Shown here: piece after piece, positions 1 to 64,000 of the stretch | Numbering within the stretch: position 1 is the stretch's first letter | How the letters are laid out: the number at the start of each line of letters is the position of its first letter | Assembly: GCA_964036045.1 (NCBI GenBank) | Contig: OZ038379.1 | Coordinates: 1,736,001 to 1,800,000, forward strand | From: Eutreptiella sp. 'Long Island Sound 2002' | Taxonomy: Eukaryota; Protista; Euglenida | Direction: 5' to 3' | DNA length: 64,000 nucleotides | Program-made: the position numbers and the translations under genes | Notes under the pieces: model-generated | Told to the model about the DNA's origin: nothing | The model's input: the letters and a program-made list of their open reading frames with translations, nothing else | The model's database searches: none

Positions 1-61
1 CGACCCACCGTCCCTGCACCATCACGCAGGTCCTCTTCAAAATCTGCCTGCCCCACATATG

Positions 62-540
62 TTACTTCGACACTATCCCTAAAGACGAGTATGCTTGGGA
101 CACCGTGTCCCCATCACTGGCAACACTGAGGCACCAAGCCCGCACTTGTGTGCTATGCACGACACCCCATATCGCACTCCGACACATACCTTCAATCACC
201 AGCATATTAGCCACCTCATTGCCCTCTAAACCCACATGGGACGGCACCCACAATCATTGGACCGTGGGCCCCATCTCGTCAATCAAATCTAATAGGTCCA
301 CCAACATGCTCACATTGGAAAGGGGCCCCTTAGTTCCCACCCACCCTTGCGATCGCCATTTAATCGCCTTTCCCGTGGCTCCCAGGTATACATATTCAGA
401 ATCAGCAACAATACACACGCTGACCAGGACTGTGTGAAACAGGGATTATTCTATGATGGCTGCTCACAATTCCGGTGTGTTACTTTGTTGTCAATGGTCC
501 TCATCCAACGGGGAAAAGATCCGCATCTCTAGACATAATT
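62..540 (-). pseudogene. RNase H1 domain of a retroelement (probably LINE), disrupted
   Basis: Minus-strand translation gives VCIVADSEYVYLGATGKAIKWRSQGWVGTKGPLSNV...MGPTVQ*LWVPSHVGLEGNEVAN, i.e. RNase HI motifs with an in-frame TGA. Homologous to 60012-60560. Confidence 0.85.
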
Positions 541-1089
541 TGTTGCTGGCACATAAACCCCCTACCCCCCCCCCCCCAACCCGTGGTATGTGCCGGCGGT
601 GCGTTCTCTTTGAGGACCCAACTGTGTACACCAGCAAAACACCCTCATTCACCAAAGCACTAATTTTCTATGACAAGTCCTCTACCACTTTAAGGTTCAC
701 CAGTTTGCCTTTATGCCTGACCTGTATCTCCGGTGAACTTGCCGGTTTGGGGGGTCTCTCCACTGCCTGTGTTGACAGTGAGCGGGGTTTCGGGAGCAAG
801 ACCACCGTGGTCACCATGGACTGTAAGGCTGCAAGAAACACTCACACCTCCTCTGTGCACAGAGTGGGGTTTTGTTTTGTTCCCCCACCTACCCGGACAA
901 AATTTCCGCCCATAAGGCTAGAAATCCGTCTATTGTAACCGGTGCCCCTTCCTTCGCTAGCCATCTCACTTTCCTTTTTTTTGCCCTCACAGGCTCAACC
1001 GTTTTGTGGAGGACAATATGAGCTCTCACGCATCCGCCTAGACCAAGATGTAGGGCATATAGTACAAACGAGGGTTCCACATGTTTCAT

Positions 1090-2240
1090 GTATCCCAGCT
1101 TCACTTGGGGAACCTGCATTGCTCACCACCTGCCTGATCTACCTCTTGCATATGAACCACGTGGTGCCACACCTATGGGCCTTATGTTATTCATAGCTTC
1201 TGTCATCTATGTATAAGTCGGTTTGCTCAATTACCCTTCCCCGAGCATTAGTCCTTGAATGCACGCAGGTACTGCTCAGTGACCCATTGACTAAAGCAGC
1301 ACTCCCCACCCCACCACGACCGAGGTAACGTCCTCCACAGCTCGTGCGCCATCCCTTTTGTCCCTTTATCTCTGTGACCCCAAAACCATTCCTGTAATCG
1401 TTCGTGCGCTTCGTGCGAAGGCTCTAGGGTCTCCTCCGCCTCTCGCTGCGTTTCCCAGGGGGCCCTATTAGTATGCTCTTGATATGCGGAGGCTCTCACG
1501 GGCATCGCTTGCTCACGTGCTCGCTCTTGCTGAGGCTATGTCGCATTGTCTGTGACGCCTTGGACCTTTGGTGGTGGCACCCGTGTTTTCGTTGGCGGTC
1601 CAGTGTACAATTTTCCCTTTTGCAGGCTGTGCCTGCCCTCCTGGTCTTGGGGCCGTGTACATATGCCCTTTTGGGGCCGGCTTCCGCAGCATCGCTCCTT
1701 GCTTCACCTCCCTCGGTTGGCGGCACCAGTGACACACTGCAAGATGTTCTTTGTTTTTGCGTCTGCACAGGTCACAGCCCCACGCACCCGGCTTCCAGGC
1801 TTTACACGTCAGACACACTGTCCTGTGGGCGTAGTTGTAAAAGAGGCACTGTCGGCAATTCCAATGTCCCGGTCATCTATCCATTGCACAACACACCGAG
1901 AGTGATGGCACAGCCCCTAGCCCTCCCACCATCCATGTCCTCTCTCTCACATATTGGCTAGCCAGTGTGCATGGGTGTAAAGCCATTCACTATCCATACC
2001 ATAAGTCATCGGCCGCCTGCCCAGTGGCCCACTACCTCAAGTGCGTTACTGTAGTCTCTGTTTCTTCGCCGTCCTAGGTGGTGCCACTACCTCCTCCCCC
2101 TTGGCCCTGCCCCGTCGGCTTGCACTGACGGCTTTCCTATACATTATGGCTACTCCCCACTGATGTGACCTACCCATCTCACTTTCCAAAACACGTGACA
2201 AGCGAGCCACATAACCATGCTGGGCGGGCACTCTAATGAC
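1090..2240 (-). mobile_element. Decayed LINE ORF2 fragment: APE remnant, two RanBP2 fingers, linker, start of RT
   Basis: GVAIMYRK (APE-like) near 2130; zinc fingers at 1711-1863; linker ORF 1248-1505; NNIRPIG (RT N-terminal RPI motif) near 1180-1200. Multiple stops and frameshifts. Confidence 0.6.
1711..1863 (-). other. Two tandem RanBP2-type zinc fingers
   Basis: WNCRQCLFYNYAHRTVCLTC and WGCDLCRRKNKEHLAVCHWC both fit W-x-C-x2-C-x3-N-x6-C-x2-C. Confidence 0.85.
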
Positions 2241-2699
2241 AGCAAGTAATGCCCGGAGGAAAACAGCTGAAACCTGGACACACCATCAACAGCATCCGGC
2301 CAATACACCCCCATTACATGCTGGACCACGGTGTAAAACTAGCACATGCGTAGGGTGTGGTCCAAACTCTCATCCAGACCATAGATCGGGCATGCCCTTG
2401 TACACAAGAGAACAAACACGCGTGCATGGACACAAAATTTGCCCCAACGGTTGACACGGATAAACTCACGCGTGCTCACGCAAACATTCAACCGGCTGAA
2501 TGTGTCACAGACGTCTCCCCCCTATCTGATTGGATACTCTCTGTCTTCCGCTAAAAAGGAAAGAAACACTCCCTTTCCCCACAACCATTTCCATTGAGAA
2601 GGTTGCTCAGAGTGCAATGGTTTGATGGTCTGCATAGAGTGTTGCCCTATCAAGGAGACGTGGCGCCATGTTGGTGGCACTGTCCGCACATGTGTTTTG

Positions 2700-3300
2700 T
2701 GCTCGTGATGTATGAGTTGACTCCACTAGGTATCCATTCCCGGATTAGGGTGGTGCAATAGTATGTATGACCATATCTATTGCCAACAAAAATTTGAGTG
2801 CCACAGGGGGACCTCATGTACCTCCGCCGGTGGCTGCACTCGGGGCACTCGTGACCAAGGAATGAGATTTCGCAGATTTCGCTTTGGGAAGTATAGGCCC
2901 CAACTGTGAAGCCTTAGCACCACCCGGCAAATCAGCTTAACCTGATGGATCAAGGAGTCTATCAGGGTACAGGCCTTGGCCGTCGAGCCAAGCACCATTA
3001 ATATCCAGATTTTTAACAAACAGATGCGCTTGCTAATTGGGGATGGGAGGGCCTAGACAATGCCTACTTTACGCAAACACTGTGGCAAAACTTGGGCATA
3101 TGCCTGGTCCAATGTTAAACCCCAATCTAAAGGTTGACTGGCGGATGCCACCAACGCATTTCCTAGGCAAATACCTACGCACCAAGTCGGTTTGCGGACG
3201 GAAGTACCATACCTTTGCAGTGTGTCTAACCGATGATCCGCTTGGGAGTTGCGCAACGTGGCTGCCATTTTTTTTTAGATTCGGCTGCTAGAATAATCCC
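2700..3300 (-). pseudogene. Degenerate LINE reverse transcriptase fragment
   Basis: ICLLKIWIL...TAKA matches the LINE segment at 27680-27760 (LLLKIWILPLIVWTAKA); weak LD..AY..V motif upstream. Confidence 0.45.
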
Positions 3301-3429
3301 CAAACCGTTGCAACACAGCCATTGCTTCCCCCAATGGCGCATCCTAATATGCCATGTTCTGGCCCTTGGATGGCCCGTTTGGAGATAAATCCATGAGCCG
3401 CATTCAGATGTCGGGCCCGTCCAAAATGT

Positions 3430-5190
3430 TGGTTGGAGTTTTTAGAGTCAAGGTGGGAGGTCCTTCAAGAGCAACATGTCCTACATGCTCGGCCGCGGGC
3501 CTATGCTTCAAAGATATCACCATTTAAAAGGTTTTGTCCGCAGACAACAACAAACGGCGTCCGCTCCCAAGGCACTAGAATATGCCCAGGGTCTTCACAA
3601 TCGACGTGCCCCCGTGATGGGACCAAGCAGATTTGTCTGCGGTGTTCGCATCGAAGTGGTTATCAATTATATGCCGTTAAGCATGGGCCAGATGAGGATG
3701 GCAACCTAGAGAATCTCCGGGGAGGATCTGGCACCGCTCGCGGGCATCGTTTTCCATGGGGTGAGTGGTAAAGACGCGGTGTCAATTGTTGGGGAGTCCG
3801 AATAACTGGCCAAGAAGGATCTCATTGCCGCTGCAATGAAGGCTTGCCCAGAATGAGCGCTACCGCCCAAATTGATCACAGCCAAAGACATGGATGATGC
3901 CATGAGTCTAGAGGCAGTAGTCCCGACAATATTGAAGAGAATGAAGCACAAGCGTTATGGCCATGGTAGCAGCGAGGCGGCAAGCACCAATGGAACATCA
4001 TCACAGCCTGACCACCCCTCTGAGGGTGATGACCTTGAATCTCAAAATAGTCACAGAGATGGTAAACGGAAAGTGACAAGGTTGTCTATGGTAGTACATT
4101 ACGCGAGGTCGGCATCCTTAGATATAATCGGAGTTCATGAACCGCGCCTCGCAACGCTACTGGATGTGGACCAATGCATGCGGGATCTAAATAAGTTGGG
4201 CTATTCTTTTACGGGGGCCAAGTAATCTGGTTGGGCGGGGGGTTGTGGGGCTTAACTCGAAAACGTCCCAATGGAAATTTGAAATCTTTTGAAGTTATTC
4301 CGTGTACCTTGGCAGTGGCCGAGTTATCTCGGGGCAATGTTTCGGCTAAAGTGGTGGCAGCACACTTCCATCACAAACATTCGCTCCGTTATCAACAGTG
4401 CACTCCCATTACGGACACACGGCAAGGGCAAGCGCGTATCATGCTGGCACATCATAGCAGCAAGGGAGACGTGCATACCGCCGCCCTAAGTCTGAGCATC
4501 CGATGGCATTGAAGGCGAGAAACTTGAAAACACCATCCCTCAATGAGGCCAATTTGGTGGATGTGTGGCTGGAAGTCCTGTCAGAGATTTGCGTTTGAAC
4601 CAATTTGGATGATGAATAAACATGTGCGATCATTCTTTGCTAGGTTTGCTTGTTTGCGTAAATGAGCCAAGCCATACACTCAGCTCTCATTTTATCACCC
4701 AACAAATAACGTGGAGGTGGCATAGCGGGTTTGGAATCTGAAGTTCGGAAGGAATCCATGTCACCCACACCAGAAGCCCCAACACCGGCAGCGCTCTCGC
4801 CAACTCCTGCAACACCTGGGGCACTTCCACATCAAAATCCTCTAACCCCACCCCAAAAAAATAGACATCCTCGGGCAACGTCTCATTCGCGTCATCTAGT
4901 GCAGCATCTCGGGCCGCAACCCACCCGCTGTTGGGAGCGGGGGGGTGATGACATGCAACAAGCCCCTGCAATTCTTCTTTTTCAGCCCACTCAAAGTCTT
5001 CACCAATACCGGCACTTCCACTGCCATCCGCGGAAGCTTGAGACCATCTCCCGCATCAAAAACCCTGTTGAGAAAAACGGTCTCGCTCTTAACCGGGACC
5101 CAAAGGGAATACACCTACTTTGTCGCGAGCCAACCCAAGTGGCGTGTGAGTAGCCGCAAAGAATGGAAAAATCATGGGGGCTTCCGGTAG
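3430..5190 (+). mobile_element. Decayed LINE 5' part (ORF1-like region plus AP endonuclease)
   Basis: ORF 3872-4225 has LDIIGVHEPR (APE catalytic Glu motif); ORF 4231-4512 has GGGL and a VVAAHF strand; fragmented by stops and frameshifts. Confidence 0.65.
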
Positions 5191-6755
5191 CCCCCCGCCC
5201 CCTTCGCAAAGCTCCGGCTGGCTTGTGCGATTCAACGGGCAGGGCCTTGAGCAACGGATACAGGACTGACACACACACCCTTGACACAGGTACATGGTCA
5301 TACTCGGGATTCTCAGTTCAGTGTTAATTTGTCGCACTGCACCACGATGCAGCACTGCATTGAGTTTTCCTTGGTCAGGAGGCAGGGGCCATGAACAACG
5401 GATAAAGGACTCGCATATACCCCCGTGACACGGGCATATCTTCATCGTCACCACTTAGTTCATTGTTTGACTTGCTATATTTCAGCACATCTCCGATGAG
5501 GCCGAATGTTTCTTGGCCCGCTTGAGGTAGCTACACCCCCCCCACTGGCTCGGTTAGGCAAGCATCCCATTCATACAAAAGCGACAACTCCACGGCAGGC
5601 CAACCGGGACCTGGTTCCGAGCTTGCGCTCTGTGGCGTGTGTGTGTAGTGCATTTCCGGTTTGATGCTTGGCCGTCACCAATATAACTGTTGACGCCACC
5701 AGCCGCTTGCGTTTGACGCTTCACTCCTCCGGGACTCAAACTTTTATCGGTTCATATCACGTGTTGAAGCCTCGAGGCAGAGCCGGCCCCATCGCCTCCA
5801 CAGGAGGCTCCCTCGGACCTGGCCTCCAACCCGAAGAGCACTGTGATGTGTGTGCAAGTGCATTTCACGTATGCTCCTTCCTTTTGCTTTTGCTGTGCTC
5901 GGTTCAGCCTTTAACAGTACAAAATTTGGACAGACGTCTCGCCTCAGCCGAGTACCATTTCGCTGTGCATGAACAATGGCCCTCATTGTCTAAGGTCTCG
6001 CCTCGATTTTTCGTGTTGCCTGGTGCACAAAAAAAAAGACCTCCGTGCTGGTTGGGAGCAAAAGATTTGACCGGAGAGGATGCCACATATTCATTGAAGA
6101 TACCTCTATGTCGACCATCTACGTGCCCCTACCGGGGTTCCTCCCCCCCCCCCCCCCGTGGCGGCGCGCGGGTCGTGGATGATACCAATATAGTATGTTG
6201 GCTATATGTTTTATATATCCCTTCCCCGGACAGTGTGCAGTGTCATGGTGGCGTTTTATCTGTATTGGCTTTTCTGCAGGGGCGGGGCAGGGCCATGAGG
6301 CAACGGAAACTGGGCAAGGGGGGGGGGGGGGTTCTAAACAACCCCTCAGAACTCCACCGCAATCTGAGTAAGGTGAGCCAAAGGGCTTTAGGCTTTGCAC
6401 TGCTAACGGCCGCACCCGGAGGCAACACACTTAGCGGGTGGCCCACCGCCTCGTTCCTTGCGGGATACTCTAGCGGATTTAGCCAAACGGATTCCATTGG
6501 CATCAAGCCGCTTCACCTTGCACCAACCTCCACCGGCACGCCACCCTTCCGCGTCCATACACGCACGGCAACACCCACCACTTCAGCGGACCCTTCGCCA
6601 CCACTCGCGCCGAGCAGCGGCCGTTGAGGAACTTTACAACCAGGAACACCCCCAACTCCATGACAATTTTTCCCTCCAATGGCATAGACGTGGAAATTGG
6701 AGGCACTGGTGTGGGACGGCTTCGTTGTTAGCCCTAAGCGTGTGCAAGCACAAAG

Positions 6756-6930
6756 TGTGAAGACAAAAAAGTGTAACAACATGACACCAACCGTGAAGAC
6801 GAAGCAGTGTGACAGAATGACACAAAGTATGCCAACACAAAAGTGTGACCACATGACACCAACTGTGATGACAAAAAGGTGCGGTGACATGACATAAAGT
6901 TTGACGACAAAAAATGTGTGACGACATGAA
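6756..6930 (+). repeat. Degenerate 36-bp minisatellite, about 5 copies
   Basis: Unit approximately gtgaagacaaaaaagtgtaacaacatgacaccaacc; 12-aa periodicity in ORF 6697-6897 (VKTKKCNNMTPT / VKTKQCDRMTQS / MPTQKCDHMTPT / VMTKRCGDMT). Confidence 0.85.
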
Positions 6931-7589
6931 TGCCCACCACACACTTGGTCTTCTTGGGGAAGATGGTGGACGTGCTAGAGAGGGTTATTTGGTCCCAACG
7001 GGTGCCACATTTGCAGATGTTTGTGGCCTAGATGAGGTGGGTAGTTTGGTGGTCGCAGGAGCGCCTTATGGAGTCCTTTTTTGGGGTTCTACATTGAGGG
7101 ATCCGTCCCCGAGAAGGTGCCCTGTCCCTTTGCTATGGCCGCGTATTTTGGGCTGCGAGTACATACCCCACGCTGTGCTGGACTCCTCGGTGGCTCTTAT
7201 TGTCTTGCTGCAAAACTGTGGAGGGTGCCCAACCCCCCGCATGGAGTTTGTGTCTAGAGCCGAGGGTGGGGGTGCCGAGGAACGGCATGCCCCTGCGTGT
7301 CGAATGACGTAACACAATTTGTTTCGGTTTTCAAGAAGCGATCGCTGGTCTATGTGACGTTGGAGAAAGTGTCACTCATAAACCGCTATGTGGGCCCAAA
7401 ATGGCCCCAATGGGTGTGCCTCTCCCCGGGTTGATTTCCCGTCTAGGGAGCAAGTGAGTAGGACATTGGTGATATTTTCCCCAGGCGTCCCGCTTTATGG
7501 AACCCAGATGCATCTCAAAAACATATTTTGGAGCATTGTGTTGCTGGAATAAGCTAGAATGCTTTTTCCATTGTGATCAGGTCCCGGTC

Positions 7590-8360
7590 CTGTTGTTCTT
7601 GCTGGTGGGACAACCACATTGGTGTGCAAACTTCACACACATGTGCTACCCACAATGCATTCAATCACCACCCACTACTGCCATCTCTTTGCCAATGTGC
7701 GACATTTTCCCGCAATTTGCTTCCGATCCTCTAATACTCGCCTTATCTTTTTGCTCTTCCGGGGTGGGCATGATCTCATTGCAAACTCTGCGGGCTGTCA
7801 TGGTTGATACAAGGCTGTAGCCAACTGATGTTCATTGTTCCCGAGCCATGCTGCTCTGCTACTGGGCTTTCCCACCAAAAACACGCAATCTCATCTACTA
7901 CCTCCCAATCTCATGTATAGGACACACCCAAAATCACCTTGGCACGTCTGAATAGCTGGCACACTACACCATAATCGGCGCTGCAAGTCCTATTTCTTTT
8001 GGGGGGGGGGGGCGAGAACTCTGTGTTTGATATCGAGCACTTCTCACAAATGGGGCCTCTCACATGTAGAATTCAATAGACGCCTGGGAAGCCTAGGGAA
8101 TGCTTGCTCGGCGCACAGAAATGCTGTCCCAGCAAGCACAATTTGGATGGCTTGGACGGTTAGTGTTTGCATTCTTGATACAACCACTCTCGCACCAGGG
8201 TGGACGACACATCCACAGGTGGTCACTTGAAACAATCCGACTGCGCTGATACAAAATTGGGGGATTTGGGGCAAACCCCGATTCACCGGGTGTTGATGCC
8301 TTTGTTTGGCATTTCGCACGCTCATGGCTTTGCAAATCAGGTTGCCAGTGCACACATTGC
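7590..8360 (+). repeat. Dispersed ~0.8-kb repeat family B, copy 1 (most diverged)
   Basis: Aligns by eye with 28690-29500 and 60915-61720 (ccacattgg.gtgcaaacttcacac...gatctcattgcaaactctg...tttgcattcttgatac). Its 3' part matches segment Q of the tandem array. Confidence 0.85.
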
Positions 8361-8584
8361 GTTCCATGCCCCCCTCGTCTCGTTGCAAGGAGCATACCTG
8401 AAACACCTTTGACACACGCATGAGAGTGCTCTGAAGGTTGGAGGCTGGGTCCCGGGCCTTGCCCTCGCTCTTCGGCAAATGATGCGAATTGGTCCGTGGA
8501 TCAAGTTCCCAGAGGAGTGAAATGTCTTTGGGAGCGGGTGGCTCAGGAAACGGTTGCCATGGTTTCGGCGATGTAGCATACCGG

Positions 8585-8620
8585 ACACACACAACACACA
8601 CACACACACACACACACATG
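8585..8620. repeat. (CA)n microsatellite
   Basis: Direct observation. It follows a tRNA A-box-like stretch (gatgtagcataccgg) also seen at ~57830 on the minus strand. Confidence 0.95.
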
Positions 8621-11329
8621 TGTGTACCTTGCCGTGCATGGTTCATGGCTAACCGTCGCCTATGGGGAGGATGATTTTACGTAGACGGCCTACGGAACAT
8701 TCCATAGCCGTCGTGTGCGGCGACCTCAAGGCAACGTTTTGCGATGATATGGCTTGCGCTGGAGTGTAGCAAGGAAAAACAAAGTGCTATGAGTTGTGAT
8801 TATGACCGTATGCCCATGTCACGAGGGCATATGCAAGCTCAATATCCGTTGCTCATGACTTCAGCAGCTTTTGGCTTGCACAGGCGAACCTTGAAAGTTT
8901 GAGTGAACAGCTTATGAGTCTTTTTAGTTTCGTTCAACCTTGGCATCTTGCTCGACGCACACGCACTTGCTCTCTTATGGATAGCGCCCAAGCGAAGAGC
9001 AGACAAAGTGTGTTGAACAACCATGGAGGAAGGAAGGAAATGAGGTGAGTTGTGGCACCACACAGCCTCACCGGCAGAGCCACCGCTCAACGATTCCACG
9101 GATCGCAAAAAAAAACACCAAAACTACATCCAGCTCCGTCATTGGGGAACACGAAGCGCCCGAAGGGACGATCATCTCCATGGACCACGACACTAAACAA
9201 AACCACTACGAGCCTCTGGGGTTGAAATGTACCCCCAGGGCAACCCAAGCCACGTGCATGCGGACTATGGTAATGTAACGATGCTGCTACCCTGATCATC
9301 CCCTCCCAATTAGTGCCCAAGGCGCCGGCAAACGTGACGTTCGGCGCGTCCTGGCCATCCTTGGGGTGGTGGGGTTTTTTCACCTTTTTGTGGATTCACT
9401 GTGTTGGAACAGGCGATGAGAGGAATCCACATCCTATGCATAAATGCTGCCGCACCACTTTTTAACTCGTGGGGTTGTGGGGTTCTTCACCTTTTTGTAG
9501 ATTCAACGACATCTATGCTGAAGTCTCATCAAGAGGAGCCCCTTCTCGCCAGGGGACTATGAGTCCGAGTCCTCACTAGAGCGTGGGGCATGCGTCGTGT
9601 CACTATTGGTGCTTATCCATCGCGCCCAAGTGAAGTAGGGGGGTTGGTAGATTTCCCTCCCTGGATCATGGTCTCACAAGCACAAAAGAATCTCAGGCAC
9701 ATGCTCCATCACTGGCTGCTGGTGGGCTATGGGTTCAGTATGGTGTGAGTGTCCGTGAGTGTATAGAAACACCTCGTTGTATAGGGCAGGCAGGCGGGCC
9801 ATGATCACCAAAATATAAAAATACTCTGAAATCAGATATCCACATGCATGGGAAATCCGGTGGTTCCCTGAATTTTCCTCCCTGGATTCTGGTCTCACAA
9901 GCACAACACAAACTAAGGCACGTGCTCCATCACTCTCCGCGCCCATCCCACCGAGGAACGTGTCTGTGCAGGTAGTAGCATGCAGACATGGGCATAAGTT
10001 CTGTGCTTCTAGGACTGTGGCGATGGACCCTTCCAAGTCTCTTCGGTGTCAAGACCCCTAAGGGCTTCATATCATGTGTAAAATCACTCGTTCGTCTCCT
10101 GCCTTGGACCCATGTCACGCGTGTACAGTACATCCGAGCGGTATTTAACTCACGTCCTCGAGTACACGCCCAAAGAAGCATGTCATGTTCTCAGGGACAC
10201 TCATCGATGTACCTGTGTCATTGCTGCTTCAGCATGCTACCCACCCCTCCGGGGACCGTGTCACTACAAGTACTTGCATCCACACATGGGCTTAACAACT
10301 GAGCGTCTGAGCTTGTGGGGTTGGTCCCATCCATAGACCCTCGGTGGCATGACACGAAAGGGCTTTGGGATCCGTGTAAAGACACGGGTACGTCGCCTGC
10401 ATTAGACCCATGGCTCGCCTTTACAGTGCCTCGCAAGAGTACGATACTACCGTCCTCCCGGGCACTCGCAAAGGAGCATGTCATGTCCTTAGGGACACTC
10501 GGCGAGGCACCCGTGTCAGTGTTGCTCAAGCGTACTGTCTAATGCATGGCTCTGTAATCAAAAGTGTATATACTACACGCAGTGCGTCGCCCAAGATTGG
10601 GTCACATTGTCGGAATAGGACTTGTTCGAAACGGCGCAAGATATCGGGCATTCCCGAAAACCAAATGTGGTGATAAGCCCTGGCCTAGTTGGCAGAACCG
10701 GAAACTGGTGTCCGTCCGCCTGGGGTAGGGACAATCAAGGAGACCTCCCAATCAAAGTCGTGAAGTTGCAATGTGTCTTTGCGGATCCATTGTACCAGCA
10801 TGTTCTCGCATACCCTCTGTTTCAGAGGCCACATCACCTAGACAAGTAGGGAGTACATTTCATGCTTCAACCTCACCTTTGGATCCCCTCTCGTCCTGAC
10901 AACCTCAATCGTCCTTCTGGCTTCCGAGCTAATGTGCAGTCCTGCCCAGATTCTTTGATTGTGCCTCCAGATCATCGCGTCAAGTGTGAGTCTCGGCGTC
11001 TCAAATGCCTCCTGCTCCACTTCTGCCAAGTGTCATATGGCCAACACCTTGAAGCGCTGTCTTTCCGGTTGCGGCTTAGGCCTTTCATCTTGCGCCTTTG
11101 GTGGCATGACACCAAGGGGCCTCGGCTCACATGTGAAAACATGGGCATGTATAAAATGATGTGGCATGGAGGCCAGTACTTGCTAGGCGCGGTTGCAAGT
11201 GGAAGAGGTGTGGTCATACCCCTGCCGAGCCCATGTGGTTCAGTTGTCGGACATCGGACATGAGGGTTCCCCACTTGGACATAGCGTCTATTGTCGCCCT
11301 GGTTAGTGATTTCCGGTCGGTCCCCTTCA

Positions 11330-11700
11330 ACCTGGACAGGGGATCCGCCAGCATCATCTCTTATTTGACCCCAAACAAATGCCACAGGGCCCCACACCAC
11401 CGGAGCCTGTTGAAGATCCTACGTAGCATTTTGTTCTAGGTGACAGCCCCCGGTGTGGTAGACAGCTTCTTAACCCTGGCAATGGCCGCCATGTTATCCC
11501 CCACCACGTTGGCAGGGCTCCATCCACATTTTTCCACTAGGCTGGTGGTGTACCCTATGCCCTAGAGTTCTCCCTATTGCTGATTCTGCGACATGAAGGT
11601 TCAGCACCTAAAAGCTCCGTTGCTAGGCGACACACCCACTCTGTGCAGTCCCCCCCCGCCTTTGTGGCGTCTACTGCCACCCAAGGTGCAAGCGGGGGGG
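11330..11700 (-). pseudogene. DIRS-type RNase H
   Basis: PWVAVDA (first Asp), DNMAAI, and MLADPLSR motifs across frameshifts and stops. Confidence 0.75.
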
Positions 11701-11829
11701 GGGGGGGGCAGCAGATATTGTCCCATGCACAGGCAGTGTCCCACTTAGGAACGCATCCACCATGCTGAGGGTCATAATGCGTGAGGGCGTGCGAGCGCAC
11801 GTGAACCCTGTAGACTTCCACCCGTACTA

Positions 11830-12650
11830 ACCAAACGTGAACGCCGTCATGCCTAGCCGGGGCCCAAACAGCCACTGAAGCCGACCTATTACCCTCTCCA
11901 CTGTTTTTGGCGTCAGCTTGGACACCGCTGCCCTTACCACTACCGCCAGCGCCTTGCGCATTGTTCCTGGAGTGTTGTGCACTGTCCCTCTGGCTCGGTC
12001 AAAAGTGTTACCAATCCATGTGACCAGCGCCGACGAATCCGTGTGGCTTTTGCTGCTTATCAATAGTGGCTGCGCTTGCCACAACTCGCACAGACTGCAC
12101 CTGACCACCCGCAACAGGGCTGTGTCCCTTGCCAAAAGCAGGATGTCATCCAGGTAATGGAAGTACACCACCCCACTTCAAGCGAACCTCTCCACGCATC
12201 GCTTGATGAGGTCCCCCGGTGTTCCTTGGGCAATAAGCGGGGAGTAGTTCCACCCAAATGGAAGTGAGTGAAAGTCCGCGCGTCTTCCAAGCGGAAGAGG
12301 TCCCTCACCACATCAAGCATCCTCGACGACGAGTAGAAATTCGTCAGGTCGGCGGTGGTTCCAAACATAGGGCCTCGCCGTCTCATTGGTTCTATCCTAT
12401 TGAAGATCTCCGCCACCGTCGAGAGTGGGGACTTGCGCAGTTTGATTGTGCATTCCTTGATCAGGTTGTGCAGGTCCACGATGAAGGCGCAGTTTTGCGC
12501 GTTCTTTGGCTTCACAAATGCACAGCAGTTGCTGTCCATGTCGCTTGCCCGTGCGTGCAGGAGGCCATCCGTCAAGAGCGCCTTGCATGAGAGCTTACAT
12601 AGTTTTGTAAGCGGGTGGACTAGGTACTTGGACATTTGTGTTTTCCAGTT
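11830..12650 (-). pseudogene. Reverse transcriptase of YR-retroelement type
   Basis: AFVKPKN...FIVDLHNL, TADLTNFY, YFHYLDDILLL, VTWIG and IGRLQW motifs in ORFs 12060-12725 and 11827-12171 (frameshifted). Confidence 0.9.
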
Positions 12651-13369
12651 TTGGATCTGAGTAACCACCTTTGAGAAGACACAGCTGCGGTCCTGATCTC
12701 CAGGGGCGCGCCATAGCTCCCACATAGCCCAATTCCTGCATCTGCCATGTCGTCGGATACAACTCCTTCCCTTGGCTCTCCGTCGGATCCATCGTAATCG
12801 TCATCCAAAAGGTCCCAATCCATACTCGACAGTTGCTCTATGGCATGTACAAGAGTCTTCATCCACGGTCCTTGTGTGTGATATTCGTAAAACCGTTTGC
12901 GTGCTCTAAATGAGACCAGCTGCGGCGCCCGGATGGTTTCCGAGCAGGGCACCTTCAGCCCATTCGCCACCCCACGTGAAAGTTTCCACGGCAGGGCTCC
13001 GCAATGTTTATCAGGAGGCCGTGCATTGCGGCAACTAGCCGGGTCCAGGCAGGTGGTCCACTTTGCGGGGTGCTGCCAGCCATCATCAACCAGATTAGGC
13101 CCTTGCCCGACAACGGCGCTTCTTCATGGGCATTCGTCGGCGGGGTCAGGCCTGGGTGTCATTGCCCCCCGAGGTACTTGCGCTTCATTGTCCAATGTCT
13201 CTGCCGTCAATACTATCGCTGAGAACGTTGTTGGGGAAGAATTCCGCTTGCCGGACATCGGGGACTGCAAGTCTACATGACCTCTTCGCGAACATGTCCT
13301 TGCTGACGAGATTTGGGGCGCTGGACCATTGGGAGACAAATTTGATTGTCCCTTCTTCTGCGCACTCCG

Positions 13370-14200
13370 CATACCCCTTGGCCGCTTGTGTGGACTGCCA
13401 TATGCACCACGCCTTGATGCTAGGCAAGGGGGTTCCTGCAAGGTACGGGGTTGCCGCGCAAAGTCGGCCCGGTCCATGCCAGCGGACCTCCTGGAACTTT
13501 GACCCTGCGAGTAGCTTGGCCATGACCCGTTCGGGCTGCCGCGGCCCACTAAAGGTTTTGTCCTGCTAGGTGCAGCCGAACTTTCAGATTGCCCACCAGT
13601 GTAAGAACCGGACATATCTAAGCGCCTAGGGCCCCAATGTCCGGGAGTACGTTATGCGGTTGACCTTCTCGTTCCAGAACGTGATGGTGCCTCTCATTCT
13701 GTCCAGTCCTCTCACCTTGATCCCCGCCATTTCTCCGACGCGTTGTCCTGCCACCATCGACACTACCGCTGCCGCCAAGACCGCCCACTCAATAGGGTGC
13801 CGAGCCTGGGCAGCCATTGTCTGCAGGGCCTCAACCGATGCCCACGGGACCTTTGTCTCGTCCCACGCATTCTCCGCTGTCCCCTCTTCTGTGCTCTCTT
13901 GACATACTTCCAGAAGAATTTGGGCACTGTACGTTTTGCGATTCCCATAGACACCGCCCATGTTGCCGCTAAGAGGAATGGTTTGGTGGTGCTTAGGATC
14001 CTCCCCATGGTCATTTTTTCTTGTTGCCCAAGGATCTTCCATTCTGGCTCTTCTTGGGCTGCGGTATGCTTTCTTCAGAGCTTTCGCAAACCTGAATGCA
14101 AAAGCTCCCACTGATGACGTCTTCCAAGCAAGCGCTAGTAGGGTCGCTTGTTCGGAGGTCCACCAGCTCTGCGTTGTTGTAGGATGCCTTCCAGACTGAC
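13370..14200 (-). pseudogene. Tyrosine recombinase
   Basis: Box I AGQRVGEMAGI in ORF 13626-14327. Box II remnant WHGPGRLCAA...AWCIWQSTQAAKGYA (H-x-x-R...W...Y) in ORF 13185-13523. Confidence 0.85.
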
Positions 14201-15949
14201 TACCGCAATGCGGTAAGTTGGCCATTACTCCAAATTCCCGATTGATTTTCTTCTTCTGACCGGTAATTGTCGTCGCTCCCGTCTCCTCCGGCACCGTCTC
14301 TGTTGTGCCATGTTGTCTGGCTAACACACTGTGCTTTTGCTAGTTCTGTCCCGGTCACATGACACTGAGACATTTCTCGCCCCCTGCGGCATGACGCAGC
14401 GGTTTTTCCTTCCGATTCTCCCGTCTCTCCGGGATCCGTCTCCAAGACAAATAGAGGGCCCAAGCTCACTCCATCGCCTGGGATCTCGTCTCGTCAAACC
14501 ACGTCGCACGTCCAGACCCAGTGTCCTTTTCCGTATTCTGTGCACTTCTCTGCCGGGTCATTTTGCACATTGTAAGCATCGCCTGGTTTCATCATGTAGG
14601 AGTTGTCCCCCTCATACTCGATGAACCACAAGTACCCCGTTTTTGTTTTTTCTCTGTACCTGTCCTGCCTTGTCCACCATCTGCTCCATCAACACGTTAT
14701 GCTTTTTCTTGGGTCGAGTTCCTTGCGACTGCAAATTCCTTCCTACATGTTCTTGGCGATGGTTTGATTTCTGGTGGTACTTGCTTGCATAAGATTCTTT
14801 TGTACCTTTTTTTCTTTTGGCGCCACATAAGTTCGAAGTTCAAAGTCTGACTATGAACAAAGAAGGGGCACACATAGGCAGGTTGCCTAGCATCAGTCCG
14901 GCCGTTGTAACTATAGCCACAGGCTTCGTGCGGGTTATACAAGTCCATCGAGGACGCCTGTGGGGACAAGTTTGCAAAGGCGGAGCACAAGAACACTGCA
15001 CAGAACTTGGGGCAGCAGTACAATGTATCACCTAGACCGGCGATGCCGGCGATAGAATGCTGACCCTGCCCTCCAAGAGAGCCATGGCTGCCCGCATATA
15101 AAGCGGACGCAGTCCCAGCGCACAGCGGTCAACGGACGAGACTGACACTACACAAGTACCAGGGAACGAAAAAGTCACCCCCTCAACATGTCAGACTGCC
15201 GCCACCTGAGACGGTGATCATTCTGGACCCAACCACACGCAACCATGGTACCCAATAAAGGGCGGGGTGCAGCATGCAACCCCCCCAAACAAAACGAGAC
15301 ACGGTTGGGGTCCGCCGGGCGGACGGCCGAGCCCAGAAGCGGTGCGGCCGCCGTGGGTGGGTGGGCGGTAAAAGACAGAAAAACTGCCTAAGAAAGGAAG
15401 CGCAAACAAAAGTTGAAACGAGGTTCAACTAGTGTTTGCAAAGGCGGAGCACAAGAACACTGCACAGAACTTGGGTATTCATTCTCCGCCGCAACCCTCC
15501 CTGCCCCCCCCCCCCCCAGCCCTAGCCACGCACTGGTGCCATCAGGAACCCGCTGGGCATAGCCCCGCTGGGGAACCTGAAGGGTTGAAACTGAGTCCTA
15601 AAACCCCTCTGATTCCTAACCCCCCCCCCCCAACCCATAAAACTCCCCATGGGCCTTAGGGCCGGCACCGCAAGTCAAGACAGCCAAAGCGACGGGCGAT
15701 ACGGGCTGTATGCTCCCGGACCCACACACGGTGATGGCGACACAGCGGCAACAGCATCGGATCCGTCAGCGCCGAGTAGGGCTGCAGGTGGGCGCCCGGC
15801 TGCTCTGCAGCCAAACGGCCACGGCGCCGGGCGCAACTCGGCCAAGCCGAGGCTCACTCAGCAACTCAGCAACGAACCAAGATCCATAACACCGGCCTTA
15901 GGGCCAACAGTGCAGGTAGCCAGATGGGGCTTTGGCTCAACAAAGTGCT

Positions 15950-16530
15950 TACGTTGGCGGTGCTGGTGCCGCGACCGTCATTGCTGTTGGTCCCGTTGCT
16001 ATCAACGCCAGTGCTCGAAGCATCCACGACTTAAGAGGGCGTGTGGATCGCGTCGCGCATCGAGAGGGCGGCGGCGAGCAACATCTGCGCCAGTCCTTCA
16101 GCGACGTCGCTGCCAGTGCCGCTGCTCATGTTCCCGCTGTTGCCAATGCCACTGCTCGAAGTTCCACGCCTGCAGGTGATGTGGCGACATAAAGGCAACC
16201 ACACCGCTATTGCCACCGCCAGAACTGCTGGTGCCGCTGCTGCTGCCGCCAGCGTCACCGCTGCTGGTCCGACTGCCGCCAATGCCAGAGTCTGATGGCT
16301 CAATACCTGCAGATTGTGATGGCGATACAGAGGGAAAACCACTGCTGCTGCCGCGGCTGCCAGAGCTGCTGGTGTTGCTGGTGCCAGATTCACCGCTGCT
16401 GGTCCCGCTGCCGCCAACATCGGGTGTTGATGCTCCTACCACTGCACATGGTGACGGCGATAGAGAGGCAACACCACTGTTGCCGCCGCTGCTGCAAAGC
16501 TGCCACCGCGGGTGCTGGTGCTGCCAGTGT
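15950..16530. repeat. Degenerate ~130-bp tandem repeat (3-4 copies), GCT/GCC-rich
   Basis: Recurring gtga(t/c)ggcga..gag.g.aa.cac.ctg...gccgc...ctgctggtg at ~16180, ~16315 and ~16450. It reads as AAVTLAA...VVxPLYRHH or as S/G-rich depending on frame. Confidence 0.7.
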
Positions 16531-17089
16531 CACTACCCCGGCGGCGGTGGTGAAGGACCCGACCGAGCGCAGCGTCAAACCGTCGTGCGCAAGCGCCTCC
16601 AGCGCAGGGGCCCTCTGCAGCGACGCAAGCAGGCCGCACTGCACCCACTGCACCGCAGCGTCGAGCCCGTTGTTGAGCTCCTGCAGGTCCGTTGTCGAGA
16701 AGGCCTGGGCGTGCGTGTCCACCTCCGTCTTGAAGGCCGCCACCGACTGCGCCACAACCTCCGTCGTGCCGTTGGCCGTGAGCTGCAGGACTGCCACAAT
16801 GTCTGCGACCAGCGTGGTGACCTCGGATGAGCGGCTTGAGCCGCAGAACCATGTCCACAGCGTACTCGACATTGTGCACGACCGCCGGCAGCAGCGCCGG
16901 GCCCCGCCCCGCGTCCGCCAGGGCCTTGACCTCGGCGATGGCGGGGGTCAGGCCCACGAGCACCGCACTCTCGACGGTGGCCGGGCCGCGGTCAACCAGC
17001 CCCTTCTCAACCCCCGCGATCTGCTTCATGCGGTCCAAAAAGGAGCCGCAGCACCCGCTTGTCGCCTCAGCATGCTGACCCGCCGGCAC
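16430..17089 (-). pseudogene. Cargo ORF of unknown function inside the GTT element (frameshift near 16830)
   Basis: Strong GC3 coding-like bias, unlike the surroundings. MKQIAGVEKGLVDRGPATVESAVLVGL...LRLKPLI continues after a frameshift as SEVTTLVADIVAVLQLTANG...LRSVGSF. No family recognised. Confidence 0.55.
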
Positions 17090-17298
17090 CGGCCCTCGGG
17101 CCCATGGGGAGAGGGCAGAACACTACCCCCCCCCCCCTACAAATTAAAGACAGAAAAACTGCCTAAGAAAGGAAGCGCAAACAAAAGTTGAAACGAGGTT
17201 CAACTAGTGTTATCCCACAAGTCGGCTGACAGTGGTGTGCAGATCTGCTCTGCCACCGGCATTGGCTGCCCAGTCCGAAGTTTCAAGTGATGGTTTTT

Positions 17299-19053
17299 CT
17301 AGTGTGTTGGTAGCAAGCCAAGGGTCACGTGCGGTGGGAGTTGCAAGGTATCGCACATAGCCGCGGTCAACCACGTGTCCTTGTCCCCCAGCTTATGGGT
17401 CATCATAGCAGCCCATGTGCGGAACTTATGGTAGGGCAGCTGCTGGTGGCTAATGTTGGCCCGGGCAACTGCGGCCGAGTGGGGGAGCGCAAGGCGCAGC
17501 GCCAGCTCAAACATTTGTATATGCCGCAGGAACCGTGTGGTTAGGCGGCGCAGGCTGGACAGTGTGCCCAAAAGGAAACGTTGACGTGCGCGGTGCGCTG
17601 CATAGAGCGTCACGCGAACACTATGGTGGAACCAAAACCGCGTGCGCTGAGCGTACACGGCGAGCACCCTAGCGCAGGCGTCCACGTGTGAGGCCCATGT
17701 CACTGCCACCCCGACACTAACCTTTCGTTGCGCCAGGATTCCGCGCACGGTTTCCCTGATGAGTGATTGAGCCGTCTGCATCAGATTATTGGCCGCCATG
17801 TAGGTTGCGCCTGTCACCGGTCGCCACGGTTTTGTGGGGGTCACGGACGGCGTCAAGTGCATGCCTGTGTCGAGGAAGGTTTCCGCACAAGTGAGTCCGT
17901 CCCCGGTCAACACCGGTAAAGCCCTGATTACCATGCACGCCCTTGAAACGGTATATGGTTGACGCAGGAGTTTCGTCACCGTGCGCCTAGTTTCCAGCCT
18001 ATGATCTCTTTTGGGTTTTGCAGACCTTTGTTGGCTGCCAGCCACCGCGCGTTTTCGGGGGTTGTAGTGGCATTGTCGGACAAGGTGTTCCTCGGTAGGG
18101 GGCGAGCACTGGGCCCTGCGGCGAAAGGCCGTGGACCAGATGGCCGTTCCGCCCGATGAGGAGCGCGGCTCCTCGAGCGAGTTCTGCGGCATGGGAAGGT
18201 TGTGGCGTAGCTCACCAGCCAGCTTTATGCACTGGTATTGGTGCACCGCGACCCTGTACCGGAAATCAAGCATGTGGTCGGGCGGGATTAACTCCACAAG
18301 AGACAGGGGAATGTGGAACTTCGCTACACGGGCAAGGTCGTCATAAGTGGCTGTAGAGAGCCACTGCCGGGCCATTGGCTCCCAGGGTCCCCAGGTTTTC
18401 GCCCACTCGTCCACGAACAGTGTCCTCCATGCCCCACGCTGCACAAGGCATGTCTGCGCCGTTCCTTGGTGTGTGGATCCACACAGAGCACATGGTTGGG
18501 CCCATTTCTTCCATGGAGGCATGCACCCTCTCCACCACACGTTTCCCCACACCCACTGAAGCCACAGCCTGCGGCGCTCTCCCTTTAAGGGCAGCCAAGT
18601 TGCCCAGTGCGCCCCCTCCGGTGTGGCATGTGGGCGCATTGCCGTGCTCCACTTTTTTGCCGGCGTGGGTGCCTCCGTGCCTCCCACACCTATGCCATGC
18701 GGCGCATCTGGTGTGTATGGTGTCAATGGGGGCTCGCTTCCCATGGAAGCCAACGAGTCGGAAAGGTTATTTCCCCGTATGTCTTGGGCTTCCTCAGGCG
18801 TCCGCGCCTCATGTTCTTCCCGGTGGCCTGGCACCCACCCCGGCACCAGTGACTTGCGTTGGAGCGCCTGTGCTAATGGCTGGCGGACGTCCACGCCAGA
18901 GACTTCATGGTAAGGAGCGGCTGCAGCACAATCCGCTGCGGCCTGATTGTCTAAAACCACCTCGTCACCAGCTCGTGCCAGGCAGGAAGCGACATACATG
19001 CCAATGAGTTCCGCCCGGTACGGGGTTTGAGGACCCCGCACTCGTCCAATCAC
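17299..19053 (-). CDS. Open 584-aa C-terminal part of LINE ORF2 (RNase H, knuckle, unknown extension)
   Basis: Uninterrupted ORF with RNase H motifs in the first ~100 aa and CALCGSTH near aa 185. Part of a pseudogenised element. Confidence 0.75.
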   Translation of the reverse strand: MIGRVRGPQTPYRAELIGMYVASCLARAGDEVVLDNQAAADCAAAAPYHEVSGVDVRQPLAQALQRKSLVPGWVPGHREEHEARTPEEAQDIRGNNLSDSLASMGSEPPLTPYTPDAPHGIGVGGTEAPTPAKKWSTAMRPHATPEGAHWATWLPLKGERRRLWLQWVWGNVWWRGCMPPWKKWAQPCALCGSTHQGTAQTCLVQRGAWRTLFVDEWAKTWGPWEPMARQWLSTATYDDLARVAKFHIPLSLVELIPPDHMLDFRYRVAVHQYQCIKLAGELRHNLPMPQNSLEEPRSSSGGTAIWSTAFRRRAQCSPPTEEHLVRQCHYNPRKRAVAGSQQRSAKPKRDHRLETRRTVTKLLRQPYTVSRACMVIRALPVLTGDGLTCAETFLDTGMHLTPSVTPTKPWRPVTGATYMAANNLMQTAQSLIRETVRGILAQRKVSVGVAVTWASHVDACARVLAVYAQRTRFWFHHSVRVTLYAAHRARQRFLLGTLSSLRRLTTRFLRHIQMFELALRLALPHSAAVARANISHQQLPYHKFRTWAAMMTHKLGDKDTWLTAAMCDTLQLPPHVTLGLLPTH

Positions 19054-20489
19054 GTGCAGTGGCCCGCAGTGAAGTCTGAAACTTGCTCAGCAGTCGCATG
19101 TGGCGCCCCCCCTACCCGCCAGATAGCCTTTTCTACTTCCATCTGTGTACCATGTCGTCCGTTGCGGATCACAACCGTTGGTGTAGACTTCGCAACCCCC
19201 TGCCACAGTGGGTTGGTAGCGTGCCGGGACCTGTCCTCCTTCCACGACATGCCACCGCGGTTTGGCAAGCCCTTACCGGTGCGCTGTGTCCTCTTGGCCG
19301 CCTGGGGCTATTTTATTGTGGATCATGCGACCGTCCTCCGTGTCCTCGCTGTCGATAAGACTCGGACCCGCGGGACGGCGACGGGGGTGCTTTAGCAATA
19401 TGCACGAGATTGCTCCCGTGAATTCAACAAAGTCACGTACGCAAGAAAAGGCGTCTGGCTACGTTCCACTGATGTGTTGAGGGAGACCCGAAATGCTTGG
19501 TGCTAGTGACGGACGGTCTGCTGCATGGTGGTGATGAAGCGCCGTCGGTAGGCCCATTACAGCTGATGCAGCCCCATGCCTCCGCAAGATACAGGGGCAC
19601 TGAGTTGTTTGATATTCCGTCCCGGGACCATACCTTTAGGTTGGCGTACAAACACCGAACACAGGCCGTCTACCTCCTTGTACCACCTGTCCGAGGGAAT
19701 GAGCACCGCCCGGTGGGGCCACCTAGGCATCAAGATGGAGTTGACCACCTGTTTTCGTTCCCAGCCATCCATGGGAATATGCGCATACTGAGCCAGGTCC
19801 GACGTAATCAAGTCCAGGTAGTCCGACCGCGCCTTGTGTGCCCACCGTGGGTGTGCAATGATGTGTCCCAGGTAGCTGAGGATGGGAGGTCTGACAGTAT
19901 TAACCTGTCCGTCCCACAGTAGCTGGTCCACCTTGTAGGTCGCCGACCAACAGTACACCTCTGTTTTTCCTTTGTTCACATGGAAGCCCTGTGTGTTGTC
20001 CAGGTCCGTGACCCTCCTTAGCACGGACAACGTAGTCGATCGGTCCGGCGAGACAAAGGCCACATCATCCATGTACGTGTAGAAGTGGACGGAGGGGAAT
20101 TCTGCCGCTAGCGTTCCGTGAAACATCTCGTACACCACGCAAACGAGTAGGGGCGTGAGGGGACATCCCTCTTTCGCTCCCCTCCTCTGGTGGTCTTTTC
20201 GCCATCAACCCGATAGTTGCACCGTGTCCCTTGGTATGCGTACTGCATCATGGAGATGTAGCGCTCTGGTACCCCCACCTGCTGCATTGCAGCCCACAGC
20301 AGTGGGTGGGGGGTGCTCGGATACGCTTTGGCGATATCTAGGAGCACCACGTCCGGTGCTCGTGGCATGCTGAGCGCTGACGACCACAATTTTGTAGCCT
20401 AGGACAGTGTGGTATGTCCCCTTCGTCCTCTAGCTTGGTGCTCGGATAGTACTCCGGTGAGAGGTTTCTTGGTGCGCCTCAAGATCACA

Positions 20490-20659
20490 TGCAATGGATC
20501 CTATATAGAAGAGTCTGTGAGGTATGGAACCAAGGACAGATCCTGACAGAATGGACCGATGCCCGAATATCGTTGTTGTATGAGAAGGGCGATCCCGGGG
20601 ATGCAAGCAACTACCGTCCTATAGCGATGTCCACATGCATGTACCAAATTACCACGAAG
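20490..20659 (+). other. 170-bp internal inversion in the LINE RT
   Basis: The RT segment (M)QWILYRRVCEVWNQGQILTEWTDARISLLYEKGDPGDASNYRPIAMSTCMYQITTK is on the plus strand. The flanking RT (QWLPEK.. before, ILRRTKKPL after) is on the minus strand. Confidence 0.9.
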
Positions 20660-22773
20660 TTTTCTCCGGTAGCCACTGTATTGTGTGCGGCGGGACCCCG
20701 TCCATTCCCATTGACTTTTTCTTGGGCTGATTGGCCGTCTCCTGGAACCCGCGCCACGTTTGTAGGGTCTGACCCACGGGAGCTCCTGGCACGCGGAGAT
20801 TTGGCAACATATTGAAGGTCTTCTCTGGATCCCATTGTGGATCTCCCGCAAAATCGGGCAGCTTTTTGGTTGCCGACGCCACACTGGGAGACATGGTGCA
20901 AACGTGGGCAGGCTTCACAAGCCACGTGGCGAGCTCCGCGAAGAACGTCCCTGTGCCCCCAATTGCGGATTTGCGGAAACGGCGCAGTTTCTTCATCACC
21001 TCCTTGTGGTGTTTGCGTTGCATATGTTCACCCCATTGTTTGAGTGCGGCCTGGCCACAAGGGTTCTTGGGGAGACGGGTCTGCAGATCCTCATGAGCCT
21101 GGTACGGTCGTCCGTTTGGCTTCTTGTGTGCAGCGACGTACCGCGCGACCTCTTTCAGCACCATATTGCTGGCAGTCTCCATGGTCATGTTTTTGGGGAC
21201 AGCCCGGTACGATCTCCCCATATGTGCGCGGAAGCGCTTCAGATCTCTACCCGTCCAGTCGCGGATGCTGATGACCTCGGGATCTGGGGACTGTGGCTTG
21301 GGGAGCACGACCGCGGTGTTTTCAACACCTGCGTGGTCGCCTCCCAACGGGAACGTGGTAGCTTGGTAGACCCGGCGTGAGTGCATTCCATGTTGTTTGT
21401 GACAGCAGGAGCGCGTCCAGGCGTTTGCCCCCTCGGGTGTGGCTCGGGCCAAGCGGTTAAGGCACCGTTTGGTATTGCGGGTCAACAAGGCGTCCGGAGT
21501 CGAGCGAGTCGTGCCATATCTTCCTGCGACGTGGCCTTGCGTGCCAAATTCCGTCATTGAAGCCTCCTCTAACGATGCCCACATTGGGAACAGACGCAAT
21601 CCAGGCGTCTAAGGCCTCCCTTTCCGGTAGGGTGAACAAACCATGCTGGTTCACGAAGGTGAATTCGGGTACGCCTGGGATCTGGACGCAGAGAGCAATA
21701 GCATGGGGCGAGCGGTGCGTAAGATTCTTTTGTACCCCACATTGCTGCCCTGACTTCATTCCTCAGGAACTGGATCAGTTTCCGCCCTTCCGGCCCTTCG
21801 GGTTCCTTAAATTGCGGCACGAGGGCGGCTCCGAGCTTCTCCATCCACTTTGGGACACCCTCTTCCGAGAGCAGGATTTCCATCGCTTCTTCCGACGGTT
21901 TTGGGCGCACCTTTTCCTTTTTATGCTCTCCCTGTTTGGACTCAAGTTCTTTTGTGCGCCTGCTCAGCTAAACCACCACGGGAGCAGAGTTCTTTCCACC
22001 CTCCGCTTGTTTGGCGCTCCGCACAAAAGTCACATTGGCCTTGGACCCTACAACTCGGATTTCAAATCCCTTTTCCGTATAAAAGGCATATGATGCCAAC
22101 ACTCGCAAGGTGTCCTGGTCTATGAACTCTAGGTCCTCTAACATTGTTGGGATCATGTCCCTAAGGATGTATTTCTCCACTCCCGCATTTGCCATCTTGA
22201 GGCCCACTTCCGCTGATACTTTGGCCAGGATTGGTCCATCCACCGCCGAAAGAACCACCTCAAACGCGACTGCCACGAAGTTTGAGAGTTCCTTAATCAA
22301 ACCCTAGTCCAAGCTAACCCTCGTCACATCTCGACTCTACTGTCCCGCCCCTTCCGCCAAGGGTCCGAATTCACCAGATCGGATGTCGATTCTTTGCGCA
22401 TGGGCCGCTTCGTAGGTAGAGATCGCCTTCAGTAACTGGGAATCATCGCCTGTCAATCCGCTGTCTTCTCTGGGCCATTCCTCCTTGTCCACGACCGCAT
22501 CTCTGATTTTGTCCAAGACCTCCACTGCGGCTCTGGACAGCCAGTCGACTGCTTTGTTGTTGATGAAGGTTTGGAGCTCTTGAGTGAGTACCAACTAGAT
22601 GAATGTGGGCCCTGCTTCTTTATTCATCAGCATGCAGTAAGGAGGGGCGAGCAGTGATCACCCAAATATTAAAATATTCTGAAATCACATATGCACATGC
22701 CCGAGAAATGTGGCGATTCCCTACTGTGAATCCCTCACTTTGGCCAGATTGAGCTGTCTCCTTCTCTCCGTTG

Positions 22774-22990
22774 GGGGCCATGAGGCAGGGGATACTTGGC
22801 TCGCATACGCCCCCGTGTAACAGGCGCATGGTCATCACCACATTGTTCGGTGTTTTGCTTGCTGCACTGCAGCGCAGACCAGTTTTGTACCACACCAGGT
22901 GGTTGCTGACTGTGCATTGGCTCTGGCCCTCTGAACACCGAGGTCAGCTCGCACCCACCGCCCACCCACAGTGCCGGTTAGTCTCTAACC
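22774..22990 (+). repeat. Dispersed short repeat family A (~215 bp; SINE- or MITE-like)
   Basis: Starts ggggccatgaggca..ggatact.ggctcgcatacgcccccgtgt.acaggcgcatggtcatcacc and ends cacagtgccggttagtctctaac. Other full or partial copies at ~5241, ~5386, ~6286, ~8780-8860 (inverted), 25195, 25343 and 57305. Confidence 0.8.
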
Positions 22991-23399
22991 CTTGCCCTGT
23001 TGTTCCTCCGTTGTTGTTCCTCCGTTGGGGGGAAGGGGTTGATTCGTTCCCTTTTATTTGTCTGACTTACATCCGTACTAAAGCCCAACTCCGTAGACCA
23101 TCTTTGGGGTTTAGTGTCCACGGAGTCCGAGTCTGGACCCTATGCCCATGTATCATGTAGAAGGCCTATGGGCATTTCTCTCCAAAAGTTTGGCCTTTCC
23201 TGCTTTGAGTCCCGTTCACTCATCTCCACCAAACCCAAGGATAGCCGAACGGACCCGGGAGTATCTATCGATGATGCTTGATCTGTTGGAGGCTCAAGAT
23301 TCTCCGTGCAAGTTCCGCCGCAAATTGTTTCTTTGCGTTCCTGGATGATGATTCTTGATATTGTGCATTCTTTGTGCTTTTCCTCTCTTGTGCCCATCT

Positions 23400-24141
23400 G
23401 TGTGCCTGAGCTTTTGCCCTCGGCTCCCCATGCTCCCCTGTGGGGCGTGGAGCTTGCCATAACCGGGTGCTTAGGGTGTCATGGATGGAATGTCGCAATT
23501 GCTCTATCTAGTCACGCCACTTGGTCTGCCCCCCCACCCCACCCCCGCCGTGACATTGAGGTCCATTTGACCAGCATACAGACCCAGATGGACAGACACT
23601 TTTGTATTGGCGCCCGCCCCCTTTGTATAGAGTGCTAAAGCGGGCAATCAGTCGTGCCCGTGAGTGTCAGAATGTGTTCATGTACGAGAAACCGGTGCCA
23701 CAAAGCTCGGTTTATGAATTCTTTGGTTGTGCGCTGGAGCTTGCCCGGGGTCCACTCCCACCATACCCAATTGGGTTGCAGTCTATGTATGTTGGGCTCC
23801 GAGCTCGCAAACGGCAAGGAAAAGCCTTTGCCCCAACCCCTGGACCATGTTACCGGTAGGTCAATTTTATCTTGAGGTTTGACCACGTTTAGAGCACAGC
23901 GTGCCGAGATACATACCGGTTTCCATGCTGAGGGAAGTGTGCAACGGTGTCGGGGATGGTTCTCTCTAGCAAATTGGCCCCATGTGGTGAGCCCTGGTTT
24001 AATCACGGAGGAGGAGTAGTATGTATAGTTATATTCGTTGCGGCAATACACATTGCGCCAAATTGGCAGATCATTTGTGTTCACTGGCGGTTTGACCAAC
24101 GAGGGTTGTCGGCACAGTAAAGAGAGGCTTTTGCCGACCAA
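23400..24141 (-). pseudogene. LINE ORF2 C-terminal fragment (zf-RVT-like region)
   Basis: PIWRNVYCRNEYNYTY...KEFINRALWHRFLV...TDCPL resembles the L1/Tx1-type C-terminus preceding the CCHC finger. Confidence 0.6.
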
Positions 24142-25194
24142 GCCATGACAGAGAGGGGGGCTAATCTGACCATTCCAAGCTGTATGTAGGGGAAATGTCT
24201 AGGTTTGTACCCTCCTCCCCCCCCTGCGCCCCTTGCACAAGCACGGCCGCGGTCCCAAAAACCTTGGCAAAACAGCGGTTCAACGCCCAACCTGTGCTTA
24301 GACAATACTGTGATTGCGTGCGGAACACATCACGGCAAACACACGTGACTGCCCCCATCTAGGAGAGCCCTTAGATACAGATGGTGATAGGCTGTGCAAG
24401 GGGAAGATAAGCAGTGGCTCACAATGAGATCAAAACAAACATCATTGGGTGGCAATGTGTGGTAAAATGTTTGTAAACCATATTTTACATATGGGACCAC
24501 GGAAACCGTGGTGCCAAAAATTACTAACAATAGATGTTCAACGCCCAGCCCGTGCTGAGCCATAATCCGACGCTCGCCGTCACGCCCAGTATCCGACCGG
24601 CAGGAAATTAGTGTTCTTGTGTCCAGCACAGGCGGAGGAGCTGCGGCCACAAATTGTTCATACACGGCGTGCTTAGACAAGGCCGTGCTTGCGCAAAGGG
24701 TAGAGGGGGTAAGGGAGCCCTATCTTCACGCACCAGGCCCGAAATCGTTCCCGTATGGGTGCTAGAAAGTGATGTGGATGGTTGACTATGTGCACCAAGG
24801 GGTAGGCAGCCTGGTGCCACACGAATGCATGAGGAAGCCAGATGTAGCCCTCCTTGGTCCTCTGGTTGCGACACGATGGAGCTGCGCTTTGTATCTCTCA
24901 CCTACGTTACGTCAATCTCCACGTAGCGAAGGCCCCGGCCTCACCGCGTCCACCTCCACCCGCATCCCCGACAGTCACGCACAGTGTGCAACACCACCCT
25001 CCTGTGCATATAACCTTTGCACACTGTGTCTCCTTTGTGGTCACAACACGTGCAGTACAAGCCCGCATCTTTTCAACGGCTTCCGCTCTTTGCTTGTGCA
25101 GCATCGTGAAGATGTACACTTTGGTGACACTCAGCAACAGAGCCCGGCAAGGCCCAGGGCACGGGGGCCGGAACCACACAAGGCCGGAGCCCGG

Positions 25195-25560
25195 GGGGCC
25201 ATGAGGCAACGGAAACTGGGCTCGCATACGCCCCCATGTCACAGGCGCATGGTCATAATCACATTGTTCAGTGTTTTGCTTGCTGCACTGCAGCGTAGAC
25301 CAGTTCTGTACCACACCAGGTGGTTGCTGACTGGAGCCCGGGGGGGGCCATGAGGCAACGGATACTGGGCTCGCATACGCCCCCGTGTCACAGGCGCATG
25401 GTCATCACCACTCAGTTCAATGTTTCAATAAGTGCCTTGCTGCACTGCAGCGCTGACCTGTTCAGTACCACTCCAGGTGGTTTGCGTTTGTGCGTTGGCT
25501 GCCTACATATCCGGGTCAGCTCGCACCCACCACCCTCCCACAGTGCCGGTTAGTCTCTAA
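25195..25560 (+). repeat. Two tandem copies of repeat family A (~148-bp partial plus full)
   Basis: gccatgaggcaacgga.actgggctcgcatacgccccc recurs at ~25198 and ~25346. Confidence 0.85.
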
Positions 25561-25584
25561 CTCTCGCTCTGCGGGTCTCTCTCT

Positions 25585-25592
25585 CCCCCCCC

Positions 25593-25658
<66 letters not shown>
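25585..25658. repeat. Poly-C plus (CT)n microsatellite
   Basis: Direct observation. Confidence 0.98.
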
Positions 25659-25660
<2 letters not shown>

Positions 25661-25949
25661 CCCGGGGGAGGGGGGGCATAGCAAGGAAACAACCAACCCG
25701 GCGCCACAGCCCAGGGCACCCGGGACCAGAACTACAAAACGCCGGAGCCAGAGGGCGCACGGGAGGAAATAGGGGCGGGGGAGCACAACAAGGAAAACAG
25801 CCCACCACGGCGCCAAGGCCCACGGCACCCGGGGCCGGAACCACTAGGAGCCGGAGCCAAAGGGAGCGCAAGAAGAGGGAAAAAAGAGGATCATGTACAC
25901 ATCGGCCGGTTTTGGGGATACCACCTATTAACCACTTCCCTAGACTCCA

Positions 25950-28400
25950 AGGCTGGAGTTGCCCTCCTCACATACACATCAATAGCACCTGCCAAGCCCC
26001 GTCTGGGTGTACACGTGCCCGGGAGGCTATTATTCTGCCGCGGGGCCACAACACACGGACCCATCGATGCGCCACGTTACGATAGCCTCATACTACGGCC
26101 CCCATACGGCCCATGAACGAGTCACCTGTGACAGGTTCCTCGAACCCTTGGTCAAAGAATGTGCCAAAGTGCTAGGGGATTTCAACGTAGTAACCAAAGC
26201 AACACACAAAACTGCATTGCGCCCTAACTCCCTCTGTACGCACCTGCAATCTCGTCAAGGGGGGCCTAGGGCAGCTCACCAGTCCATCGCCCGTTTCCAA
26301 AGCACGGTAGTTTACAAGGTTACCACTGCCCTCGATGCGGCTATCCCCCCCCCCACGTCGTCCCTCCGTGATTCACCAGCGTGATAGGCACTCGCCCGCC
26401 CCCTTGTTCTCAAGTGCAATGGCCGCTGCCGTTCCATAGGCTGCACCCCCTGACATACGGACTCACGCTGATACTCGACTTGTCCTACATGTCTACACCT
26501 GCCCCCTTGTGGCTCTCCTCCCCCTATCACCCTACCCCCCACCACTCTCCTTCAGGGCACCAAAGCAACACCGAATTCCGGGTCGAGAAGTCATAATCTA
26601 AGAACCTCCCATCAGGGCACTGCTGATATTGTAGACCCTTTCGACAGTCGGATGCTGCCCTACTCTGCAAGCAATCCGTTTTGATCCACGCTGCTTTGGG
26701 AGTTTTGCCCTTGCTGCCCCCGCGCATGTGCTGTGACCCCCTAGTTCGGTTCCCCACCACCCACCATGCACCAGCGACCCTGTCTCCTCTACTTTTTGAC
26801 TAACCGTGGCACGTTGGCCCTTCAACGGGACCTCGTCACCTCATCAGACCCGGGGGAGGGTATTGATGTGCGACACTTCATTGAATATTTAGGGGGCGCT
26901 TGGGAAATGTCATTAGCCAGTAACAGCGAGAGAAAGGGTTCATGGGATTCACAATAGACCAAGCATCTTCGCTGGCCATACAAGAATCCTTCCGACGTGC
27001 CCGAATTGTTTCCACAATGGGGGAAAGTTTGCCCGGCGCGCTACTTTTAGACTATGTTCCCCCCGATCTTGGTCAACACCTTAGCAAGTTGGGAGAATGG
27101 GGGGTTAGGATAGCACAACCGCATCGATCTCCAGTAGAAGCGATGGGCGTTATTGAGGTATCGCGAACAGTAGAGCTGCATCATAACATTGGTCCCACAA
27201 GTGTGGGTGTCAATACATTCAGTACAATAGCGCTCCTTACACTCATCACAAACTGCGACGGTGGAGCGATCTAGCAACACAACACACACACTTCTGCCTC
27301 ATCCTCTGCCTCATCTTGCGTGCCACAACCGGGCAAACAGCTGCTCAATGCGTGCCCTATACCACCCGTGCACGTCATTGTAACATTGTTGGCGGGATGT
27401 CAAAGTGCCATTCTTTCTTCCAATGAATGGCACAATGACATGAATCCGGCCCTTATAAGCACCATCATGGCCCCCAACTTCGAAATCAAAGAAATCACCT
27501 CGGGTACAAGAAGGTCCATACCCATCCCAAATCAAAACATCTGCTCATGTCCCGGGGGCCAAGGGGCAAAACCATATAATGTTGCCCAACATATCAACGG
27601 CAACAGTCCACGGGTAGGGCACAGGTCACAAAAGACGCCCTGCGCGCGCCCGGCGCGCTAACGTTCCCCCAATGTCTTTGACATTGCTTGAAAGGGCCTT
27701 GCTTTTGAAAATCTGGATCCTCCCTCTGATAGTATGGACAGCCAAGGCATACTACCCAGCCGCCCGTAACACAGGAGCTTGCACTCGTATAAGCTGGCAC
27801 TAAGAGTATTCCGACAGGAGCCTAGCCTTCCCCATCCTTTTTTTTATGCAAAGTCCATAGTCTCACTCAAGGTGTCCGTAGAAGGCTAGCGCATCATACA
27901 TCTGACTCAAATCCCAGGGCTAGCCTTTAGATGGGGGGCGGAACAGGGCTCCGGGTGAGGGACGACGAGATGAAAGAAAATGAACAAAGGTGGCAAAGAG
28001 GCGGCGATTGCCCCACTCCCCACGCCCTCGGGCTGCGTCGGAGACACTAGGGGCATCATGCCTGCAGGCCCGAGCCAGAAATGGGATGCCCTGCATGCTG
28101 ACAAATACTCAGGGGGCATAGGGGGGGGGGGGGCAATCCACATCTACGGCCGCATCCCAGAGCACAATGCCTCCAGTTGTTCATTGGAAACGATCCCCGC
28201 CGTTTTCCAAAGGTTCATTGTTAGACCCGAAAATTCCGCGAAATCCCATACGACCTATAACACAGTGCTCAGTCTAGAGACATCCCCAGCCCATGGGAAA
28301 AAGACGACCGGGTCGTCTACATACATGAGAACCACAGAATTCGGGCATGGTTGTCTAATTGGGTGTATGTTTATCGAGGACACCAAAAAAAAGCACTGAT
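25950..28400 (+). mobile_element. Internally deleted LINE (APE fragment joined to the post-RT region), interrupted by the Harbinger-like element
   Basis: APE motifs ASYYGPH and LGDFN (ORF 26007-26384). The frame ARIVST|MSLTLLERALLLKIWILP is restored when 27019-27673 is removed. Confidence 0.7.
27019..27670 (-). mobile_element. Non-autonomous PIF/Harbinger-like DNA transposon, copy 1 (652 bp)
   Basis: Imperfect TIRs GGGGGAAAGTTTGC / GCTAACGTTCCCCC; 3-bp TSD AAT (27016-27018 and 27671-27673). DDE_Tnp_4-like DGAY...YNDVH..YRARIEQLF, a Cys finger, and a YPNPPFSQLAKVLTKI fragment. Confidence 0.88.
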
Positions 28401-28689
28401 GGGGACAGTGGGTCCCCCTGTCACATTCCGGCTACAGGGTGGTGTCTAATGTCGGGGACATAGCCCTGCCCAACACTACTAAAGTAGCCATAACCCCAGC
28501 TTGATCAATAATTTGAACACTGCTTTTTCCTACATTTGTAAGCAAGCCGAATCCACCCACATTCGTTCCTGGATTGTAAGAGGTGCATTGTTAAAGCAAT
28601 GGTGGGGATTGGGATGGCAAACGCTTCTAAAGTTACCTCCACAATGCAGGTGACATGGATGGAAATGCATGGCGGAAGTCTGTGGCCTG

Positions 28690-29500
28690 TGCAAGCCTGT
28701 GCAACCTGCGATGGGGAAGAGGGGGGCAATAGTTCTTGCTGGTCGCACCACCACATTGGTTTGCAAACTTCACACACATGCAATACCCACAATGCACTCA
28801 ATCACCATCCGCTGCTGCCATCTCTTTGCCAATGCTCTACATTTTGCTGCAGTCTGCGTCAAATCCTGTTATACTCGCCTCATCTTTTTGCTCTTGGAGG
28901 GTGGACATGATCTCATTGCAAACTCTGCTCGCACTGCAAGGGTCATAACAGGCTGATGTCAACTGATGCTCATTGTTCCCAGGCCCTGCTGCTCTGCTGC
29001 TGGGCTATATCAACAACAACACGCAATCTCATCTACTACCTTCCAATCTGACGAATAGGGCACGCCCCAAATCACCTCAGCACGTCAGAATACCCGGCAC
29101 ACAACACCAGAATCGGCACCACAAGGCCTGTTTTTTGGGGGGTGGGGTGAGGGAGAACTCTGTGTTTGGTACTGACCACTTGAGAACTTCTCAAAAATGG
29201 GGCATCTCACATGTAGAATTCAACAGACGCCTGGGAAGCCCAGGGAATGCTTGCTGGATGCACAGAAATGCTGTCCCAGAAAGCACAATTTGGATCGCAT
29301 GGACAATCAAAAGGGTAGACCCAAAAGCAAAGATTTATATCCCCGCAACACACAAAAATGCTATAGAGATTTGCATTCTTGATACAGCCACTCTCCACAA
29401 GTGTGGAAGATACACCCAGAGATGATCAGATGAACCAAACAGTCTACACCAAAACACAATGGGCAGGCTTTGGGCAAGGCCGGGTTCATTAGGTGGTGAC
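28690..29500 (+). repeat. Dispersed repeat family B, copy 2
   Basis: Matches 7590-8360 and 60915-61720. Positions 29324-29500 are nearly identical to the first ~180 bp of array segment Q. Confidence 0.9.
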
Positions 29501-29899
29501 ATGTACCCCCCCCCCCCTTTGTAATAGCTACGCAAAAGTACGGAATTAATACGTTCCCTACGGCTACTGTAGCTTGGACAAAGGCGTGGCTTGCGCACGA
29601 CACATACAGCTACCGACACACACGTGAGTGAGTGCATGGTATGAGTGCACCTTAGCCTCCCCCCACGTTCCCAAAGGCATTGACACACAAGAAAGTGTTT
29701 GAAACATGAAACTTCAGGTTCACAGCCATGTTCCTACAAGCAATGAGGCATGAGAAGCCTACCACCCCTCCCCCCCCATATCAATGGCCCGGGCCGTGTT
29801 TCTTCTTTCGAGGAGGGGGGGGGCCATTTGCAAAGGGGGCCATGCTTCTTCTTTCGAAGGGGGAGGGTCCATTGACACGCGCACGGGGGGCCATTGACG

Positions 29900-31206
29900 C
29901 GAATTGTCATCAAAACTCCAAAAAAAATTATTGGTGTACGCATTTTCTAGCTTGCGCCATCGTTGTAAACGTGGTGGGGACCAATGCTTGGTACCTCTTG
30001 CATCTTTGAGGTGGCTGTGGAGCTCATGCTGGCCACCTTTTGCAATTTTTTTATGCTTTTACACCATTTTTGTTGTGGTGCTCAACATTTGTTTCCCATG
30101 CCTTTCCTTCTTCACACATACAAGCACACAATAGCAAACACGAAGAAAACGCGCAACTGCAACTTCAGAAAAAATGATGGTTGAAACTGATGACCCCAGA
30201 CCTGCTTCAAAAAGTTTCAGCACCATATACTTCATGTGCGCAACAATGATGTTTTCAAATAGACATGAATGCCATGCAACTGCAATAGGCTGACCGACGG
30301 AATGAATCACGGCACTTTGACCTGAGCAAAACATGCTGAAATCTGTGGCCCCAGGCCTGCTTGAAAAAATTTAAGCACTGTGAACCTGGCTGGATCACGC
30401 TGCGTTGCAAAGCTCCCAGGAGTTGATCACTATGGCTGTCAAACACTGCAGCAAAGCAGGGGCAGCTGGGTGGCACAATGCACTGCAGAAGAAATGAGCA
30501 GTAACAACATGGCTGGACCACTCTGCGTCTGAAAAGAGGTCCCCACTCAGCAACCAGAACACACAGCTTGCCTGTCTACACATGTAGTTACTGGGGAATC
30601 AATGGTCCGGAAGGAAATCATATTAAGGAGCAATAGTCCATGGGGCTTCTGCCCATTCCATCACCCAGATTCACCCAACCGGCAAGTCGTGCGGGTATCA
30701 GGAGAGCTGCTGCCCTGTATGACAAGAGGCTCCTCCCACCGTCATTTATGTTTGCTCACGGGAAGCCCGTCCATGCCTCATGAGCCCAGCCGTGTGGTTA
30801 GTAGGGGTATGTGCCTGCATGCTGTACAGCATGGTGGAGTGTCGTGCATTGGATTCACGAATCCATCCGTGGCCATGCCGGGCCATGCCTGGCAACTCCG
30901 TACAGAGCCGCTGTGCTCCGTGCAAAGGAGGAAGGGTAGAGGGATGCGGGGGCCTCATCTCCACGGGGGGTGGGGCAGAGTACTGGACTTCGTATTGGTC
31001 CATGTCCTCATCAGATTCACGGTGAGTGCTGCCCTCTCGCAGGGCAGCATCGGACATTGCATCCTCAAAAAGGGGCGCCAGCAGGGTGGGGGACAGGTCG
31101 GGTGGATCCTGGTCTTGGTCAGACCCCCCCCCCCCGGACGTGCACGCCGGCGACCAATGGTCTGGAGACATGTGTCGCACTGAGTGCCGGCTTGAGGTCG
31201 CCGCCG
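29900..31206 (-). mobile_element. Unclassified degenerate element, left arm; host of the tandem array
   Basis: ORF 30746-31321 reads continuously from segment P into this flank. ORF 54390-54668 reads from the right flank into P. No family recognised. Confidence 0.45.
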
Positions 31207-34200
31207 GCGAAGTTGAGACACCGAGTGGCATGCAGGGAGCAGAGCTGTCGCTGGCGGACAAGATGTGCATGTCCTCTGCCACGTCAACCCTGTGCACAGA
31301 ATGTGCAGGCACTTCCCCCATGTATCACAGGACATCTGTCCTGCCCCCTCCTCCGGGGCTGGGCGACCGACCAAAGAACCGGCTGTGGTGGTGCATGGGG
31401 CAGGGGTTGGGGGACTGACCGAAGAACCGGCGGTGGTGGTGCATCAGGCGGGGCTGGGCAACCGACTTTAGCTGTGGAGAACAGCTATGCTGTGCACCAT
31501 GGGGGGGACAATCCAGTCATGGTTTTGCCTGTGCCCCCCCAGCCCCCCCTGTACAATGAACTGTGACAGCACACGACACATACCAAAGTCCAGGCACTCC
31601 ACCCCTGACCATACAAGAATCGACACTGCACTCACCTCAAAAGCAAAGATTTATATCCCCGCAACACACAAAAATGCTATAGAGATTTGCATTCTTGATA
31701 CAGCCACTCTCCACAAGTGTGGAAGATACACCCAGAGATGATCAGATGAACCAAAGAGTCTACACCAACACACAATGGGCAGGCTTTGGGCAAGGCAGGG
31801 TTCATCAGGTGGTGAAACGTAGTTGATGCCTTTGTTTGGCATTTTGCACGCTGATGGATTTGCAAATCAGGTTGCCAGTGCATGCGCAACCCCCCCCCCC
31901 TCCAAATCGCCAGGAAATCTCAATACATCGGTGCAACAAATCATCGGACCGATTTTCTGACAAAACAGCTTCCCACTGACTTGGATCACGGTTTCAGGCC
32001 CCAAACGCACCTTCCTTTTGGTTGTTTGGCAATTAGAGTCATGTGGAAACCCAAAGTGCCTTTCAACTTTCGAAAAAAAATTCACCCTTCGGTCTGTACA
32101 TGGTCCTTGAACAGTTGCATATCTGGCACAGTCAGTACCCTGTGGTCAGTGCACTAGTGCCGCAGTTGAATGCTGCGGGTTAAAAGGGGGGGCACCAACA
32201 AAGGCTGCCGATGTGCTGCTGTGGAATCCAGAATCGCTTTGTTATCACTCGAAAAAATCACTCGAAAAAAATCACTCGAAAAAAATCACTCGAAACAGCG
32301 AAGTTGAGACACCGAGTGGCATGCAGGGAGCAGAGCTGTCGCTGGCGGACAAGATGTGCATGTCCTCTGCCACGTCAACCCTGTGCACAGAATGTGCAGG
32401 CACTTCCCCCATGTATCACAGGACATCTGTCCTGCCCCCTCCTCCGGGGCTGGGCGACCGACCAAAGAACCGGCTGTGGTGGTGCATAGGGCAGGGGTTG
32501 GGGGACTGACCGAAGAACCGGCGGTGGTGGTGCATCAGGCGGGGCTGGGCAACCGACTTTAGCTGTGGAGAACAGCTATGCTGTGTACCATGGGGGGGAC
32601 AATCCAGTCATGGTTTTGCCTGTGCCCCCCCAGCCCCCCCTGTACAATGAACTGTGACAGCACACGACACATACCAAAGTCCAGGCACTCCACCCCTGAC
32701 CATACAAGAATCGACACTGCACTCACCTCAAAAGCAAAGATTTATATCCCCGCAACACACAAAAATGCTATAGAGATTTGCATTCTTGATACAGCCACTC
32801 TCCACAAGTGTGGAAGATACACCCAGAGATGATCAGATGAACCAAAGAGTCTACACCAACACACAATGGGCAGGCTTTGGGCAAGGCAGGGTTCATCAGG
32901 TGGTGAAACGTAGTTGATGCCTTTGTTTGGCATTTTGCACGCTGATGGATTTGCAAATCAGGTTGCCAGTGCATGCGCAACCCCCCCCCCCCTCCAAATC
33001 GCCAGGAAATCTCAATACATCGGTGCAACAAATCATCGGACCGATTTTCTGACAAAACAGCTTCCCACTGACTTGGATCACGGTTTCAGGCCCCAAACGC
33101 ACCTTCCTTTTGGTTGTTTGGCAATTAGAGTCATGTGGAAACCCAAAGTGCCTTTCAACTTTCGAAAAAAAATTCACCCTTTGGTCTGTACATGGTCCTT
33201 GAACAGTTGCATATCTGGCACAGTCAGTACCCTGTGGTCAGTGCACTAGTGCCGCAGTTGAATGCTGCGGGTTAAAAGGGGGGGCACCAACAAAGGCTGC
33301 CGATGTGCTGCTGTGGAATCCAGAATCGCTTTGTTATCACTCGAAAAAATCACTCGAAAAAAATCACTCGAAAAAAATCACTCGAAACAGCGAAGTTGAG
33401 ACACCGAGTGGCATGCAGGGAGCAGAGCTGTCGCTGGCGGACAAGATGTGCATGTCCTCTGCCACGTCAACCCTGTGCACAGAATGTGCAGGCACTTCCC
33501 CCGTGTATCACAGGACATCTGTCCTGCCCCCTCCTCCGGGGCTGGGCGACCGACCAAAGAACCAGCTGTGGTGGTGCATAGGGCAGGGGTTGGGGGACTG
33601 ACCGAAGAACCGGCGGTGGTGGTGCATCAGGCGGGGCTGGGCAACCGACTTTAGCTGTGGAGAACAGCTATGCTGTGTACCATGGGGGGGACAATCCAGT
33701 CATGGTTTTGCCTGTGCCCCCCCAGCCCCCCCTGTACAATGAACTGTGACAGCACACGACACATACCAAAGTCCAGGCACTCCACCCCTAACCATACAAG
33801 AATCGACACTGCACTCACCTCAAAAGCAAAGATTTATATCCCCGCAACACACAAAAATGCTATAGAGATTTGCATTCTTGATACAGCCACTCTCCACAAG
33901 TGTGGAAGATACACCCAGAGATGATCAGATGAACCAAAGAGTCTACACCAACACACAATGGGCAGGCTTTGGGCAAGGCAGGGTTCATCAGGTGGTGAAA
34001 CGTAGTTGATGCCTTTGTTTGGCATTTTGCACGCTGATGGATTTGCAAATCAGGTTGCCAGTGCATGCGCAACCCCCCCCCCCCTCCAAATCGCCAGGAA
34101 ATCTCAATACATCGGTGCAACAAATCATCGGACCGATTTTCTGACAAAACAGCTTCCCACTGACTTGGATCACGGTTTCAGGCCCCAAACGCACCTTCCT

Positions 34201-37200
34201 TTTGGTTGTTTGGCAATTAGAGTCATGTGGAAACCCAAAGTGCCTTTCAACTTTCGAAAAAAAATTCACCCTTCGGTCTGTACATGGTCCTTGAACAGTT
34301 GCATATCTGGCACAGTCAGTACCCTGTGGTCAGTGCACTAGTGCCGCAGTTGAATGCTGCGGGTTAAAAGGGGGGGCACCAACAAAGGCTGCCGATGTGC
34401 TGCTGTGGAATCCAGAATCGCTTTGTTATCACTCGAAAAAATCACTCGAAAAAAATCACTCGAAAAAAATCACTCGAAACAGCGAAGTTGAGACACCGAG
34501 TGGCATGCAGGGAGCAGAGCTGTTGCTGGCGGACAAGATGTGCATGTCCTCTGCCACGTCAACCCTGTGCACAGAATGTGCAGGCACTTCCCCCATGTAT
34601 CACAGGACATCTGTCCTGCCCCCTCCTCCGGGGCTGGGCGACCGACCAAAGAACCGGCTGTGGTGGTGCATGGGGCAGGGGTTGGGGGACTGACCGAAGA
34701 ACCGGCGGTGGTGGTGCATCAGGCGGGGCTGGGCAACCGACTTTAGCTGTGGAGAACAGCTATGCTGTGTACCATGGGGGGGACAATCCAGTCATGGTTT
34801 TGCCTGTGCCCCCCCAGCCCCCCCTGTACAATGAACTGTGACAGCACACGACACATACCAAAGTCCAGGCACTCCACCCCTGACCATACAAGAATCGACA
34901 CTGCGGTCACCTCAAAAGCAAAGATTTATATCCCCGCAACACACAAAAATGCTATAGAGATTTGCATTCTTGATACAGCCACTCTCCACAAGTGTGGAAG
35001 ATACACCCAGAGATGATCAGATGAACCAAAGAGTCTACACCAACACACAATGGGCAGGCTTTGGGCAAGGCAGGGTTCATCAGGTGGTGAAACGTAGTTG
35101 ATGCCTTTGTTTGGCATTTTGCACGCTGATGGATTTGCAAATCAGGTTGCCAGTGCATGCGCAACCCCCCCCCACCCCCCTCCAAATCGCCAGGAAATCT
35201 CAATACATCGGTGCAACAAATCATCGGACCGATTTTCTGACAAAACAGCTTCCCACTGACTTGGATCACGGTTTCAGGCCCCAAACGCACCTTCCTTTTG
35301 GTTGTTTGGCAATTAGAGTCATGTGGAAACCCAAAGTGCCTTTCAACTTTCGAAAAAAAATTCACCCTTTGGTCTGTACATGGTCCTTGAACAGTTGCAT
35401 ATCTGGCACAGTCAGTACCCTGTGGTCAGTGCACTAGTGCCGCAGTTGAATGCTGCGGTTTAAAAGGGGGGGCACCAACAAAGGCTGCCGATGTGCTGCT
35501 GTGGAATCCAGAATCGCTTTGTTATCACTCGAAAAAATCACTCGAAAAAAATCACTCGAAAAAAATCACTCGAAACAGCGAAGTTGAGACACCGAGTGGC
35601 ATGCAGGGAGCAGAGGTGTCGCTGGCGGACAAGATGTGCATGTCCTCTGCCACGTCAACCCTGTGCACAGAATGTGCAGGCACTTCCCCCATGTATCACA
35701 GGACATCTGTCCTGCCCCCTCCTCCGGGGCTGGGCGACCGACCAAAGAACCGGCTGTGGTGGTGCATGGGGCAGGGGTTGGGGGACTGACCGAAGAACCG
35801 GCGGTGGTGGTGCATCAGGCGGGGCTGGGCAACCGACTTTAGCTGTGGAGAACAGCTATGCTGTGTACCATGGGGGGGACAATCCAGTCATGGTTTTGCC
35901 TGTGCCCCCCCAGCCCCCCCTGTACAATGAACTGTGACAGCACACGACACATACCAAAGTCCAGGCACTCCACCCCTGACCATACAAGAATCGACACTGC
36001 ACTCACCTCAAAAGCAAAGATTTATATCCCCGCAACACACAAAAATGCTATAGAGATTTGCATTCTTGATACAGCCACTCTCCACAAGTGTGGAAGATAC
36101 ACCCAGAGATGATCAGATGAACCAAAGAGTCTACACCAACACACAATGGGCAGGCTTTGGGCAAGGCAGGGTTCATCAGGTGGTGAAACGTAGTTGATGC
36201 CTTTGTTTGGCATTTTGCACGCTGATGGATTTGCAAATCAGGTTGCCAGTGCATGCGCAACCCCCCCCCACCCCCCTCCAAATCGCCAGGAAATCTCAAT
36301 ACATCGGTGCAACAAATCATCGGACCGATTTTCTGACAAAACAGCTTCCCACTGACTTGGATCACGGTTTCAGGCCCCAAACGCACCTTCCTTTTGGTTG
36401 TTTGGCAATTAGAGTCATGTGGAAACCCAAAGTGCCTTTCAACTTTCGAAAAAAAATTCACCCTTTGGTCTGTACATGGTCCTTGAACAGTTGCATATCT
36501 GGCACAGTCAGTACCCTGTGGTCAGTGCACTAGTGCCGCAGTTGAATGCTGCGGGTTAAAAGGGGGGGCACCAACAAAGGCTGCCGATGTGCTGCTGTGG
36601 AATCCAGAATCGCTTTGTTATCACTCGAAAAAATCACTCGAAAAAAATCACTCGAAAAAAATCACTCGAAACAGCGAAGTTGAGACACCGAGTGGCATGC
36701 AGGGAGCAGAGCTGTTGCTGGCGGACAAGATGTGCATGTCCTCTGCCACGTCAACCCTGTGCACAGAATGTGCAGGCACTTCCCCCATGTATCACAGGAC
36801 ATCTGTCCTGCCCCCTCCTCCGGGGCTGGGCGACCGACCAAAGAACCGGCTGTGGTGGTGCATGGGGCAGGGGTTGGGGGACTGACCGAAGAACCGGCGG
36901 TGGTGGTGCATCAGGCGGGGCTGGGCAACCGACTTTAGCTGTGGAGAACAGCTATGCTGTGTACCATGGGGGGGACAATCCAGTCATGGTTTTGCCTGTG
37001 CCCCCCCAGCCCCCCCTGTACAATGAACTGTGACAGCACACGACACATACCAAAGTCCAGGCACTCCACCCCTGACCATACAAGAATCGACACTGCGGTC
37101 ACCTCAAAAGCAAAGATTTATATCCCCGCAACACACAAAAATGCTATAGAGATTTGCATTCTTGATACAGCCACTCTCCACAAGTGTGGAAGATACACCC

Positions 37201-40200
37201 AGAGATGATCAGATGAACCAAAGAGTCTACACCAACACACAATGGGCAGGCTTTGGGCAAGGCAGGGTTCATCAGGTGGTGAAACGTAGTTGATGCCTTT
37301 GTTTGGCATTTTGCACGCTGATGGATTTGCAAATCAGGTTGCCAGTGCATGCGCAACCCCCCCCCACCCCCCTCCAAATCGCCAGGAAATCTCAATACAT
37401 CGGTGCAACAAATCATCGGACCGATTTTCTGACAAAACAGCTTCCCACTGACTTGGATCACGGTTTCAGGCCCCAAACGCACCTTCCTTTTGGTTGTTTG
37501 GCAATTAGAGTCATGTGGAAACCCAAAGTGCCTTTCAACTTTCGAAAAAAAATTCACCCTTTGGTCTGTACATGGTCCTTGAACAGTTGCATATCTGGCA
37601 CAGTCAGTACCCTGTGGTCAGTGCACTAGTGCCGCAGTTGAATGCTGCGGGTTAAAAGGGGGGGCACCAACAAAGGCTGCCGATGTGCTGCTGTGGAATC
37701 CAGAATCGCTTTGTTATCACACGAAAAAATCACTCGAAAAAAATCACTCGAAAAAAATCACTCGAAACAGCGAAGTTGAGACACCGAGTGGCATGCAGGG
37801 AGCAGAGCTGTTGCTGGCGGACAAGATGTGCATGTCCTCTGCCACGTCAACCCTGTGCACAGAATGTGCAGGCACTTCCCCCATGTATCACAGGACATCT
37901 GTCCTGCCCCCTCCTCCGGGGCTGGGCGACCGACCAAAGAACCGGCTGTGGTGGTGCATGGGGCAGGGGTTGGGGGACTGACCGAAGAACCGGCGGTGGT
38001 GGTGCATCAGGCGGGGCTGGGCAACCGACTTTAGCTGTGGAGAACAGCTATGCTGTGTACCATGGGGGGGACAATCCAGTCATGGTTTTGCCTGTGCCCC
38101 CCCAGCCCCCCCTGTGCAATGAACTGTGACAGCACACGACACATACCAAAGTCCAGGCACTCCACCCCTGACCATACAAGAATCGACACTGCACTCACCT
38201 CAAAAGCAAAGATTTATATCCCCGCAACACACAAAAATGCTATAGAGATTTGCATTCTTGATACAGCCACTCTCCACAAGTGTGGAAGATACACCCAGAG
38301 ATGATCAGATGAACCAAAGAGTCTACACCAACACACAATGGGCAGGCTTTGGGCAAGGCAGGGTCCATCAGGTGGTGAAACGTAGTTGATGCCTTTGTTT
38401 GGCATTTTGCACGCTGATGGATTTGCAAATCAGGTTGCCAGTGCATGCGCAACCCCCCCCCCCTCCAAATCGCCAGGAAATCTCAATACATCGGTGCAAC
38501 AAATCATCGGACCGATTTTCTGACAAAACAGCTTCCCACTGACTTGGATCACGGTTTCAGGCCCCAAACGCACCTTCCTTTTGGTTGTTTGGCAATTAGA
38601 GTCATGTGGAAACCCAAAGTGCCTTTCAACTTTCGAAAAAAAATTCACCCTTCGGTCTGTACATGGTCCTTGAACAGTTGCATATCTAGCACAGTCAGTA
38701 CCCTGTGGTCAGTGCACTAGTGCCGCAGTTGAATGCTGCGGGTTAAAAGGGGGGGCACCAACAAAGGCTACCGATGTGCTGCTGTGGAATCCAGAATCGC
38801 TTTGTTATCACTCGAAAAAAATCACTCGAAACAGCGAAGTTGAGACACCGAGTGGCATGCAGGGAGCAGAGCTGTCGCTGGCGGACAAGATGTGCATGTC
38901 CTCTGCCACGTCAACCCTGTGCACAGAATGTGCAGGCACTTCCCCCATGTATCACAGGACATCTGTCCTGCCCCCTCCTCCGGGGCTGGGCGACCGACCA
39001 AAGAACCGGCTGTGGTGGTGCATGGGGCAGGGGTTGGGGGACTGACCGAAGAACCGGCGGTGGTGGTGCATCAGGCGGGGCTGGGCAACCGACTTTAGCT
39101 GTGGAGAACAGCTATGCTGTGTACCATGGGGGGGACAATCCAGTCATGGTTTTGCCTGTGCCCCCCCAGCCCCCCCTGTACAATGAACTGTGACAGCACA
39201 CGACACATACCAAAGTCCAGGCACTCCACCCCTGACCATACAAGAATCGACACTGCACTCACCTCAAAAGCAAAGATTTATATCCCCGCAACACACAAAA
39301 ATGCTATAGAGATTTGCATTCTTGATACAGCCACTCTCCACAAGTGTGGAAGATACACCCAGAGATGATCAGATGAACCAAAGAGTCTACACCAACACAC
39401 AATGGGCAGGCTTTGGGCAAGGCAGGGTTCATCAGGTGGTGAAACGTAGTTGATGCCTTTGTTTGGCATTTTGCACGCTGATGGATTTGCAAATCAGGTT
39501 GCCAGTGCATGCGCAACCCCCCCCCCCCCCTCCAAATCGCCAGGAAATCTCAATACATCGGTGCAACAAATCATCGGACCGATTTTCTGACAAAACAGCT
39601 TCCCACTGACTTGGATCACGGTTTCAGGCCCCAAACGCACCTTCCTTTTGGTTGTTTGGCAATTAGAGTCATGTGGAAACCCAAAGTGCCTTTCAACTTT
39701 CGAAAAAAAATTCACCCTTTGGTCTGTACATGGTCCTTGAACAGTTGCATATCTGGCACAGTCAGTACCCTGTGGTCAGTGCACTAGTGCCGCAGTTGAA
39801 TGCTGCGGGTTAAAAGGGGGGGCACCAACAAAGGCTGCCGATGTGCTGCTGTGGAATCCAGAATCGCTTTGTTATCACTCGAAAAAATCACTCGAAAAAA
39901 ATCACTCGAAAAAAATCACTCGAAACAGCGAAGTTGAGACACCGAGTGGCATGCAGGGAGCAGAGCTGTCGCTGGCGGACAAGATGTGCATGTCCTCTGC
40001 CACGTCAACCCTGTGCACAGAATGTGCAGGCACTTCCCCCATGTATCACAGGACATCTGTCCTGCCCCCTCCTCCGGGGCTGGGCGACCGACCAAAGAAC
40101 CGGCTGTGGTGGTGCATGGGGCAGGGGTTGGGGGACTGACCGAAGAACCGGCGGTGGTGGTGCATCAGGCGGGGCTGGGCAACCGACTTTAGCTGTGGAG

Positions 40201-43200
40201 AACAGCTATGCTGTGTACCATGGGGGGGACAACCCAGTCATGGTTTTGCCTGTGCCCCCCCAGCCCCCCCTGTGCAATGAACTGTGACAGCACACGACAC
40301 ATACCAAAGTCCAGGCACTCCACCCCTGACCATACAAGAATCGACACTGCGGTCACCTCAAAAGCAAAGATTTATATCCCCGCAACACACAAAAATGCTA
40401 TAGAGATTTGCATTCTTGATACAGCCACTCTCCACAAGTGTGGAAGATACACCCAGAGATGATCAGATGAACCAAAGAGTCTACACCAACACACAATGGG
40501 CAGGCTTTGGGCAAGGCAGGGTTCATCAGGTGGTGAAACGTAGTTGATGCCTTTGTTTGGCATTTTGCACGCTGATGGATTTGCAAATCAGGTTGCCAGT
40601 GCATGCGCAACCCCCCCCCCCTCCAAATCGCCAGGAAATCTCAATACATCGGTGCAACAAATCATCGGACCGATTTTCTGACAAAACAGCTTCCCACTGA
40701 CTTGGATCACGGTTTCAGGCCCCAAACGCACCTTCCTTTTGGTTGTTTGGCAATTAGAGTCATGTGGAAACCCAAAGTGCCTTTCAACTTTCGAAAAAAA
40801 ATTCACCCTTTGGTCTGTACATGGTCCTTGAACAGTTGCATATCTGGCACAGTCAGTACCCTGTGGTCAGTGCACTAGTGCCGCAGTTGAATGCTGCGGG
40901 TTAAAAGGGGGGGCACCAACAAAGGCTGCCGATGTGCTGCTGTGGAATCCAGAATCGCTTTGTTATCACTCGAAAAAATCACTCGAAAAAAATCACTCGA
41001 AAAAAATCACTCGAAACAGCGAAGTTGAGACACCGAGTGGCATGCAGGGAGCAGAGGTGTCGCTGGCGGACAAGATGTGCATGTCCTCTGCCACGTCAAC
41101 CCTGTGCACAGAATGTGCAGGCACTTCCCCCATGTATCACAGGACATCTGTCCTGCCCACTCCTCCGGGGCTGGGCGACCGACCAAAGAACCGGCTGTGG
41201 TGGTGCATGGGGCAGGGGTTGGGGGACTGACCGAAGAACCGGCGGTGGTGGTGCATCAGGCGGGGCTGGGCAACCGACTTTAGCTGTGGAGAACAGCTAT
41301 GCTGTGTACCATGGGGGGGACAATCCAGTCATGGTTTTGCCTGTGCCCCCCCAGCCCCCCCTGTACAATGAACTGTGACAGCACACGACACATACCAAAG
41401 TCCAGGCACTCCACCCCTGACCATACAAGAATCGACACTGCGGTCACCTCAAAAGCAAAGATTTATATCCCCGCAACACACAAAAATGCTATAGAGATTT
41501 GCATTCTTGATACAGCCACTCTCCACAAGTGTGGAAGATACACCCAGAGATGATCAGATGAACCAAAGAGTCTACACCAACACACAATGGGCAGGCTTTG
41601 GGCAAGGCAGGGTTCATCAGGTGGTGAAACGTAGTTGATGCCTTTGTTTGGCATTTTGCACGCTGATGGATTTGCAAATCAGGTTGCCAGTGCATGCGCA
41701 ACCCCCCCCCCCTCCAAATCGCCATGAAATCTCAATACATCGGTGCAACAAATCATCGGACCGATTTTCTGACAAAACAGCTTCCCACTGACTTGGATCA
41801 CGGTTTCAGGCCCCAAACGCACCTTCCTTTTGGTTGTTTGGCAATTAGAGTCATGTGGAAACCCAAAGTGCCTTTCAACTTTCGAAAAAAAATTCACCCT
41901 TCGGTCTGTACATGGTCCTTGAACAGTTGCATATCTGGCACAGTCAGTACCCTGTGGTCAGTGCACTAGTGCCGCAGTTGAATGCTGCGGGTTAAAAGGG
42001 GGGGCACCAACAAAGGCTGCCGATGTGCTGCTGTGGAATCCAGAATCGCTTTGTTATCACTCGAAAAAATCACTCGAAAAAAATCACTCGAAAAAAATCA
42101 CTCGAAACAGCGAAGTTGAGACACCGAGTGGCATGCAGGGAGCAGAGCTGTCGCTGGCGGACAAGATGTGCATGTCCTCTGCCACGTCAACCCTGTGCAC
42201 AGAATGTGCAGGCACTTCCCCCATGTATCACAGGACATCTGTCCTGCCCCCTCCTCCGGGGCTGGGCGACCGACCAAAGAACCGGCTGTGGTGGTGCATG
42301 GGGCAGGGGTTGGGGGACTGACCGAAGAACCGGCGGTGGTGGTGCATCAGGCGGGGCTGGGCAACCGACTTTAGCTGTGGAGAACAGCTATGCTGTGTAC
42401 CATGGGGGGGACAATCCAGTCATGGTTTTGCCTGTGCCCCCCCAGCCCCCCCTGTGCAATGAACTGTGACAGCACACGACACATACCAAAGTCCAGGCAC
42501 TCCACCCCTGACCATACAAGAATCGACACTGCACTCACCTCAAAAGCAAAGATTTATATCCCCGCAACACACAAAAATGGTATAGAGATTTGCATTCTTG
42601 ATACAGCCACTCTCCACAAGTGTGGAAGATACACCCAGAGATGATCAGATGAACCAAAGAGTCTACACCAACACACAATGGGCAGGCTTTGGGCAAGGCA
42701 GGGTTCATCAGGTGGTGAAACGTAGTTGATGCCTTTGTTTGGCATTTTGCACGCTGATGGATTTGCAAATCAGGTTGCCAGTGCATGCGCAACCCCCCCC
42801 CCCCCCTCCAAATCGCCAGGAAATCTCAATACATCGGTGCAACAAATCATCGGACCGATTTTCTGACAAAACAGCTTCCCACTGACTTGGATCACGGTTT
42901 CAGGCCCCAAACGCACCTTCCTTTTGGTTGTTTGGCAATTAGAGTCATGTGGAAACCCAAAGTGCCTTTCAACTTTCGAAAAAAAATTCACCCTTCGGTC
43001 TGTACATGGTCCTTGAACAGTTGCATATCTGGCACAGTCAGTACCCTGTGGTCAGTGCACTAGTGCCGCAGTTGAATGCTGCGGGTTAAAAGGGGGGGCA
43101 CCAACAAAGGCTGCCGATGTGCTGCTGTGGAATCCAGAATCGCTTTGTTATCACTCGAAAAAATCACTCGAAAAAAATCACTCGAAAAAAATCACTCGAA

Positions 43201-46200
43201 ACAGCGAAGTTGAGACACCGAGTGGCATGCAGGGAGCAGAGGTGTCGCTGGCGGACAAGATGTGCATGTCCTCTGCCACGTCAACCCTGTGCACAGAATG
43301 TGCAGGCACTTCCCCCATGTATCACAGGACATCTGTCCTGCCCACTCCTCCGGGGCTGGGCGACCGACCAAAGAACCGGCTGTGGTGGTGCATGGGGCAG
43401 GGGTTGGGGGACTGACCGAAGAACCGGCGGTGGTGGTGCATCAGGCGGGGCTGGGCAACCGACTTTAGCTGTGGAGAACAGCTATGCTGTGTACCATGGG
43501 GGGGACAATCCAGTCATGGTTTTGCCTGTGCCCCCCCAGCCCCCCCTGTACAATGAACTGTGACAGCACACGACACATACCAAAGTCCAGGCACTCCACC
43601 CCTGACCATACAAGAATCGACACTGCGGTCACCTCAAAAGCAAAGATTTATATCCCCGCAACACACAAAAATGCTATAGAGATTTGCATTCTTGATACAG
43701 CCACTCTCCACAAGTGTGGAAGATACACCCAGAGATGATCAGATGAACCAAAGAGTCTACACCAACACACAATGGGCAGGCTTTGGGCAAGGCAGGGTTC
43801 ATCAGGTGGTGAAACGTAGTTGATGCCTTTGTTTGGCATTTTGCACGCTGATGGATTTGCAAATCAGGTTGCCAGTGCATGCGCAACCCCCCCCCCCTCC
43901 AAATCGCCATGAAATCTCAATACATCGGTGCAACAAATCATCGGACCGATTTTCTGACAAAACAGCTTCCCACTGACTTGGATCACGGTTTCAGGCCCCA
44001 AACGCACCTTCCTTTTGGTTGTTTGGCAATTAGAGTCATGTGGAAACCCAAAGTGCCTTTCAACTTTCGAAAAAAAATTCACCCTTCGGTCTGTACATGG
44101 TCCTTGAACAGTTGCATATCTGGCACAGTCAGTACCCTGTGGTCAGTGCACTAGTGCCGCAGTTGAATGCTGCGGGTTAAAAGGGGGGGCACCAACAAAG
44201 GCTGCCGATGTGCTGCTGTGGAATCCAGAATCGCTTTGTTATCACTCGAAAAAATCACTCGAAAAAAATCACTCGAAAAAAATCACTCGAAACAGCGAAG
44301 TTGAGACACCGAGTGGCATGCAGGGAGCAGAGCTGTCGCTGGCGGACAAGATGTGCATGTCCTCTGCCACGTCAACCCTGTGCACAGAATGTGCAGGCAC
44401 TTCCCCCATGTATCACAGGACATCTGTCCTGCCCCCTCCTCCGGGGCTGGGCGACCGACCAAAGAACCGGCTGTGGTGGTGCATGGGGCAGGGGTTGGGG
44501 GACTGACCGAAGAACCGGCGGTGGTGGTGCATCAGGCGGGGCTGGGCAACCGACTTTAGCTGTGGAGAACAGCTATGCTGTGTACCATGGGGGGGACAAT
44601 CCAGTCATGGTTTTGCCTGTGCCCCCCCAGCCCCCCCTGTGCAATGAACTGTGACAGCACACGACACATACCAAAGTCCAGGCACTCCACCCCTGACCAT
44701 ACAAGAATCGACACTGCACTCACCTCAAAAGCAAAGATTTATATCCCCGCAACACACAAAAATGGTATAGAGATTTGCATTCTTGATACAGCCACTCTCC
44801 ACAAGTGTGGAAGATACACCCAGAGATGATCAGATGAACCAAAGAGTCTACACCAACACACAATGGGCAGGCTTTGGGCAAGGCAGGGTTCATCAGGTGG
44901 TGAAACGTAGTTGATGCCTTTGTTTGGCATTTTGCACGCTGATGGATTTGCAAATCAGGTTGCCAGTGCATGCGCAACCCCCCCCCCCCCCCCCTCCAAA
45001 TCGCCAGGAAATCTCAATACATCGGTGCAACAAATCATCGGACCGATTTTCTGACAAAACAGCTTCCCACTGACTTGGATCACGGTTTCAGGCCCCAAAC
45101 GCACCTTCCTTTTGGTTGTTTGGCAATTAGAGTCATGTGGAAACCCAAAGTGCCTTTCAACTTTCGAAAAAAAATTCACCCTTCGGTCTGTACATGGTCC
45201 TTGAACAGTTGCATATCTGGCACAGTCAGTACCCTGTGGTCAGTGCACTAGTGCCGCAGTTGAATGCTGCGGGTTAAAAGGGGGGGCACCAACAAAGGCT
45301 GCCGATGTGCTGCTGTGGAATCCAGAATCGCTTTGTTATCACTCGAAAAAATCACTCGAAAAAAATCACTCGAAAAAAATCACTCGAAACAGCGAAGTTG
45401 AGACACCGAGTGGCATGCAGGGAGCAGAGCTGTCGCTGGCGGACAAGATGTGCATGTCCTCTGCCACGTCAACCCTGTGCACAGAATGTGCAGGCACTTC
45501 CCCCATGTATCACAGGACATCTGTCCTGCCCCCTCCTCCGGGGCTGGGCGACCGACCAAAGAACCGGCTGTGGTGGTGCATGGGGCAGGGGTTGGGGGAC
45601 TGACCGAAGAACCGGCGGTGGTGGTGCATCAGGCGGGGCTGGGCAACCGACTTTAGCTGTGGAGAACAGCTATGCTGTGTACCATGGGGGGGACAATCCA
45701 GTCATGGTTTTGCCTGTGCCCCCCCAGCCCCCCCTGTGCAATGAACTGTGACAGCACACGACACATACCAAAGTCCAGGCACTCCACCCCTGACCATACA
45801 AGAATCGACACTGCGGTCACCTCAAAAGCAAAGATTTATATCCCCGCAACACACAAAAATGCTATAGAGATTTGCATTCTTGATACAGCCACTCTCCACA
45901 AGTGTGGAAGATACACCCAGAGATGATCAGATGAACCAAAGAGTCTACACCAACACACAATGGGCAGGCTTTGGGCAAGGCAGGGTTCATCAGGTGGTGA
46001 AACGTAGTTGATGCCTTTGTTTGGCATTTTGCACGCTGATGGATTTGCAAATCAGGTTGCCAGTGCATGCGCAACCCCCCCCCCCCTCCAAATCGCCATG
46101 AAATCTCAATACATCGGTGCAACAAATCATCGGACCGATTTTCTGACAAAACAGCTTCCCACTGACTTGGATCACGGTTTCAGGCCCCAAACGCACCTTC

Positions 46201-49200
46201 CTTTTGGTTGTTTGGCAATTAGAGTCATGTGGAAACCCAAAGTGCCTTTCAACTTTCGAAAAAAAATTCACCCTTCGGTCTGTACATGGTCCTTGAACAG
46301 TTGCATATCTGGCACAGTCAGTACCCTGTGGTCAGTGCACTAGTGCCGCAGTTGAATGCTGCGGGTTAAAAGGGGGGGCACCAACAAAGGCTGCCGATGT
46401 GCTGCTGTGGAATCCAGAATCGCTTTGTTATCACTCGAAAAAATCACTCGAAAAAAATCACTCGAAAAAAATCACTCGAAACAGCGAAGTTGAGACACCG
46501 AGTGGCATGCAGGGAGCAGAGCTGTCGCTGGCGGACAAGATGTGCATGTCCTCTGCCACGTCAACCCTGTGCACAGAATGTGCAGGCACTTCCCCCATGT
46601 ATCACAGGACATCTGTCCTGCCCCCTCCTCCGGGGCTGGGCGACCGACCAAAGAACCGGCTGTGGTGGTGCATGGGGCAGGGGTTGGGGGACTGACCGAA
46701 GAACCGGCGGTGGTGGTGCATCAGGCGGGGCTGGGCAACCGACTTTAGCTGTGGAGAACAGCTATGCTGTGTACCATGGGGGGGACAATCCAGTCATGGT
46801 TTTGCCTGTGCCCCCCCAGCCCCCCCTGTGCAATGAACTGTGACAGCACACGACACATACCAAAGTCCAGGCACTCCACCCCTGACCATACAAGAATCGA
46901 CACTGCACTCACCTCAAAAGCAAAGATTTATATCCCCGCAACACACAAAAATGGTATAGAGATTTGCATTCTTGATACAGCCACTCTCCACAAGTGTGGA
47001 AGATACACCCAGAGATGATCAGATGAACCAAAGAGTCTACACCAACACACAATGGGCAGGCTTTGGGCAAGGCAGGGTTCATCAGGTGGTGAAACGTAGT
47101 TGATGCCTTTGTTTGGCATTTTGCACGCTGATGGATTTGCAAATCAGGTTGCCAGTGCATGCGCAACCCCCCCCCCCCCCCCCTCCAAATCGCCAGGAAA
47201 TCTCAATACATCGGTGCAACAAATCATCGGACCGATTTTCTGACAAAACAGCTTCCCACTGACTTGGATCACGGTTTCAGGCCCCAAACGCACCTTCCTT
47301 TTGGTTGTTTGGCAATTAGAGTCATGTGGAAACCCAAAGTGCCTTTCAACTTTCGAAAAAAAATTCACCCTTTGGTCTGTACATGGTCCTTGAACAGTTG
47401 CATATCTGGCACAGTCAGTACCCTGTGGTCAGTGCACTAGTGCCGCAGTTGAATGCTGCGGGTTAAAAGGGGGGGCACCAACAAAGGCTGCCGATGTGCT
47501 GCTGTGGAATCCAGAATCGCTTTGTTATCACTCGAAAAAATCACTCGAAAAAAATCACTCGAAAAAAATCACTCGAAACAGCGAAGTTGAGACACCGAGT
47601 GGCATGCAGGGAGCAGAGCTGTCGCTGGCGGACAAGATGTGCATGTCCTCTGCCACGTCAACCCTGTGCACAGAATGTGCAGGCACTTCCCCCATGTATC
47701 ACAGGACATCTGTCCTGCCCCCTCCTCCGGGGCTGGGCGACCGACCAAAGAACCGGCTGTGGTGGTGCATGGGGCAGGGGTTGGGGGACTGACCGAAGAA
47801 CCGGCGGTGGTGGTGCATCAGGCGGGGCTGGGCAACCGACTTTAGCTTAGCTGTGGAGAACAGCTATGCTGTGTACCATGGGGGGGACAATCCAGTCATG
47901 GTTTTGCCTGTGCCCCCCCAGCCCCCCCTGTGCAATGAACTGTGACAGCACACGACACATACCAAAGTCCAGGCACTCCACCCCTGACCATACAAGAATC
48001 GACACTGCGGTCACCTCAAAAGCAAAGATTTATATCCCCGCAACACACAAAAATGCTATAGAGATTTGCATTCTTGATACAGCCACTCTCCACAAGTGTG
48101 GAAGATACACCCAGAGATGATCAGATGAACCAAAGAGTCTACACCAACACACAATGGGCAGGCTTTGGGCAAGGCAGGGTTCATCAGGTGGTGAAACGTA
48201 GTTGATGCCTTTGTTTGGCATTTTGCACGCTGATGGATTTGCAAATCAGGTTGCCAGTGCATGCGCAACCCCCCCCCCCCCTCCAAATCGCCAGGAAATC
48301 TCAATACATCGGTGCAACAAATCATCGGACCGATTTTCTGACAAAACAGCTTCCCACTGACTTGGATCACGGTTTCAGGCCCCAAACGCACCTTCCTTTT
48401 GGTTGTTTGGCAATTAGAGTCATGTGGAAACCCAAAGTGCCTTTCAACTTTCGAAAAAAATTCACCCTTTGGTCTGTACATGGTCCTTGAACAGTTGCAT
48501 ATCTGGCACAGTCAGTACCCTGTGGTCAGTGCACTAGTGCCGCAGTTGAATGCTGCGGGTTAAAAGGGGGGGCACCAACAAAGGCTGCCGATGTGCTGCT
48601 GTGGAATCCAGAATCGCTTTGTTATCACTCGAAAAAATCACTCGAAAAAAATCACTCGAAAAAAATCACTCGAAACAGCGAAGTTGAGACACCGAGTGGC
48701 ATGCAGGGAGCAGAGCTGTCGCTGGCGGACAAGATGTGCATGTCCTCTGCCACGTCAACCCTGTGCACAGAATGTGCAGGCACTTCCCCCATGTATCACA
48801 GGACATCTGTCCTGCCCCCTCCTCCGGGGCTGGGCGACCGACCAAAGAACCGGCTGTGGTGGTGCATGGGGCAGGGGTTGGGGGACTGACCGAAGAACCG
48901 GCGGTGGTGGTGCATCAGGCGGGGCTGGGCAACCGACTTTAGCTGTGGAGAACAGCTATGCTGTGTACCATGGGGGGGACAATCCAGTCATGGTTTTGCC
49001 TGTGCCCCCCCCAGCCCCCCCTGTACAATGAACTGTGACAGCACACGACACATACCAAAGTCCAGGCACTCCACCCCTGACCATACAAGAATCGACACTG
49101 CGGTCACCTCAAAAGCAAAGATTTATATCCCCGCAACACACAAAAATGCTATAGAGATTTGCATTCTTGATACAGCCACTCTCCACAAGTGTGGAAGATA

Positions 49201-52200
49201 CACCCAGAGATGATCAGATGAACCAAAGAGTCTACACCAACACACAATGGGCAGGCTTTGGGCAAGGCAGGGTTCATCAGGTGGTGAAACGTAGTTGATG
49301 CCTTTGTTTGGCATTTTGCACGCTGATGGATTTGCAAATCAGGTTGCCAGTGCATGCGCAACCCCCCCCCCCCCCCCTCCAAATCGCCAGGAAATCTCAA
49401 TACATCGGTGCAACAAATCATCGGACCGATTTTCTGACAAAACAGCTTCCCACTGACTTGGATCACGGTTTCAGGCCCCAAACGCACCTTCCTTTTGGTT
49501 GTTTGGCAATTAGAGTCATGTGGAAACCCAAAGTGCCTTTCAACTTTCGAAAAAAAATTCACCCTTTGGTCTGTACATGGTCCTTGAACAGTTGCATATC
49601 TGGCACAGTCAGTACCCTGTGGTCAGTGCACTAGTGCCGCAGTTGAATGCTGCGGGTTAAAAGGGGGGGCACCAACAAAGGCTGCCGATGTGCTGCTGTG
49701 GAATCCAGAATCGCTTTGTTATCACTCGAAAAAAATCACTCGAAAAAAATCACTCGAAACAGCGAAGTTGAGACACCGAGTGGCATGCAGGGAGCAGAGC
49801 TGTCGCTGGCGGACAAGATGTGCATGTCCTCTGCCACGTCAACCCTGTGCACAGAATGTGCAGGCACTTCCCCCATGTATCACAGGACATCTGTCCTGCC
49901 CCCTCCTCCGGGGCTGGGCGACCGACCAAAGAACCGGCTGTGGTGGTGCATGGGGCAGGGGTTGGGGGACTGACCGAAGAACCGGCGGTGGTGGTGCATC
50001 AGGCGGGGCTGGGCAACCGACTTTAGCTGTGGAGAACAGCTATGCTGTGTACCATGGGGGGCACAATCCAGTCATGGTTTTGCCTGTGCCCCCCCAGCCC
50101 CCCCTGTGCAATGAACTGTGACAGCACACGACACATACCAAAGTCCAGGCACTCCACCCCTGACCATACAAGAATCGACACTGCACTCACCTCAAAAGCA
50201 AAGATTTATATCCCCGCAACACACAAAAATGCTATAGAGATTTGCATTCTTGATACAGCCACTCTCCACAAGTGTGGAAGATACACCCAGAGATGATCAG
50301 ATGAACCAAAGAGTCTACACCAACACACAATGGGCAGGCTTTGGGCAAGGCAGGGTTCATCAGGTGGTGAAACGTAGTTGATGCCTTTGTTTGGCATTTT
50401 GCACGCTGATGGATTTGCAAATCAGGTTGCCAGTGCATGCGCAACCCCCCCCCCCCTCCAAATCGCCAGGAAATCTCAATACATCGGTGCAACAAATCAT
50501 CGGACCGATTTTCTGACAAAACAGCTTCCCACTGACTTGGATCACGGTTTCAGGCCCCAAACGCACCTTCCTTTTGGTTGTTTGGCAATTAGAGTCATGT
50601 GGAAACCCAAAGTGCCTTTCAACTTTCGAAAAAAATTCACCCTTTGGTCTGTACATGGTCCTTGAACAGTTGCATATCTGGCACAGTCAGTACCCTGTGG
50701 TCAGTGCACTAGTGCCGCAGTTGAATGCTGCGGGTTAAAAGGGGGGGCACCAACAAAGGCTGCCGATGTGCTGCTGTGGAATCCAGAATCGCTTTGTTAT
50801 CACTCGAAAAAATCACTCGAAAAAAATCACTCGAAAAAAATCACTCGAAACAGCGAAGTTGAGACACCGAGTGGCATGCAGGGAGCAGAGGTGTCGCTGG
50901 CGGACAAGATGTGCATGTCCTCTGCCACGTCAACCCTGTGCACAGAATGTGCAGGCACTTCCCCCATGTATCACAGGACATCTGTCCTGCCCCCTCCTCC
51001 GGGGCTGGGCGACCGACCAAAGAACCGGCTGTGGTGGTGCATGGGGCAGGGGTTGGGGGACTGACCGAAGAACCGGCGGTGGTGGTGCATCAGGCGGGGC
51101 TGGGCAACCGACTTTAGCTGTGGAGAACAGCTATGCTGTGTACCATGGGGGGGACAATCCAGTCATGGTTTTGCCTATGCCCCCCCAGCCCCCCCTGTAC
51201 AATGAACTGTGACAGCACACGACACATACCAAAGTCCAGGCACTCCACCCCTGACCATACAAGAATCGACACTGCACTCACCTCAAAAGCAAAGATTTAT
51301 ATCCCCGCAACACACAAAAATGCTATAGAGATTTGCATTCTTGATACAGCCACTCTCCACAAGTGTGGAAGATACACCCAGAGATGATCAGATGAACCAA
51401 AGAGTCTACACCAACACACAATGGGCAGGCTTTGGGCAAGGCAGGGTTCATCAGGTGGTGAAACGTAGTTGATGCCTTTGTTTGGCATTTTGCACGCTGA
51501 TGGATTTGCAAATCAGGTTGCCAGTGCATGCGCAACTCCCCCCCCCTCCAAATCGCCAGGAAATCTCAATACATCGGTGCAACAAATCATCGGACCGATT
51601 TTCTGACAAAACAGCTTCCCACTGACTTGGATCACGGTTTCAGGCCCCAAACGCACCTTCCTTTTGGTTGTTTGGCAATTAGAGTCATGTGGAAACCCAA
51701 AGTGCCTTTCAACTTTCGAAAAAAATTCACCCTTTGGTCTGTACATGGTCCTTGAACAGTTGCATATCTGGCACAGTCAGTACCCTGTGGTCAGTGCACT
51801 AGTGCCGCAGTTGAATGCTGCGGGTTAAAAGGGGGGGCACCAACAAAGGCTGCCGATGTGCTGCTGTGGAATCCAGAATCGCTTTGTTATCACTCGAAAA
51901 AATCACTCGAAAAAAATCACTCGAAAAAAATCACTCGAAACAGCGAAGTTGAGACACCGAGTGGCATGCAGGGAGCAGAGGTGTCGCTGGCGGACAAGAT
52001 GTGCATGTCCTCTGCCACGTCAACCCTGTGCACAGAATGTGCAGGCACTTCCCCCATGTATCACAGGACATCTGTCCTGCCCCCTCCTCCGGGGCTGGGC
52101 GACCGACCAAAGAACCGGCTGTGGTGGTGCATGGGGCAGGGGTTGGGGGACTGACCGAAGAACCGGCGGTGGTGGTGCATCAGGCGGGGCTGGGCAACCG

Positions 52201-54562
52201 ACTTTAGCTGTGGAGAACAGCTATGCTGTGTACCATGGGGGGGACAATCCAGTCATGGTTTTGCCTATGCCCCCCCAGCCCCCCCTGTACAATGAACTGT
52301 GACAGCACACGACACATACCAAAGTCCAGGCACTCCACCCCTGACCATACAAGAATCGACACTGCACTCACCTCAAAAGCAAAGATTTATATCCCCGCAA
52401 CACACAAAAATGCTATAGAGATTTGCATTCTTGATACAGCCACTCTCCACAAGTGTGGAAGATACACCCAGAGATGATCAGATGAACCAAAGAGTCTACA
52501 CCAACACACAATGGGCAGGCTTTGGGCAAGGCAGGGTTCATCAGGTGGTGAAACGTAGTTGATGCCTTTGTTTGGCATTTTGCACGCTGATGGATTTGCA
52601 AATCAGGTTGCCAGTGCATGCGCAACTCCCCCCCCCTCCAAATCGCCAGGAAATCTCAATACATCGGTGCAACAAATCATCGGACCGATTTTCTGACAAA
52701 ACAGCTTCCCACTGACTTGGATCACGGTTTCAGGCCCCAAACGCACCTTCCTTTTGGTTGTTTGGCAATTAGAGTCATGTGGAAACCCAAAGTGCCTTTC
52801 AACTTTCGAAAAAAAATTCACCCTTTGGTCTGTACATGGTCCTTGAACAGTTGCATATCTGGCACAGTCAGTACCCTGTGGTCAGTGCACTAGTGCCGCA
52901 GTTGAATGCTGCGGGTTAAAAGGGGGGGCACCAACAAAGGCTGCCGATGTGCTGCGGTGGAATCCAGAATCGCTTTGTTATCACTCGAAAAAATCACTCG
53001 AAAAAAATCACTCGAAAAAAATCACTCGAAACAGCGAAGTTGAGACACCGAGTGGCATGCAGGGAGCAGAGCTGTCGCTGGCGGACAAGATGTGCATGTC
53101 CTCTGCCACGTCAACCCTGTGCACAGAATGTGCAGGCACTTCCCCCATGTATCACAGGACATCTGTCCTGCCCCCTCCTCCGGGGCTGGGCGACCGACCA
53201 AAGAACCGGCTGTGGTGGTGCATGGGGCAGGGGTTGGGGGACTGACCGAAGAACCGGCGGTGGTGGTGCATCAGGCGGGGCTGGGCAACCGACTTTAGCT
53301 GTGGAGAACAGCTATGCTGTGTACCATGGGGGGGACAATCCAGTCATGGTTTTGCCTGTGCCCCCCCAGCCCCCCCTGTACAATGAACTGTGACAGCACA
53401 CGACACATACCAAAGTCCAGGCACTCCACCCCTGACCATACAAGAATCGACACTGCACTCACCTCAAAAGCAAAGATTTATATCCCCGCAACACACAAAA
53501 ATGCTATAGAGATTTGCATTCTTGATACAGCCACTCTCCACAAGTGTGGAAGATACACCCAGAGATGATCAGATGAACCAAAGAGTCTACACCAACACAC
53601 AATGGGCAGGCTTTGGGCAAGGCAGGGTTCATCAGGTGGTGAAACGTAGTTGATGCCTTTGTTTGGCATTTTGCACGCTGATGGATTTGCAAATCAGGTT
53701 GCCAGTGCATGCGCAACCCCCCCCCCCCCCCTCCAAATCGCCAGGAAATCTCAATACATCGGTGCAACAAATCATCGGACCGATTTTCTGACAAAACAGC
53801 TTCCCACTGACTTGGATCACGGTTTCAGGCCCCAAACGCACCTTCCTTTTGGTTGTTTGGCAATTAGAGTCATGTGGAAACCCAAAGTGCCTTTCAACTT
53901 TCGAAAAAAAATTCACCCTTCGGTCTGTACATGGTCCTTGAACAGTTGCATATCTAGCACAGTCAGTACCCTGTGGTCAGTGCACTAGTGCCGCAGTTGA
54001 ATGCTGCGGGTTAAAAGGGGGGGCACCAACAACGGCTGCCGATGTGCTGCTGTGGAATCCAGAATCGCTTTGTTATCACTCGAAAAAATCACTCGAAAAA
54101 AATCACTCGAAAAAAATCACTCGAAACAGCGAAGTTGAGACACCGAGTGGCATGCAGGGAGCAGAGCTGTCGCTGGCGGACAAGATGTGCATGTCCTCTG
54201 CCACGTCAACCCTGTGCACAGAATGTGCAGGCACTTCCCCCATGTATCACAGGACATCTGTCCTGCCCTCTCCTCCGGGGCTGGGCGACCGACCAAAGAA
54301 CCGGCTGTGGTGGTGCATGGGGCAGGGGTTGGGGGACTGACCGAAGAACCGGCGGTGGTGGTGCATCAGGCGGGGCTGGGCAACCGACTTTAGCTGTGGA
54401 GAACAGCTATGCTGTGTACCATGGGGGGGACAATCCAGTCATGGTTTTGCCTGTGCCCCCCCAGCCCCCCCTGTGCAATGAACTGTGACAGCACACGACA
54501 CATACCAAAGTCCAGGCACTCCACCCCTGACCATACAAGAATCGACACTGCACTCACCTCAA
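31207..54562. repeat. 23.4-kb tandem array (macrosatellite) of a ~1.09-kb unit, structure P(QRP)x21
   Basis: The marker atgtgctgctgtggaatccag (one copy with a SNP) recurs 21 times from 32211 to 54042 at 1067-1097 bp spacing. The array begins and ends with the ~434-bp segment P. Units differ by a few SNPs, homopolymer lengths and the copy number of a 13-14-bp tcactcgaaaaaa(a) sub-repeat. Confidence 0.98.
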
Positions 54563-55400
54563 CTCCAACACTGAATGGGGATGTACCAATTTGCACCCCT
54601 TCGGGTCTGCACCCCTGTGTGTATGCAATGTCCCTCAAGGCAGACCATGGTACCCCCCCCGTTCGCATCTTTGACTGTCAAACGTCGCTAACGGGTCACA
54701 CCAAAGCATGCTTGTGTGTGAACGCACACAGCAGACAGATCATGCAACCAAAAAATGAATAGTATGGGCACCACATATCCAATGTGGGGTCTCTTCTGCT
54801 GCAATAGGAGCAATCAAATTTGATGGCCTACGGGCTGAGGTCACAGAGGCCAGCCAAAACAACTGCTATATTGTCTTCTCAGATGGCAGAAGGAATTTAT
54901 TCAATCTTGCAAAGATGATTGGGACTGCAATGTGAAGGTCGTGCAATAAAGCAACCAGGTCACACAAATCGGCATCAAAAGTTCAGAATAATCTGAGATG
55001 TGGGCGAGGTGTAAGGGACCGTAGAGTACTGTCCAAAACCGATCTGTGTGGTGGTGTCTGACCCACACATACGTATGTCCGCAAAGATGTCCGCCAAGGA
55101 ATCCTCAAAATTGGACCAGACAGACAGAAGTGGAACCAGACAAGGTGTATGCAGGTTCCTAGGAGAGCCATCATCCTTCAGCTTAGACGAGGCGTTCCAC
55201 CACAGAACTTCTTTGCCAGGATCAAATGGTGCCAGGTCCAAATGGTGCATGAAAGAAAGGGTAGTAAGACCCCCAGGGACAGACATGCATGCTGAAACAG
55301 CTCCTAGATGCACAAACCAGTTGCCTATGGCTCTACCACTGGCAAAAATTCCACACAAACGGTCCCCCACATCGTCATGTTGCACTTGGCACCGTATTGA
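54563..55400 (-). mobile_element. Unclassified degenerate element, right arm
   Basis: Frame continuity into P (ORF 54390-54668), protein-like ORF 54975-55385, and Cys-rich remnants near 54700-54830. Confidence 0.4.
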
Positions 55401-55689
55401 TTTGGACCCAAAGAAAATATGGTCTCTCCAGGGCCCAGGGCTTAGACAATGTGGTTGTGGAACAAGAGGGGGGGGGGGGGTTGAGACCTAATTAAGGTGA
55501 GCCAAGCGAAGGTGTAGGTGGAAAAAACCTTTGCTAGACTCACCTTGTTTAACACAGCTCCCTGCGAAGAGCTACTGGATTGCAGCCACTCAAAGGCACA
55601 TAACTTCAAAAAGGAGCGGGAATGAGAGATGATGCAAATTGGTGTGAGAAACGAAACGCACTGTCAGGGCGAGAACCTGATGTATTTGT

Positions 55690-55810
55690 GCTTTTCGGAG
55701 TGTCGTCTACATACAGCGGAAGTGTTCCGGGTGACCAAGCTGCTCAGGGTCCTTGATGAGGGAAAGACACCATTCATTACCCGCAAGAGGGGGGTTAGGC
55801 AGGGTCACAA
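55690..55810 (+). pseudogene. Short LINE RT fragment
   Basis: PFITRKRGVRQG motif in ORF 55629-55829. Confidence 0.5.
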
Positions 55811-57159
55811 GACTTACTTGGTTAGTTGAAAAGAAAGGCTGTGTGCCTGACCAAGTCCGGGCGTGTGGGGCATTGAAGAGTGAGAGCAGGTTGGGACAAC
55901 AGCGAATAACTTGGAGGGCTTGACACGTCCGGACCTGTGAACGTGGACAGCCAAATCGTCCCCCTATGCAACTACTCTTGCCCACTGGCGTGTGTGTTCT
56001 TGCGCTCCTCCCTGGGGGGCAGGGGGGGGACGGGGAACACCATCCTGACGACTGTGACACAAGTGAAATCCTCGGATTACGAAGGGGCTGAGGCCAGAAT
56101 TGTCAATGGGGAAATGTGAATACTCATCTTCTAATCTCCGAATGGCTGCACTGTGCCGAGGGCGCCTCCCTGCGCTGACGGGCGCACCATCTCGTGGTGC
56201 CTGCACCAGTTGACAGCGGCACCACCTGGTGGTACTGACACCCACCGACATCCGCAGCCTCCAGGGGCCGCTACACATGAACAACCGCCCCATCCGCTGG
56301 TTGCATACATTCTGACAGCTGCACCGCCCGGCGGCACATCTTCGCAACGACAGCGGCACCATCTAGTTGCTTCCACGAGGTCCATTGTACAACGTGACAG
56401 ACATCACAGGACCGGGTCTCCTTCTTCGTCATTTCAGTCGGCTCAGCCTCGGCCGGCACCAATTGCCGGGTCAGGCCACCACCACCCGCCCAACGGTCAC
56501 CCGCCAACAGTCGGCCACCTGAAGCGTGCGCACCTGAAGCATAGCCTGGGTGAGCGAGACATTGGATCAACGGACTGGCCCGCCCTCCGCAGCCGGACAT
56601 GGGGCGCCCTGCTCGTCCCAGCGACCGGGTCGGACCTCATCCCAAAGCACCTCAACAGGCGTGTAGCGTGTTGTGCACGAGGGTGGACAAGAGGCTCGTG
56701 CAGCGTGCGGGGGCAGCGATTGAGACTGCCTGGCTTCCTCCACTGAAGAGTACTGCCATAGTGATCAGGTCAGTACCCCCCCACCCTTGTCCTAGCTAGC
56801 AAAAGTCCCAAATTAATACGGTCCCTTCACCTACTGTAGCTTGGACAAGGCCGTAGACACCCAGGTTCAAAAAGAGAAGATTGCATGTTGAGCTGGTGCA
56901 AGAAAGGGGCATATGGTGCACAAATATCCCCAAAATCAGAGCTATGTGGGTTCAAATGCGCAACACTCACAACAAAGGTGTCCATGACTCTATGTGGCTG
57001 GCAAATTCGTCACCAAACCCATTCTTATGTGGCTGCACTACATTTGATACTGAAGGAAGAAAGGTCCCAAATTAATACCGTCCCTACGCCTACTGTAGCT
57101 TGGACAAGGGCGTAGCTAGCCAAGGGGGGGGGGGGGTAGGTGTTTAGTCAATTGGTGAT

Positions 57160-57300
57160 AAGTGTTCCAGCTGTTTGAAAGTCGGCAGAACAAATCAGCA
57201 AAATCCCAGAAACCCAAGGAATTGGCAGAACAAATCGGCGAAATCCAGAAATCCAACAAATCGGCCGAACAAATCGGCGAGGTCGGCCGAATTCGGCCGC
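57160..57300. repeat. Cluster of short degenerate repeats (ggcagaacaaatcggcg-like)
   Basis: gaacaaatc(a/g)gc occurs three times, plus a fourth aacaaatcggc, within ~110 bp. Confidence 0.7.
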
Positions 57301-57775
57301 CTATGGGGCCATGAGCAACGGATACTGGACTCGCATACACCCCCGTGACATAGGCATGTGGTCATGGCCACAAAGCACAGAAGTCTATGAAATGCACCGT
57401 TATCACCCTAAAGACCAACGCAAGTAGCCGGTGCAGCCTCTGCTCAGTCTCTGGCATTCTCAGCCCGATCCGCACATAATTGGCAGCCCGCGCCTCAAGT
57501 GCCGATGGGACGAGGTCCACGATAAAACCCACCAAGACAACAAACGCAACACGTTCCTCATCAAGTAGTATGCACCATGCCTCGTGCTCATGCTTCTTCG
57601 GTTCGCGAGGGCGCATGCGGGTATTTGCAGCCCGTTGACAGTGACTCGCACTGCTGGAGGTCTCGCCTCACACCAAAATCATTGCTGAAAAAAAAAACGC
57701 ACAATCCTCCCAAACCCTTCAACCTTGAATGTACCCCCTACTGCAATGTAATAAAACAAAGCAGCAGCTCCGTGG

Positions 57776-57846
57776 CTGGCCGACCGGGGTTCGAACCCGT
57801 GAACTGTGTCCTGTGCATGCTGTGCATTTCCGGTATGCTACGTCAC
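57776..57846 (-). ncRNA. Degenerate tRNA-like sequence 1 (SINE head or pseudo-tRNA)
   Basis: A-box-like gacgtagcataccgg, T-arm cggg-ttcgaac-cccg, 3' end gtcggcca; anticodon arm not canonical. Confidence 0.5.
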
Positions 57847-58290
57847 CTTCGCCGTAGTAACGGTCACCCAAACCACCCATGCTTACTAATCCTCCAACCT
57901 CCCTATGACACTACACCTGGACCCGTCTGCACGCCGAAAGCAGAGCCACTCCCATCGGCTCCCGCGTACCTGGCCTCCAACCCAAAGAGCACTGTGACGT
58001 GAGTGTCCTGTGCGTTTCAAGTATGCTCCCATCCCTCACTACAAGGATGATACCACCCGTTGTGCTCGGCTTACACACACCCGGCTCCATCTGAGTGACA
58101 CGCATAACCACCTTCAACTGGTTTTTCTGCCCAAAAACGATCTCCCTCCGATGGGGAGCACAAGACATTTGGACGACACTCGTGACCATCCTCCACCGGA
58201 TGCTCTGCCTCAAAAACGACGGTTGGGAACACAAGATACGGTCGACGAGAGGGCTATATTCATCGATCACTACACAAGTCCAACCAGTTA

Positions 58291-58362
58291 TGTGCCCCCC
58301 GGGATTCGAAACCCCCCACCTTGAGGAGCGCTGGCGGCATGCGTAACCACTACGACAGGTAC
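58291..58362 (-). ncRNA. Degenerate tRNA-like sequence 2
   Basis: gtacctgtcgtagtggttacgc...gggtttcgaatccc ggggggcaca: ~72 nt with A/B boxes and a partial acceptor stem. Confidence 0.5.
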
Positions 58363-58431
58363 ATCTATGGAACCCTTCGGCTCTGGCATACACAACAAAG
58401 CACTTGAAACTGGCCGTTCGGTGCATCTCCA

Positions 58432-58500
58432 TCCCCACTGGGGTTCGAACCCCCGTCCGGGGGATTGGGCGCTCATTGCATTACCTCTATACTACCGTTG
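58432..58500 (-). ncRNA. Degenerate tRNA-like sequence 3 (Asp/Gly-like)
   Basis: ggtagtatagaggtaa...ggacgggggttcgaacccc agtgggga resembles the tRNA-Asp D- and T-arm consensus. Confidence 0.5.
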
Positions 58501-58545
58501 ACGATACATAAAGAAACAACTACCCTACCAAGTCATGGGCCCAAA

Positions 58546-59325
58546 GGGGGAATGTTTGCCCGGCGCGCGCCCGGCGCGCTACTTTTGGACTATGTTCCCC
58601 CCGAAGAGCCCCCAAGCACACCCCTTGGAAACACCCTTAGAATTAGGTGACCCAAATTGCCCCAGCTCAAGAAAGTTGCAAAGTGGGGTACACAGTACCA
58701 CTCTCGCTCCTTTAAGGGCGATCTTGGTCAACACCTTAGCAAGTTGGGAGAATGGGGGGTTAGGATAGCACAACCGCATCGATCTCCAGTAGAAGCGATA
58801 GGCGTTATTGAGGTATCGCGAACAGTAGAGCTGCATCATAACATTGGTCCCACAAGTGTGGGTGTCAATACATTCAGTACAATAGTGCTCCTTACACTCA
58901 TCACAAACTGCGACGGTGGAGCGTTGTGGCAACACAACACACACACTTCTGCCTCATCCTCTGCCTCATCTTGCGTGCCACAACCGGGCAAACGGCTGCT
59001 CAATGCATGCCCTATACCACACGTGCACGTCATTGTAACATTGTTGGCGGGATGTCAAAGTGCCATTCTTTCTTCCAATGAATGGCACAGTGACATGAAT
59101 CTGGCCCTTATAAGCACCATCATGGCCCCCAACTTCGAAATCAAAGAAATCACCTCGGGTACGAGAAGGTCCATACCCATCCCAAATCAAAACATCTGCT
59201 GATGTCCCGGGGGCCAAGGGGCAAATCCATATAATATTGCCCAACATATCAACGGCAACAGTCCACCGGTAGGGCACGGGTCACAAAAGATGCCCTGCGC
59301 GCGCCCGGCGCGCTAACGTTCCCCC
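58546..59325 (-). mobile_element. Non-autonomous PIF/Harbinger-like DNA transposon, copy 2 (780 bp)
   Basis: TIRs GGGGGAATGTTTGC / GCTAACGTTCCCCC; TSD AAA (58543-58545 and 59326-59328). DDE core in ORF 58966-59277; Cys finger plus NPPF fragment in ORF 58579-58944. Confidence 0.9.
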
Positions 59326-59329
59326 AAAA

Positions 59330-60560
59330 GCCGCCTGGCCCTTTTGCGTGACCGATACCCCTCATTGTCACTGACATCCGTGCTGGGTCTAGACGCTGTA
59401 CCCTCACTGTCCTCGTATCCTGACAACAACTCTGCATATAGGCCACTACTCTATAACTCGTCCCGCAGTTCGGAGGCCCCAGTGGAGCCCCTGCTGGCAA
59501 TGTCTGACAATGCACCATCGCCCAGCATGACCTCCCTCCCAACTGACGACGACTGCCTATCACTGTCGGACGACAAACTATCCCGCAAATCCTGTGCTAT
59601 CCCCGCTGGACTCACCGCAGTTCCGAGCTTGAACCTGCCCACTTTGCACAACCCCCCACAACGGACTTTGGCACATTCCCTCTGCCGCCAAGCCCCCAGT
59701 GGAGCCCCTGCTGGCAATGTGTGACAATGCACCATCGCCCAGCATGACCTCCCTCCCAACTGACGACGATTGCCTATCACTGTCGGACGACAAACTATCC
59801 CGCAAATCCTGTGCTATCCCCGCTGGACTCACCGCAGTTCCGAGCTTGAACCTGCCCACTTTGCACAACCCCCCACAACGGACTTTGGCACATTCCCTCT
59901 GCCGCCAAGCCCCCAGTGGAGCCCCTGCTGGCAATGTGTGACAATGCACCATCGCCCAGCATGACCTCCCTCCCAACTGACGACGACTGCCTATCACTGT
60001 CGGACGACAAACTATCCCGCAAATCCTGTGCTATCCCCGCTGGACTCACCGCAGTTCCGAGCTTGAACCTGCCCACTTTGCACAACCCCCCACAACGGAC
60101 TTTGGCACATTCCCTCTGCCGCCAAGCCATTCGCTATCTCATTCCCCTCTAGCCCTACATGTGAAGGCGCCCACAGCCACTGCAATCTTGGACCTAATTC
60201 CTCTACCAACTCCAACAGCTCTACCCACAGATGCACATTCGACGGCAGACCATTACTACCCATCCAACCCTGTGCCCTCCACTTCTCCGCTTTACCCGTG
60301 GCCCCCAAATACACATACTCTGAGTGCGTTACCACACAAAAACGTGTCAACACCGTATTGAACAACTTCGACCTGTTATGACAACCAGTAGCTCAGCCGT
60401 GTTATTTGTTTGGTGTTCCTCACCATCTATCGGTACTGCAATACGGACTTCCTGGCACTGTTCCGTTGCCGGAACATAGACCCCCTATCGGGGGGGGGGG
60501 GAGGGTTTGCTTCACTGCAATTTTTGGGTTGCATTCCCCATCGGTAATGGGAGAACATCC
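59330..60560 (-). pseudogene. RNase H1 with acidic/Ser-rich tail, 3' end of a retroelement ORF
   Basis: QTNNTAELL, THSEYVYLGATG, SNVHLW, WLWAPSHVGLEGNEIAN; tail ends ...SDNEGYRSRKRARR at the Harbinger insertion. Confidence 0.85.
59477..60127. repeat. Three tandem near-identical copies of a 217-bp segment
   Basis: Identical ORF starts at 59699 and 59916 (217 bp apart); unit ccccagtggagcccctgctggc...ctctgccgccaagcc. Confidence 0.95.
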
Positions 60561-60914
60561 TGGTTTCCCTGGTTGCCCAGGCTTTTTGGTTGCTGCCACT
60601 GAAAGCTATTTTACAAGCCCTTTGTGCAAACGCAAAACGTCTTTCCAAGTTGCCCAGGCTGGCTGCAGTGTTTAGGGTGAGGCTTAGAAATACATACAAC
60701 ACTCAACATACAATGCATGCACACCAGTCAATTCCCTTGGGCATCAGTCACGGTGTGCACATGGAAAGTGGGTCAGGGTCTGTCTCATCTGGGGTGTATG
60801 TCTTCAGGGTCTTCAGGCGGTTGAACCTTTCGGGCCGAGTAGGTGCTGAGCAGGCTGCCAAGCTTGCACGAAAGTGAAAATACTCACAAATGGGTCACTC
60901 ACACCTTCCAGGTT

Positions 60915-61720
60915 GGCCTGTGCAAGCCTAAACCTGCGATGGGGGGAGGGGGGCAATAGTTCTTGCTGGTCGCACCACCACATTGGTCTGCAAACTTCAC
61001 ATAGATGCGATACCCACGATGCACTCAATCACCACCCGCTGCTGCCATCTCTTTGCCAATGTTCTACATTGTGCTGCAATCTGCGTCAAATCCTGTTATA
61101 CTCGCCTCATCTTTTTGCTCTTGGAGGGGGGGCATGATCTCATTGCAAACTCTGCTGGCACTGCGAGGTTCATAACAGGCTGATGCCAACTGATGCTCAT
61201 TGTTCCCAGGCCCTGCTGCTCTGCTGCTGGGCTACATCAACAACAACACGCAATCCCATCTACTACCTCCCATTCTGACAGGTAGGGCACGCCCCAAATC
61301 ACCTCAGCACGTCAGAATACCCGGGACACTACACCAGAATCGGCGCCACAAGTCCTGTTTCTTTTGGGGGTGGGGTGGGGGAGAACTCTGTGTTTGGTAC
61401 TGAGGACTTGCAAACTTTTCACAAATGGGGCATCTCACATGTAGAATTCACCACACGCTTGGGAAGCCCAGGGAATGAAGGCAAAAACCCATAGCTCATA
61501 CAAGCCCTCATAGTTGCTGGACGCACAGAAATGCTGTCCCAGAAAGCACAATTTGGATCGCCTGGACAATCAAAAGGATTGACCCAAAAGCAAAGAGTTA
61601 TATCTGCGCAACACCCAAAAATGCTATAGAGATTTGCATTCTTGGTACAGCCACTCTGCCACAAGCCTGGAAGAAACACCGAGAGATGATCAGATGAACG
61701 AAAGAGTCTATACCAACACG
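60915..61720 (+). repeat. Dispersed repeat family B, copy 3
   Basis: Colinear with 28690-29430. Confidence 0.9.
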
Positions 61721-63425
61721 CAATGCCACCCTGCCATCAAAACTTACTGGGCTTTGGCCTGTCATGTGGGCAAATTCGACTCACAACAGGTTTTTGAGAT
61801 CAGTTATCAGACTGCACTGGTGGCATGCCTTTGACTGCAGTCCAGTCATGCAGAACTTCGGAGGCACCATGCTTGCAGACAATCGTTTTCTGCTGTTTGC
61901 CACGGTGAGGAGGGCCTGGACAACAGCCAACACAGAGTCTTTTGTGCAGCAGACATAGCGCACAATAGTGCATTGAGCGCAGAGGTCTGTCAATGCAGTG
62001 GGAGGAGTGGCGGAGATGGCATGTGTATTCAAACAAGTTAAAATGGGCTTTGTGGGTATGCACACAGAGAACACCTGCTGCAAATGTGAACGACGGGGAA
62101 GAACATTCCAAAAAGGTGGAGTAAAACTCAAAAGAGTAGGTGTGGTGCAGGGGGGGAGTGGGCATGGGAAGGAATGTGTACATGGTGCAATGAATTTGGG
62201 TATTTTGCTATGATGGGTACTTGCTCGAATGAAATGCTGCCTGTTCGGGGGGGGGGGGGGGCTGAGCTGCATGGCTGGATGTGGCATGTGTGACCCAATG
62301 GCAAATGAGTCAGCAACGTCGGGCGCATGCAGGACAACAAGGCGCTCTACAAATGCACGTCCTGGTATGCATACCGGGGGGGGGGGGGATTGGTGTGGGC
62401 ATATTTAGGTAAGGCAAAATTCGGTGAGGGGAAAATTTGGTCCAAATCTCAAATACCGTGGAAAAATGTGTACAAATTTTCCAAATAATGGGCAATGCAG
62501 GAATGTAACTGGAGACCTGCAGTTTGGAGGTGTAGTACTTCTACAATTCAGCTATCTGCTTTCCCTGCAACTCACCTGTGAAACAGGTTTCAAAGTGAAA
62601 ACATGATGTCTCCAACAATTCAGACCCTCGGAACCTTGTAATGGAGAGAAAATGTGCATAGATCTGGTAAAGGCAAGAACGTGGCTTCGGTCCTTAAATA
62701 CCACAGCAAAATGTGGTACAATTTTGCTGTGCCACATTTCGCCGTTCCGACTTTCGCACCTGCCGAATCCCCCCCCCCCCCCGGTATGCAGCAATGGTCA
62801 GCAGTTCGTTTCGCATACTCATATCCAACAAATCAGGGATAGTTATATGTACAATCTGTCAGGCTGGTCCTAAGCTTCATCTTCGCTTGGCCGTGTTTTG
62901 TCAGAGAACTCTAGCCTACATGTTACTGCACAAAGGGTGGGTCGACCATCTGGTTTGCACGGTAAGCTTGCCTGGCGCTGACTTCATTGGCCAGCTCGCT
63001 GTTATCCCCCTTTCGTCACGGGAAAGGCAAATCGAGAGAATGCGGGGAGAGTGGAGAGGGAAAAGAAAAGAAAACCTGACAGCAAATAAACTTTGCAGAA
63101 ACAGCATCAACACTTGACAGCATGTGCGGGGACAAGATCTTGGGGCTTCATCCATGGCTAAGCCTCCTTTGCAGGGTTCTTGTAGAAGAGACCGAATCCC
63201 CCATGGCATCACCAACACCGGGCGGTTGATACGACCCCAACGAGGAGGACCACTGCATGGAGGCGGACTGCGCGGATTTCCTGCGCTGGGCAGCCTGAAC
63301 TTTCAAGCATCTACAGGACATGTGCTAAAGCGCGCAGTATACCGCAATGCCTTTCCTTTGTATGGGGTATCAGGATCGCCACAGTCTGTACCTACCAGTG
63401 CACGAAGTGCGTGAAGAGATGATGA

Positions 63426-64000
63426 TCAACCACAGCTCGGACGATGTAGCGCCGGACCCACCGCCTTCCAATCGAAGCTGCCGGTCGACACACCTGCCTC
63501 GCTGTCCGAGGGCCTACCACCCTGCACACACGCTTGCCTCGCTGTCCCTGAATCAGCGCTGCCACGGCTACATCCCTGTCCCCACACCTGCCTCCTTGTC
63601 CCCACGTTGTTCAGCACGCCAGCGGGGCCAGCGCTGCCGGGGCGATTGCTGTGGGGGCTGCTACTCCTGCTGCCACCAGACGTAGCAGATGGAGCGGAAA
63701 ATGCCACATGCTCGACATATGCATTTTGAAGGCGCAATGCCATATCCCTGAAGCTGAGGCCCTTGTCTAATGTGAGGTGCGCGCCGCACGATGTGTACAA
63801 CGCCCTGTCGTCAGCTGAAGTGTTGGCGGATCTGATGCAGCAAAGCCCCCCGAAGCCGAGGGCGGTCAGCTGCTTCAAGAGGTCCGTGCCGTACACCGTC
63901 GTTGGCCCGTACTCCATGTTTTGATCCACGATGACGACATCGGCCAGTGCCATGGCGGCCTCCACAAAGCCCTCCAAATCGTCTTTGGTTGCTCCAAAAA
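63426..64000 (-). CDS. C-terminal exon of a response-regulator receiver-domain protein (probably hybrid histidine kinase); 5' part outside the window
   Basis: ADVVIVDQNMEYG (phosphoacceptor Asp), YGTDLLKQL, CCIRSAN (Ser/Thr switch), GAHLTLDKG (conserved Lys); open frame with strong GC3 bias. The true stop or splice end is uncertain. Confidence 0.85.
   Translation of the reverse strand, partial: FGATKDDLEGFVEAAMALADVVIVDQNMEYGPTTVYGTDLLKQLTALGFGGLCCIRSANTSADDRALYTSCGAHLTLDKGLSFRDMALRLQNAYVEHVAFSAPSATSGGSRSSSPHSNRPGSAGPAGVLNNVGTRRQVWGQGCSRGSADSGTARQACVQGGRPSDSEAGVSTGSFDWKAVGPALHRPSCG

Follow-up and report, generated by a model that had tools for sequence, protein, structure and literature searches.

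The window, which is the whole stretch of 64,000 nt that was analysed (C2:1736001–1800000 of a 2.28-Gb eukaryotic assembly), contains an insert of 2,242 bp that interrupts a host retroelement. The insert carries two short sequences, X and Y, each of which is present twice. Y is 42 nt long and lies at 14970–15011 and 15434–15475, and X is 66 nt long and lies at 15371–15436 and 17146–17211; in both cases the two copies are 100% identical. X and Y share GTT by overlap at the internal junction, and their order is Y..X-Y..X. This layout and the full identity of the repeats had been claimed in an earlier reading made from the letters alone (hereafter, the sequence-only reading), and both were confirmed by the coordinates and by a control with shuffled versions of the window, where the X/Y ends gave 0 matches and the pattern is thus not due to chance. 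No terminal inverted repeats were found in the insert by the repeat analysis of the window, again as claimed. The features of the locus are as follows.

14807–14969 (start approximate), minus strand: left flank, the 3' terminal part of the interrupted host retroelement, which adjoins the right flank in paralogs
14970–17211, minus strand (probable sense strand): the whole non-autonomous element with split direct repeats, 2,242 bp, delimited by end-to-end alignment with its copies
14970–15011, minus strand: Y copy 1, repeat B2, the 3' terminal repeat in the sense direction, opening with the element-derived GTT; 100% identical to 15434–15475
15012–15370, minus strand: short segment between A2 and B2, present in all copies
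15371–15475, minus strand: internal X-GTT-Y junction (B1-A2), 105 nt, found at 100% identity at at least 24 places in the genome
15476–17145, minus strand: long interior of 1.67 kb, containing repeats, with no recognisable gene and no Pfam family
17146–17208, minus strand: X copy 2, repeat A1, the 5' terminal repeat in the sense direction; 100% identical to the X copy at 15371–15436
17209–17211, no strand assigned: target-derived GTT, the sole GTT of the empty site as read from 24 paralogous empty sites; the bases at this place differ between copies
17212–21600 (far boundary approximate), minus strand: right flank, the body of the host retroelement, with a reverse transcriptase and RNase H-like ORF (RVT_1 match in 19557–20138)

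The sense strand of the insert is probably the minus strand, because its ends are homologous to the termini of the ORF-bearing relatives described below. The assignment is then A1 = X', B1 = Y', A2 = X' and B2 = Y', and the insert reads A1 (X') – 1.67 kb – B1 (Y') A2 (X') – 0.36 kb – B2 (Y'). As in the split-repeat arrangement of the DIRS order, A1 equals A2 and B1 equals B2 at 100%, with B1 and A2 adjacent at the junction, and the same holds in other copies.

The genome contains many copies of the insert. The 1,731 genome candidates for the junction are first-look word matches and not copies. All of the 30 loci centred on the junction that were aligned to the window matched it at 94–99%, through the junction and into both interiors, and most of them had their left boundary at 14970; alignments ended early only at truncated or interrupted elements or at the edge of the fetched stretch. 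In 20 loci with longer flanks, the copies were 2.03–2.26 kb long and had a terminus of CTAGTG followed by two variable bases. Copies elsewhere are ~98% identical to the insert from end to end, where the boundaries are exactly 14970 and 17209–17211. The mean pairwise divergence among 14 full copies is 1.5%, and the repeat pairs within an element differ by 0–3 mismatches. Exact X ends (18-mer) occur 313 times genome-wide, with a next base other than G at only 2 of them, and this count suggests that the ends are intact in roughly 150 elements of the genome. The Y sequence is also carried inside another repeat, where it always follows CCTGAT.

Both interiors are present together and in constant order in all copies read without truncation or interruption. 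Because the two parts were never seen apart and the mean divergence is 1.5%, the insert is one young split-repeat element and not two stacked cassettes. This was the first alternative of the sequence-only reading, a single 2.24-kb element of the form A1..B1A2..B2, which is supported by the 30 loci, the 14 full copies and the relatives; its description as young is also borne out by the divergence and the few mismatches between repeats. The second alternative was that two independent cassettes of 467 bp and 1.78 kb with like ends would form an integron-like head-to-tail stack at the regenerated core. The internal junction is identical to a circle junction, a locus at C2:20073988 shows a head-to-tail arrangement, with TTTGCA coming again after an X end, and like ends surround other interiors in other families. 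However, the parts are joined in constant order in 30/30 junction loci as well as in the 14 full copies, the autonomous relatives are built of the same two parts and carry their genes in the long one, and the recombinase encoded next to the insert is unrelated. The only candidate for a single unit (L092) proved to be an ordinary copy that has lost 54 bp at the junction. The hairpin that had been pointed out in X is just half conserved: in the autonomous relatives, one pair is retained through a compensating change and one pair is broken, so that the claim stands only in part. We therefore regard the independent cassettes as highly improbable.

It is hardly credible that the insert is not itself mobile, that is, that it represents leftovers of longer elements or was spread passively by segmental duplication. 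The additional occurrence of Y inside another repeat is in favour of this explanation, and one insertion was indeed copied by segmental duplication (L035 and L036, 0.49% apart with identical flanks). Apart from this duplicated pair, however, the flanks of the copies are mutually unrelated and the boundaries are exact and identical, and clean empty-site paralogs exist for the copy in the window.

In the paralogs of the host repeat, homology resumes at 17212, and the two flanks are separated by GTT alone. The contiguous empty site GACAA-GTT-ATCCC, which the sequence-only reading had predicted, is present in 24 of the 27 paralogs read. The accompanying remark that the empty site restores an open frame has no weight, since the open stretches lie on differing strands and frames between paralogs. 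A second empty site is provided by a locus at C5:11.48 Mb, where a relative of 6,558 bp is nested inside a copy of the insert's family. The corresponding site is uninterrupted in the window at 16811–16822 (...CAGCGT^GGTGAC...), and when it is occupied, its left side is ...CAGCGT-GTTTGC... and its right side is ...CTAGT-GGTGTC.... The two empty sites agree with each other: the insertion is scar-free and produces no target-site duplication, as had been proposed, where the left trinucleotide is the GTT of the element and the right trinucleotide is that of the target.

The ends of other copies define the target. The left end is G-TTTGC in 24/25 fetched copies and in 27/27 true left ends listed genome-wide, and the base preceding it is T in 15/27 (p = 4e-4). 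Among 53 right ends listed, the trinucleotides were GGT (12), GAT (11), GTT (10), GAA (10) and GGA (4), followed by the rarer GTA (2), GGC (2), GAC (1) and GCT (1), where this tally was read by eye from a pattern listing and the larger end counts were likewise taken from pattern listings. The right trinucleotide departs from base composition at the second base (p = 1e-4) and at the third base (p = 5e-14). The right end is thus the target's own G-(A/G/T)-(T/A), which is GTT in ~19% of insertions. Because the right end is GTT in just about one of every five copies, a single G is all that the element and its target share. These left-end, preceding-base and right-trinucleotide counts give (T)^G-D-W as the target, which loosely resembles T-GTT at the junction and has G as its only invariant base. 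Insertion thus occurs without duplication at a short sequence common to the circle junction, and the GTT core that had been described at all three positions is particular to the target in the window. The inverted repeats that had been noticed on both sides of the target reflect a weak general tendency, with a mean best arm of 4.8 nt at targets and 3.8 nt at controls (p = 0.02, 13 sites).

The 1.67-kb interior contains two copies of a ~135-bp repeat coding for Gly/Ser at 16232–16495, together with more diverged repeat pieces from ~15957 to 16525, and it is bracketed by a 28-nt inverted repeat at 15643–15670 and 17084–17111. The Pfam search of the insert's interior matched no family, and a comparison of ORFs across the copies of the insert showed no long ORF shared by them and no ORF retained beyond the level expected by chance in GC-rich DNA. 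The most protein-like ORF of the interior (16390–16872, minus strand) matched only copies of itself in a protein search of an ENA assembly of the same species. The insert is non-autonomous because it has no ORF for a recombinase or for a reverse transcriptase and RNase H.

Similar ends also enclose other DNA. A second element class with a junction-to-end spacing of ~1.35 kb, about equally common among the matches listed, has X/Y ends that are 96–97% identical to those in the window, and its different interior consists mostly of 36-bp tandem repeats. At C1:11748250–11753800, 4.8 kb of unrelated DNA lies between similar ends, and the distance from the junction to the next X end is 4.9 kb; this locus was rejected as an autonomous copy, having no reverse transcriptase, no long ORF and an unrelated interior. 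The ends are modular, since like ends enclose differing interiors, and no cargo gene was seen in the interiors examined. The idea of variable cargo is correct in that unrelated interiors are present between like ends (L091, L089), but these interiors are tandem repeats or other DNA with no recognisable genes.

Autonomous relatives of 5.7–6.6 kb with the same Y..X-Y..X layout were found, whose termini and junction are 83–88% identical to X/Y. In the orientation of the window, their genes are on the minus strand in the order gag-like, tyrosine recombinase, reverse transcriptase and RNase H-like, and the repeat matching X is located ~10 nt upstream of the gag start. The reverse transcriptase matches RVT_1 in Pfam (E = 1.4e-12), and the RNase H-like ORF gives a weak match to RVT_3 below the Pfam cut-off (E = 0.0024). 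The recombinase ORF of the C5 element contains the motifs LRVGEA..IR, K, HALRRGG, WGRW and AMQY, and the corresponding R, K, HxxR, W and Y are kept across subfamilies that are 32–42% identical to it. Sequence and profile searches of Pfam and PDB with this ORF were blank or not significant, with XerA (E = 1.2) as the sole PDB profile match. Its AlphaFold model is poor (mean pLDDT 50); in a Foldseek search with this model, 33 of the 36 listed matches were tyrosine recombinases and 2 were type IB topoisomerases, with a best E-value of 0.028. The motifs and these weak structural matches suggest that the ORF is likely a tyrosine recombinase.

The junctions of the relatives align with that of the window, where CAACTAGTGTTTGCA is invariant around the crossover, and the conservation extends ~30 nt past X and 14 nt past Y. 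Exact ends of the relatives number 647 genome-wide, with G as the next base in all 100 listed and with right ends of G-D-W, and their junction-to-end spacing is ~6.1 kb. The insert and the relatives share only ~200 bp: the 1.67-kb interior is unrelated to any sequence of the relatives, and the short segment at 15012–15370 resembles them at its two edges only. The ENA assembly ERZ25074135 contains three more relatives of 5.7–6.6 kb with diverged ends. A further locus of the ENA assembly (L087) was considered as an autonomous copy with X/Y-type ends and was rejected for having almost no similarity. An element with the genes gag, tyrosine recombinase, reverse transcriptase and RNase H (L081) was likewise set aside as a different family; it has no similarity to X, Y or the interior, and its repeat pairs are of 85 bp and 53 bp with a 5-bp overlap at the junction.

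Genome pattern searches found no autonomous copy with ends identical to X/Y, the one match being a mutated ordinary copy, and a genome-wide pattern linking the relatives' gag start to an X-type end gave 0 matches. An autonomous recombinase element with the same termini, which the sequence-only reading had proposed to look for, was thus found as relatives with 83–88% identical ends, but not as a copy with identical ends. Since no such copy was found, we infer that the partner of the insert may be a cross-mobilising relative, an unsampled element or an extinct one.

As for the recombinase gene adjoining the insert, to which the sequence-only reading had linked it, the ORF is located at 13626–14327 on the minus strand. 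The element that contains it (10000–14806) was rejected as the partner, because it resembles the insert neither at the nucleotide level nor in translation, and lacks related terminal repeats. The two families are unrelated and other copies of the insert have unrelated flanks, so the adjacency is, as judged from these comparisons, probably a coincidence. The ORF is 29% identical to the recombinases of the relatives over the first arginine motif.

Taken together, the insert is very probably a non-autonomous member of a tyrosine-recombinase (DIRS-order) retrotransposon lineage with split direct repeats. Cryptons are elements that have a recombinase only, without reverse transcriptase and without long terminal repeats. 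The insert would accordingly be a non-autonomous Crypton-like DNA transposon if it moved as an excised double-stranded circle without reverse transcription. Its scar-free insertion at a short core suits such a mode, and circles with a complete site could be freed if the directly repeated junction sequences recombined with each other. However, the relatives with homologous ends encode a reverse transcriptase and RNase H, and the number of copies (~150) and their divergence of 1.5% indicate that the family grew by copy-and-paste. The insert, moreover, has split direct repeats, which is the layout for the rebuilding of ends after reverse transcription (PMC6681497, PMC9210276). This DNA-only mode is therefore quite unlikely.

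For a member of the retrotransposon lineage, by analogy with the model for DIRS, Ngaro and VIPER, a minus-strand transcript would be made from the insert and copied in trans by the reverse transcriptase of the relatives. The internal B1-A2 junction would then serve as a template on which both ends are restored and linked, giving a circle with CTAGT-GTT-TGCA. The proposal of the sequence-only reading that the internal X-GTT-Y has the sequence of a circle junction agrees with the junction at 15371–15475. Finally, the recombinase of the relatives would cross the circle junction with a genomic (T)-G-D-W site, beside the single shared G. In the published model, recombination of the target with a 3-bp junction leaves no duplication (PMC3266345; PMC7192593, section 26), and split direct repeats together with the non-autonomous SIRE have been described in VIPER (PMC6681497).

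The insertion itself is precise, has no duplication and only one shared G, and the trinucleotides are inherited one-sidedly. Two routes could account for this one-sidedness: the crossover may be limited to the position of the G, or a single strand may be exchanged and the rest left to replication. The latter takes place in integron attC x attI recombination and in the integration of CTX phage. Because one end invariably has the GTT of the element and the other the G-D-W of the target, with one G shared, the recombinases might exchange one strand only or use a single-stranded cDNA circle, with replication finishing the process, although we consider this unlikely. If it were true, modular ends of ~200 bp could be enough to move whatever interior lies between them.

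The insert resembles SIRE, the companion of VIPER in Trypanosoma cruzi (PMC6681497), in that it is short, gene-less and multi-copy, and has terminal sequences in common with a gag-YR-RT/RH retrotransposon; the host of SIRE and the euglenid host of the insert both belong to the wider lineage Euglenozoa. Unlike SIRE, which equals the A2-B2 region of VIPER, the insert keeps the full A1..B1A2..B2 structure and a 1.67-kb interior unrelated to the relatives, and its ends are only 83–88% identical to those of the nearest autonomous copies found. The gene order of the VIPER/TATE group, gag - YR - RT/RH, is found in the autonomous relatives only. With Ngaro and PAT-like elements (PMC9210276, PMC3266345), the insert shares the repeat topology, where the long part is first and the short part is last, and the absence of a target-site duplication. 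However, the recombinase follows RT/RH in those elements and precedes it in the relatives found here, and the insert encodes nothing.

Integration at a trinucleotide matching the circle junction is also a property of DIRS1-like elements (PMC3266345 Table 3; PMC7192593). These differ from the insert in having inverted terminal repeats and an internal complementary region instead of split direct repeats, whereas the target here needs only G-D-W and equals GTT in a minority of insertions. Because PMC3266345 Table 3 lists DIRS1-like entries with start GTT and end GAT and similar pairs, which are single elements or consensus sequences, the end asymmetry is visible in published data as well. A 2026 preprint (10.64898/2026.05.21.726589) makes mention of DIRS-like elements in Euglena gracilis. 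Our literature search found no description of the insert's family or of its non-autonomous members. To our knowledge, non-autonomous companions of tyrosine-recombinase retrotransposons have rarely been described, with SIRE as the textbook case, and we know of no direct test so far of the integration step in this order of retrotransposons.

The design is that of the textbook DIRS/Ngaro/VIPER elements, and the insert is an analogue of SIRE; it is of an ordinary kind, with an insertion-site rule that is unusually readable. The ~150 young copies and ~300 autonomous relatives, with their exact ends and readable empty sites, form a natural data set, from which the target rule (T)^G-D-W and the strict asymmetry of the ends can be read directly. 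They can aid repeat annotation in a large euglenid genome, and they offer concrete substrates for the biochemistry of target choice and cutting by the recombinase of a eukaryotic retroelement.

Ends of the X/Y type (the 66-nt X and 42-nt Y repeats of the 2,242-bp insert) also enclose other interiors in the genome. A second non-autonomous class is exemplified by the locus at C4:3020700-3022900, with X and Y ends that share 96-97% identity with the window's, and many of the junction-to-end distances among the genome-wide X ends listed lie near 1.35 kb, as in this class. Its interior is unlike that of the insert in the window; a Y-like fragment from the autonomous family comes first, and approximately 0.8 kb of 36-bp tandem repeats follows it. 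The long interior of the insert is flanked by a 28-nt inverted repeat (window 15643-15670 and 17084-17111), the arms of which are 86% complementary and contain CCATGGG, and a similar inverted-repeat pair surrounds the different interior of the 1.35-kb class. A further locus, C1:11748250-11753800, has 4.9 kb of unrelated DNA, with no long ORF, between an X-like end (approximately 90% identical) and a site resembling the junction. The locus represents a separate family or, alternatively, a copy that nested insertions have filled.

Copies of Y are also found in another abundant genomic context, where CCTGAT always precedes them. In a genome-wide pattern search read by eye, approximately 45 of the 100 exact matches to Y that were listed first had this arrangement. 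In one example (C1:16955300-16963300), Y is followed by 250 bp and a truncated X, and the second Y is absent; therefore, a fragment of the short segment of the insert family seems to be carried inside another repeat.

In the window, the insert is adjacent to an element belonging to a different family:

10000-14806, minus strand, neighbouring element in which RT-like ORFs lie downstream of a recombinase-like ORF (13626-14327)

On the other side, the matches of the right flank to paralogs of the host retroelement, which the insert splits, break at query positions 127/128 (window 17338/17339), where the paralogs have approximately 300 bp absent from the window copy. Farther away, weak poly-C matches are spaced by approximately 1,092 bp (32980, 34072, 35169, and onward to 53720), which suggests that a long tandem array, with repeat units of approximately 1.1 kb, occupies window positions of approximately 31900-54000.

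Elsewhere on the same contig, at C2:20073988 and 20075760 (minus strand), one copy has TTTGCA again after its right-hand X end, forming a head-to-tail arrangement, as would be expected if a circle junction recombined with a resident end.
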